Positions 1 through 64,000 of a stretch of DNA of 64,000 nucleotides are shown here, one piece after another. Where the stretch lies: positions 82,088,001 through 82,152,000 of the forward strand of contig OZ287751.1 in the NCBI GenBank assembly GCA_965649765.1. Reading direction: 5' to 3'. Source of the stretch: Bispira polyomma. Lineage: Eukaryota. How positions within the stretch are numbered: the first letter of the stretch is position 1; each line of letters starts with the position of its first letter. The notes under the pieces are model-generated. The model was not told the DNA's origin. It was given only the letters and a program-made list of their open reading frames with translations, and did not search any database. The position numbers and the translations under genes are program-made.

Positions 1-177
1 TAGCCAACATGAAGTAAGCAGTGTAACTTAAACACCCACTAATGACCACAGAGGTAAGGGGCGGCGGGGGGGGGGGGGGGGGGGGGGCTAGAGCTATTAA
101 AGCAGACACTTACAATAACTACGTCACCGCCACCCCAAAGATAGTTCTAGGATCATAATGAACACATGGATGCATAG

Positions 178-434
178 GTTAAATTTGAATTTGGATTTTT
201 AACGTCCACTCTAGTACCTTTTAGTAGGTTATATTGGGACGAGTAGTTGGAAACCCTGGATGAAACACTGCATACAGTCGGTTAAGGTTCTGCACTGAAA
301 CCAGCGGCCCACAGTAAGGAACTACCACCTTTCCCATATAGGCATCGACGGTATTCGAACTCATGCCGCCCAGAGGTGAGAGACCAGTGAATATAAAGCG
401 CAATACTTGCTAACCACTAGGCCACCGCGGCCCC
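178..434 (-). mobile_element. tRNA-derived SINE, full-length copy
   Basis: The reverse complement starts GGGGCCGCGGTGGCCTAGTGG (A box), has GTTCGAATACC (B box) and ends in a CAAATT-repeat tail. It closely matches 6178-6430. Flanking near-direct repeat acatgRatgcatag (164-177 / 436-449) is a likely TSD. Confidence 0.85.
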
Positions 435-500
435 AACATGAATGCATAGCAAATTAAAATAATTGCTGTGAAATAAATTGTCTGTAATCTTCTTATATTG

Positions 501-720
501 TGGGGTTGTGCTGGTCTAGTGGTTAGAAGCACCTCCTTCAGAATCACTGTCATCCTCTCACCAATGTGGGTTTGAATCATGTTTGTTCCTTCATGTGGCA
601 AAGTTTGTCAGGTACTTGCTGTAGGTTTTGTCAGGTACTTGCCGTAGGTGCTTCAGCACTGGGTTTTTTTCCACAAGTGAATCTGGTCATCGTGAGGTGT
701 TGAAATCCACCTATAACCCA
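501..720 (+). mobile_element. older, diverged tRNA-derived SINE
   Basis: Head GGGGTTGTGCTGGTCTAGTGGTTAG...GGGTTTGAATC resembles the 6178 family; the body is decayed. Confidence 0.55.
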
Positions 721-861
721 ATAGATACAACTTTCACAGTTTAAATTCTCGTTACATTGCTTTAAATTTTAACTTGTAATGAGGTGACTTTAACAGTTTA
801 AAGTATATTTATTTCCCCAATAAAGTCAGATAATAACACCAACAATGCCTCATTGCAAATG

Positions 862-1030
862 TTTATCTCTACCAAGGAGGTTGTGTTTTAACCTCTGTCT
901 GTTGGTTGGTTAGTTTATTTCTCACCAGGGTGACACAAAAACTAAGTATTGGGTGGATCTAGAAATGTGTTCACTTTTTGTCTCTGTGGTACCTTGGCGG
1001 TGGTATGTTCTATGCTGTGTCCTTAATGCA
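862..1030 (+). mobile_element. non-autonomous Helitron/Helentron-like element (related pieces at about 11500-11720 and 63470-63622)
   Basis: Sub-terminal inverted motif TCTACCAAGG ... CCTTGGCGG with a GTTG/GTTT microsatellite near the 5' end. The related copies end in CTAGT. Confidence 0.45.
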
Positions 1031-3921
1031 CTACATGGGTTTATGATGACAAATTAGATGAGTATATGGTTTTGGTTAACATTACATACATTGTTCAACA
1101 TAGTGGAAAAATGATAATTGTTCCTCACTCACTTTTTTTTTATTATATCTTGGTTGGAAACGGTTATTGAGTATTGGTGATCGTTAGAAGAAATTAATGT
1201 ATCATGATAATCAGTATACTTTTCTCATGGCATTTATTGGGCTTAGCATCAAAATAATTTTTTTCAAGTTTTTTGAGGAATTTAAAAATCACATGTTGCA
1301 AAGTTATGCAAGTCTGTCTTAAGTTTGGAGGAAGAGTTTATGTGCAGAAAAGCTAAACAGTTATCTAATCTGAGATAACCTAGACGACAATAAGACAAGT
1401 GACAAAACATAGATCAGCATTTTTTTAATTACAGTGAACCTAATATTGTCTACAGTCACAGTATTTCTGAGAACCCCCAAAAATAAAAGAACTTTTTTTA
1501 ACACCATTTTGCAAGGGGTGTAAAAGAATAATAAACAGAAAATCATAAACAGTGACTTCAGCTTACTGACACCTTGCTGATCTATGTTGGCAACTGTAGC
1601 ACTGATGAGTCACGGGTTATGGGAGCAAGCCCATCTGTCTTACTTCTGTAAGTACACAAGATAAGGTTCATTTTAGTAACATTGGAGGTCTACCAAATAA
1701 ACTTGTAAAAATATATTTATTTTTAGTTAAATGTCACAACCAGCAACTGTATATTATATCGTGACTGACAATTTATTGGCTGAGGAAAGCAGACCAATGG
1801 GGTAGTTAGTCACAGTTTTCTGCAGTGGGAACCACTAACCTTCAGCAAGTCTACTGCCAACTTTTCAACATACATGTGGGCTCCAACTTTTGTATAACAC
1901 TGAAGTGAATATAATAATCTGAGGTAAATTTTTCCAATAGCCTGTACAACTGTTCCAGGTCAAGCCTTATCATTCATTTACAGAACTGTTCCTTTAAAAC
2001 CTGTTGTATTATTATTCCAAGAGATAGTTGACAGAGAAGCACACTTTCTACAACTAGCTGAAGTACATCAAATACTGACTCACTACACTCTTAATGACCC
2101 AACCACTTCCTAGTTTACCTAATAATGAGTACCGTCTAATACAATATGATAAAAGTGAAATATATATAATTGTGGAAATTGAGTTTTTTTAAATTGCAAT
2201 TTATGTGATAATCTTTTTTAAACTGCACAGGTACATTTTAAAGTAGTATAGTAATACTCGCACAGTGTATGACATTTAATTGAAATTTATGTTATAATCT
2301 GTTTTAAACTGCACAGGTACATTTTGATGTAGAATGGTAATACTCGCACTGTGTATGACATTTATTGTAAGTGTATGTACATATATATATATGTAACTTG
2401 CCTCTGAAATCAGATGTCCGATTTATGACAAAAAAATTTTCTCCTCCATGTTTTTTGTGCATTTGTTCACATGCAAATTGCAACGCACGATTAGCAGCTT
2501 CCAAATCCGACATTTTCTGTCCAGGAGCGATTAAAAAGGGGGTGAGAATGTAAAATCGCACTGTTTAAGGTGATGATTCAGTAATTTTTTTATAATGAGG
2601 ATGGGAGGGACGGGGGGACAGAAAAATCGTACTTCGCAAATCGCAAGACTGATATCGGAGGCTGCATACATGTGTACATACAAAAAGGCCTTGATGGGGT
2701 GTTGGCTACCCTCACCTTCCCGAGTTGACATGGTTACAACGATGTACAAAAAGGCTAATTATATATATATTTTTTAGACATACTGTCTGAAGGAGGTGGA
2801 AAAAAAGTTGTTCAAGGACTTATTATTTGTTTTTGTATTTGTTTTATAATTTTTACTGTAACAAATAAAATAACATTGTCCACGTGTCCTGACGTCAATA
2901 TGTACATAAGTTTTTATAATAATTATACAACTTCCTGATGACTACAAACATCGAAGACATCAACACATATGTTCTTTCCCTGAACTCACATTTTCCAACC
3001 AAAAAAAAAAATCAACTTCCTCAAGAATGTCTTCAATTTAATCTGTAATAAATTTGCTTTGGAAAGAAGTCTGACTTAACTAGCTCAAATGTCCATGCAA
3101 AAAAAATCCCTAGTTGGGTTATACTATTTCAATCAATTTTTGTAGACGTTTTAATTCACCTATATCAATATCTTAAGACATCGTTTAGACTTAAGCCAGA
3201 AATAATATTCAAAAATCTTTCAGACTTAAGCTTTAATTTTATACTACATATGTAAAAGTTTCAGCCAGAAGAAATTTTCAATAATTTGGAATTTTGGGAA
3301 AGTTTACTGGAAGACATTTTTACTATTGACCAATGTTTAGTTAAATTATTTATTACAAGTTAAAATTTTCGCTGGGGAATTAATTTCCACTATTCAAAAT
3401 AAATAAGTAAAATTAGGTCAAATAAAATGCACAGTGAAAATTTCCTCTTGTACAGTATTTAAGGAAAATACAATGTCAAATTACTGTTATCTCTATCTTA
3501 TACTATCACTTAATTTCTGCAAAAGTCTTAAAACCTAAACTCCCAGTAACAATAATCTTTAAATCTGTCTTTTTCCCTTATATATTTGTGTACCATAAAG
3601 ATATTTAACAATATCTTACTACATATTCGAGTTTCCTGAATGTTTCCCCTTATATAATATATAGTAACATGTCAAGGTTAGTCCAATTTTTAAGTATGCC
3701 AAATAAATATATATGTGGGTATTTTAAGTTTAAGTATGAGCTGAAATATCAAACCTTTGGACAGATACCACTCCCATGCAGTAGCACAGTATAACACTGC
3801 ACCACCAAACCTGAGAAAAGCCATGTTGTTTCAGTCCATATCTGACTATTAAGTAGAGGTATACATTTAGTTTTGGCAGTTGCCAATGTCTCAGTAGGAA
3901 AACAGGACAAGCTACAACACC

Positions 3922-4215
3922 ATGAAGATGCTGCTACTACTTGTATTACCGTGTCTATTTATCCTCACCCTGGGGCAAGTCATCTACCCTCCCATCCCAA
4001 TGATGGACACGGATCCAGGTCTGGTGTACAATCCAGATGGCGATGTTTTTACCGGTGAGGTCCGACTAGAGGCATTCCTGGAGCTGAACTGTCCAGACTC
4101 GGTGGCAGCCTGGCCTGTACTGAAGGAAGTGAAGGACATATATAGGGAGAGGCTTGAATTGGTGGTACACCAGTTCCCTCTACCATACCACAGAAATGGC
4201 TTCCTTTGTACACAG
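3922..4215 (+). CDS. secreted thioredoxin/DsbA-fold protein (CPDS motif), exon 1 of 4
   Basis: Signal peptide MKMLLLLVLPCLFILTLG, then LEAFLELNCPDSVAAWP and HQFPLPYH motifs of the eukaryotic DsbA-like (Thioredoxin_4-type) family. Donor CAG|GTATGC, phase 0. Confidence 0.88.
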
Positions 4216-5985
4216 GTATGCTAAAGATAGTTTCTGTTTACTGTCTGTTCAATTAACTACCCATTTTGGTATAGGTTGGGTTTCTGTTTAATGTCTGTTC
4301 AATTAACTACCCATTTTGGTATAGTTTATGTTTCTGTTTATTGTCTGTTTAATTAACTACCCATTTTTGGTATAGTTTAGGTTTCTGTTTATTGTCTGTT
4401 TAATTAACTACCCATTTTGGTATAGTTTGGGTTTCTGTTTAATGTCTATTGAATTAACTACCCATTTTGGTATAGTTTAGGTTTCTGTTTATTGTCTGTT
4501 TAATTAACTATCCATTTTGGTATAGTTTAGGTTTTTGTTTAATGTCTGTTAATTTATTTACCCATTTTGGTATAGTTTGGGTTTCTGTTTAATGTCTCTT
4601 TTATTAACTACTCATTTTGGTATAGTTTAGGTTTCTGTTTATTGTCTGTTTAATTAACTACCCATTTTGGTATAGTTTGGGTTTCTGTTTAATGTCTATT
4701 GAATTAACTACCCATTTTGGTATAGTTTAGGTTTCTTTTTATTGTCTGTTTAATTAACTACCCATTTTGGTATAGTTTAGGTTTTTGTTTAATGTCTGTT
4801 AATTTATTTACCCATTTTGGTATAGTTTGGGTTTCTGTTTAATGTCTCTTTTATTAACTACTCATTTTGGTATGGTTTAGGTTTCTGTTTGTTGTCTGTT
4901 TAATTAACTATCCATTTTGGTATAGTTTGGGTTTCTGTTTAATGTCTATTCAATTAACTACCCATTTTGGTATAGTTTGGGGTTATGTTTAATGCCTGTT
5001 CAATTAACTACCCGTTTTGGTATAGTTTAGGGTTCTGTTTAATGTCTATTGAATTAACTACCCATTTTGGAATAGTTTAGGTTTCTGTTTATTGTCTGTT
5101 TAATTAACTACCCATTTTGGTATAGTTTAGGTTTTTGTTTAATGTTTGTTCAATTATTTACCCATTTTGGTATAGTTTGGGTTTCTGTTTAATGTCTCTT
5201 TTATTAACTACTCATTTTGGTATAGTTTAGGTTTCTGTTTATTGTCTGTTTAATTAACTATCCATTTTGGTATAGTTTGGGTTTCTGTTTAATGTCTGTT
5301 CAATTAACTACCCATTTTGATATAGTTTAGGTTTTTGTTTAATGTTTGTTAAATTATTTACCCATTTTGGTATAGTTTGGGTTTCTGTTTAATGTCTCTT
5401 TTATTAACTACTCATTTTGGTATACTTTAGGTTTCTGTTTATTGTCTGTTTAATTAACTAACCATTTTGGTATAGTTTGGGTTTCTGTTTAATGTCTGTT
5501 CAATTAACTACCCATTTTGGTATAGTTTGGGGTTCTGTTTAATGCCTGTTCAATTAACTACCCATTTTGGTATAGTTTAGGTTTCTGTTTATTGTCTGTT
5601 TAATTAACTACCCATTTTGGTGTTGTTTTGGTTTTTGTTGATTGTCTGTTTTATTAACTACCCATTTTGGTATGGTTTAGGTTTCTGTTTATTGTCTGTT
5701 TAATTACCTACCCATTTTGGTATAGTTTGGGTTTCTGTTTAATGCCTATTGAATTAACTACGCATTTTGGTATAGTTTAGGTTTCTTTTTATTGTCTGTT
5801 TTATTAACTACCCATTTTGGTATAGTTTGGGTTCCTGTGTAAAGTCTGTTTAATTAACTACCCATGTTGGTATAGTTTAGGTTTCTGTTTATTGTCTGTT
5901 TTATTAACTATCCATTTTGGTATAGTTTAGGGTTCTGTTTAATGTCTGTTTAATAAAGTATCCATTTTGGTATAGTTTGGGTATA
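4216..5985. repeat. 50-bp minisatellite, about 35 copies, in intron 1
   Basis: Unit approximately GTATAGTTTAGGTTTCTGTTTATTGTCTGTTTAATTAACTACCCATTTTG; the 50-nt period is directly visible. Confidence 0.97.
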
Positions 5986-6177
5986 GCATCATTTACCACC
6001 AGTTTTCTGTCATATCATGACAGGCAGTTCACTAGATCAGGAGATCAGAGTAGCTGGTCCTGGTATTCTGTACCACATATCCTTCACCAGGGCCAAGATT
6101 CGAACCCACGTCGGCAAAGAGAGGGAGCTGAGTGTGTTACCACCATACCACTGCTGCCCCTACCACTGCTAAATGGC

Positions 6178-6430
6178 GGGGCCGCGGTGGCCTAGTGGTT
6201 AGCAAGCATTGCGCTTCACAATCACTGGTCTCTCACCTCTGGGCGGCGTGAGTTTGAATCCCGTCGATGCCTATGTGGGAAAGGTGGTATTTCCTTACTG
6301 TTGGCCGCTGGTTTCTCTGCAGAACCTTGACCGACTGTATGCAGTGTTTCCTCCAGCGTTTTTAACTACCCGTCCCAATATAACCTACTAAAAGGTACTA
6401 GAGTGGACGTTAAATATCCAAATTCAAATT
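6178..6430 (+). mobile_element. tRNA-derived SINE with perfect 14-bp TSD
   Basis: A box TGGCCTAGTGG, B box GTTTGAATCCC, CAAATT tail. TSD CACTGCTAAATGGC at 6164-6177 and 6431-6444. It sits next to an older minus-strand SINE remnant (about 5990-6160). Confidence 0.9.
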
Positions 6431-6799
6431 CACTGCTAAATGGCAATACACAGCTTAAATTATCCATTAGTCTCAATTGACTGTAACATCATTAAAATTT
6501 GAGTTTAGTTGGATTTTACACTTAATGTAACTGATGATTAGATTTATTCTACTTTTTGCACCAGAAATCACTGACCTACATCTGTGAGTATCTGGCAATC
6601 ATTTTCAACATAAAGGAGGCAATGGGAATCAAACCCAATGTCCTGAAAGTTGAGAAGCTGGTGATGGTAAAGCACGGCATGATTAGATAGGGCTGTAAAG
6701 AGAGTATAGATGTTAGATAGACTAGGATGGATGAAGCATTTTGACATATTGATTATATGGAGAGTGAATGACTTACAGACAACTCATTATGTACAGCAA

Positions 6800-7396
6800 T
6801 GTATTGCAAAGGTATTACTCTAACTCTCCAGCCTTGGCCAGATGAAGTATTTTACCATATGAATGATGTTTTTTTTTGTTGGAACATAACGAGTATAACT
6901 GGCTATATTTATTTATTCCCAGGTGTATGGCCCTAATTTACCAGACAATACCTAACACATATTTGATTACATGAGTGCTATGCTAGACAGATAGAATCTA
7001 GGTTTCTATGTGTGAATGTACCATTTCCAGGGTATGGTCCTGATTCTCCAAGAGACACTAAATAGGATATTTGACTGTGGATGAGATGTATCAGGCATAT
7101 TATTTAAAGTTACTGATTGTATTTATGCATTATTTCCAGGGTATACCCTTGGTATTCCAAGAGAGACTACATGAGGTATTTGACAATATGGGCAATGTAT
7201 CAGACATCATGTATACGTTCAAGTTTTCTATGCCTATTAATGTATTCTTTTCAGGGTGTTTGACTATATGGAAGGGGTATTTGACATACATGTTATGGTT
7301 ATGCCTATTAATGTATTCTTTTCAGGGTGTTTGACTATATGGAAGAGGTATTTGACATACATGTTCTGGTTATGCCTATTAATGTATTCTTTCCAG
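6800..7396 (+). repeat. tandem degenerate copies of the intron1/exon2 junction (about 110-bp and 71-bp units)
   Basis: Repeated pyrimidine-CAG followed by GGTATGG.../GTTTGACTATATGG. AG at about 6810, 6921, 7029, 7138, 7253 and 7324 versus the true acceptor at 7395. Confidence 0.85.
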
Positions 7397-7521
7397 GGTA
7401 TGGCTCTGATTCTCCAGGAGAGACCAGATGAAGTGTTTGACTATATGGAGGGTGTACTTGATAGATATGTGAGGTTTTCCACAGGACTCACCAGAAGACA
7501 ATCTGAACTAGATGTCATCGA
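7397..7521 (+). CDS. thioredoxin/DsbA-fold protein, exon 2
   Basis: TTCCAG|GGT acceptor, phase 0. Encodes GMALILQERPDEVFDYMEGVLDRYVRFSTGLTRRQSELDVI. Donor GA|GTCAGT, phase 2. Confidence 0.8.
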
Positions 7522-7579
7522 GTCAGTTACTCAACCTATATTGAGATATTTGTTTTAATGTCGCTGTGTTAATGTTGTA

Positions 7580-9150
7580 TAACTATATATTTTCTGCTCC
7601 ACTAAATCATGCATGCACCTTTTACCTACATTCCTTGCATAAGAATGTGTAGATGTTCTTCTCCCTTCCATTACAAATTTGACCAATCTCTCATAAGTTG
7701 ACAGCTTCCCCTACTACTGTTGTCACTTCCCCTATAAAGAAGTCTCGGTTGCTAAAAAAATACCTTAAAAACTGTCGACCTGTTTCAGGATTGTTTTACA
7801 TCTCGCAGCTCTAGTTCATATAGAAAATGATATCCATATATTTCTGTCAAAGGGATTTAACATTGCACTGATACAACTGAACTTGTTGGATGCTTTTGAC
7901 ACAATTGATAAGGATATCGGTCTCGGTAATTCTATTTTGAAATGATTTGTCTCCTATAGGACTACCCGGTACCAGTCTATTAAACTTGACAATGTTCTGT
8001 GAGTTGCTTAAACTCGAAGTGCCCCAGGGATCTGGGTTGGGGTCAATCCTCTTTTCTATGTATACCACACCCCTCAGTGAAATTCTATCATCCTATAGTT
8101 CATTAAAGTATCATTTCTATGGTTATGACAAACAAATCTATGTGCATCCCACATGTAGCACTTCAGCTTCAGAAATTCTCGGTAGATGTTAAGAAATCAA
8201 TATCGAGATAAGAGTTCATCTTGTTCGGCTCCAGCATTAAACGTGTAGAACTTACTACCTGTTTTGCATTCAACATTCTTAGTACATTGCTATCTTCTGC
8301 TAAAAAAAGTGAGGAACCTAGGTGTTTTATTTGACTGTGATTTCTCCTTCTCTAGGAAGCTCATATTGAATCAGTATGTAGGTCTTGCTTTGTGGTGGGT
8401 CTTAGAGATCTGAGAAGAATCAGGAGGTATCTGAAACTTGCTGCTGATGCTTTAGTTAGTAGCAGACCTTATTACTGCAACTCACTGTTTAATAGTTTGA
8501 TAAAAAAGGGCTTTTAAGAAATTAAACTGCATTTAAAATGCATTAGCATGTCTGGCAGGAGTGGATGCCACAGCTTGCTTCGACTCCTCCACGGGTTTGC
8601 CTGGTATTGCAGTACCTCCAGGAATGGCCCACCCCAAGATTGGGGATTTTATTTTTTTAAATGTCTGGTTGGTTGTTCAACTAGGCGTTCAATAGTTTTA
8701 CCCATTCTAAAGTCTCTCGATTGGCTCCCTGTTAGACACTGGGTCCTTTTAAGAATGCTACCATTGTGTTTATGTTGTGTTTTTTTTTTTTTACTCTGGG
8801 CTTCCTACATACTTCGATCCATACTCAAAATACTAGAAATGCTGTGTAGATACCGGGACAGGAAATCCCCAAAATAAATTCCTTGAGGTCCCTTTTTATA
8901 AGGCTAGGAAATAATGACCAAAAGATTCACTTTGATAAAATTTCTGCATTTGATGGTTCTACCCTGTAATAATTTACCTCAATAATAACACAAATTTGTT
9001 TTATGAATTTGCATTCTCTCTCTCTAGCTGTCTGCTGGTTACCAGTTAATCCTCTGTTGTTGACTTCTTTCAGTTTTTCATCAATTATAATATTTGGACA
9101 CTGACTACCATTTAACCTAGAGCCTTAGAATTTTATTTGAAGAGCTTAAT
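7580..9150 (+). mobile_element. decayed L2/CR1-clade LINE ORF2 (RT) fragment in intron 2
   Basis: VPQGSGLGSILFSMYTTPL, YHFYGYDKQIY (decayed YADD), YCNSL and LDWLPV motifs, with many stops and frameshifts. Confidence 0.8.
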
Positions 9151-9367
9151 GGTCTGAAACTAATAGTAACGACTTAACGAGATCAAATATTACAATATAT
9201 AGAGTAGCTTCAAGTAGTTGTAACATGAGACATAACTGACAGGTTGTTGATTGTTTTACACACCTTTCTTTGATTTTTCTTTTGTTAAATGCACACTGCT
9301 AATTATCCTGGACTTAAATGCCTCAATATTTTTGTATACTGTTTACATACTTGTTTACACCTTACAG

Positions 9368-9480
9368 GAACCTGGCGGATGTGGCTGTCAATGTGACCAC
9401 CATAGATAGAGATTTCTTCGCAGACAACATCAATAACTACATCGGTGATGTAGTCAGGGTCTGGAAATATGGCTGTAGAC
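9368..9480 (+). CDS. thioredoxin/DsbA-fold protein, exon 3 (absent from ORF track)
   Basis: CTTACAG|G acceptor matches phase 2. Encodes NLADVAVNVTTIDRDFFADNINNYIGDVVRVWKYGCR. Donor C|GTAAGT, phase 1. Confidence 0.85.
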
Positions 9481-9534
9481 GTAAGTAGGGTATTGGGCTG
9501 GTGGTACATGTATATACTCCAGATATACTAAATA

Positions 9535-9682
9535 CAGTAGAACCTCTATTGTCTGAACATGTTAGCAGACCAAGATTGTTTTCTTTCAATGATAATAGAG
9601 GTATGTTATTTGGAAAAGGAAAAGTGTATTCATATAATTGAATTGTCAGATTATTTAAGTTCGGATAACGGAGGTTCTACTG
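9535..9682. mobile_element. Tc1/mariner(pogo)-type MITE
   Basis: TIRs CAGTAGAACCTCTATTGTCTGAAC / GTTCGGATAACGGAGGTTCTACTG, flanked by TA on both sides. Confidence 0.85.
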
Positions 9683-9929
9683 TACTAGGGTTCTCAATGT
9701 GTTAATGTGGTATTGCTAACTGGGCGGTTGTTGCTTGGTATTTCAATGTTCACACTGAGGTAAATTGTTTGCAGTGCTGGAAATCTTGACCAACAACTAC
9801 CCTGCACTGCTTTCCTCCACCAGTAAACTGAATGTCGTAAAAAGTACTCAATCGTTCATTGCAACGTTAAACTGCAACTAGATCTACATCCATATCAGAG
9901 CACATATTGTTTGTTTGTGTCTTATTATA

Positions 9930-10353
9930 AGTTAACAGTAGTTTTGTGTTCATTCGCCAGGTAGTATCACAGGGTTTTTCTATGCTGTTATAATAAAACA
10001 GTAGTTTTGGTGGTGTTACTGGTAACCCGCGGTTTATACTTTGTTGTAATTTAAAACTAGTTCTTTGCACATTTACCAGGTGGAACTCTACAATTACTGC
10101 TTTACTTTATTGTAATTTCATACATTTTTTTTCCACTCACTAGGTAGAGCTTCTTTTACTCTATGGTTTGTACATTATTGTAATTTAATGCTAGTTCTAT
10201 GTCCATTCGCCAGGTAGAGCTGCTGGTACTCTATGGTTTTTACATTATGGTTATTCAATACTAGTTTTCTGTCTATTCACCAGGTGGAGCTTCTGGTACT
10301 CTATGGATTGTACATTTATGTAATTTAATACTAGTTTTATGTCCAATCGCCAG
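9930..10353 (+). repeat. tandem degenerate copies of the intron3/exon4 junction (70-bp unit)
   Basis: CTAGTTYT.TGTCYAWTCRCCAG|GTRGAGCTKCTGGTACTCTATGG repeated. AG at 9959, 10078, 10142, 10212 and 10282 versus the true acceptor at 10352. Confidence 0.88.
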
Positions 10354-10508
10354 GCGGAGCTGCTGGAACCCCTTGGTTTGCAGTCAATAACATAGACCTG
10401 ACTGTTAACCCAAGTGAACGTCTGTCTGTAGAGGATTGGAGAGAGTTCTTAGACCCAATGTTTGAGGAATTAACAGCCAAATCACAGGAGACAGGAAGCC
10501 GGAGTTAA
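10354..10508 (+). CDS. thioredoxin/DsbA-fold protein, exon 4 (absent from ORF track)
   Basis: CGCCAG|GC, phase 1, gives RGAAGTPWFAVNN (cis-Pro GTP loop) ...SVEDWREFLDPMF...GSRS*. AATAAA about 50 nt downstream. Confidence 0.87.
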
Positions 10509-12795
10509 TTGTTCAGAAAGTTACCAAGATATATGAGTGTTGTACCTGGAAATGTAACAATAAAATACTGAGAATGATTCATTTATATTTTATTCATATT
10601 TTTATGGTGACAATGTGAACAACCAACTTACGACAGGACTTAAAAGTCACTCCAAACTTCACAAAATTTTTATATGTTTGTTAAAGAACTACACAATTTG
10701 AGGCAAGCAAGATATAAACTGTATCTGCACTCATACCTGTAAAAATATTTTCCATTTTTCCTAAGAACAAATATCTAATCTCTATGTTACTTGAGCAAAA
10801 ATTTCAAGTATTTGAGTAAGCTTAAGTTGAGTCATAATTCTGTTTCTGACCATGTGTCTCAGAAAACGATGTACTTCCTCAGTAAGTAAACCCATTAGAA
10901 TCTCTTGCCATGTGTAAATGCCTTGTAATGTAATAAATTAAAAATTTGCTGTTGCCCTAAAAAAGATATTGTCCCATGGAAATATTAAATCAGTATAATT
11001 AACAATAATAACATAATCTTATATGTGCAGGTCACTTGGTGACTTTATTTAATTAAAAGATATGTTACTTCTCCTGGTGATATTTTTTACTCTTTCTTGC
11101 CAAGTAGGTCATAGCTGAATTGATACCTGGTCTAAGGTGGTCTAAGGTCAAGGTTGAATATCTTAAAACTGGTGAGGCTTGGCGACCGTTTTCAATAAAA
11201 TGTCAACTTAAAGCTGAGCCTATATGCCATAATTCCAATCAACCCGAGAAACTTTGTAATCCGTTTAAATGATCTTGAATGCCCATTCCTACATTTCAGA
11301 ATAACAATACATTCTGATTGTCTAGTTATCTCCATACAATAAATAATAATATTTAGTAATATTTACTTTGTATTGCAAACATTGTTCACTACTGGGGTCA
11401 CTTGGTGTACCTGTCATTTAGTATTTGGAGAGCAAAATTGTATCACTCTGTTTTTACTCATTTTTACTCATTTAATCACTCTGTTTTTGTCTCATTCACA
11501 CACTCGTGTGATAGGTTCCATTGGTTTGTTTTAATGTTTGTTTGTCGCCAAGACTGTATAAAACTACTGGATCAATTCACATGTGATAGAGGGATGGGAC
11601 ATAGACAAATAATTAATCTTTTTGGGAGAAGTTTCAGATAGAAATGTGGATCCATAAAGTTTTGACAATGTAGTACCTTGGTGGAGATGTGTGCGACCTA
11701 CTATGTAACCATCTAGTTGTGTACAATTTGTCTCTGTTTTTAAAATAATTACTGTAAATGGCAGCTAAGTCCATTCGTATTGTTTAAATTAATGCAATAA
11801 GCAGGTGAAAAAAATGCAGTAAATAATCATATCCTATAACTTTAGAAATTCACAAAACAATCCTGTTCCTTAGTGTTTCAGTAATCTGAAGTACCAATAG
11901 TCGCTTGCAATGAGTAGGTTGAGAAGTAGCTCCACACATTTTATACCCAGAAAATGACTTGCAGTGTCAAAAAGGATGTTCGAGTTAATTATGTGTATTT
12001 ACTATGCATGACCTCAGTGAGGCTCATAAATATCACTGAAGTACTTACGAGGCACTTAAACAACATATTTAGTATTACAGACGTAGTTATGTACATGACA
12101 AGGTAATTTTTAGGACTGTAAAGTATGAATCATAAGTATTTGATAACACTCCTTACTTACACCACAGTGATACACTTTACAAACCTGCCACCAACATTTC
12201 AAATACGTGTCCTTGTTTGTAAATACAGTGAGTCAGAAATGTTACAAAATCAAATCATCCCATTTTTCTTAATTAGTTTATGTCACTTCAGTGCAGTTTA
12301 CAAGGTTATTGTTATTATAAAACATATACACGACATTCTCATAAAACTGGCCCATCTTAAAATGATAAGACTTCGCACAAAGTCTAACGATGAGTACTTA
12401 TAACATATAGGTATTCTGCCATGTTCGCAATCAATTTTGTTATCTATCTGATCCACTTTGTATATATATCATCATCATAAAAACCCTTCACAGACAGTCA
12501 CACTAACAAACAGTTTTTCAAGGTGGATTTAATAAACTTTAATATGTTTTATAGTTTTTCAGCAGGAACAGTGTATTATCTGAACATATTTTAAGTTACT
12601 AACTTATCATAATCAAGAGCTAACAAGGAAACAAGTATATATCCATATTAAGGATAACAAACTTATAAAATACAAACATTTGGAGTATTGGTACATTTCA
12701 AGCAATTGATATATTTATAAAAAAGCAATTCAGAAAAGAGGTGCAAATATACATTGAATTTCATATAAAGACAATCATATAAATTCCTTCAGAAA

Positions 12796-13797
12796 ATGAC
12801 ATCAACAACAACAACCACCTCTTTACCTCCTGATCTACATGACACTGCGGGGGAACTCTACCCGATCATCAGTGGACTCATTATGTGGGGTATTGTTATA
12901 GCCCTCTTTATTGGCTGCCGGCAGTGCTGTAACAAGTGCTCCCGTAAGCTTATTGTATGCAGTGACCGGGTTTCTATTCTCATGGCCAATAACAGACCAT
13001 GCAGTTACTGTTGGACACATGTAGATAGGACAGCTGATGTATCTTCAGATGATACTGGCATCGATGAATTCAGTGATCCGCCGGCATATTCCATAGCCGT
13101 AGAGATGCCCAAACCCAATCACGACATCCAACAACAAACATCGCAGACCAGTGATAGTGGAAGACAGTATATATTTGCTAATGAGGGTTTCCACAATGAC
13201 AGTGTAGTGTCAGAACAAGACAGTCAAGAAGATGTAGATCTAGAAGAAACTCCCATATCCCTACACAGGCCGGAAACAGATCCTGATCTACCATCATACG
13301 AAGCGGCAGTCCGTAGTCTGAGTCTTAGTGAAGATAACCCAGATATCCAAACTGTAGTTGATATAGATCTAGTTGATGAAGATTCAGACAGTGATGACAA
13401 TGTTGGCCTGAGAATGTCTGAACTGGACGAAACTGCACAGGAGACAACAGTTACCATAGAACATGAAGATGTTGATAACAAAAACGGAAATAGGCAGGAC
13501 TCCAATATTAGTAAACATATTACCACAGTTACACCTAATGATAATGTTCATTCAAATGATGATACTACAATGGATGAAGCTATAGGAGAATCAGACAGTT
13601 CTTCTAATGCAGTTGTCATTAATATTGGATCTGGTGATGAGGGCAGTAGCTCTGGTTCCAATCCATGGCCACATAGTGATAGTACAGTGAGACTATGTGG
13701 TTCTAAACAGAGGAAGAGTTCTAATCACAGTGTTGTAGATGTATTAGACCTTTCCAGTTTGCATAGTGTGTCATCAGAGATACCTGTAACACTATAA
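12796..13797 (+). CDS. single-pass (type III-like) membrane protein with Cys-rich juxtamembrane segment and PPxY/LPxY motifs, paralog 1
   Basis: 333-aa ORF just after a CCTTCAG acceptor. Thr-rich N-terminus, TM segment PIISGLIMWGIVIALFIG, CRQCCNKC, PPAYSIAVEMPKP, LPSY and an acidic disordered tail. Upstream exon not identified. Confidence 0.8.
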   Translation: MTSTTTTTSLPPDLHDTAGELYPIISGLIMWGIVIALFIGCRQCCNKCSRKLIVCSDRVSILMANNRPCSYCWTHVDRTADVSSDDTGIDEFSDPPAYSIAVEMPKPNHDIQQQTSQTSDSGRQYIFANEGFHNDSVVSEQDSQEDVDLEETPISLHRPETDPDLPSYEAAVRSLSLSEDNPDIQTVVDIDLVDEDSDSDDNVGLRMSELDETAQETTVTIEHEDVDNKNGNRQDSNISKHITTVTPNDNVHSNDDTTMDEAIGESDSSSNAVVINIGSGDEGSSSGSNPWPHSDSTVRLCGSKQRKSSNHSVVDVLDLSSLHSVSSEIPVTL

Positions 13798-15127
13798 TTT
13801 GCTGGTTAACCGTGTTCTTGATTTAATCGTTGATAATTGTATCATTATTATCACCATAGTCATTAAACTTTGCATTTATTAGTTTATATAGAGTGACCAT
13901 AATTATATTAAACCCCATCGGCTATTGTTTAGAAGATGTTTTCTTCAGATTTGATGCAGTTTGTATTTATACATAGAGAGTAGTTTAAATAATTGAAATC
14001 AAATATTCAGGTACTCATTGGAGACTGATATCATTTAATAATACAATTTACAGATACAACTATCTTTACAACTCTAATGTTTTACTGTAACTTTACTTAT
14101 CTTATAATGTTTAAATAAATCTAATAATTATATATTTAAGTAAAATCAAACATTTTGTACTAGTTTGAAATATTTTAAGCAAAACATATTTCTGCTAAAT
14201 TTCCAGGTAGTTTCCATTAGTATTCTGTTTGAATAAATGGGTTCACACTATGACAGTGTGGAGAGGCAGTAATAAATGCTATAAAAATCGCCTTGTAGTA
14301 AATCCCTATCTATAACTTCCCTTAACTTCAGCTTATCTCTACAGTCGGATATGCAAGGCGGAAGTTGAGTATGGTCAAAACTTTTTTACCTCACTGAGGT
14401 GAAAAGATGAAAAATGTTATATTAGTGTTTTTACTTCTACAGTGCCACAAGCGATAACCAGGCATCCTCTGTGGTGCACATTTCAATCAGTATGCAAAAG
14501 AGTCCAATAGTAGAAAAGGTTCATGATTAGAGTTCAGTCGTGACCCAGAGACAAACGTTAAAGGCAGAACAGTGACTTGATACAGATGTGTTTTGAGCCT
14601 TTTCCTGAAGCATGTAATCCTTGACTCAGTGTGAAGACTAGTAGAGAGGCTATTCCAAAAGGTGCTGCAACTTTGAATGATTTTGAACCACTAAGTTTTT
14701 TTTGGTAAAAAGCCAGAGGTGGAGAAACAACTTTCTCTGGTAACATTGCTGAGAGGCAGCATAGATGATAACTAGGCAGGTTGCTGCATATGGATATTCT
14801 TAAAAATGAGGACAATTAACTCAAAATTAAAACAGAACTTAATAGGCAGCCAGTGCAATTTTTAAAGCAGAGGTGTCATATTTGAGCGGGGACTAGCATG
14901 GCACACAAATCTGAATAGGTTGTTTTGAATTTTTTTCAGCTCGTTTATTTGCCCCTGCTCAATTCCATATAGTTTCTATTCCATTACAACATTTTCCAGA
15001 GTTAAGTGTCGACGAATCCTATTAAAGTCAAGGATGTTGCAGTAGCAGGATCAACAGATGTTTCTTGAAGGAGAAATCAAAGCAAAAGTGGATATATTTT
15101 ACACAGTATCAACTTTGTGAAATTGGT

Positions 15128-15430
15128 CTCTGTGGCCTAGTGGTTGGGCTGTCTGACTTTGGGTCTGGGGTCCTGGCTGCAGGCCTGGAGATGGTACACT
15201 TGGACAAGGTACTTCATACAAAGTTATTCCTCTCCACCCAGGTGAATAAATGGGTACCTGGCCGCTAATCGGTGTTAGTATGTGCGCTGTATGTGGCAGC
15301 ATGGCAAGTATGCTTCCTGATGGAGCTGAGGCTAAACAATTGGTTGACAAATGGAAGAACCCAGGTCGGGTGTACATTGTAGAGTCGTATGAGACCTCAA
15401 TAGAGGTGATATCAGACTATAAACCTACCC
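15128..15430 (+). mobile_element. tRNA-derived SINE of a second family
   Basis: Head TGTGGCCTAGTGGTT; central CTCTCCACCCAGGTGAATAAATGGGTACC block typical of conserved-domain SINEs. Confidence 0.65.
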
Positions 15431-15741
15431 ACATTCATAATTCTCTTTCTCTAGATATCAGGGCAAGGTAATTTATCCTAAATTTGCATATTATATCTGT
15501 TCAACCAAGCCTTCAGTTCCCTTACCACCCTGGGTACTACATTATTTCCTGACAACTCTGGCTTTGTCTTTGGGCTATAATTCTGAAAAATTAGGGAAAT
15601 TATCAATAGTGATTTGTGAGACCCACTTTATGAGATATAGTGCTAGCAAAGAACAATAGAATAGTATAGAATAGTATAAAACCCACTGAAATTGGAGTGC
15701 AAGTTTTAAAGTAATATTTATCAGTGATCAATGTGTCTTGT

Positions 15742-15855
15742 ATAGATAAACACCTCGTGGCACTACATTATGTAAACTTAATGGTGTACAAGGGCCTTTA
15801 TGCCTGAATACCCATTAAGCTTACTTAATGTAAGCGCCACGAGGTGTTTATCTAT
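15742..15855. repeat. 114-bp near-perfect palindrome (fold-back element)
   Basis: ATAGATAAACACCTCGTGGC (15742-15761) is the exact reverse complement of GCCACGAGGTGTTTATCTAT (15836-15855). The inner arms also pair with few mismatches. Confidence 0.85.
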
Positions 15856-18800
15856 TAAAAATACCCAACCCAACTAAAACAACATTATAAAATGAAAATT
15901 GAAATTAAATTAAGTATGCTTTTTAACATATTTACTGTAATGCAGGGTAGAAAAACGCTACCACTACATTATTTTTTAATGCTACATTATTAGAAAATAA
16001 TGTGACAGTTTAATGGCAATGCATACCCCTTGGGTTTTATTGTGATATTAACTGACCTCCAATCTTACAAACTGAGAAGCCTAACAATATGTATCTGGGA
16101 TTATGTGTTTTTTTTGTGATTAAATTACCTTCAAATTTGTTGCTTAGCTGAGCATGCTTTATTATCACGTTCTGTTAATAGACTTTTAACTATAACTGTT
16201 TGACGGAAAATTGCTTCCAATCCACTTCAATATTGCTGTAACAGTCAGAATAATATCTGTAATTATATAATTATATACTAACCTTGTACTACACTTATTG
16301 AAGTGGTTTATTTACATCTCTGACTTCATTACATAAATTCATGTTTGTCTTTATAATCAAAGTATGTCTTAAATTAATGTTAACATTTAACAAGTATACA
16401 GACCTTGTAAAAACAATATTAGTAACAGTGGAAATTTGTATTGTACATACTGCAGTGGTTAACTTACATGTCTGACTTAATTAGAAAAGTATCTGGTTGA
16501 GTATTAATCAAAACTTAATATTTAGTTGATATCTTCTTTTCATTTTAATATGGCTTCAAAGGCATTTGCGAATAAGTCATTATTGCAGTTTTAGGTGGGT
16601 TTTTATTGTATATACTTACATATAGACCGAGGGAACTAATAATATATCGTTATCAACCTCGTTTACCAGATAGAACAACTAGTACATAGTAATAATCATG
16701 AGTGGGTAAATACAATCCAGTTGATTTATATATGTTTGCAATAAACAATAAACAAATCAAATTGAAGTAGAGGAGAGATGTCTATACATTGGACCAGACA
16801 CTTGTCATTGATTCAGATCGAAGAACCAATAATGGACTTCCACAGGGCCAGATTATACAAAGGCACAAAACATGACAAGTGGATGCATAATAAAGAGAAT
16901 TTATACTATTGATAAATACATGTGCTTACATAAAATAAATAATAATTCAGACACATTCTCAAATTCTGTGTAAGGACTAGTAGTACTAGTATGCATTTGC
17001 TTAAATTTGGTATTTATTTTGTTTATAGAGTGATTCAGAAAGTGTTAAATTGATTATATATCCTCTGAGATATTAATTGTCCAAAATCGAATACATCTGC
17101 TAGATCGAACATGAGAAGTGAGGAAAGAGCCTGGCTGGTATTAATTATAATGACAAAGAGAAGGTTACACTTATTCTTTTTGGAAATGTATCTACCTTTA
17201 TATTATACACTTAAAAAGTATACAGTATTAAATTGGCCACCAATGTAGGCTTTTGATGTAAGAACTCAGGTGACCCAATGTAGGCTTTTAAAGTAATAAC
17301 TCAAGTGACACCAACTGCCCCAGTGATGGAAAACAGACACTATTTTGTACCTTCTGAAGCCACAACAATGAGTTTACAGAATTATGTTGTGTTATATTCT
17401 TATTATTTGTTAATCTAATTATAGAGCATTTATATAGTGTTCTTTTTGTTCTATCTTCTCGTAAGGAGCTCATTTTTCTACAAGATAGCATTGGTCATTA
17501 TCAAAGGTGTGTTCACATCTTGCTCAGGATGTTATTCCAAAATAAACCAAGTGAAATTAATGGTAGTCAAACTCGAAAACTTCTAGACCAACTCTCTAAA
17601 CACTAGGTTATGCGAGATTTTATTGATATTGATGAATCAAAACCATTAATAGTGATCCTAAACACATAGCTAATTGTCTGTAGGCGATGGCATGGAGACA
17701 TCTTGCCCAAGGATGTTGACATTCAATGATAGTTATTATGTTACAAGGAATCAAACCGGAGATCTTGTAATGACAAAAACAACTACTTTATGAGACCAGG
17801 CTATTGGGAGACCAAAGTTGTTGAAACGGCTACTGCCAAGAGCATTTGCAACACCACTTCTTACTGGTTAATCTGAGCCATCAATATTTCAAAATCCTCT
17901 TAGTATTATGTTCCTGTTAATGATGCTAAATAAACAATCATCCAGACATTTCCTTTTCAATAAAGAAATCACAAAGAGTTGTAGTGACAGAAACTAGAGA
18001 GAAACCCGGTCCTGTGATATGCTCACTGTACATAAAAAAAACTTCACTACAATTAGTTGTCAAGCGACATTATTAATACTGCAAGGTGTATTGTATTGTA
18101 TTTTGCATTTTTAACGTGCCTTATTGATGTGACGTATCTTCTAAAGTGCAACAACAAATTCAATCAACCCATCCAGAAGTCCAAAAAACATGGTTGTAAG
18201 GAAGGATGTGGTGGCGTGGAGAGAGGGAACTGAGGGGGAGGGGGGGGGGGGGGGGGTTCAGTTTGAAGGGATAGTTTTCAACAAATGATCAAAAGTAACA
18301 AGGATAATCCCAGGCTACTGCTCAGTTAAAAAGATTTATTTTTAAATACCATTTGTTGTTTGTTCGGATTGTACAGATTTAATAGATTTTGCGAATGTTT
18401 TAAACAAAATTTACCATGACAAAATTGAGAAATTACTTTTTTGGTAAATACAAAATCCTCAAACTCATTATGGCTTGTTCATTCCAATTATATGACCTTA
18501 ACGTGCCCATGGGTATAGGCAGGTTAATTTGTCAGTATAACTTAATCAAGACTACCCAGCAAGCAAGAAATCAAATTAATATCACCCCTAAATTGGGCTA
18601 TAGCCCATCTTAAGATTGAACCACTACATAATTGAAATAACCTTGATATAACAAAGTTTAGAACATTAATACATATATTACATTATTACATATATAACTT
18701 TTAAATATTACATTATTACATATACAATTTTAATGGGACACCTTGAATGAGTACATAATAGTTAATCTAAAATAGTTTAGGACATAATGATGTACGCAAG

Positions 18801-19204
18801 TAAACACAATGAAATCATACAAGGCACACAACTATGCACAAGTAATTCTGGATTGATTGTAGCCTTTACAACTGGTACTTCTAGAGTTCAACAAGTAGAG
18901 AATTGCAGTTAATATGACCAAAGCAGTGGTAGATTATGTTGTAGATTGCCTTCCAGTTGAGCTAAGACTGCTTGAAACACTTTCTGGATTTAGAAGAAAG
19001 CTTACAAGCTATCTCTTCAGGCTCGCCTATCCGTTGTAGTCGTCTCCCTTGGCGCTGACGCATCCATCCTTACAACTTGGCTATGTTTTTCGATTTTTCT
19101 ATTGGGTGATTGATTCTGATGTTGCGCCTTAGGAGATGTCAAGGATCAATAAGACGCGTTAAAAATGTACAATACAATACAACAAAATTGGCGTAAAACA
19201 ATGC

Positions 19205-19555
19205 AAGATTAGTGTGTGGGTTAAAAATAAAGCAGTGCTAAATATGTTTAAAGATTAAGAATAAATCAGTGGTAGATTATAGTGTGGATAATTAATAGAT
19301 TAGTGTGTTGATTAAGAATAATTTATTGGTTGATTAGTGTGTTGATTAAGAACAAATCTGTATTTTTAAGATAAGAAGTAAAGTAGTATTAGATTAGTCT
19401 GTAGGTTAAAAATAAATCAGTGATTTGTTAGTGGGAAGATTCAGAAGAAAGCATGGTAGATTACACATATATTAAGAATAGATTAGTTTGTTGATTATAA
19501 ATGAGACTATGGTAGATTAATGTGTATATTAAGAATAAGTCAATTGTAGATTCAT
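19205..19555. repeat. degenerate minisatellite, unit about 34 bp
   Basis: Recurring GATTAAGAATAAATCAGTGGTAGATTAGTGTG-like unit. Confidence 0.7.
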
Positions 19556-19762
19556 GTGATGTAACTGTTAACAAACGATGTAATTTGTGTCATTGCCCTT
19601 CAGTGTGACCTTAGCATTATGGTAAACACGAAATATGAACAAGCATGTTTGGGATATTAATTATATTTCTATGTTAAAAGACTACACTTATTCAATAACT
19701 AGATGGGGGCCACCCAAGCTTGATAAGATTTAGAAAAAGGGAGCCTTGAATTGCTTTGCAAT

Positions 19763-20078
19763 TTAAGGCTACCATTGATTAAGTTTATGGTTAGGGTAGC
19801 CAGATTTAAGTTTGACTAAGGCTACCCTAAGTTGAAATAAATATAAGGTCAGCCTTAACTAGGTTTTTGGTAAGGCTACCATAAATTAATTGAGGTGGCC
19901 TTAATCTGAGTAAGGCCACTATAAAGTGATAGATGAGGTGACCTTAACTTTTTGGTTTAAGGTTACCCAAGAGAAACATTTTAGATTTTGATAACCTTAA
20001 CTTTTTGTAAGGTAACCGAAAGAACAGTTTAAAATGTAAATAAAATTTAATAAAGAATGAAGCTAGGGTGGCGCTAAG
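19763..20078. repeat. array of about 12 alternating-orientation TAAGGYTACC-like motifs
   Basis: Forward copies at about 19763, 19817, 19871, 19911, 19957, 20008; reverse copies at about 19791, 19846, 19894, 19936, 19990, 20065. Confidence 0.75.
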
Positions 20079-20109
20079 TATATGTATATGTATATAGTAT
20101 TTGAGCAAG

Positions 20110-20840
20110 ATTTAATTCTGACTCTAGTGTCAGTAAGTGGTATCCAGGTAAAATCATTTTTAAACTGAAATAGGGGCCATTCTTATGGCTAGGGGTAATG
20201 GCTAGCAAGGTAAAGAGGAGAAGCACCTAAAGCCGGAATTTTCACAACTTTAGCCCTGTTTTTGGACTGAAGGGTTTTAGTCCATTTTACAAAAATGTGG
20301 AGCTCTGGAAGGGCAAAAATCACCTCGGGCCAGTTGTTGCAAGGGTGAAAATTGTGTGACTGCATGTGGTACTAAATTAGAAATTCGTAAAAATGAAAAG
20401 AAAGCCACAAGGTATACCGCTTTGAAAACATGGCCCATGTACATTGTGTCACATATTTGAATAATTTGTGAAAGTAAGGGTTTTTCAATAATTCGCTTCA
20501 TTCTAGCTCGAAATGGTGTACTTAAGATTAATGATTTTTGATAATTTTTGATTCTTGGGTCAGCAAATGCTGCTATATTTAGGCCATGCAAGGCCATTTT
20601 TGCCTTGACTGCTGACAGGTAATTTGCAATAGAGGACGAAGAGGCATTATTGACTACCAAACACTCCAGGAAGCAGAGTAGCAACATGGGAGAAATTGAA
20701 TGACAGTCAATATGAGTGAAACAACAATAAGCTAAGAATAATCGAAACATGTTTTGATAAGATCTTTCAGTAGATGGTCTGAAAGCCCTGTGAGCTCTGT
20801 GGGATGCTTGTGAGGCTATCTGTTGTAGGTGAGCTGGTAC
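20110..20840 (-). pseudogene. tyrosine recombinase, frameshifted and 3'-truncated
   Basis: AFRPSTERSY...SIANYLSAVK...AFFSFLRISNL (catalytic Arg box). A frameshift leads to KWTKTLQ...VKIP. No HxxR or catalytic Tyr segment is found. Confidence 0.85.
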
Positions 20841-20848
20841 ATCTGGAA

Positions 20849-23339
20849 TTATATAGACCAGTCAATTTCTAACATGCTACTTTGAACTGGAACCCATATA
20901 GGGTTGGATATAAACTGTTTGAGCTTATCATTGGTATTAGTCATGAGCTGCCATCGAGACAGCAAGTCTGCTACATTGTTATCTCTACCTAATATATGAA
21001 TAGTTCTGAGACTTATGTCAGCCAATGCTGTTTCCATGAAAATGTTTCTAGCTATGGCTGCTAATGTTAAATCTTTAGTTTTTCCTGAACCCAGAATAGA
21101 GACTACTGCTGCATTGTCACATTGAATGATTAGTCTTTTGCCTGCCCAGAGAGATTTCCATACCCTGATGGCTACTAAAATATTCAGCATCTCAAGGTGT
21201 ACAATTATGAGGTTAAGATACCCCAGAGGTATGTCATGGGTGTATACCTGTTCATTGCATCGGCCTCCGAAACCTTGCAAGCAAGTGTTGAGTTGTATAC
21301 AGTCAGTTGTTGGTTTATGATAAAAAAAGGCTTTGCCATTAAAAGTAGGCAAAAATTTTGAAAACCAGTTTACATCCTGATGGAATTCTGTTGTTAATTT
21401 TATATTATTACTATTGGCTGCCAGTCTCAGAGTGTCCAACATGCGATTAAGGAAAACACGGGATATGCGTACACATTTTGATATGTACAGTAGTTTGCCC
21501 AGCAATGATTGGAGTTCTTGTTTTGTACATTTTTGCTTATGTTTCCACAGAGTTATCATGTTACCTATTTCTTCCAACTTTTCTGGTGGTATGGAGACTG
21601 TGAAGTCTTCGGTATTAACAAGGACGCCTAAGCATGTGACTTTTGTACTGAGGTACACTAGTTTTTTGTTACTAATTGCAAAACCTAATTCTGGTAATAA
21701 TTTATGCAACAAGTTAAATGAGCGTTGACTTTCGACGTCATTTCCATATCCTATAATGTCATCAACATAATTTGTGACGTCATAGCTATTGCATTGCATT
21801 ATATATCTGATGCCATCACTTAATCTTTGAAAAATTGCACTTCCGTGCCGAAAACCAAAGGGAAGACACGAATCTACATAGTATTTTTCCAGCTTTAAGC
21901 CTAGCAAATTATAGTCGGCTGGGTCGATCTTTACATGCCTAAATGCCCGGCTGACATCGATTTTGTATAACTGCATCCCACGACCTAGTTTGATTACTTT
22001 GCTAGTGATAGTGTCTATGGTTGGAAGGGTTAGACAGAATGGTGTAGCTAAAGTATTTGTCTTTAGCTACAGCAGTATTGACAGATTCCCCATGTGGATA
22101 ACTGAGGTCTATTATTACTCGTCTGTGAGGTGCCCCAGGTTTTTCCCTTGACATGAATGGTGAGATATGAAGATCACATATGGGAACTTCTTTAAATGGT
22201 TCCAGCACTGCACCATTTTTTATTTCTTTATCAAGGTATGCCTTAATATTGTCCGGATAATCTGTAGCCGACTTATGATTAACTTTGGTATGCCACAGTT
22301 TGCTGCTGCTGTCAAAGTCAAGTGGAAAGCCGTATCTCACTAAAAATGGCAACTGGGTATCCCAGTAGCCTTGCAGGTATTTTTCCCAAGCATCTGAATT
22401 TAGTTCTGACTTTATCTCTATTTGGGCACCCATCAAATTTGGTCGTGTTTGTTTTTTGATAATGTCATGAAGCTGAAGCAACAACTTCTGGGAGCTATGC
22501 CGGTTATCAGAAGTTGGAATTTGTAATTCACCTAAGGGAATAAAACCATATTTGTCATTCATCTGTGAATTCCACAGTTGGAAGCGCGTTTCGTTATGAG
22601 CCTTGCTTATTAAGTCCTTATGGCATGGTTTGATTTGCAGTTCCAAATCATATTTGTCTCTGTCTATACCGCCTTGTGTAAGCGCGTCTTTACCTGTTGT
22701 ATGTGTGTTCAGCTTAACCCTATGGCTGTTTACCTTTGGTGTGCAACAACCTTTAGGGACAGAGGTGTTGATTTGTTTGACCTCAGTTTTTGTATTGTCC
22801 CCATCACCTATTGTGGCCAAGAGTGCAAATTTGTTTTGAACGGGGGTTGGAGAATTGACACCTTTCAAGAAGTGTGAATAGTGGACAGAGGTTTTTGACC
22901 TACTTGTTTCCCCAAGTTTGGCACCTTTTTCTTGGACAATTGATTTAACAGGGGATTTGGGAAGGTGTGACTTTTCCTTTGGCACCTTTCCATTGACCCT
23001 GCTAGTGCTGCATCTGACATTATTTCCTGCAATTCTTACAACACATTTACTACTATCAGGTACTTGTGTACACATTTTAGTACTATGGCATACATTAAAG
23101 ATACTAGTATTCTGGTTTACATGTTGTGACTTTTTTATACATCTGGAGGAATCACTGGAGAAACTGTCAGTTTTTCTACTCAAATTACTCCTCAAACTGG
23201 TTTTTGCCTTGCCCCTTTTTAATACATCTGTGTATGACATTTGTGTGAAATGAGCCCAATCAGTTCTCCAATGACTACTACCATACACATCACATACACT
23301 ACTATGTACAACTCTATCATTAAAAGTATTACGACACAC
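20849..23339 (-). pseudogene. RT/RNase H (pol) of the YR retrotransposon, split by a frameshift near 22050
   Basis: RRVIIDLSYP, KIDVSRAFR, LPFGFRHGS, YVDD, then RNase H HLEMLN / QCDN / ADLLSR. The first RNase H Asp reads Asn (LNTC). Confidence 0.9.
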
Positions 23340-23378
23340 AAATTGTCTGTCCTATTTACAGGTTTGATTACTGAGAAG

Positions 23379-24362
23379 TCATTTGTTTTTTGTATTTTTT
23401 CGACAGTCTTTAGAAGGATGGGCATGGGAGCGACCCAATGCAAAACATACACTACAGACATGGAGGTAGGATTGGCCCCTGGTTTCGTGGTCCCCTTTTT
23501 GGGAGCAAGTACCTTTTTGATAGTATTTGCACGGAGCCCCTTTGTCATGACTTCTCTTGGAATTGTTTTGAGTTAAATTTTGACCTGAATGTACTACTTT
23601 TTGAGCATGAGCTCTTCTTATTCTGTCTAGTTTGTGAGAATCCCCCCATGTAATTTTTCCCTCTTCCATTTTGCACATGACTGCCCTTAGCTGAATTCCA
23701 ATAGAAGTCATGAGCATCTTCCATCAAATCAGAGAGGTATTCAAGTATTTGGTTTTTAATAGTTACATCACTTTCATCTCTAATATAATGCTGGTGAAGC
23801 CAGCCATCCATTGAGCCATGGAAAGAGAGTCATAGGACAACCTGCCCTTATTTTGCCCCCCCTAGAATCGAAGTTTGGGGCAATGGTACTTTATTTTTAA
23901 CCCATACAGTGTCTGCCCCCCCCTCCCCCCCCCTCTGTGACTTACCTGCCTTGTTAATAACAGCCAGTTCTTTGAGGCGGGTGTCGACTGCTGACTGGAA
24001 GTGCTGGGAGTCTTGCAGATTCTGCAAAGAAGGGACGAGGACATCTTCCGGATATACTAGTGTCGAGGTAGGTCTTTGTTCCTGGCTTGTGCGCATGGGT
24101 GTGGTCATCAGTGGTGAACTGGACAGGGACTGCACTCTATGTTCGGAATGCCTAACCTGTTGCTCAATTAGGGTCATACGATCCCCCAGTGCTCGCAATT
24201 CACATAGGATTTCAGAGTTTGTATCACCAACAGGAGTTTGACTTGCATTCACTTGAACAGTTTTCTCCGATAATAAATGTTTGCTAATTTACATCTGACA
24301 TCTATTGGTTTAACATGATTTTGTCCACATTTCTGGCAGTCGTATGTTTCACGAGGAGCCAT
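23379..24362 (-). pseudogene. gag-like ORF1 of the YR retrotransposon, fragmented
   Basis: Consecutive broken ORFs ending in the Cys/His knuckle PCKYYQKGTC...HVCSVC...H...C; overlaps the start of pol. Confidence 0.75.
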
Positions 24363-26493
24363 AACTTTTGTTTATGTCTCTGGAATAATACAAAGAACAC
24401 TCGGCCTTTTATACTTGCAAATATTGCTAGACGAATTTAGAAAGGTTATTTATAAACACAAGGTAGACCAAAGGTCAATTTGACTAGTATTTTTTAATAA
24501 CTTTCCTCTACACGTAGCTTATGGTCAGAAACCCAAGCAATATAAGCAAGACTCAAAGTATGAGTTATAACACATTAAATCAGCCCTCAAGTGGTCAGTA
24601 GTGAGGAAAATCTCCCTGTGAAACAGCGTAGACTATAATCCACAACATCACTGTAAAAGTTTGACTTTGGTGATTAAAATTGTGTAAAACATAAAAAAAA
24701 ATAAAATATAATTAAGATGGCGGTGTTGCCTCCTTGGTAGTTTAGTTTGTACCGGTTATTTCAGAGATTTAGCGGGAAAAGCTGGGTTAATTAGTCCACC
24801 CCAGACCAATTAGAATAGGGGTCAGTTAAACAAGAATAATTTTACAAAATGACTGGGAGCAATGACCTAGCTAACCCCTATGGGGCTACCCCGCAAAATT
24901 AATATACTGTAGCAATTCTCGCCCCGAGATTTGCATCTATTTTTCGCAACTTTTTGGTATTTTCACAACTTCTAAAATTTGAGGTTTAGTCATCTCCTTC
25001 AATGTATTAAAATGTAAATGTAGCTGGCCGAATGCTGACCACGGTGGTTCCGAAACAGCCACTAGCCGTTTCTTCTATACCTATTTCTTGTGGCCGTTTC
25101 GGGACCATATTTGGTCCTGAAATGGTGTGGTCGTTTCTGGACCAAATAAAAACCAGCATAAACTGTGTAACAAATATGTGGACTTCAAGAAAATGACTAA
25201 TCAACTTATATAACCAACATTTATTAATTGAATCACACCTATAACACAGTATTATTATATTTATTCCTTATTTGATTTAGGGATTATAATATACAGTCTT
25301 GTATATTTTTGTATTAATGTCTTATTATATTTATTCTTCATTTGATTTGGGAATTATATAATATACACTCTAGGAATTATTTTTTTTGAAATTTATTCTC
25401 CACATACACATCTGTAAATACATCTACATGGTCTCTTATATGTTTAAGCTAATTGCATTTATTTCATGGGATTCTATTCTTGAAATCCTGTTTAAAGAAG
25501 TTATGCAACATTGAATTATCCAATTAGGGGATTAAAAGTGCTGATGCCAATACCACAGTTTCAGCACTTTTATATACATGTAGTAAGTAGCATATATATA
25601 AATAGTTTACTTTTAATACCTTTGACTAAAACCAGTATATTTTAGGGCATGTTAAATGATCTATTATTAATCATGTTAAATAATTTACTTTTGATGGTGT
25701 TTTTATTTTTAAAATATTAAATCTTGAACTTGTTTTTATTGAAAATATCAGCCGTGGTACTTTGAATATTTGTTAAATAATATTTACGGCTCTTATTATA
25801 AATGCCTATGAAAATAGGGACACTCCGTTTGAGGCTGTTTAAAAATGTAATTTATTGGAGCTAAATTTTTAAAAAGTCAAAGGTACTGAGATTCTTTAAT
25901 TTTTAGCTCTGATTATGTACAAAAAAAAGTCAAAAGTACTGAGATTCTGAGATGTACAAATAAATCAGGCAGATCATAAAAAATACTGGCAAAGTTTTTA
26001 TGAATTTTTGTGCAGCAAAATTCTAGTTTGTGTCATGTTTAAGTAGCTTACTCAAGGTCACTTGAGTATACTAAACTGTTCATTATTTATTGGAGTAAAA
26101 TATCTTAATTAATTTGATGTGTGATACCCCTTTGTGTAGAGAGAGGCTTGGGGTGACCATTTATCAACGCCCCCAAGGATTTTTAGCCTGCCACTGGGAA
26201 TAGGACCCAGTGACATTTTAAGTGGTCATCTGAGCCACTAGGCAGAAGTGTATACACATCTTGCCCAAGGATGGTATCCTGCCAGATCTAAAGAAAATAA
26301 ACAAAATATAAGGAATTAATGGTGTTGGAGGGTTTGCTAGGTGGTGCTTTTGTACTCAGTTAGGCTGGGATGGCCGCTGGGTGATAAAGCGGCCATAGTC
26401 GATACCCATGCAAATACAAAAAATGTCTACTCTAAATGAGCTGATGATGCACTTGTGCCGCAGAGAAATTTCTGATGGAAATGGTGTGAGGCT

Positions 26494-27367
26494 GCCTATG
26501 CTCAGTGCTTCTTTCAAGTGTTTGGCTGAATCTACATATCGCAGCTGGCATGGATTTTGTCAATGGGCCAGTGATATTGTGAGTGTCACTGTGCCGTTGA
26601 ACATTCATGATGTTAATTGTTAGATTTTCTAGTTTTGTTTGGCAAAAATTTACTACGTCTTCCTTAAATTTGGTAGAGATATGAAGTCCGTGGAGAGAGT
26701 CGAATAGTGCCACAGTTCCCTTAGGCATTCCTATGTTGCTGAGGGTCACCCAGTGACATGAATTTTAGTTTAATATCTGCACAACATCACTGGTTGGCAT
26801 CTGCCAAGTTTGCAGGATTGGGTCTTGAAGATCATCGATGTGTTCATTTGCAGCTAGTATCAGTTTTGTTACAGCCTGCATGTGGACATAAGTCAGCCAT
26901 TACTCTCGGTCAATGACATCTAGATGTTCAGCCTATGCTCAGTGCTTCTTTCAAGTGTTTGGCTGAATCTACATATCGCAGCTGGCATGGATTTTGTCAA
27001 TGGGCCAGTGATATTGTGAGTGTCACTTTGCCGTTGAACATTCATGATGTTAATTGTTAGATTTTCTAGTTTTGTTTGGCAAAAATTTACTACGTCTTCC
27101 TTAAATTTGGTAGTGATATGAAGTCCGTGAAGAGAGTCTAATAGTGCCACAGTTCCCTCAGGCATTCCTATGTTGCTAAGGGTCACCCAGTGACATGAAT
27201 TTTTGTTTAATATCTGCACAACATCACTGGTTGGCATCTGCCAAGTTTGCAGGATTGGGTCTTGAAGATCATCGATGTGTCCATTTGCAGCTAGCATCAG
27301 TTTTGTTACAGTCTGCATGTGGACATGAGTCAGCCATTACTCTCGGTCAATGACATCTAGATGTTCA
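26494..27367. repeat. 437-bp tandem duplication (26494-26930 / 26931-27367)
   Basis: Both copies run from GCCTATGCTCAGTGC to TAGATGTTCA with only scattered substitutions. Confidence 0.93.
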
Positions 27368-27560
27368 TCTTTAATGTAGGGGATAACCTTCTCCTTTACA
27401 GATGAACCTGCTCTATTATTGCAACTGTGTTTGGGGTGGCAATGGGTGGTGCATGAAAACCCATTTTTACAGCAAGTGCATTTAGAAGTAATACACTTGC
27501 CTGTGCAGCCACACTTCATTTTGAGAATTTTTGGGGGGCAAATTTCTTTCTTTCTGCCTC

Positions 27561-28331
27561 TCGTAAGGTTATCACACTGTCTTTCACAGAATCCAATGTT
27601 TCACTGTTACATATAAGGTCAGTGGATAACTGGTCTAGTTAGTATTGATGTTTCTTACACTCTGCTAGAGTGATGTATTTATAGATTTGGGGAACATCCC
27701 TAAGCTTCTAGAAGCTGGTTCTATGTAGTGTTTTAATTGGAGTTGTCTTGACCTGTTTACATTTAATTCCAGAGTCTTCTAGTAACATACTGTAGAGCCT
27801 TCTATAGCTCTTGAATATATAAGGGTTTAAAGCCTGGCCACAGGCTAGAGTTTATTGAGTTGTTCTGCTGTGTGGACTGCTATATTGTGAAATACTTTAT
27901 TTCTATATCAAGTGGGTATAAATTGATTACATAAGTTTTGTAGTGAACTCAGTGGCAGGAACTGGATATAAAGTTAAGGATTTACAGGAGAGCGAAACTG
28001 CTACATATTGGATATTGTTCGCATCCTGAACTAGACAGCTTAGTTGTACAGACTCTCTGGATATATACATTTTTGTGTGCATTGTGTGTTAGTGGACACC
28101 GAGCGGATCTCAAGACATATTGCTGGATACAGTGGACTGACTTGTTTAACTGTTGTTAACGTGGATAGGATTGTGGTCAGGCCAGATTGGTTTCATTATT
28201 GTATTATTGTATGAACTATTAGTAGTATCTCAGTTGACTGTATTTGTCATTTTAATTGTTAAATAAATTTGTTAAGTGAAACTTTTTGTCTTTTCCTTTT
28301 CAGTTCAACTTGGGATTTAAAATGGTCACGA
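27561..28331 (+). mobile_element. solo-LTR-like insertion, 771 bp
   Basis: Flanked by CCTC/CCTC (27557-27560, 28332-28335). Ends are TCGTAA...TCACGA, with internal TATAAA and AATAAA. It interrupts the transposon coding remnant. Confidence 0.55.
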
Positions 28332-29528
28332 CCTCCCCAACCTGAAATTGCCTGAATTTCTCACCATGCTTTTTCTCATACAGTTTCTTCATTTTGGCAG
28401 CACTTCTCTGTGTGGCATCGTATACATTTTTTTTTTTCATTTCATCTCCCGACTATCAGGATCAGGGTGTCCTCTTTATGTCTGCTACTTCTACTTCTTC
28501 TTCAAGTGGGCACATTTTGATTTTCTTTCTGGGAGTTGCTACTGGCTTCAAATACCCTTTTTGTGATGCAAAAATATAATAATATAATAACTGTTTTAAC
28601 ATGATGATTGGTATTGTGCCTTCTTCATTGTCACAGCTATATATTTGCAATCATTTACAAAAGTGGGCGTTAATTTGTACACAGGCGTTATAATCAATAA
28701 TCTTTCACCGGTATATATTTTGGATTACAGAAGCATTAAATCTGTTGTATTATAACATTTTTTTTTAATATACTAGAAGCAATATGCTATTGGGGGTGGT
28801 AATTGGTAAAACTCATGGCAGACACCTTCTTTCTAGGAAGTGTTTATTACACATAACTATGTGTGTATCCTACCTGGCAATGATACTAGACTAGTACACA
28901 CACACAAACAGTGTGTAAACACCACACTTGTAAACAATACAAATCTCTTGTTGGCTGTGTGTACAATATAATAAGTATTATATACTTTGGGTTTTGTTCT
29001 CTCTACTACACTAATCTCTGACGGTCTCAGGGGACCAGAGATCAGTTTTGTTATCAGTATATTTATATATGTATGTATATACTATGGTTATGTGTGTGCC
29101 AACACATGTATACAGAGATAGGCGTATAGTAAATGCGAAAATGAGGCTTGTGACAAAAGACGGCAAAAAAATTGGTCTTAATTTGTAAAGAGTTTTTATC
29201 CTTTTTTTCAGCATGGGATTTTCCCTGTGACGTAAATTTTAAATTAAATTTCTCCTCAAATATAAAAATTTACTCAACACAGTGTAAACAAATTTAATGG
29301 ATAAAATCTTTTCTCTGGTGACATTGGAGGCTTTGAATGGTTGTTGGTTGTTGAGTTTTAGTATAGAGTTTAAAGTCCTTTTTCAGGAGTAAATCTACGC
29401 TTTGGTTGTGTGATAAAAGTACTTGCAATAAAACACTTTTTACTACACACGAGGCCACATTGTCTTTATTATAATGGTTTTGGTGGGACAAAGGAGAAAA
29501 CTTGTAAATACATTGTAAACAAACAAAA

Positions 29529-29553
29529 ATGGATATACTTAGAAACTTTTCCG
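29529..29553 (+). CDS. PPxY membrane protein paralog 2, predicted first coding micro-exon (MDILRNFS)
   Basis: AAAATGG start context. Consensus donor G|GTGAGT in phase 1 matches the acceptor at 30961, and the exon supplies an N-F-S sequon. Confidence 0.6.
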
Positions 29554-30519
29554 GTGAGTTTATTTGTCCTAATATGCACAAGTATATATATGCAGTTGTG
29601 TGCTATAAGCTATAAGATGATATAACTTGTCAAGAAGTTTTTTAACTTAGAAATTTGATTGTAGATTTAAAATATTGTCAACAACAATAGGTCATGTGAC
29701 CTAAGAACCTACAGTCATTTTGTTGAGTATATGATTTTCTTAACAATTTAAACCTTTTGCAATTCTCAATGTTCTTGCATTCAACAATTTAAATATAAGC
29801 ATTGGCTTTCGGTTTGCAAAATACAAAAAATGCATGTCCATTCTGGCTTCACTGGGCCAAAAACGTTTCTCGGCTGATCATTGCTTTTATAATTACAAAA
29901 CTGTCACATTTCTTCCAAGCTTCTAGTCCGTCTAATAAAGACCACCGCGTTCGTGCAATATGCAAGAAACACCAGTTAAATAAATTAAGCATTGAAATCT
30001 GTATATTATATTGTATCCTTCCATTTTAAACTCTGAACATTTTTTACTTTTGTCTTATAATCTAAGTGCTAATTACCATTTTTCTTGTTTGCACAATACA
30101 CACAACCAGCTCAAATAACTGTCATTCCTCTTACTGAACACAAAGACTTGACGATGACCATTTCTCAATATCCACAAGGGTTCTTTAGCCTGAGGATTGG
30201 ATAGGACCCAATCACATACGACCGTCAATGTGGCCAATGCAATCCAATATGTATCTTCCTGAATCTAGTCACCTGAGACTGGGATGTGTTGACAGTAAAC
30301 TTGCTGAAGGTTGGTGGTTTGCTATGCAGAAAACAGGGCAGACCAACTACCACTCTATTTCTATACCAGGGGTCTCTCATGCCAAATCAATATCTGCTGT
30401 TTGATTATGATATATAGTCATTGTGGAGTAAGTTAACACAAAACAAGATAGAGCTTCCGTCTCTAAGATCGGCCTTATGAAGTTGTAGTACAAATGTCAA
30501 AATAAGAACACTGTAAAAA

Positions 30520-30935
30520 CATTTATCATCATTATCGTGATCCACAACATCAAGAACAACATCATCATCAGCAATAACAACACTACAACAACATAATCAT
30601 CAACAACACCACCATCAAGTAATCATCAACACTATCATGATCAACAACATCTTCTAAACGATCATCATTATCAATCAAACATCAACACTACAACAGCATC
30701 ATCAACATCATCAAGAACAACATAATCGTCCCCAATACCGGCAAGAACATCACAACATAATCATCAGCAGCATAACAATCAATATTATCCCAAGCAGCAC
30801 CATCATCATCAAGAATAACACCATTACAACAACAGCATCAAGAATAACACCATCATCAATGGCAGAAACAATATTACAACATCATCAACAACATTATAAT
30901 CATCAATAACAAAAATGCTATCATCATTATTATCC
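30520..30935. repeat. degenerate (CAT/CAA)n microsatellite
   Basis: About 400 bp of CAT/CAA/AAT triplets ending just before the 30961 acceptor. Confidence 0.9.
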
Positions 30936-30961
30936 TTATTTGTGTTTCCTATATATTTCAG

Positions 30962-31569
30962 ATGAGATCTCCACACCTCCTGTCTCTACGACCAGTACAC
31001 CCCTGCTCCCAGCCCAGGTAGACAGCCTGCGCTCCTTCCTCACTGTCTTCCTGTTCTGGCTAGCCATAGTCATCAGCTGTACCACCTGCTTCAGATCTCT
31101 GGTCAAGACTGTCCTCTGTGAGTTCCCCAATGCTTTGTGTCAGAAGTTTTGCAGAAGTGACCCCAACCAGGTCAGCTCCAGGAGGGCTGCCAGTAATAGT
31201 CTTTCAAGACCTACTACCAGACTTTGTGTGGCTGATGACGTCATCTACATCACCCAGCCAATGGAAATTAGGTTCATTCATGACTTGGACGAATATGATG
31301 ACCTTGAAGACCAAACGCAACTAGATGAACCTCCGGATTATGGTGTGGCACTGCGCATGCCTAAGCCACATCACAATGACCATATCGTGTTGGATATAAG
31401 TGACATAAGTGACAATAGTAGTTCTACTGCTGATTATGATGTATCAGGTGACACAGACACAAGAGAACATAGAGAAAGCCAACACATGACATCAGGGGAT
31501 TGTACTGTATCATGTGACCAGAATGGAGAATCACCTCCTCCCAGTTACTGGGATGTCATGAATATTTGA
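30962..31569 (+). CDS. single-pass membrane protein with PPxY motifs, paralog 2, main exon
   Basis: TTTCAG|AT acceptor, phase 1. S/T/P stalk, TM segment FLTVFLFWLAIVIS, Cys cluster, PPDYGVALRMPKP and C-terminal PPPSY. AATAAA follows the stop. Confidence 0.8.
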
Positions 31570-33719
31570 AATAAACAACATGATTCAATAAAGCATGTGA
31601 GACTTTTTTTGAGATGATATTGATAATGTATTTCATAACAAAAATATAATGGAGCCAAGTAATAGTAATTGTATACTTGCTGTATTTCCAAAGTTAAAGT
31701 ACAGACGTTGTCTTTGGCATTGCCTGTTTTTATGCAGATTTGTCCATTTGATTTAAGGTGGTACATTGTATTTTTCAGAGATTTAGCCTACACTTTTAAT
31801 TTATTTATTTGGGTTTTTACTTTCAACATCTTTAGTCAGACTATTTATTGGTGCAGAGAACCAGTTCTAGTTGTACTGTCAACCACTGGTGTAAGACCTA
31901 GGTCTCTTTTAGATGGATAGCCATCACAAACGCACCACAAACATCTGTGTAGCTATCAGTGACACTAGGTTTCAATTTTGTTACCGATTTGTCTACATAA
32001 GGAATGCTTTGGAAGTCTTTATTGATATCCTCATTCATGAGGGTTTTTGTGGAAGTGAGAGGTGGTGGAGGGGTATACGTCTTCATTAGTTTTGGATTGT
32101 TTCTTATCGGTATCAGACCATCAGTTTGTGTTGACTCGTTCTTACTCGTTTTACGATAATATCAATTAGTAGAGAAAGTTTGTTGCAGTTACTGATGTAT
32201 CAGTGGCTGTTTGTTATTGTCCGTTATGTCTTCGTTTCTCATAAGGGGGTGTTAGTGACGATACGTGTCATTTCTGCGGCACAGCCATCATAGTTTGGTT
32301 TCGAACTCACCTCACCTTAGTGGCAGTGCAGCTTAGGGGAGATTATTGGGAGGTGAGAGGGAGGCGATATACATGGTGTAACAATTTGTTTGTGGTGTAA
32401 CCTCACCTTCCGCAACGAAGAGTCACGGACTCTCGTCTAAATGAGACCAGGTCATAAGGCAAGTCCAGGGTTGACAAAAATTGAATATTTAAAAAAATAT
32501 TTATTTTTTTTTAATTTTAATTATTTTTTATGTTTGTGTTTATATTATCCAGGTTCACAGTGAAAAACACCTACACAAACCAGATATTTGTACATAAAGC
32601 AATGGTTTTTAATATTTATTTTAATAATAAAGACTCACAGTAAAAAAAAAGAAAAGATTTTTATATTTCAGTTTTTTTGATGGATCATGAAAAACGCACA
32701 AATTTATTACTTTTAAGTAATAGAAAAAAATAAGAACAATTAAACAATTGTTTGTCTTATGAAGGGGTTATTACTATGACAAAGACAAATGCATTCATGC
32801 AACTATGGATATAACCATTACAAAAGTAATGTTTTTCTAAAGAAATTAGTATCATTTAAAAAATCAAGCTTGTTTGAAAAAAAACCCTGCTATTTGCTAT
32901 TTTTTGGAGTGACTGAGAAAGTACATGGTAAAATTTAGCACCTGATGGAGGCACTATGTCCTCAGAGCCTACACTTAGGAAAAAGACTATGGAGGAACAT
33001 TTTAGTGTTCTACCAATTGTAGTGTCTTTTTAGTCAACATGGAATTTCTCAGATCCTACTGCATGAGTTAGCAGAGTTAGAAAGGTGGTTTTCTTCGAAT
33101 CAGATAGTTTAGTTTTATAGATGCTGAATAGGTTAGTCATTCAGCCAAATATATGTATATCAGTTATCACCAGTTACAAGAAGTGTTACAATGGAATATC
33201 ACATATATAGTAAGACATTTGTTTGTTAAGGCTTTATATCTATTAATGAGTTATTGTCATAGATAAATGTTTCTAATGGGTTTTACATATTGCAAACTGA
33301 ATATTTATGTCCTTTATGCTATAATATGGATTTATGCATATGTGAAGATATTATCATTATAATAAAATACATTCCTTTAACTGCATCAATAAAATAATCA
33401 GTTGTTTTGTTTCTCTGTGATGGGACTACCGTCTCATTTCTATATATGTATATATATATTTGATTGAACTTTGTATATGCATATAGCGTTGTATATGGCT
33501 ACCATCATGCATATACATTTTTAAATATGTGATAAACAAATGTAAAAAATACCATGTACTTAGCTAATATCTATATTTCCACACCTTACCATTAACAAAA
33601 CACTCTAAAGTCTTGTTAGCGAATTATTCAAAATAAGTAGTTGAAATATGACAATAAAATATAATAGCTAAGAAAAAAATATAAAGGTGTTGTACCTTAA
33701 ACTTGCTATCAGGCACATA

Positions 33720-33937
33720 AACCTGATATTGTTTGGATTCTGCAAAGGACACTACTGTCTTATAGAAATACTATGTAATGCCTTTAGGATTGGTTGGAAG
33801 CAATCGACCCGTCCAAACTGAGAGGCATCAGATTAACATGTGTAGGTGTGCCAATCAGGCTTGAGTATATAGTGGCCATATAAGCGTTAGTATATTTCAC
33901 ACTGTGCGCCTATGTCTTTTTTAAAGACAACTCTTGT
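33720..33937 (+). mobile_element. non-autonomous Helitron-like element, copy 1 of 3
   Basis: GATTGGTTGGAAGCAATCGACC core and a 3' hairpin TGTCTTT...AAAGACA followed by CTCTTGT; shared with 52780 and 56843. Confidence 0.6.
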
Positions 33938-34402
33938 CATGTTTAAATTTTTTTAAATGTATAGGGGTATGGTTGATTTCATGGAATATTAAAATATGTT
34001 CATACATAAACAAAATGTATAAATACATGTATAATATTGTTCGATTGGTAGATTTCTTTGTAATACCCATTTTTAGTGAGATTGAACACAAACCGTAGTC
34101 TATTCACCATAAAAGGTCACACTGTACAAATCCTGCAGTTACCGGTTATTCCGCACCCCCCCAGCCCCCCCCCCCACCCCCCCCCCCCCACCCTTTTTTC
34201 CAACTGCATGATCAAGGTTAATCAATAAGCAATAGATACCACCAAAACATGCCATTTGGATGTAATATGGGCAAAGATGGAGAATACCAATTGTTACTCT
34301 ACTGTATCTCACGGCAATAATACACAGAATGTAGTCTTTTAAGTTTGATGTGCTGCAATATATAAGTACATGTATCTATATATGTATATGTATTCTATCA
34401 AG

Positions 34403-34619
34403 ATGTTAAATGCCTGGTTTATCAGAGTGGTATTATTAGAAGTAGCAGTGAGTGTTTACTTGTCTCCACACGAGATAGCCCTGTTTGAGACCTCGGGGGT
34501 GTCACTGCACAGAAACAACTCAGTATGGTGGGCAGAGATGGACTCTGACGTAGAAACAGAGGTGATGTCATTTCCGGTAGACCCTGCCATCTTGGCTGTA
34601 CCCCAATGTATGCCAGAAG
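34403..34619 (+). CDS. YHYH-domain/mucin-like surface protein A, exon 1
   Basis: Signal-peptide-like MLNAWFIRVVLLEVAVS; ends PVDPAILAVPQCMPE with donor G|GTAGGT, phase 1. Upstream in-frame ATGs exist from 34370. Confidence 0.75.
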
Positions 34620-35594
34620 GTAGGTGTGATTATGTGAATTTTGACAAAGAATATCACATGTTAAATCTGTAGACAGTTTTTTTAAGAAATGTACACACGG
34701 TAATGTCTGACATTCCACAAGAAACAGACGTTCATGCATGTACACCAGATGGGTTATAATTACTGGTAAGGGATATCTTCAAAGTAAATAATACATTTCA
34801 GGATTTTTAGTAACTTTTTTTAACCTAAATAAGTTTCTGTTAAAAATTGCTGATACATATTTAGTACTTAAATACTACTCACCGTGGTTAAAAGTATTCA
34901 CTAATAAATCGCTGGTCTCTCGTTCGAATTCTGTTCGTTCCTTCATGTTGGATAGTTTAATTACCACACACCAGTGGTTTACAGTGCTTCATATGACATA
35001 AGCTCGGTCCACTGAGCAGAGTGGAAAATAGCAGAATTCAAAATACTAGCCCACCGGTATCATGAACATGCATGTACTCATTTTAATGACCTGCCATTTG
35101 GTACCAGAACCAGAACGCCTATGTTTTACAAATTTACATTGTGCTATGTTAATGGTTCAGTTGCACTAAAGTTTGTGAAACTATTGACATGCTAACAAAA
35201 TAAGAACATATTTTGCTGTATCTATTCCGATTCACGATCCTGTGTAGATCTTTTTTTCAGTGTACAAACTGCAATTTGATACTTTACATAATTTTGATAC
35301 TTTAAATAATTTACTTAAATAATAGGTTGGTCTTAACCCACAAGTATTATTTTCATTAACTGGCTATTTGGGCCTTGACCTTTGACTTTAATATTAAAAT
35401 ATAAAATATCACTTACTAAAACCTCTACAGACCTGAGTAGTCAAACTGATAAATACAGACCTGATGCAAAAACAAGAAAGGTTAATATAATGTTACCTTA
35501 TATGTGTTTATATGCCATAAATGTGCTTATATGTTTTGTGTACCATTTTAGTTCACACTATTTCTGATGTTTTTGGGTGTATCTATACTTTCAG

Positions 35595-38500
35595 AATACA
35601 TTGCCATGACAGTAAGTGGGGTCCCTATATGGAATCCATTTCAGGAAGAAAACTCGGAAATCTCTGCCAAAGAACTCAGGTCGTGCGAAAGGAGTCCAAC
35701 TCTGAAAGGTGCTTACCACTATCGTCAACTGTTTCGATGTGTGCTCAGTGGACAACCCAACGAATTAGTCGGTCTGGCCTTAGATGGCTTCCCTATCTAT
35801 GGACCTATAATTGATGAACACATTGTGATAACGAATACAGATCTCGACATCTGTCATGGAAGAATCGTTGATGGTCGGTACCAGTATCATATAACCTATG
35901 AATATCCGTATGTCATTTCCTGTTTCCAAGGTAGACCTGTTTCACACTTGCAAGAATCAGGTGGACTAGGACATTGTTATGCCTACTGTAGAGGTGGAGT
36001 GATAGACAAAGACAGTACTTGTACACATCCGATCTACATTAACAATCCCACACTCTACAAGCACCTGACTTCACAGCTGGTGATGGTGAACTTCACCGAA
36101 GAAAATGAGAAATTCACGACCATGCAATCTCAATCACAAGGTTTGCAGATGTATACATCTCCATCAGTTCAAGTACACAGTGATACATATGTTTCTGCTA
36201 CTTCTTCTGTTGTTCCTGATGTGACAAGGGAAGGTCCTGGTAAGAAACACAACCATTCAGAACAGAATAGAAATATCCAAACCAGTTCTGACCAATTTTC
36301 TGCAAGGCCAACGTTTAAAATTTACCTCAGTGGTTTTATTAATATTACAGAATATACAGAAAATATAATCATAACAACCGATCAAACTCAAACTAATTCT
36401 AGTAGACTAGTGACTAAGTCTTATAATCACATGACAAGTTCAAATGATAAACTATCGCAAGAATCAATGTTTAATGAAACCGTTTCAGCTGAAACTAGTT
36501 CTAGCGTAAAGTTTTCTTCTAATATAAACAATGAAGACACCACAACCAACTCTGACAAGCCTAATGATATGATTACAATGAGTAACATGGATATTAATAC
36601 AAACACTCCACTAATATCAGCATCTGATAAACATCCATTGTTAACATACATTACTAAAATTACAGCAACAACAGGCAATACAGATGGGTTGACTTTAAGT
36701 GGCAACAAGATTTATACCATTTCTAATAAACCAAACAATAAAAGGGTGTCTAATTCATATAGCACTACCCCTGTAATAGACGATCAAATTACAACAGATT
36801 CTGAATTCAAAGACAATGTAAAAACAGTCATAACAGTTACCAACTCTAGTGACAGAAAGAACAAAGTGACACGAGAGTCATACAAAACTGAGTATGATAA
36901 AATTGATATTTTATATAGTAATACAGATGACAACACCAACTTGACCAGTAAGAAAATGAGTGATTTATCTGACAGAGTCACTGAACTAACAAAAGACTAC
37001 AAATACTCTACAGCTCCTAATGATCAAACAAAGACGACAGACAAGTTAACAAGTAGTTTTAACATAAAAAATACATTTATTCAAAATTCAACCGATTTAC
37101 TTAATGCAAATAATTCAACAATGCCACAAAAAACTGTCAACTCCAATATCTCCAGTGTTGAATTGACAACCGAGTTAAATAACCACACTTTATCAATACT
37201 TGATTATGCATCTGAGCTAACATCTAATATCAAATATGAAAGTACCAGTACTTACTCCACTGAAGTAGAGATGTTTCAAGAAGAACAAACTTCTACAAAA
37301 TCTAAAACAGTCAGTATAACATCTGAACCTGGCAGTGCTTACATCACTGAAGTAGATAATCTTCAACAAGAAGAAACTTCTACAAAATCTAAAACCACCA
37401 GTATAACATCTGAACTTAGCACTTCTTACACCACTGATATAGAGATATTTAAAACAGAACAAGCTTCTGCTAAATCTGAAACAGCCAGTACAACATCTGA
37501 AAGTAGCACTTCCTACCCCACTGAAGTAGAGATACTTCAAAAGGGACAAACTTCTACAAAATCAGAAACAGGCAGTATAACATCTGAACCTAGCGGTCCT
37601 TACATCACCGAACTAGAGATACTTCAAGAACAAATTTCTACAAAATCAGAAACAGGCAGTATAACATCTGAACCTAGCGGTCCTTACATCACCGAACTAG
37701 AGATACTTCAAGAACAAATTTCTGCAAAATCTGAAACAGCCCGTATAACACCTGAACCCAGCAGTCCTCACACCAATGAAGTAAAGATACTTCAAAAGGA
37801 ACAAACTTCTAAAACAGCTGAAACAGCCAGTATAACATCTGAACCTAGCAGTGCTTGCAGCACTGAATTAGAGATACTCCAAAAAGAACAAACTTCTACA
37901 AACTCTGAAACAACCAGTATAACATCTGAACCTAGCAGTTCTTACCCCACTGAAGTAGAGATACTCCAAGAACAAACTTCTACAAAATCAGAAACAGACA
38001 GCACAACACCTGAACCTGGAAATTCTTACATCACTAAAGTAGAGATACTCCAAGAAGAAGAAACTTCCACAAAATCTGGAACAGTCAGTATAATATCTGA
38101 ACCTAGTCGTCCTTATACCACTGAACTAGAGATACTTCAAGAGCAAACTTCTACAAACTCTGACAGAACTAATGTAACTTCTGAACCTAAAAGTCCTTAC
38201 GTCACTAAAGTAGAGAAATTTAAAACAGAACAAACATCTGAACCTAGTTGTCTTTACACCACTGAAGCAGAACTAATTCAAGAACAAACTTTTATAGAAT
38301 CTGAAACAGCCAGTATAACATCTGAACCTATCGGTCCCTACATCACTGAAGTTGATATATTTAAAAGAGAACAAACTTCTACAAAATCAGAAGCCGCTAG
38401 TATAACATCTGTACCTAGCAGTACTTACTCCACTGAAGTAGAGAAACTTCAAGAAGAGCAAACTTCTTCAAAATCTGAAACAGCTAATATAACATCTGAA

Positions 38501-41500
38501 CCTAGCAGTACTTACACTGCTGAAGTAGATATACTTCAAGAACAAACCTCTCCAGAATCTGAAACTGCCAATATAACATCTGAACCTATCAGTACTTACT
38601 CCACTAAAGTAGAGATACTCCAAAAAGAACAAACCTCTCCAAAATCTGAAAGAACCAATATAACAGCTGAACCTAGAAGTCCTTACACCACTGAAGTAGA
38701 TATACTGAAAGAACAAACTTGTACAAAATCTGAAACAGTCAATACAACATCTGAACCCAGTAGTCTTTACACCACTGAAGTAGAGATACTTAAAGAACAA
38801 ACTTCTACTAAATTGGAAGCCGCTGCAACATCTCAACCTGGCAGTCCTTACATCACAGAAGTAGATATATTTCAGGAAGAAGAAACTTCTACAAAATCTG
38901 AAACAGCTAATATAACATCTGAACCTAGCAGTACTTACACTGCTGAAGTAGATATACTTCAAGAACAAACCTCTCCAGAATCTGAAACTGCCAATATAAC
39001 ATCTGAACCTATCAGTACTTACTCCACTAAAGTAGAGATACTCCAAAAAGAACAAACCTCTCCAAAATCTGAAAGAACCGATATAACAGCTGAACCTAGA
39101 AGTCCTTACACCACTGAAGTAGATATACTGAAAGAACAAACTTCTTACACCAATGATATAAAAATATTTAAATCAGAACAAGATTCTGCTAAATCTGAAA
39201 CAGCCAGTACAACATCTGAAAGTAGCACTTCCTACCCCACTGAAGTAGAGATACTTCAAAAGGGACAAACTTATACCACATTTGAAACAGCCACTATAAC
39301 ATCTGAACCTAGCACTCCTGACACCAATGAAGTAAAAATATTTCAAAAGGAACAAACTTCTACAACATCTGAAACAGCCAGTATAACATCTGAACATGGC
39401 AGTCCTTACAGCACTGAAGTAGAGATACTTCAAAAACAAACTTCTACAAAATCAGAAACAGACAACACAGCATCTGAACCTAGCAATTCTTACACGACTG
39501 AAGTAGAGATACTCCAAGAAGAAAAAACTTCTACAAAATCTGAAACAGTCAGTATAACATCTGAACGTAACAGTCCTTATACTACTGAACTAGAGATACT
39601 TCAAGAACAAACTTTTACAGAATCTGAAACAGCCATTATAACATCTAAACCTAGCAGTTCTTACACCACTGAAGAAGGGATACTTCAAGAGCAAACTTTT
39701 ACAGAATCTGAAACAGCCATTATAACATCTAAACCTAGCAGTTCTTACACCACTGAAGTAGAAATGCTTCAAGAACAAACTTTTACAGAATCTGAAAGAG
39801 CCATTATAACATCTGAACCTAACCGTTCTTACACCACTGAAGAAGGGATACTCCTAGACAAAGAAACTTCTACAAAATCTGAAACAACTAGTACAATATT
39901 CGAACTTAACAGTACTTACACCACTGAAGTAGAGATACTTCAAGAAGAAACGTCTACAAAATCTGAAACAACCAGTATAACATCTGAACCTAGCAGTACT
40001 TACACCACTGAAGTAGAGATACTTCAAGTACAAACATCTCCACAATCTGAAACATTCAGTATAACATATGAACCCGGCAGTCCTTACATAACTGAAGTAG
40101 AAATACTTCAAAAACAAACTTTTACAGAATCTGAAACAGTCAATATAACATCTGAACCTAACAGTTCTTACACCACTGAAGTAGAGATACTCCTAGAAGA
40201 AGAAACTTCTAGAAAATCTGAAACTGCTAGTACAATATCTGAACCTAGCAGTACTTGCACCACTAAAGCAGAGATACTTCAAGAAGAAACGTCTACAAAA
40301 TCTGAAACAGCCAATATAACATCTGAAACTATCAGTACTTACATCACTGAAATAGAGATATTTAAAACAGACCAAACTTCTGCTAAATCTGAAACAGTCA
40401 GTAGAACATCTGAAACTAGCACTTCTTACAACACTGAAGTAGAGATACTTGAAGAAGAAGAGACTTCTACAAAATATGAAACAGCCAATATAACTTTTAA
40501 TCCTGGCATTCCTTACACCACTAAAGTGGAGATACTTCAAAAAGAACAAACTTCTACAACATCTACAACAACCAGTATAACATCCAAACTTAGCACTTCT
40601 TACACCAATGATATAGAAATATTTAAAACAGAACAAGCTTCTGCTAAATCTAAAACAGCCAGTACAACGTCTGAAAGTAGCACTTCCTACCCCACTGAAG
40701 TAGAGATACTTCAAAAGGGACAAACTTCTACAAAATCTGAAACAGTTAGTATAATATCTGAACGTAACAGTCCTTATACGACTGAACTAGAGATACTTCA
40801 AGAGCAAACTTTTACAGAATCTGAAACAGCCATGATAACATCTAAACCTAGCAGTTCTTACACCACTGAAGAAGGGATACTTCAAGAACAAACTTTTACA
40901 AAATCTGAAACAGCCAGTATAACATTTGAAACTAGCACTTCCTACACCACTAAAGTAGAGATGCTTGAAGAAGAAGAGACTTCTACAAAATATGAAACAA
41001 CCAATATAACTTTTGAACCTGGCAGTCCTTATACCACTGAACTAGAGATACTTCAAGAACAAACTTTTACAGAATCTGAAATTATAACATCTGAACCTAG
41101 TAGTTCTTACACCACTGAAGTTGAGATAGTCCAAGAGGAAACGTCTACAAAATCTAAAACAGCAAGTACAATATCTGAACCTAGCAGTTCTTACACCACT
41201 GAAGTAGAGATACTTCTAGAAGAAACGTCTACAAAATCTAAAACAGCCAGTACAATATCCGAACCTAGCAGTACTTACACCACTGAAGTAGAGATACTTC
41301 AAGAAGAAACGTCTACAAAATCTAAAACAGCCAGTATGATATCTGAAACTATCAGTACTTACATCACTGAAATAGAGATATTTAAAAAAGACCAAACTTC
41401 TGCAAAATCCGAAACAGTCAGTACAACATCTGAAACTAGCACTTCCTGCACCACTGAAGCAGAGATACGTGAAGACGAGGTTTCTACAAAATATGAAACA

Positions 41501-44347
41501 GCCAATATAACTTCCCAACCTGGCAGTCCTTACACTACTGAAGTAGAGGTACTTCAAGGAGATCAAACTTCTACAAAATCTGAAACAGCCAGTAAAACAT
41601 CTAAACCCAGCAGTCCTTACCCCCCTGAAGCAGAAATACTTCAAGAACAAACTTCTACAAAATTTAAAAGAACCAATATAACAGCTGAACATAGAAGTCC
41701 TTACACCACTAAAGAAGGGATACTTCAAGAACAACCTAGTAACTCTTTAGCAGATATAACAGTTCCATCAAGTACAGCAAACATTACAGCTATTACTGAT
41801 ATCAATACAAGATCTAACTTTTCAGTTACAGCATACAAATCAATAATTGGTCTTAAAGACACATCTATTGAAACAAACTTATCAGTTACAAAATACAAAA
41901 CAAAACCTGTTACCACTAAAGACAATGTTGCAAATAACAATCTTACCACAATCTCCATCCTGTCACATCAGAACAGCAGTGAAATAGCGGCACATTTAAA
42001 TTTTATTACAGATTCTAATCCGGAAACTGAAACGGAACAGTATAGCGAACTTCCAGGACAGACCAGTACATCTCTGCCATACACACCATCAGTCCATGGT
42101 TTACCTGCTAATGTTACTGGCTATGATGAACCTTCTAGATTTACAGTTAAACATATGGATACATCATCTGGCTATGAAACTCTAGCTAAAACTGATACTA
42201 CTGAGAAAGGAATATTGACCGATGCAAATACCATGTTTTCACCAAGTGTTTCTACCACTCTGCTAACTGCTACAAGCTCTTCATCTCACACAGATATTAA
42301 ATACAGCAACACTCAAACTTCCAATGTTTCTACAAAACAAGCCGTCTCATTTGGCGATAAAACTGACATTGTGTCTGACCTTTCAATAACAACTGATCAA
42401 GTTGGAATAACTGATTCTACAAACAAATCTTCAAAAATTCATATTGGGGTTACAACTGAGAATACTAAACCATCAACAGATGGAACAACTTCATCCAATC
42501 AATATAGCAATACAGCAACCTGGTTGTCTCATTCTAGAGCTAACATATCTTCAAAAATGGTTGACACATCATCTACTGAACCAATAAGAAAGAGTCAAAG
42601 TTCAACCTTTGATGATGATGTTTCCACCATTACACAGGCTCTGAAAACAATCACTGCAGCAAACTCGCATGGATTTTTGGAGACTCATTTAAGTCAAACA
42701 AAAGCTACATCGGAAACTCCAGTTAATAACACATCTACAACAGAATATGGTGTAACTAGGTCTGAGATATTTGAAACCAATCCTGTGAATACATCAGAAG
42801 CCAGTCGTATATATTCAATGTTTCAAAGATCATCTACAGAAAATAACAAAGAGGTTCTATGGACTACATCTCAAGAACAACTATCTTCAAATCAGTTGTC
42901 TAAGGAAACAACACCAATTGACAACAGGAACATAGATTATGCTTCCACCAAGATGACACTGACCAGAATATTACAGACAGAACTAGCCTCAGTCTCTGAG
43001 TTACCATTGACAATAGATTTCACTGAGGAAAGTGATGTAGACACCTTGAGTACAGGTATAGAATATACAGAGGGCATGTCCACAACATACACTGCTCAGA
43101 CTGGTACTGAAAGTATGCATACAGAAGAAACAGCAACAGGCTTGATGGTTAGAACTGAAACTACAAGTAACATATCTTTGCCTGAATCAGGAGACATTAA
43201 TACAACAGACACAGTGCAGGCAAGCATTAAAACTACTCATACTGAAGAAACATCAGCAAGCTCGATAGTTAGTACAGACTCTACAATTGGCAGAACTTTG
43301 CCTGAATTAGGGGACATTCATGTCAGTAGAGCAGAGACAGCACATACGAGCATAGAAACGACTTATACTGAGTTAACAACAGCAAGTTCGATGGTTAGTA
43401 CACAATCTACAAGCGCTAGAAGTTTACCTCAATCAGGAGACATTAATGTTACTACAGCAGACACCATTGTATACACCAGAGACTTAAATGAAACCTTATT
43501 AAATATAACACAAGATAAAATCCCAAATACTGCATCAAATGTAGTGGTAAGTACCGAAACAACAAATGATCAAGTTTCAACATCAAGCCATCGTGATGTA
43601 GATACAACACCTCACCCAGTACAATCAGACACAATAACAGATGATGCATTATCAGCATCAACTACTGATCTTGATTCTCAAACAATACAAGGTACAACAC
43701 CATATCATTCAGGAAAAGGGACAATGACAGAAGCTACCAGTGGACCAAATCAATCGGCTATCCCTGTTACACAATTCGCCGATACACAACAAACCACTTA
43801 TACAGAAGATTTAACAGCATCAACTACTGGTATTGGCATGCAAAAAATACAAAGTACAACACCATATCCTTCAGAAAAGGAGACAACAACAGAATCTGGA
43901 AGTGGGCCAATGCAATCTGCTATCCCTGTTACACAATCCTCCGATACGCAACAAACCATTTACACAGAAGCTTTAACAGCATCAACTACGGGTCTTGACA
44001 TGCAAAAGATTCTTGACTACTGCAAGAATTACTTCTATGTCTATACTGACTTCAGTACACCTGGGTATTCTGGGGAGACTACTGACCAGTATACTACTGA
44101 AGAAGGTACACAAGAGGAAGTCTCTACAGTATCCACTACCAAGGCTAAACCATCCACCCTGAAGAAAGTCATTATCAGAGATGAGGGGATGAAAGACAGG
44201 GACCTAATGACTGACTTCTTTTTTAAAAACAAGAAATGGCCTAAAAAGGTATATAGTCCTTCCTCAGGAGGCAGCAAGGTTTACATCAGTTTGCCAATAC
44301 TTCTGAGTTGTTACTGCACTTACTTTATTATACTGAAACAGAGATAG
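35595..44347 (+). CDS. YHYH-domain/mucin-like surface protein A, 8.75-kb exon 2 (probable GPI anchor)
   Basis: CTTTCAG|AA acceptor, phase 1. SGVPIWNP, YHYR, GLALDGFPIYGP, DLDICHGR and YQYHITYEYPY are YHYH-family motifs. Followed by more than 2500 aa of S/T/E-rich sequence and a hydrophobic C-terminus after SSGG. Confidence 0.88.
37240..41740 (+). repeat. coding tandem repeat, 81-84 bp (27-28 aa), more than 50 units
   Basis: Consensus approximately TSEPSSPYTTEVEILQ(E)EQTSTKSETASI; the reading frame is preserved throughout. Confidence 0.95.
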
Positions 44348-45221
44348 ATTGTTATATGTGTGAATGTAAAATATCACTTGGCCAATTGTTGTTGTTTATT
44401 GATTTATTCATTCATTGTTTTGGTAAAGTAGTAAATATCAATGAAAATCCCATTGCAAATTTACTGTTGTTAGATATATTATAGCATTACTAGTATCATT
44501 CTGTTTCACTTGTGGAAGATTTTACACTGTGAACACCTAATATATATGTTTTATATGAAGGTTTGTTTCTTCATCAAATTCAGTTCAGACATGATAAAGT
44601 TGCCTTTTATTGATAGCAAATGTTTCTAATCACAATGTTATTTTTATCTTCAATAAATGACTGAAATAAAAATCTGAATAGCAGTATAAAATGTGTACCA
44701 ACACTGGCTAAGAGTCTTCAAAATAAATAACTGTTAAGACTTGTTAGTATATTTACAAAGTCCACCCAAAACTGTATTTTCAAAAACTTTTGACCGTCTT
44801 TATTCGTACTCTGAATTTCAAAATTCTTCACTTATGTGTCTATTTATTAAGTGTAGATAGATATAGATATAGGTGATATTATCCATATAGCAGTATTGTG
44901 AAAATAAACTCTTTTAATTCAAAAGTATTACTTTTTCAATAATTACCAAAAATTTAGGCTTAGTAAAAAAAACAGTCATTTCGCAAATTCCCTGGAATTT
45001 TCAGTCATTTTGCAAAGTGAATCAAAGATTTCGCGAAATGACTGAAATGTCCATGGATTTTACAAAATCCCTGATTACACATTTTGCCTGTTACATTTTT
45101 CACGATAAAGAAGTAATAAAGGTTGCAGTGATTTTGTTTATTTATTTATATATTCAAAATTATACTATCGAATATCAAAGTCTTAATTACCTTTTCTTGA
45201 CTAAGTTGAAAGGGATAAGTT

Positions 45222-46068
45222 GAAAGCATTGTTTCCAGTTGACATCCTGGGTAGCCCTTTCAGCCCATCTGATTCTGTCAAGAACCTGGGTGTATGGTTT
45301 GACTCTGACTTTTCTTTCTCTTAACACATTCAGAATGTCTGCAAAAGCTGTTTTGTGCAACTCCGGGACTTTAGACGTGTCAGGCGGTTTCTCACTTATG
45401 ATGCTTCTATACTTGCTGCCAACGCTTTTGTCAGTAGTAGACTGGATTACTGCAATTCGCTTTTCAGGAGTCTCTCAAAGTTTAATTTACGTACATTACA
45501 ATGCATTTAAAATAGTGCAGCTAGAATTGTATCAAACACCAGTCGATACACCAGTATAACTCCTGTTCTTAAGAAATTGCATTGGCTCTCTGTTGAACAG
45601 TGTTCAGTGTTTAAGACAGCTACACTTGTTTATAAGTTTCTTCACACTGGGTTTCCAAAGTATTTAGTCCCATATCTTTCCACTTACAGTAGTTCCTACA
45701 ATACCAGACGTAGTCAGAATGGTAGTAATTTCCTTGTCGTTCTGAAGTTCCACCTATCTACTCAAAAGTCGGTTAAACAGTTTGGTCACAGCTTTGTTTT
45801 TGATGCTCCCATTGTTTAGAATGCTCTTCCTGATGTGATTCGTGCATCTCCCTCACTAGCCTGTTTTAGAAAGCAGCTTAAAATCCACTTGTACACTAAA
45901 CCATACCCACCTTAGTCTCAATCATCCCCCGACGTGCTCTGTGGTGCTGACCCTTTTCTGTCCCTTGATTTTGGAAATTGGATAACTGTCTTTTGTGCTT
46001 GTGCGCCTTTGAGTCCCCTTTGTTAAGGGGAGATTAAGCGCTATAAAAGTCTAATTACAATTACGATT
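45222..46068 (+). mobile_element. 5'-truncated L2/CR1-clade LINE
   Basis: VKNLGVWFDSDFSF, VSSRLDYCNSL and LHWLSVEQ...FKTATLVYK with in-frame stops; 3' end GCGCTATAAAAGT followed by AATTAC repeats. Confidence 0.88.
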
Positions 46069-49000
46069 GACTACACAAGTAAAGCCACCCAGCACAAACA
46101 TCTGTCAGTCCCCTAAATGAAGACAAGTGAATAACACTGCTTCTTTTTTCCGAGAAAGTTTGCTAGTATGTTGGAATTAAATGGTAGCACATTGAAGATC
46201 TTTCCTTGAGGATTTATTTTTAAATGTTTAAGCTTTCATCACTAGGTATATCTGATGTTCTTTAGTGTTGATATGACCCCTTGCTGACTATTTCTATCAT
46301 AGTTTAAATATGTCATTGTTTACATCCAACGTTTACATCCAGTGGTCATAATATGTGACAAAGATGCTAAAAGTGACATAAAGATATATTCAAATTTAAA
46401 TCCCTATTGTACCTGGTCACCCCACAGCTAGGACCCATCCAAGGTACTCGTTACTTCCAAGTATGTTACCCACCAAGCCACAGTTGCAGATACTAAATTG
46501 TTGCCAGTTTTCTCTGTCCTCTAACTGCCTCAATTGTCTCACACAGCAAACACTACAGGACCAGTATTCTAGAAAGAAACTCAAACTCTGACTTAACTCA
46601 ATTGACGACTATGCAGAAGTCCCCTGTACATAGAAATTATCTATAATCATGACCATTCATTTTAATGGAGCTTTCAGTGCTGAATATAAATATACAGTCA
46701 GATTGTATTTAACTTCACTCTAGGCAGATATAGCGAGACCTTAAAGTGGAGATCGTCAATCTGAGTTAAACTTAGGGATTTTTGGAAGAATACAGCCATA
46801 GGTTTTTATAGTATCACCTGCGCGTGACTATGAATTCTAACGAAGCTCTTTATTTATAAATTAAGGATGTACTGTAAACAGTGTGTAGTGCTGTGAGCGA
46901 GGATTAAAGTCACAGTTGTCTGTGAAATTATAGGGCAATACAACGTCAGTGAAACAAATGCAAACAACATAGCTTCTTAGATTTGGATCAATTTATACAA
47001 CACACGCTTTACCGCTATGTGGGTGCATGTTAATACACTTATTAATTTCACAAAACTTCTGCTCGGCTATTTCAATCTTGGTAATTAATTATCAGGTGGT
47101 CTCCTGTGGTTTAGTGACTAGGGAGTTGCTCTGCTGATCAGGGGGTCACTGGTTCCACTCTCTCTTGGGGGATTTGGTCCAATAATCGGAAGGTTCCTGG
47201 TTCGACTCCTGCTAATTGCTGCTAGGTTCAATAATGTAGGCACCAGGTTCATATTATTCATATCAAAAACTTTTAAAATTAAACTAATTATATATATATA
47301 ATGATTTATCAAATTGGGAACCTGTTAGATTTAAATTAAGGTTCCCTCATACTTATGAGGTAACATTATCTTAATAGAATAAGTAATATGGTGTGTAACT
47401 ATAACATAGTTAATTAGAAAATATACTTACAATTGGCAACAGGTACCTCTCATTTCTTCCTTAAACTTAAAAATTTACAATTTCAATAAAGTAATTTTTA
47501 ATTCCCATTCTCAAAATTCTCAGTGCCTTTGTTAAGGGGACCCTAGTCAATTAAGGTCACCGTAGAAATGTTTTAAATAATAAAAAAAATGTAGGAATAT
47601 TTTATACCCGCAGTACCCGCAAGTCACTCAAGGTCACTGATAGATTGCTTTCTAGTGTGTGTAAAATAAGGGAACAATAGCATATCCTGTGAAGTTAAGG
47701 GTATCAGATTTTCGTTAAAACAATGAATTTAAAAAAAATATGTAAGCCTCTTTCAGTTTGGTTCCCGAAAATAAGATAAAATCTGAAATTGCAAGGGAAT
47801 GGAACAGTGATGTGATACACTAAAGGCTATTTGAAAAGCACCAAGAGAATGTGTACTCATTTGGATTAGTTTTGGGGGGAACTATTGTTTAACCAGGAGA
47901 TACATTACAGCAACTACTAATACATGGCATGCAATCAGAGCTGTATGGTCTATATATTAAAAAGGTAAAAAACCTTTTTCTTTGAACTAGAAAACTACAG
48001 GGTCTGAAAAGGGCTCAGTGGTATATATGATTTCAAAGTTAGTAACTGAAGAATAAATACATTGAAACAAGGTGTTAGAAAAATATCTCGTTGGCCGATC
48101 AAAATATATCAAAGAATCTAAGTGCTGTATAAATGGAACTTTTTACTATAAATTAATTATAGCTAATGGATTTGGATAGTAAGAATTAATCCCGAGTATT
48201 AAAAACTAAAAAGATATTTAAAACTAAAACTAACCAATGGTGAGAATTAATTCCATTGAATTTCTCAAAAATTGTGAATTTTTAAAATTTTCTTCCAAGT
48301 TATAACAATTTCAAATTCCAACAGATACGCAGTATTTTGTAAACAAAAAGGGTCAAAACCAGCACTACTTTGGTGGGATAAACCAACTATTTCCGAGAAG
48401 TAAGTGAATATACTATAGTGTGCTGGAACACAATTAATACATTGGCTTAACACTCACAGCTCCAAAATGGCCCACTTTTTATCTACCACAAAGGGTCCAG
48501 TCGGGCGTTCAAAGTGCAATATGGAGCATGAATATTTGATGAGTGGTATTCACCTTAGGGATCTTTTATTATTTCGGATTAATTAAAAGAATACTTCACA
48601 TGAGGCTGCTTATTGTGCCTTCAGTCATGTAGAAAAAAGGGCATCCAACCCACCAAAAGAGAGGATATATACATTTCTGAGAAAGGTTAGATTTACTGAG
48701 GATATTATACCAGGCTCTGTAATCATTTTGGTTATATGACCATCTTTGGAGTTATATGAACTATAAAATTATATGTAGAATACGAGGATGTATGTGTATA
48801 GCTTACAATGGAAGAAGTATGCTTGTGAATATTTACTGCAGTGTGGAGAATAACTGTGATGTACAAATATTTCCAATACAATGTGATATATGTTGCTGTA
48901 GATAGGTTGTTTACAATTAGTATGAGATATTTAGTATAAGCTTTATATAAAGGACAAACCAATGGACTTATATGGAAAGTATTTCAATAATACATAATTT

Positions 49001-49203
49001 GTAATATAAAATACAAAGAACAAAACAGGCCAACCATGACATAAGCTTGGGAAAAAAGACGGTAAATATTTTCCTGCCATAAAGAGATTACATGTAATCC
49101 CACTTAACGGAAATAGTCACGCAACTTGCGGCAGAAAAGTATGGGTTAGGTGGAAGACAAGAGTGCGCATGCGCGGGTGTTGTTCCCGCCATTACAGGTG
49201 AAA

Positions 49204-49459
49204 ATGTCGTCTGCAGTGTTTTCGTGTTTTCTGTCTGCTATCGCGGCCATCACAGTATGGCACAGTGTTATGGGTCAGTTGACGGACAGGGAGGTGGACG
49301 TATTTCGGGGTCAGGGAGTGAATGTCTCCAGTCTTCATGGTATGTGGTACTTTAGCACTCAATGGCCTCTGGGTCAGACTTCCACTGGAGAGGATTCTAA
49401 CAGCATTTCTATACCACAGGATCCAAGTTCAGTTAGGAGACCACAGTGTTTACTTACTG
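49204..49459 (+). CDS. YHYH-like/mucin-like surface protein B, exon 1
   Basis: Signal peptide MSSAVFSCFLSAIAAITVWHSVMG; ends IPQDPSSVRRPQCLLT with donor G|GTGAGT, phase 1. Aligns with exon 1 of gene A. Confidence 0.82.
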
Positions 49460-50614
49460 GTGAGTGTGCATCTAATGTTAAAACAAGAAATAAGTTACTA
49501 ATAGTGGGTATTATTATTAGTATTCACCATTTACATGTGATACCCTATTGATATATTATCCTCTAAGGCATTGAATCTCTGAAGGGAATAGTCCTAAAAC
49601 ATAGCCTGGGTCGTCATCAGTGGGCAATGGCATATTCATAATTGGTTCAAGGATGTTGTCCTCAAATGAAGCTAATGGCATTAGCAAGAGTCGATATGGA
49701 GGACCTTCTGATTACCAGATCAACTCCCTAACCACAAGATAATGGGAGATGTTAAAATAAGTTTTAGGTTATATTTAGGCTGGTACACATTAGGCCTGAC
49801 AATTGAACATTGCATTGTATTTGACTAGAAATAAATTTTGAATGATTTCTTTTCCACAGGTTTTCAATATACTGCCACATTTAGTATGTCGTTTTGTTTT
49901 CAATAACACAACATTCATGTTAAAATATTAATGCTTCTCTGAGATATTCGCCCTTAACTTATAGGTGGGCCTCAACTGTCGGTTTGCCTTTAATGCTACA
50001 ATGATTTTGAAAATGTAATGTGATGTTCACATGTCGATGATTTCTTATACAGTGGTGGTAATATTTGAGTTCCTTCTTCCTGTTTTAACATGTGATTGAT
50101 TGTTAACTAATTATGTTGAACCGTTTGACATATTTATGATTTTCTATAAAATAGAAATGAATATTTAGATTCATTCTTACTATTTTAAAATGGCTTTTAT
50201 TGTTGGTCCATTCTTTATTATTATCTCGTACTTATATTGTGTTTATATAGTTGCAATTATATACATTATTAATGACCTGTAATAATGCCCTACCTGATAT
50301 AATAATATCACATTATAGGATTATGTAATGGCTACTTCATTACCTTGTAATGTACCATTTTAAGTTTATCTTTAAATTTTACTAGTAACTGTTAACAAAT
50401 GATAAAAAATAGATACAGTGAATTCTAATGTAAAGTTGTATACAAAATATGTTTGATGTATTAGTTATATGTCTTCTGCTTTATATATCATCATATCTTT
50501 TAAAAGGAGTAAAACAAATCAATTTTAGAACAGTGTTGTTCCAATGTGTCGATATGAAACAGGCACCTATCCTTACCTGGTTAAGAGTGACCTACTATGA
50601 CATATTTTTTCCAG

Positions 50615-52707
50615 GGACAATAGCCTTACTAGTGAATGGAGTACCCCTACTCAACCCTTTTAGTAATGCAGGCAAAGTTACCACTACCAAGTGTACCAGC
50701 CCTGCACAGATGACCATACAGGACTTTAAAGAACTGATACAGTGCATACTGGATACCGCAGTAACAAATGTCTTTATCGGTGTGGCCTTAGATGGACATC
50801 CCATTTATAAACAGGACTCTACCATGTTAGAGAAGGACTTTGACATATGCCATGGAGTTCATTCTAATGGTAGATATGTATATTTTCTTAGCTATAACTT
50901 TCCATATATAATGCCTTGTCTCAGACAGGGTAGCTATGGTTACATGGATGATTCTGCTATAAAAAAGAAGCTTACTAAAGACTGTAGAGTAGTGTGTCCA
51001 GATGACGTAGCTGTGACGTCAGGGTCATGTGACACCCCTGTATTTCTTAAGAAAGAAACAAATATTGAAAGTGTCAAGGGTTTAAACCAGGTAAGAAATA
51101 GGGAACTAGAAGAAAGTTTAATACAAGATCATAGACATGTAAAACTTCAGAACAGCACAAAAAACCAGGAATTAGTGAACTTGACCATTTCAAGAACTGG
51201 TGATAAAGAAACTGTAACTTCGGCAAGATTAATTGATAATTTTGTAAAGAAACATGAGGACAGCCTACCAATAACAAACCCATCCATAGACCATATAACT
51301 AAAGATGTTCCGAATATGCAACATTCAGAAGAATCCCATGGAATTCTTTATTCGGGTACACATCACAACATCACCATAAGTCAAGAACGTTTGTCTGGAG
51401 CCAATCAAATCTTGCAAGACATTTTGATTACCTCCACAGCATCACTGCCTGCACAAGTACCTGATGTAGAAGATAATTCACACGAAATAGAAGATTCTTT
51501 TGTCACAACAGCTGTATCTTTGAATGGATCATCTGATTTTGTTGGACGAGAGACAGATGAAGAGGCCCTATCAGATACCAACTCTGTAGTGAATAGATCA
51601 CAATCCATGGTCACGGGTGATTTCCAGGACACTTACTTAACTAGAGGCATTGAAACAACAGACGCTGTACTTAATAGACAAGGAACAGGTGGTGGTGATC
51701 TAAAAAGTACTGAAGGTAACACAACAAGAGAACACCATGAGGAGATTGGAACAACAATGAGTCTTGAACCAGTACATTATGACTTCAATTTCAGTACTAC
51801 AACATCTGGTGATGAGACATTTAACACTGCAAATTACATTTCTTCTATTTATGACATCTTGTTTGGTAGAACTGGTTATGTTAGTAATAATAGCATGACT
51901 ACAGAGAGTCATGGTGGAATCTTAGAAAATTCCTCAAATGTAAATACAGATGTAAACAATGCAAGTACAGTTTCAACGATGCATCTATTGTATAATAAAA
52001 CTAATTCCACCAGTAATAATTACACAAACACCTTAAATGAGAGTGCAAATTCAGATTCTACACTGCAAAGCAACTTTACCTTCTTTAATGTGAATAGTGT
52101 AGCAGTAGAGTCTCAAACAGCAATGCCAGTGACCATATCAACAGATATTGATAACATTGTGCCTTTCGGGACGAAAAGTCAGAAAAACAAAATGGAGTCT
52201 AATGAGCCTAGCACTGTTACACTTACCACTGAGAATAATTCCAATATTTTATCCACAGCATTATTCCACACCAGAAGGAAACATAAAATTGGGGCTAAAT
52301 ATAGAAATATCACTGGGACCACTGAGATAATGACATCTAGTCAGCAAGCAACAATGCGTGGGGTTTCTGGAGATGACCTGGGACATGGAACTGCTCAGAC
52401 TGTGTTTGGAGGTAGACATCCAGATACTACAGACGTTATTGAACTCCCACCGAGACACATGGCATTAGTTGGAGATAATGGTTCTACTATTGTAAACAGT
52501 AACAGTAGCTTAAACTTGAATGGAACTCTTCCAACGGATTTGAAGAGTACAACAAAGCCACCAAAAGGCGATAAAACCAGCTTGTCCCAGCTAGAAGAGA
52601 GCTTGGGTATGTCCAGTAAAATGATGGGTTATATTGGGGGAGTGACAGTGTGTGTGGTGGGGGTTATTGTGGGTTTTATAGCCTCATTGTTTAAAGAGGA
52701 AAAGTGA
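50615..52707 (+). CDS. YHYH-like/mucin-like type I membrane protein B, exon 2
   Basis: TTTTCCAG|GG acceptor, phase 1. NGVPLLNP, GVALDGHPIY, DFDICHG and YNFPYIMPC motifs, an S/T/N-rich stalk, TM segment YIGGVTVCVVGVIVGFIASLF and tail KEEK. Confidence 0.87.
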
Positions 52708-52779
52708 CCAGCACAAGCTCACACTTTACCTGTTATTATCTAATGGCCAGTGTAAAGTAAAAACACAATCCTGGCATTG

Positions 52780-53028
52780 CATCCTGGTGTGGTTTTCATT
52801 CTGCAAAGGGCGTTGCCATTCGAAATGGCGCCGCCACATTAGAAATATTATTTTAAGGCCTTCATGGATTGGTTAGAAGAAATTGACCTGGCCCAACTAA
52901 GGGGTGTCAGGTTTATATTTTTCAATATGTAGCGCCTTCATGGATTGGTTGGAAGTAATCGACCAGGCAAAACTACAGGAGGTTAGTTACACTGTACGCC
53001 AATGTCTTTTTAAAAAGACAACTCTTGT
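52780..53028 (+). mobile_element. non-autonomous Helitron-like element, copy 2 (in the 3' UTR region of gene B)
   Basis: Same core (internally duplicated) and same 3' hairpin plus CTCTTGT as 33720. Confidence 0.6.
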
Positions 53029-56000
53029 TTGGTGTTGAAGCAATTGTCGTGGTTTTATATTTGTATTTTTTTGTGTAAGATTTTGTAATATATTGAATTT
53101 TATTGTTGTGTCTTTTTCAATTTTTTTTTTTCAATTTTTAACTTAATAGCTGCAATAATAAGTTTAAAATTACAATTATATGTATGGGATTCATGATTTT
53201 AAAAAAGCATGCCGTAGAAGTCTTTTTCTGTAATTTTGTAAAAATATGTGATAATTCCTTAAAAATGTAAATGTAAACTTTAAGTCTGTTATTGTCACTG
53301 TAATAATATCACTAATATCCATTTTACAATGTTGGATATTTTTCATTTATGGGGAAATTGTATTGTATTGATAGTTTGCATAATAATTATTGGCAAGCTT
53401 AGACAAATCTATTTTTAGAACTAGAAGTGATGAAAAATTTTAAACAATATAAGCTACCTGGAATGGTATTCACAAAGGTTCTAAATCTCAAGTTTTTGTC
53501 TTAATTAATTTGATTGACTAAAATATTCTTTTAAACAATTTGATTGACTGAAACTGAAAGTATTTGCAAATATGCCTCTTACGTTAGACACAAGGATATT
53601 AAGCACATTATCTATTTAATCATGTAATCTCAGAAGCAATTAAAGAAAACTCAATATATTTATATTATATTTAACTGTCTAGTGGAAAAATTATCAAAGG
53701 TTAAATGTACCATTTCACTTCTGTCACCTTCTATATATAGATTATAGAAATTTTAAATAGACAGTGTATATTTGTGTTGGGGTCACCATCCCTTTGTAAC
53801 CAACCCGTTGGAGCATGGCAAATGTAATGATATTTTACTTTTATTTACTGCAGTGTTATTGTAGAAATTTATGCAAATCTTATAAGTAAAAAAATAAACT
53901 TTCTTACTTTTTCATACATTTTAAGAAACACAAAAATGATAACAAATGATTTTTTAATGTAGTTCTTGGTCACTGTAAATGCAAATGACTTCGACGGTTG
54001 CATAATGTTGACACTATAAATTATTTGTATTATTAAAGGAGGTGTTTATAATGGATATTCTTGGCCCCACAAAACTATAGAAAGTTTTTTTATTATTACT
54101 GTAAGTGTACTGGTTCAATACTCAATGTTGTTCCAATCTTGTCGAAATTGACCCAAAACACTAAATTCTACAAGTTTGATCATAGTGGAACTGTTTCCAA
54201 GCAATACTAAGAATTACCTTTCCATAAACTTGGAAACATAGCATCTTGTGATTATTGAAAGTGTACGTTTTCGGTAGTTTGTGAGATCAAAAACACGAGC
54301 TTTAGATGCATCTACCCTATGTCTGCATCCTGTGACATTTAGCTTCATTTGTATGGTTGCAAAACTAACAATGTCATGGCAACACACCCTAGAGATTTGG
54401 TGACCTGGTTCACTATTACTGAATGATTTCTAACATAAATTGATATAACTCATCCTCTAAGGCGCCAACATCTCAAACAGAGCAGCATGAATTTGATTAC
54501 CAAAAATTGGCACGAAGGGTAAAGAAAATAGGTCAAATTTAAAAAAGGTAAGTTTTGAGATGTAAACACAGCTGGTAACCTGTTCCACTCGACAGGAGTA
54601 AGTGGTGCTGTCACATGCTGTCTGTGCAATGGCAACATACTCTATATCAGCTGTACAGCTGTGGTTCAATTAACCATACATGTTGAATCTTGACAGTAGA
54701 CTTTGCTGATGAAGGCAGAGCTTTTGAAGTGCAGGAAACCTTGACTAACTAAACCAAATGAAGTTGGTCATATATTAGTGTTTTAAAAATAACAAGCTCA
54801 TGGTTAAAAAAGTATGATCAGTATAAATATTTGAAAGTGGGCATAAATGTGAACTCTACAAGCCAATGGATGGATAGTACCATGTTTTCCCAGGTAATTC
54901 CTTCAGCGAAGGGTGTAGTCTATGCAATTGCACAATGACTTCCAAGTTCTTCCAACTCATCAGCTAACACCATATTGCTGTCAACGAGTATCACAGAAAT
55001 CTGATTCCTCTAACAAGATGGATTTGTCTTGACTAAGTTTATACTTGGCATTATCCATCTAAATCTGCACCACTTTAAGCCACTATGAAAGTCCAGACAA
55101 GTTTTTGAGCAGCAGCATTATAAGCACTATATATTTTAGTAGGATCTGTATATATGTGGTGTGAAGCTCTTCTACTGGGCAAAAATTTAGTTAAGAGGCA
55201 AAGTGTAAATGACGATTAAGATAAATGTATCTATTTTATTTGTCAAATATACTCCACAATGCTGATAGTTGTTCAAACCCCTACCTAAACACCCATATAT
55301 AAGATTGAAAGAGTAAGTCATACTATTAAAACTCTAACCTATTTTCGATTTATTAAGAGATGGAATTTAAAGTCAAGCGTCAAAATCATAGAATCCACTA
55401 CAGTCTGTGAGGTATGATTAATAGTATCAAATGGTTCCGAAAGGTCAAAAGTGTGAGGCTGTCATCTAAAAAGCAACTGATATGTCAGTAGGGTTTCAGT
55501 AAAGTGGAAGTGTCTACAGTTCTGTGGCCTAGTTGGGTAACACACTTATGTCTGAGCACATAGGACTTGGGTTCCATTCCAAGAATGAGCTCCCAGGTAC
55601 ATGCAGATACATATCACTTAAAAGGTGATCTTCTACCACTAGGTCCTATCCACAATGGTAGGGGCTGTTAATAAATAATCATTTGGGATAATGACAGTTA
55701 CTGGTGCTGGACGGCTGCACTTGTGCACTCCAAAAAAGTTAAACGGGCTTTGAATTTGTGTGTAAGTATGTTTTTGTGAGTAATTTTCATGCTATACTTT
55801 ATTTCAAATCAGTGATTTTTCTGTGCAATATTTTATTTCCTACTCAAGATATAGTTCTTAAAAGACCAAGACAAGATGAAAAGTCATAATAATCTACAAA
55901 TAGGTCCTAGTGTTTATTTGACTATATTAAAAAGAAAAATTTGACTACACAATTGAGTTTCTGAAATGTTCTATTAAAATAATGGCATCATATCTAGTTT

Positions 56001-56842
56001 GTTCCTATTAATAGGGAAATATATATATGTGGTATTTGAGATTAAGACCTTTCATCAATATGTCCCATAACCCACGTAAAGCTATTCACACACTACATAA
56101 GTTTGCTGGTTGACATATGAAGTTGACAAATATATATTCATCATCATGTCAGTTCTTTATTCACTCTGCAACTTCCATTCTGTGGTTCACAAATATATCA
56201 CAGGAGTCTAATAATCAAACTGGCTCCCATTGAAAAGCATTAGTCCATTTTCTAATTGGTTGATTAATATTTAACATACAACCAGCCACTGTATTGCAGG
56301 TGTAAAATTTGTGATGTATAAATAATAAATTTTTCATCCATATTTGGTACCATTGTAAAATGATTTACGGAAAACCCCTTATTGTCCTATTTGAATTTCC
56401 AAAGTCATCAAAATGCAACCATTTAGTGCTTTAACAGAAAAAGTATAACCCTATTCGAATGCACAGTGCCATCAAGGATCCCCAGAGTGCCAAACCCAGA
56501 CAGAGTAGGGTGCAGAGTGACAAACTTTGAGTTAAAAACAAGTATCAAACCAAGGTCAGGCTTTTAAAGCACAAGGAACTGCAGTGACCTAGTGGTCAGT
56601 TGTATTCAATTTGCAATGAATTGCTTCTGATGACCAGAAATGAAATGAAGTGTCACTTAATCCCCTCGTATGGGAAAGTACATCAGATATTTGCAGATAT
56701 ATATTGTTAGTCAACTGTATGAGTGTATTTATTTATATATTTATTTTGGTTTTAACGCAACTCTCTACAACTGTCATAATAAGCTGTTTGTGGAGCAGTT
56801 TATATTGGTAGGGGAAAGAATAACAGGGTAGTTAGTCAACGT

Positions 56843-57091
56843 TTTTATCCTACGTAGCCTGATATTGTTTTCATTCTAAAAAGGACACCGCCATTTTATA
56901 AATTATGTAAGGCCTTCATAGGTTGCTTCTGTGTAGGGCCTTCATAGATTGGCTGGAAGCAATCGACCCAGCTAAACTGAGGGGTGTTGGATTTTTTGTT
57001 ATCAAGCAAGGCCTGCCTGAGTATATAGTGGCTGTATCAACGTTAGTATATTGACTGTGCACCTTTGTCTTTTTCAAAAGACAACTCATGT
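56843..57091 (+). mobile_element. non-autonomous Helitron-like element, copy 3
   Basis: Same core and 3' hairpin; appears nested in a minus-strand SINE remnant. Confidence 0.6.
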
Positions 57092-58545
57092 TTTATATTT
57101 GCCTTAAGCAGTCTACTGCTACATTTTCTTCATGCATGATGGGGTCAGGGATCGAACCAGACAACAGGTAGTCGGAGGCAAGTATTCTTGTACACCACTC
57201 AATCCTGAACTGAAAAAAACCACCAGCATTCTACTAGTCTACTACCAACTGCAGAGGTGAAACTGTTTCTGTCTATGGAGTAAGAAGTAAGCTTGTAAAA
57301 TTACCATATGAGAAAGGCTGTATCAATTTAGAAAGTTTCAAGTTAATGAGATAGCTAAACAGTTACAAATAAAAGACCCATATAGTGATTTGGTATACAT
57401 ACTCAAACAGTTGCACATATGCATTAGAAAGACAACATCAGCTTCTTTAACATTAGCTGAGTTAATAGATAACAACGCTGTCAATTTGAAGTAGTCGCAT
57501 GCTATGGTAACAGTAACAGTATGCCTGGTATATGTATGGTAATGTAAGTTGGAAAGCGTTAAGACAAATTATACCTTACATAACCTACCAATACAATGAA
57601 TGCCCACCCAATTACCAATTTATAGTATTACACAACTTATGACTTTGATGTACATAAAATCTCAGAAAAAGCAGTATTTCTAAGCATATTTTATGAGCAT
57701 GCTATCACATCATCAATTATTTTCTGCCAACATGACCAGGAAAACCACGAAAATTAAAATAAATTAATTAATAATGAGGTGGTTCTATTGTTCATGGTCC
57801 ACCAAAGTCGATTGGTTTTAGTCAAGTTTCCAGGGAGACCATGTTTCAAATCTTGTTTGAGTTTACATAACATGCACCTCAGTTTGTACCTCCTCCTTCT
57901 TTTGAAATTTGGGACACACTAGAGTGAGTAGCATAAAACCAACTTTAAAATTTATCTTATATAGAACAGTTAGATTCAGATATTATTACCAAGATTGTTG
58001 AATTTATTAATTATTACCACTAGAAATACACAAAAGTCTGTATTGCATTTTCTTTAAAACAATTGTGGTAATCTAACAATTTCAGGTAATGTAACAATAC
58101 TTTCTCGAACATGCACACTTTATTGATACGTGTAGTATTTTGATAAATTTATTGTTCTTCATATTATCAATGCATAAAGTTGATATGGAAACTATTCAGA
58201 TTCCTTCGCTGAAAAAATATACTCAACACTGAGAAGCCAACATTATCTGAATATGGCATATTTATACACCACAGATTTTATACAGACTTTAAATTTTTAA
58301 AAATTACATTTCTTAATTAAATAATACTTGCATAATATATTTTTTAAATATTATTATTATGAATATATTTTATATGACGGCTATAATTTTCAGTCAAATG
58401 TTCACTTGTTGAATTGATAATTCGTTTAACAAAATTAAAAATTGATCATTTATCGTTGTAGATTGAGTTCCAAGACCAAATAAGTAGCCCAAAGCTGGTT
58501 TCATTTCACTTTTTTGCTATTATTTCTTTCTTTCAGGATGGAATT

Positions 58546-58913
58546 TTACCTGCCACCCAAAAATTCTGAGAATCTTTTACCATTGTAGTAATCTCTAATA
58601 TTTCTTTTTCCACCCAGAAATTCAGAGAATCGTTTGGCCTGGGAATCCCTGAATCTGACTGGAACGGAGGATCGCTTTCCTCCAAGGAATTCGGAAAACC
58701 TCTTCTTTTTGCCGCCTAGGAATTCAGAGAACCTTTTTTTACCCCCAAGAAATTCGGAAAACCTTTTCTTTTTGCCTCCAAGAAATTCTGAAAATCTCTT
58801 GTTTTCTTCTAGAAATTCTGAGAACTTCTTGCGCCTGCCACCAAGGAATTCAGAAAATCGTTTTTTGGTTGGCTGGTCAGCTTGTAGATAGGTAAAGAAA
58901 GAGGAAGAAAAAT
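58546..58913 (-). CDS. EFLGa: EFLGamide (TRH-type) neuropeptide precursor, alternative terminal exon
   Basis: Acceptor TTGTTTTTCAG|AT, phase 1. Open frame DFSSSFFTYLQADQPTKKR-FSEFLGG-RRKK-FSEFLEEN-KR-FSEFLGG... to FSEFLGGR*. Seven FSEFLGG copies lie between basic sites and differ at synonymous positions. Confidence 0.93.
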
Positions 58914-59817
58914 CTGAAAAACAATGGAATAATTATGTTCCAAATGGAAAAACAGTTCTAATGAATTTGGCAAAGTCACATTAGCCTGTTGTATGTTGAG
59001 CTAATCTAATATTAAATTGTGCATTTTAATGTAATTACTGTTCCACAAAATACATACATGGTGTTCAATGAAATATATATAAATATATAATTCATAAAAT
59101 TACACATACATTTGAATATATATATCTCTAACACATCCATGAGGTCAGTTAACATTTAGCAATTGGCATACAACAGTTCAGCTTTAAATTTGCTTAAAAA
59201 TTTAAAGGATATTAAGTGGATTTACATATTGTTTACTGAATCCTCTTAGCTATAGGTATACTATATCAATATGTTATTTTACTGTTATCAATGCAATTCT
59301 ATCACATATACATATTTAATATGAAAAATAGTACAATATATTGCAAAAAGACTAAATGACTAATTGGTGGAAAGAAGCATCTGAAAGGAAAGGAACTATC
59401 AACAAAAACATAGTATTAAAAGCATGCGATCAGTTCACAAAGAGGTACGTCTACAATATATATCACATCAGGGTTAGGAAGTCAGCAAAACGTCTCTACA
59501 AAACTGTCAAAGAAACAAAAACACCATGAAGAAACATGAACAATAAATTGTGTTGAAATCCTACTGTACTAAGTAGAAATATGTAATACTAAAGAAGAGA
59601 GATCATTGAAAGATATAGTACAGTTTGAGCAGCAATAAAACTAAAATGTGCAGAGCGCAGAAAGGTGCAAAAACGCAAGCATTCAGACAGTAACATTCAG
59701 AAGTGCATGTTTCAGAAAAGAGTCTTTCAGTGCAGTGTCAAAGTGGACATGCCAGTAGTATATGTACAACTTATGTATACCATTTACCTATATCACCCGT
59801 TGCAATGTAGGAATATT

Positions 59818-60968
59818 TCATCTTGTTTTGGCACTACTATTATCTGTAAGGTCATCTGATCTTTTTCCAACAAACATTCGCCTTTTCCCAGACATTTGCT
59901 GCGAGTATATATCTGAAATATCAATGCCATCATTGCTCTTTTTTCCAACAAACATACGACGCTTCCCAACAAACATACGTCTCTTTGCATCTTCATTTTG
60001 ATCATCTCGTTTTCCCACGAACATTCGCCTCTTGTCAAGGTCAGCCTCCAGTTCATGACTACGTTTGCCGACAAACATGCGTCTTTTGATGTTATCCTCG
60101 TATGATTTATCATTACGTTTGCCAACAAACATGCGTCGTTTCTCATAATCATCCTCAAATTCATCACTACGTTTTCCAACAAACATGCGTCTCTTTTCAT
60201 TGTCTTCATCATATTCGTCATCACGTTTACCGACAAACATGCGCCGCTTAGACTCATCTTGTCTTTTACCTACAAACATCCTTCTTTTTGTCATTTCCTC
60301 ATCAGCTTCGTCATTACGTTTGCCAACAAACATCCGTCTTTTGGAAAACTCATCATCTGATGTTCTTTTCCCAACAAATCGACGACGCTTTTCTTGGTCA
60401 TTTACATCATCAGCATCATAGTCTCGCTTTCCAACAAACATGCGTCTCTTTGTATCATCACTCCTTCTACCCACGAACATTCTCCGTTTTCCTTCATTGT
60501 CTTCTACAGAATCGTCTTGGGCTCTTTTACCTACAAACATTCTTCGCTTGTTATTTTGTGCTAACTCCTGCAGAACATCTTGTAATCGCTTGCCAACAAA
60601 CATTCGTCGTTTCTCCTCATTTGTTGCATCATTAATTGAATCATCGACATAGTCCTCTCTTTTACCTACAAACATTCTGCGCTTGCCTGCATCATATGAT
60701 CTGTCAGTTGAACGTTTACCTACAAAATGAGACATTGTGTGCACAGGGCTAAAGGGAGCACTGAAGAGGTAAGGGTGTGTATATTGGTGCATTAGGTTGA
60801 ATCGGCTTTGCTTCCCAATCAAAAGCCTATTTCTTTTTCCTACAAATTTAGGAAAGCGCCTGTATTTGGTTGTACCACGCTGCCTATTAATAGCAAATCG
60901 CTTTTCAGTGCCTGATATTATGTTGTCATCTACCCAGTGAACAGGAAGCATGATCCAGCCACCAGAGT
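59818..60968 (-). CDS. FVa: FVamide neuropeptide precursor, alternative terminal exon (15 x RMFVamide)
   Basis: Acceptor TTTTTGGCGTTTACAG|AC, phase 1. 15 KR-RMFVG-K/R units with acidic spacers, plus RRFVG, FPKFVG and SHFVG variants. Has its own stop codon. Confidence 0.95.
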
Positions 60969-62013
60969 CTGTAAACGCCAAAAAGCGCATCTTAAAAATG
61001 CAGTCAGCGGTACAAACATGGCAAATATGATACATTATACTGGAAGGTTAGGGCAGGTTAAGGTCAATTTTCATTTAATATATTATTAATTAAAATTTTT
61101 ATAATTTAATCTTTTTTATCAATGGTTTCTCAATAACATTAATCTAAGTTAATAGAAAAAAACAATAATCATATATTGTTTATGCAGAAATTGTAATTAT
61201 AAATTATGTATGCATGAATGATTTATATTACCTTTGTATTTTTGACTTGTAGCCAATACATTATTTTATATGCATTGTTAAATATTTTTCATACAAGTTA
61301 AAACAAGTATACTCATAAATAAATTAAGAGACTCATCATAAATCAATTATAATATTTATTAAGAGATCCATTAGCATTAAAATACTTTTAAAGCCTTATT
61401 CAAAACATTGGCTTTAAGAAAGGTGATACTACATTGTTTGTTTATGATCTCGAATTAAATCAGATTATGCTGGCATTCATTACGTACCATGAAATTAAAA
61501 ACGAGTTTTCAGATTTTTGATAAACACAAGATTGATTGTAAAATTTCAAATCTAGCTGTAATACCACCTTTCTTTTCCCTTCGTTCAAAACATGAATAAT
61601 AATGATATGAAGAACAAATTAGTTTAATTAATATCATTAAAATGAATTTTGTACCAGTCACACAGTGAAATATACCTTGGGACGTTTAAATGTATATTTC
61701 TAGCCACAGAAAAACATTTAATGTTCAGCTAAAATAATACATTTTGGAGCTTACAGATGTTTACATAATACTTGGTCAATATAGGTTAATTTTTTTTGTA
61801 ATTTCCAATTTCCTAACTACCAGAGCAAATAGTATTACTTTCAAAATTAGTCTAGGTCTGAATTAGAAGGTAAGCAAGAACATTATATTCATACAGTGGA
61901 ATCTGATTATATAATATCTGTTTCATACTTAGAGTTAAAAATTATACGTGAACAAACTGTTTGCAAGTACTGGTGCTGTACACACCATCACATTTATTTA
62001 CAAGTATACTGAC

Positions 62014-62239
62014 CATCTATATCTTCATCGTCCACATTATTAGCCAGTGCCACCTGGCGGATGTACTCGTTAAGGTCATCAGGTGCAGCGACTACAGCTG
62101 CCACGCTGTCCGACACATCTCCATTGTCGACCACTCCAATAGCCAGGTTGCGATAGGATGCCTCCCCAACTTCCTGACAGCGCCCCGTCTGTAGCAGTGA
62201 AACCGTCAGCAGCCAACCAGCTAAATGAAAGCTCCACAT
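62014..62239 (-). CDS. shared signal-peptide exon of the FVamide/EFLGamide precursor gene
   Basis: MWSFHLAGWLLTVSLLQTGRC signal peptide followed by an acidic pro-region. Donor G|GTCAGT in phase 1 fits both downstream exons. Confidence 0.88.
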
Positions 62240-62299
62240 GGTAAGATACTTCTGGGCGTTCACTTTGGGGAGTGATATTTAATGCTGGATAGGATGTTT

Positions 62300-62345
62300 C
62301 TCTTTCTCCTCTCTCTCCTCTCACTCTCTCTCGCTCTCTCTTTGT
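62300..62345. repeat. (TC)n microsatellite upstream of the neuropeptide ATG
   Basis: Imperfect TC run, GA-rich on the sense strand. Confidence 0.7.
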
Positions 62346-63714
62346 TGTGTGTTATCTGTGTGTGTAAAAACAGAGATAAGATGGTTAGAGTTTTCATTAT
62401 GGAGGCACTGTTTGTCTTTTTGTTAATAATAACATCTACAGTCGCTTTTGGTGTATAGAGATTATTAAGAAATTTTTCCACCCGTCATTTGGGGGTTTCT
62501 GGTTCCGGTACACACTGTGATATATAAACAGGTCTACTAATTGTTATTTTTTAAAATAGTTAAACTATTCATTCACCTCACAGAGATGTTAATTTTTTAA
62601 TTTTGTTTGTGTTTAGTGGGGGAGGTATTCTTATTCTTATATATGAGTTTTTTTTAATGTTTTTATGTGTTTCTTTAATTAAAAGGAACTTACACCATTC
62701 GATGTTGTAAATGATTTTTCCTCAATGATGAATCAATTTTGTGAAATTATTGAGCTTAATTACTTATTGATAAGACAACACTGGGAGACACTGAGAGATT
62801 TGGCAATGTGTCATTCCAATATTTTGGTACAATGTAGCAGATGTTCTACATAGACGCTAAAGAGTTGCTCATAATGTCCACATATACTAAACTTTAAAAA
62901 TTACTAATATATGATCACACCACCTGTACACTGCTGAAAGATGAACAAGAAGAATGGGATAGGCTAAATATGCTTAAGTATGTGTAAAACCAAACTTTGT
63001 GTGGGTAAACATAAATTGAAAATGAGGCAACAAACTGTGTCTAATTTAACTGAAGATAAATTCAGACAAAAGATGATTTTAAAAGGAGTGTACTGTCAAC
63101 AATAAGAAAAGGCAATGGCTTGTGACAATTAAATATCTTAAATAACAAATGCATCATGTAAAATACTAGGTGAGTGTTCCTGCCAAATACAATTTTTAAT
63201 TGATAATGTATTTTATAAAACAAACACAAGACAAATTTCTCTCAGAAAGTCTAAATCCTTCAAATACCATTTTATGTAGAATACAAGCTTTACAAGTTTC
63301 AATAGTAAACATTAGTTCTCTGGCTATCCTAAGAAGTTGTCTTACATAATTTTAAAGTTTTGAGACTACTGTCTTAGTCTTCGTCAAGTTTATGTTTTCT
63401 CTTTTGTTTTTATTGTTGTTTAGAAAACATTAAATATACTAATTAATTTACTAATTAATTTTCAGGACCTGTTGGTGTATGGATTGGGCATGGGCCTAAG
63501 AAGAATATATTAAGTTTTATTGCACATCTGGATCAAAGGGCTGATCAAGTGAGCTGTTTTCGATTTTTGGCACAGCAACACATTAGATGCGCTATGCACT
63601 TCAGTGAGTAACCCTTTCTAGTCATAAAAGCAAACCTACACATCTTACTATCAAAATCTCAGATACTATGTTTGTTAAATTTACAAAATAATTAGTCTAT
63701 TAAGTTTGAATTTA

Positions 63715-63925
63715 GTTGAGTTTTACTTCACTTTCAACAGCCCAGGTCATATCACGACGGCCAGATTTTAATGATGGAAGAAACCATTGCTGATGCACTG
63801 TGTAAACCACCGACCTATGGCAAGTGCGTGACAAACTTTCTCACATGAAGGAAAGAACGGGATTTGAACCCACATGGATAAGACACCAGTGATTATGAAG
63901 TGCTCCTAACCACTAACCCACTATT
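63715..63925 (-). mobile_element. diverged tRNA-derived SINE
   Basis: Reverse-strand B box (GGATTTGAACCC on +) and A-box remnant (AACCACTAACCCA); the body resembles remnants at about 1740-1880 and 56760-57200. Confidence 0.55.
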
Positions 63926-64000
63926 CTTACAGTGTTGCTGCTACTGGGTAAATATAGTTTCCACTATATTTAACGTACATTCTTGGGCTAACAGACTGTA

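What the first reader, a model, noticed from the sequence alone, without database searches (positions are those of the whole stretch)
58546..62239. One neuropeptide gene, two outputs: a hidden TRH-type FSEFLGamide exon competes with an RMFVamide exon
Seen: the ORF track shows only an antisense shadow (PPRNSENL, 58634-58891 +). The minus strand carries an ATG-less exon with 7 FSEFLG-G copies. It and the 15x RMFVamide exon both start in phase 1 after good acceptors, matching the phase-1 donor of the signal-peptide exon, and each has its own stop. Candidate sense-strand polyA signals are ATTAAA near 59320 and 59030, and AATAAA near 58150 and 58120. Knowledge: EFLGamide is the protostome ligand of TRH-type receptors, and I recall FVamide/EFLGamide being splice-linked in Platynereis. 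Inference: a calcitonin/CGRP-like alternative terminal-exon switch lets neurons choose between two unrelated transmitters.
Basis: partly seen in the sequence, partly recalled or inferred. Interest (0 to 1): 0.85.

Follow-up and report, generated by a model that had tools for sequence, protein, structure and literature searches.

The report
Worm FVamide/EFLGamide gene, probably spliced
This is the known two-in-one neuropeptide gene of worms and molluscs, which makes both FVamide and the TRH-like peptide EFLGamide; here and in related worms the layout rules out the published "stop-codon read-through" explanation and points to alternative splicing, as already reported for oyster, although no RNA from this species was available.

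Summary
Observation confirmed: a signal-peptide exon (phase-1 donor 62014), an FVamide exon (acceptor 60968, 15x RMFVG, stop 59818) and an ATG-less exon (acceptor 58913, 7x FSEFLGG, stop 58546), each single-copy in a genome that is probably a sabelline fan worm. It is the known FVa/EFLGa (MIP-PRQFVa/fulicin) gene. Platynereis was explained by read-through (PMC3890597); oyster by alternative splicing (PMC8398477). Read-through cannot work here: 20 more stops lie in the 904-nt spacer. Eight related loci keep FV-then-EFLG, with spacers of 0.6-10.8 kb, 7-59 stops and mostly shifted frames. A transcript-like contig from a relative joins a signal peptide directly to EFLG at exactly the homologous phase-1 acceptor (79% identity after the joint, 17-29% before). 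So splicing is well supported, but not shown in this species. The calcitonin/CGRP-type polyA switch is not supported: the hexamers are at chance level, and published FV mRNAs carry the EFLG region in their 3' UTR, which favours competing 3' acceptors. Known gene, new member; its value is as evidence against the annelid read-through claim.

The parts
62014..62239 (-). Shared first coding exon: signal peptide plus acidic spacer, 75 codons + 1 nt, phase-1 donor (G|GTCAGT)
   Evidence: single copy; homologous phase-1 signal exons upstream of FV in L005 and L019
60969..62013 (-). Intron 1 (GT-AG, 1045 nt); its other strong AGs give a stop within 20 codons
59818..60968 (-). FVamide coding exon: 15 (R)MFVG, plus FPKFVG, ...SHFVG and RFVG copies, dibasic sites, TGA; predicted 458-aa precursor with exon 1
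   Evidence: homologues named FV-amide / PRQFVamide / MIP-related
58914..59817 (-). 904-nt spacer, 30% GC, 20-22 stops in every frame, no signal-peptide exon; 3' UTR of the FV form and end of the intron of the EFLG form
   Evidence: profile of signal+EFLG N-termini finds nothing in spacers
58546..58913 (-). ATG-less EFLGamide exon: phase-1 acceptor TTTTTCAG, 7 FSEFLGG (predicted FSEFLGamide) and one decayed FSEFLEE, TAA; predicted 197-aa precursor with exon 1
   Evidence: homologues
58119..58153 (-). Two AATAAA hexamers, candidate distal (possibly shared) polyA signals; at chance level
59025..59320 (-). Two ATTAAA hexamers (59320, 59030), weak candidates for a proximal polyA signal; not significant

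Best explanation
An annelid FVa/EFLGa (fulicin/TRH-type) neuropeptide gene. One signal-peptide exon ends in a phase-1 donor. Spliced to the proximal acceptor (60968) it gives a 458-aa precursor with about 18 FVamide peptides, and the EFLG block sits untranslated downstream. Spliced to the distal acceptor (58913), with the FV block and spacer removed as a 3.1-kb intron, it gives a 197-aa precursor with 7 FSEFLGamide, the annelid TRH-receptor ligand. Most likely these are competing 3' splice sites on a transcript with a shared 3' end, the distal one used in a minority of neurons. Shown: anatomy, reading frames, impossibility of read-through, conservation, and a spliced junction in a relative. 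Inferred: that both joins occur in this species, the shared 3' end, cell-type regulation, peptide processing and receptor.
For: Both exons are phase 1 and open to their stop after the join. EFLG frame has no Met or signal peptide and no private signal exon. 20 stops in frame between FV stop and EFLG. Eight other loci keep FV-then-EFLG on one strand; spacers 579-10,785 nt, 7-59 stops in the eight contiguous pairs (window included), frame shifted in 5 of these 8. Transcript-like contigs L008, L011/L012, L017/L018 encode signal peptide + EFLG in one frame with no FV. L011 matches genomic L007/L020/L021 at 79% over the 48 nt after the predicted acceptor and 17-29% over the 42 nt before, joint G|AA = phase 1. 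Signal exons with phase-1 donors lie upstream of FV in L005 and L019; a profile built only from signal+EFLG N-termini ranks the L019 exon first of 5,088 segments (E 0.008; 0.04 without the signal peptide). Oyster LOC105328755 makes MIP and fulicin precursors by alternative splicing, with MS-detected peptides, and a contig had fulicin out of frame in the 3' UTR.
Against: No RNA run exists for this species in the index. No single species was found with both isoforms sharing exon 1. The library type and species of L008/L011/L017 are unknown, so they are only transcript-like, and their genes are not shown to hold an FV exon. Conzelmann 2013 saw no spliced reads in Platynereis. Phase-1 ranking of acceptors (8 of 9 loci) is weak evidence: background 0.56, P about 0.04, ad hoc score, related loci. 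A 10.8-kb spacer in L019/L006 fits a shared 3' end poorly.
Confidence: 0.8

Rival explanations
1. Calcitonin/CGRP-type alternative terminal exons: same two splice joins, but the choice is made by polyadenylation in the spacer (FV mRNA ends before the EFLG exon). This differs from the best explanation only in the 3' end and control point; the confidence is for this sub-mechanism.
For: Two ATTAAA in the spacer; every relative's spacer has at least one AATAAA or ATTAAA; a 10.8-kb spacer in one relative would suit a proximal polyA site.
Against: No AATAAA in the spacer and counts near chance; Platynereis and oyster FV mRNAs include the EFLG region; EFLGa neurons also stain for FVa in Platynereis.
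Confidence: 0.25
2. Stop-codon read-through from the FV frame into the EFLG frame, as proposed for Platynereis.
For: FV and EFLG frames happen to be the same here; FV stop is TGA; published proposal.
Against: 20 further stops in 904 nt; frame shifted in 5 of 8 loci and 7-59 stops; stop codon type varies (TGA, TAG, TAA) and context here is TGA-A.
Confidence: 0.02
3. EFLG is a separate gene with its own promoter and signal exon in the spacer, or takes its signal exon from another gene (as insect EFLa does from prohormone-4).
For: AT-rich spacer holds short Met-started hydrophobic frames; precedent for a borrowed first exon in Hemiptera and Locusta.
Against: No spacer frame combines a signal-like N-terminus with a usable phase-1 donor; signal+EFLG N-termini resemble the exon upstream of FV in L019, nothing in spacers; linkage kept in nine loci.
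Confidence: 0.07
4. Chimeric FV+EFLG precursors are made from internal phase-1 donors (GTA G|GTAAA at 60720, 60666, 60531, 60270) to 58913.
For: The sites exist and are in frame; 4 of 18 repeats use GTA GGT AA; oyster has a short and a long MIP form.
Against: They follow from V-G-K codons; relatives have 0-1 such sites; no FV+EFLG protein among 99 homologues.
Confidence: 0.08
5. The EFLG block is an untranslated relic.
For: No ATG; one decayed copy (FSEFLEE).
Against: Seven copies identical in protein with varied synonymous codons, single copy in the genome, conserved across species; peptides detected in oyster and immunostained in Platynereis.
Confidence: 0.03

Closest known systems
Platynereis dumerilii / Capitella teleta FVa/EFLGa proneuropeptide (PMC3890597; Veenstra 2011 as cited there)
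   Same: FVamide coding region, stop, then an ATG-less, signal-less EFLG-G block with the extra Gly, in one gene
   Different: Published mechanism is read-through; here 20 stops intervene and a phase-1 acceptor is present. I did not have the Platynereis sequence to test its acceptor.
Crassostrea gigas LOC105328755 MIP (PxFVamide)/fulicin gene (PMC8398477)
   Same: One gene, FV-type and (F/Y)SEFL-type precursors by alternative 3' junction or exon skipping; the paper says the Capitella gene does likewise
   Different: Oyster peptides end FLamide (no extra Gly); three transcripts described; peptides confirmed by MS there, none here
Insect EFLa / prohormone-4 splice fusion (PMC7294237)
   Same: TRH-type exon borrows a signal exon by splicing
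   Different: Partner is prohormone-4, an independent innovation in Hemiptera and Locusta
Vertebrate calcitonin/CGRP gene (own knowledge)
   Same: Shared N-terminal exon(s), alternative peptide exons
   Different: Controlled by a proximal polyA site and yields related peptides; neither is shown here

Membership tests
Lophotrochozoan FVa/EFLGa (MIP-PRQFVa/fulicin) gene | Precursor with repeated xFV-G-dibasic peptides behind a signal peptide | tested here: met
   18 FVG-K/R copies; hits to FV-amide, PRQFVamide, MIP-related proteins
Lophotrochozoan FVa/EFLGa (MIP-PRQFVa/fulicin) gene | EFLG block after the FV stop, lacking Met and signal peptide | tested here: met
Lophotrochozoan FVa/EFLGa (MIP-PRQFVa/fulicin) gene | Single-copy gene in an annelid or mollusc | tested here: met
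   mitogenome strand and skew pattern matches Sabellinae type III
TRH-type (EFLGamide/fulicin) neuropeptides | E-F-L core with amidation Gly between dibasic sites | tested here: met
   7 FSEFLGG; same motif as oyster (F/Y)S(E/D)FL
TRH-type (EFLGamide/fulicin) neuropeptides | Activates a TRH-receptor orthologue | not testable with these tools
   Literature for Platynereis only (second-hand); the primary papers were not held; receptor gene not searched in this genome
Alternatively spliced two-product neuropeptide gene | Both junctions present in RNA of the same species | tested here: inconclusive
   No RNA runs; junction seen only in a relative's transcript-like contig
Calcitonin/CGRP-type polyA switch | Used proximal polyA site between the two peptide exons | tested here: inconclusive
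   No AATAAA, 2 ATTAAA near chance; no 3'-end data
Stop-codon read-through gene | Open frame from the first stop to the extension | tested here: not met
   20 stops in frame; not conserved in relatives

The most novel reading that the evidence does not exclude
Across annelids EFLGamide is made by a conserved phase-1 distal splice acceptor, used in a small subset of FVamide neurons, and the often-cited Platynereis 'neuron-specific read-through' is a missed minor splice form; with oyster this dates a regulated FV/TRH splice switch to the annelid-mollusc ancestor.
Probability: 0.6. Interest if true: 0.45.

Novelty: new member of a known kind. Interest (0 to 1): 0.33.

Why it matters
The gene and its two-peptide layout are known, and splicing is published for oyster. 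What this locus and its relatives add is a clear, cheap test of a standing discrepancy: how annelids make their TRH-type peptide. The read-through model, still cited as an example of functional read-through (PMC5100048), cannot apply to these loci, and a single RT-PCR across exon 1 and the EFLG exon would settle it. Annotation pipelines miss this exon, which hides the TRH ligand in worm genomes.

Tried and rejected
RNA evidence: only three unlabelled contig runs, identical to the genome with no joints. Same-species isoform pair: the search for related loci with the L011 first exon in metagenomes, a profile of N-termini against cluster representatives and the Spirobranchus FV-amide N-terminus against short proteins all found no partner; these blanks are limited by length windows and coverage. 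tblastn of transcript first exons against relatives' upstream DNA gave nothing significant; only the profile did. A second genomic hit of the FV exon (L003) is a tandem repeat. PolyA hexamers and internal G|GTAAA donors were checked and found unremarkable. Van Sinay 2017 and Bauknecht 2015 were not held; Veenstra 2011 was not read.

Full report
Observation. The minus strand carries three coding blocks. Exon 1 runs from ATG 62239 to 62014 (226 nt, phase 1, donor G|GTCAGT) and encodes a hydrophobic N-terminus and an acidic spacer. The FV exon starts after an acceptor at 60968 and holds 15 RMFVG and three variant FVG copies before TGA (59818). The third block starts after TTTTTCAG at 58913, has no Met, holds seven FSEFLGG plus one decayed FSEFLEE and ends at TAA (58546). 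Joined in a script to check frames only, exon 1 gives 458-aa and 197-aa precursors. The other strong AGs in intron 1 and the spacer give stops within 20 codons; weaker in-frame AGs exist inside both exons. Each exon is single-copy in the 1.035-Gb genome. The + strand PPRNSENL frame is a shadow.

Organism. The mitochondrial contig has cox1-3 and nad3 (and probably atp8) on one strand and eight genes with positive GC skew on the other, the pattern described as type III in Sabellinae (PMC13602327). The RRMFVG motif is shared with the Spirobranchus FV-amide protein. The animal is therefore probably a sabelline fan worm; this is inference, not a species match.

What is known. Conzelmann et al. 2013 (PMC3890597) describe the Platynereis FVa mRNA with a second, Met-less EFLGa region after the stop, note the same in Capitella, found no spliced reads, saw EFLGa in a subset of FVa neurons, and proposed read-through; this is still cited as such (PMC5100048). 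Realis-Doyelle et al. 2021 (PMC8398477) show that the oyster gene LOC105328755 gives two MIP (PxFVamide) precursors and one fulicin precursor by alternative splicing, with peptides detected by mass spectrometry, and say the Capitella gene does the same. EFLGa is reported as ligand of the Platynereis TRH-receptor orthologue (second-hand). So the gene, the layout and the splicing idea are all in print.

Mechanism in this locus. The FV and EFLG frames coincide, but the 904-nt spacer has 20 stops in that frame and 20-22 in the others, so read-through is excluded. The spacer has no convincing Met-signal-donor exon.

Comparative evidence. Exon-wise searches and contig look-ups gave eight more genomic loci with FV followed by EFLG on the same strand: spacers 579 to 10,785 nt; in the eight contiguous pairs including the window, 7-59 stops in the FV frame and a shifted frame in five. 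The best-scoring acceptor ahead of the EFLG repeats is phase 1 in eight of nine loci, second-best in the ninth; this alone is weak (background 0.56, P about 0.04, ad hoc score, related loci). Stronger: short transcript-like contigs from three sources (L008, L011/L012, L017/L018) encode signal peptide and EFLG repeats in one frame with no FV. L011 is 79% identical to L007, L020 and L021 over the 48 nt after their predicted acceptors and 17-29% over the 42 nt before, and its joint is G|AA, phase 1. Signal exons with phase-1 donors lie upstream of FV in L005 and L019, and a profile built only from signal+EFLG N-termini ranks the L019 exon first among 5,088 segments (E 0.008). Together these say that the exon upstream of FV is the kind of exon that is joined to EFLG, skipping FV.

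Limits. No RNA of this species was available. No species was found with both isoforms. The source libraries and species of the transcript-like contigs are unknown. The receptor was not tested. Whether the mature peptide is RMFVamide or MFVamide depends on cleavage at KRR/RR sites and is open.

How the choice is made. None stands out here, and the published Platynereis and oyster FV transcripts include the EFLG region as 3' UTR. Competing 3' acceptors with a shared end fit better; a polyA switch remains possible, especially where the spacer is 10 kb. Platynereis staining suggests addition of EFLGa in a subset of FV cells rather than an either/or choice.

Verdict. Real, correctly described, and a new member of a known gene family with a mechanism already published for a mollusc. 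The modest added value is comparative evidence that annelids use splicing, not read-through. Interest 0.33.

Noticed in passing
L015/L016 (G000:C75, 15,503 nt): Mitochondrial genome with genes on both strands and eight positive-GC-skew genes opposite cox1, matching the rare Sabellinae type III pattern of PMC13602327.
   Followed up: partly
window 62299-62341 and about 62355, 62693 (- strand): (GA)n tract upstream of the ATG, a possible acceptor near 62355 and a good donor (GT|GTAAGT) near 62693: there may be a non-coding first exon further upstream.
   Followed up: no
window 60839, 60719, 60929 (- strand): In-frame phase-1 AGs inside the FV exon could give shorter FV precursors, like the short MIP form of oyster; not conserved in position in relatives, untested.
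   Followed up: partly
window 50434-52704 (+ strand): 757-codon Ser/Thr-rich open frame ending in a hydrophobic segment; belongs to the neighbouring YHYH/mucin-stalk gene noted separately by the scan.
   Followed up: no
L003 (G000:C9:36090262-36093714): Tandem repeat of about 54-57 nt that mimics a neuropeptide precursor in translation (VYLVG-RR units); not a paralogue.
   Followed up: yes
P0015-P0022 (JGI/ENA proteins): Further signal-less EFLG frames called as genes from genomic contigs; several have residues typical of a read-through splice acceptor just before the repeats, i.e. probably mis-annotated terminal exons of the same gene.
   Followed up: no
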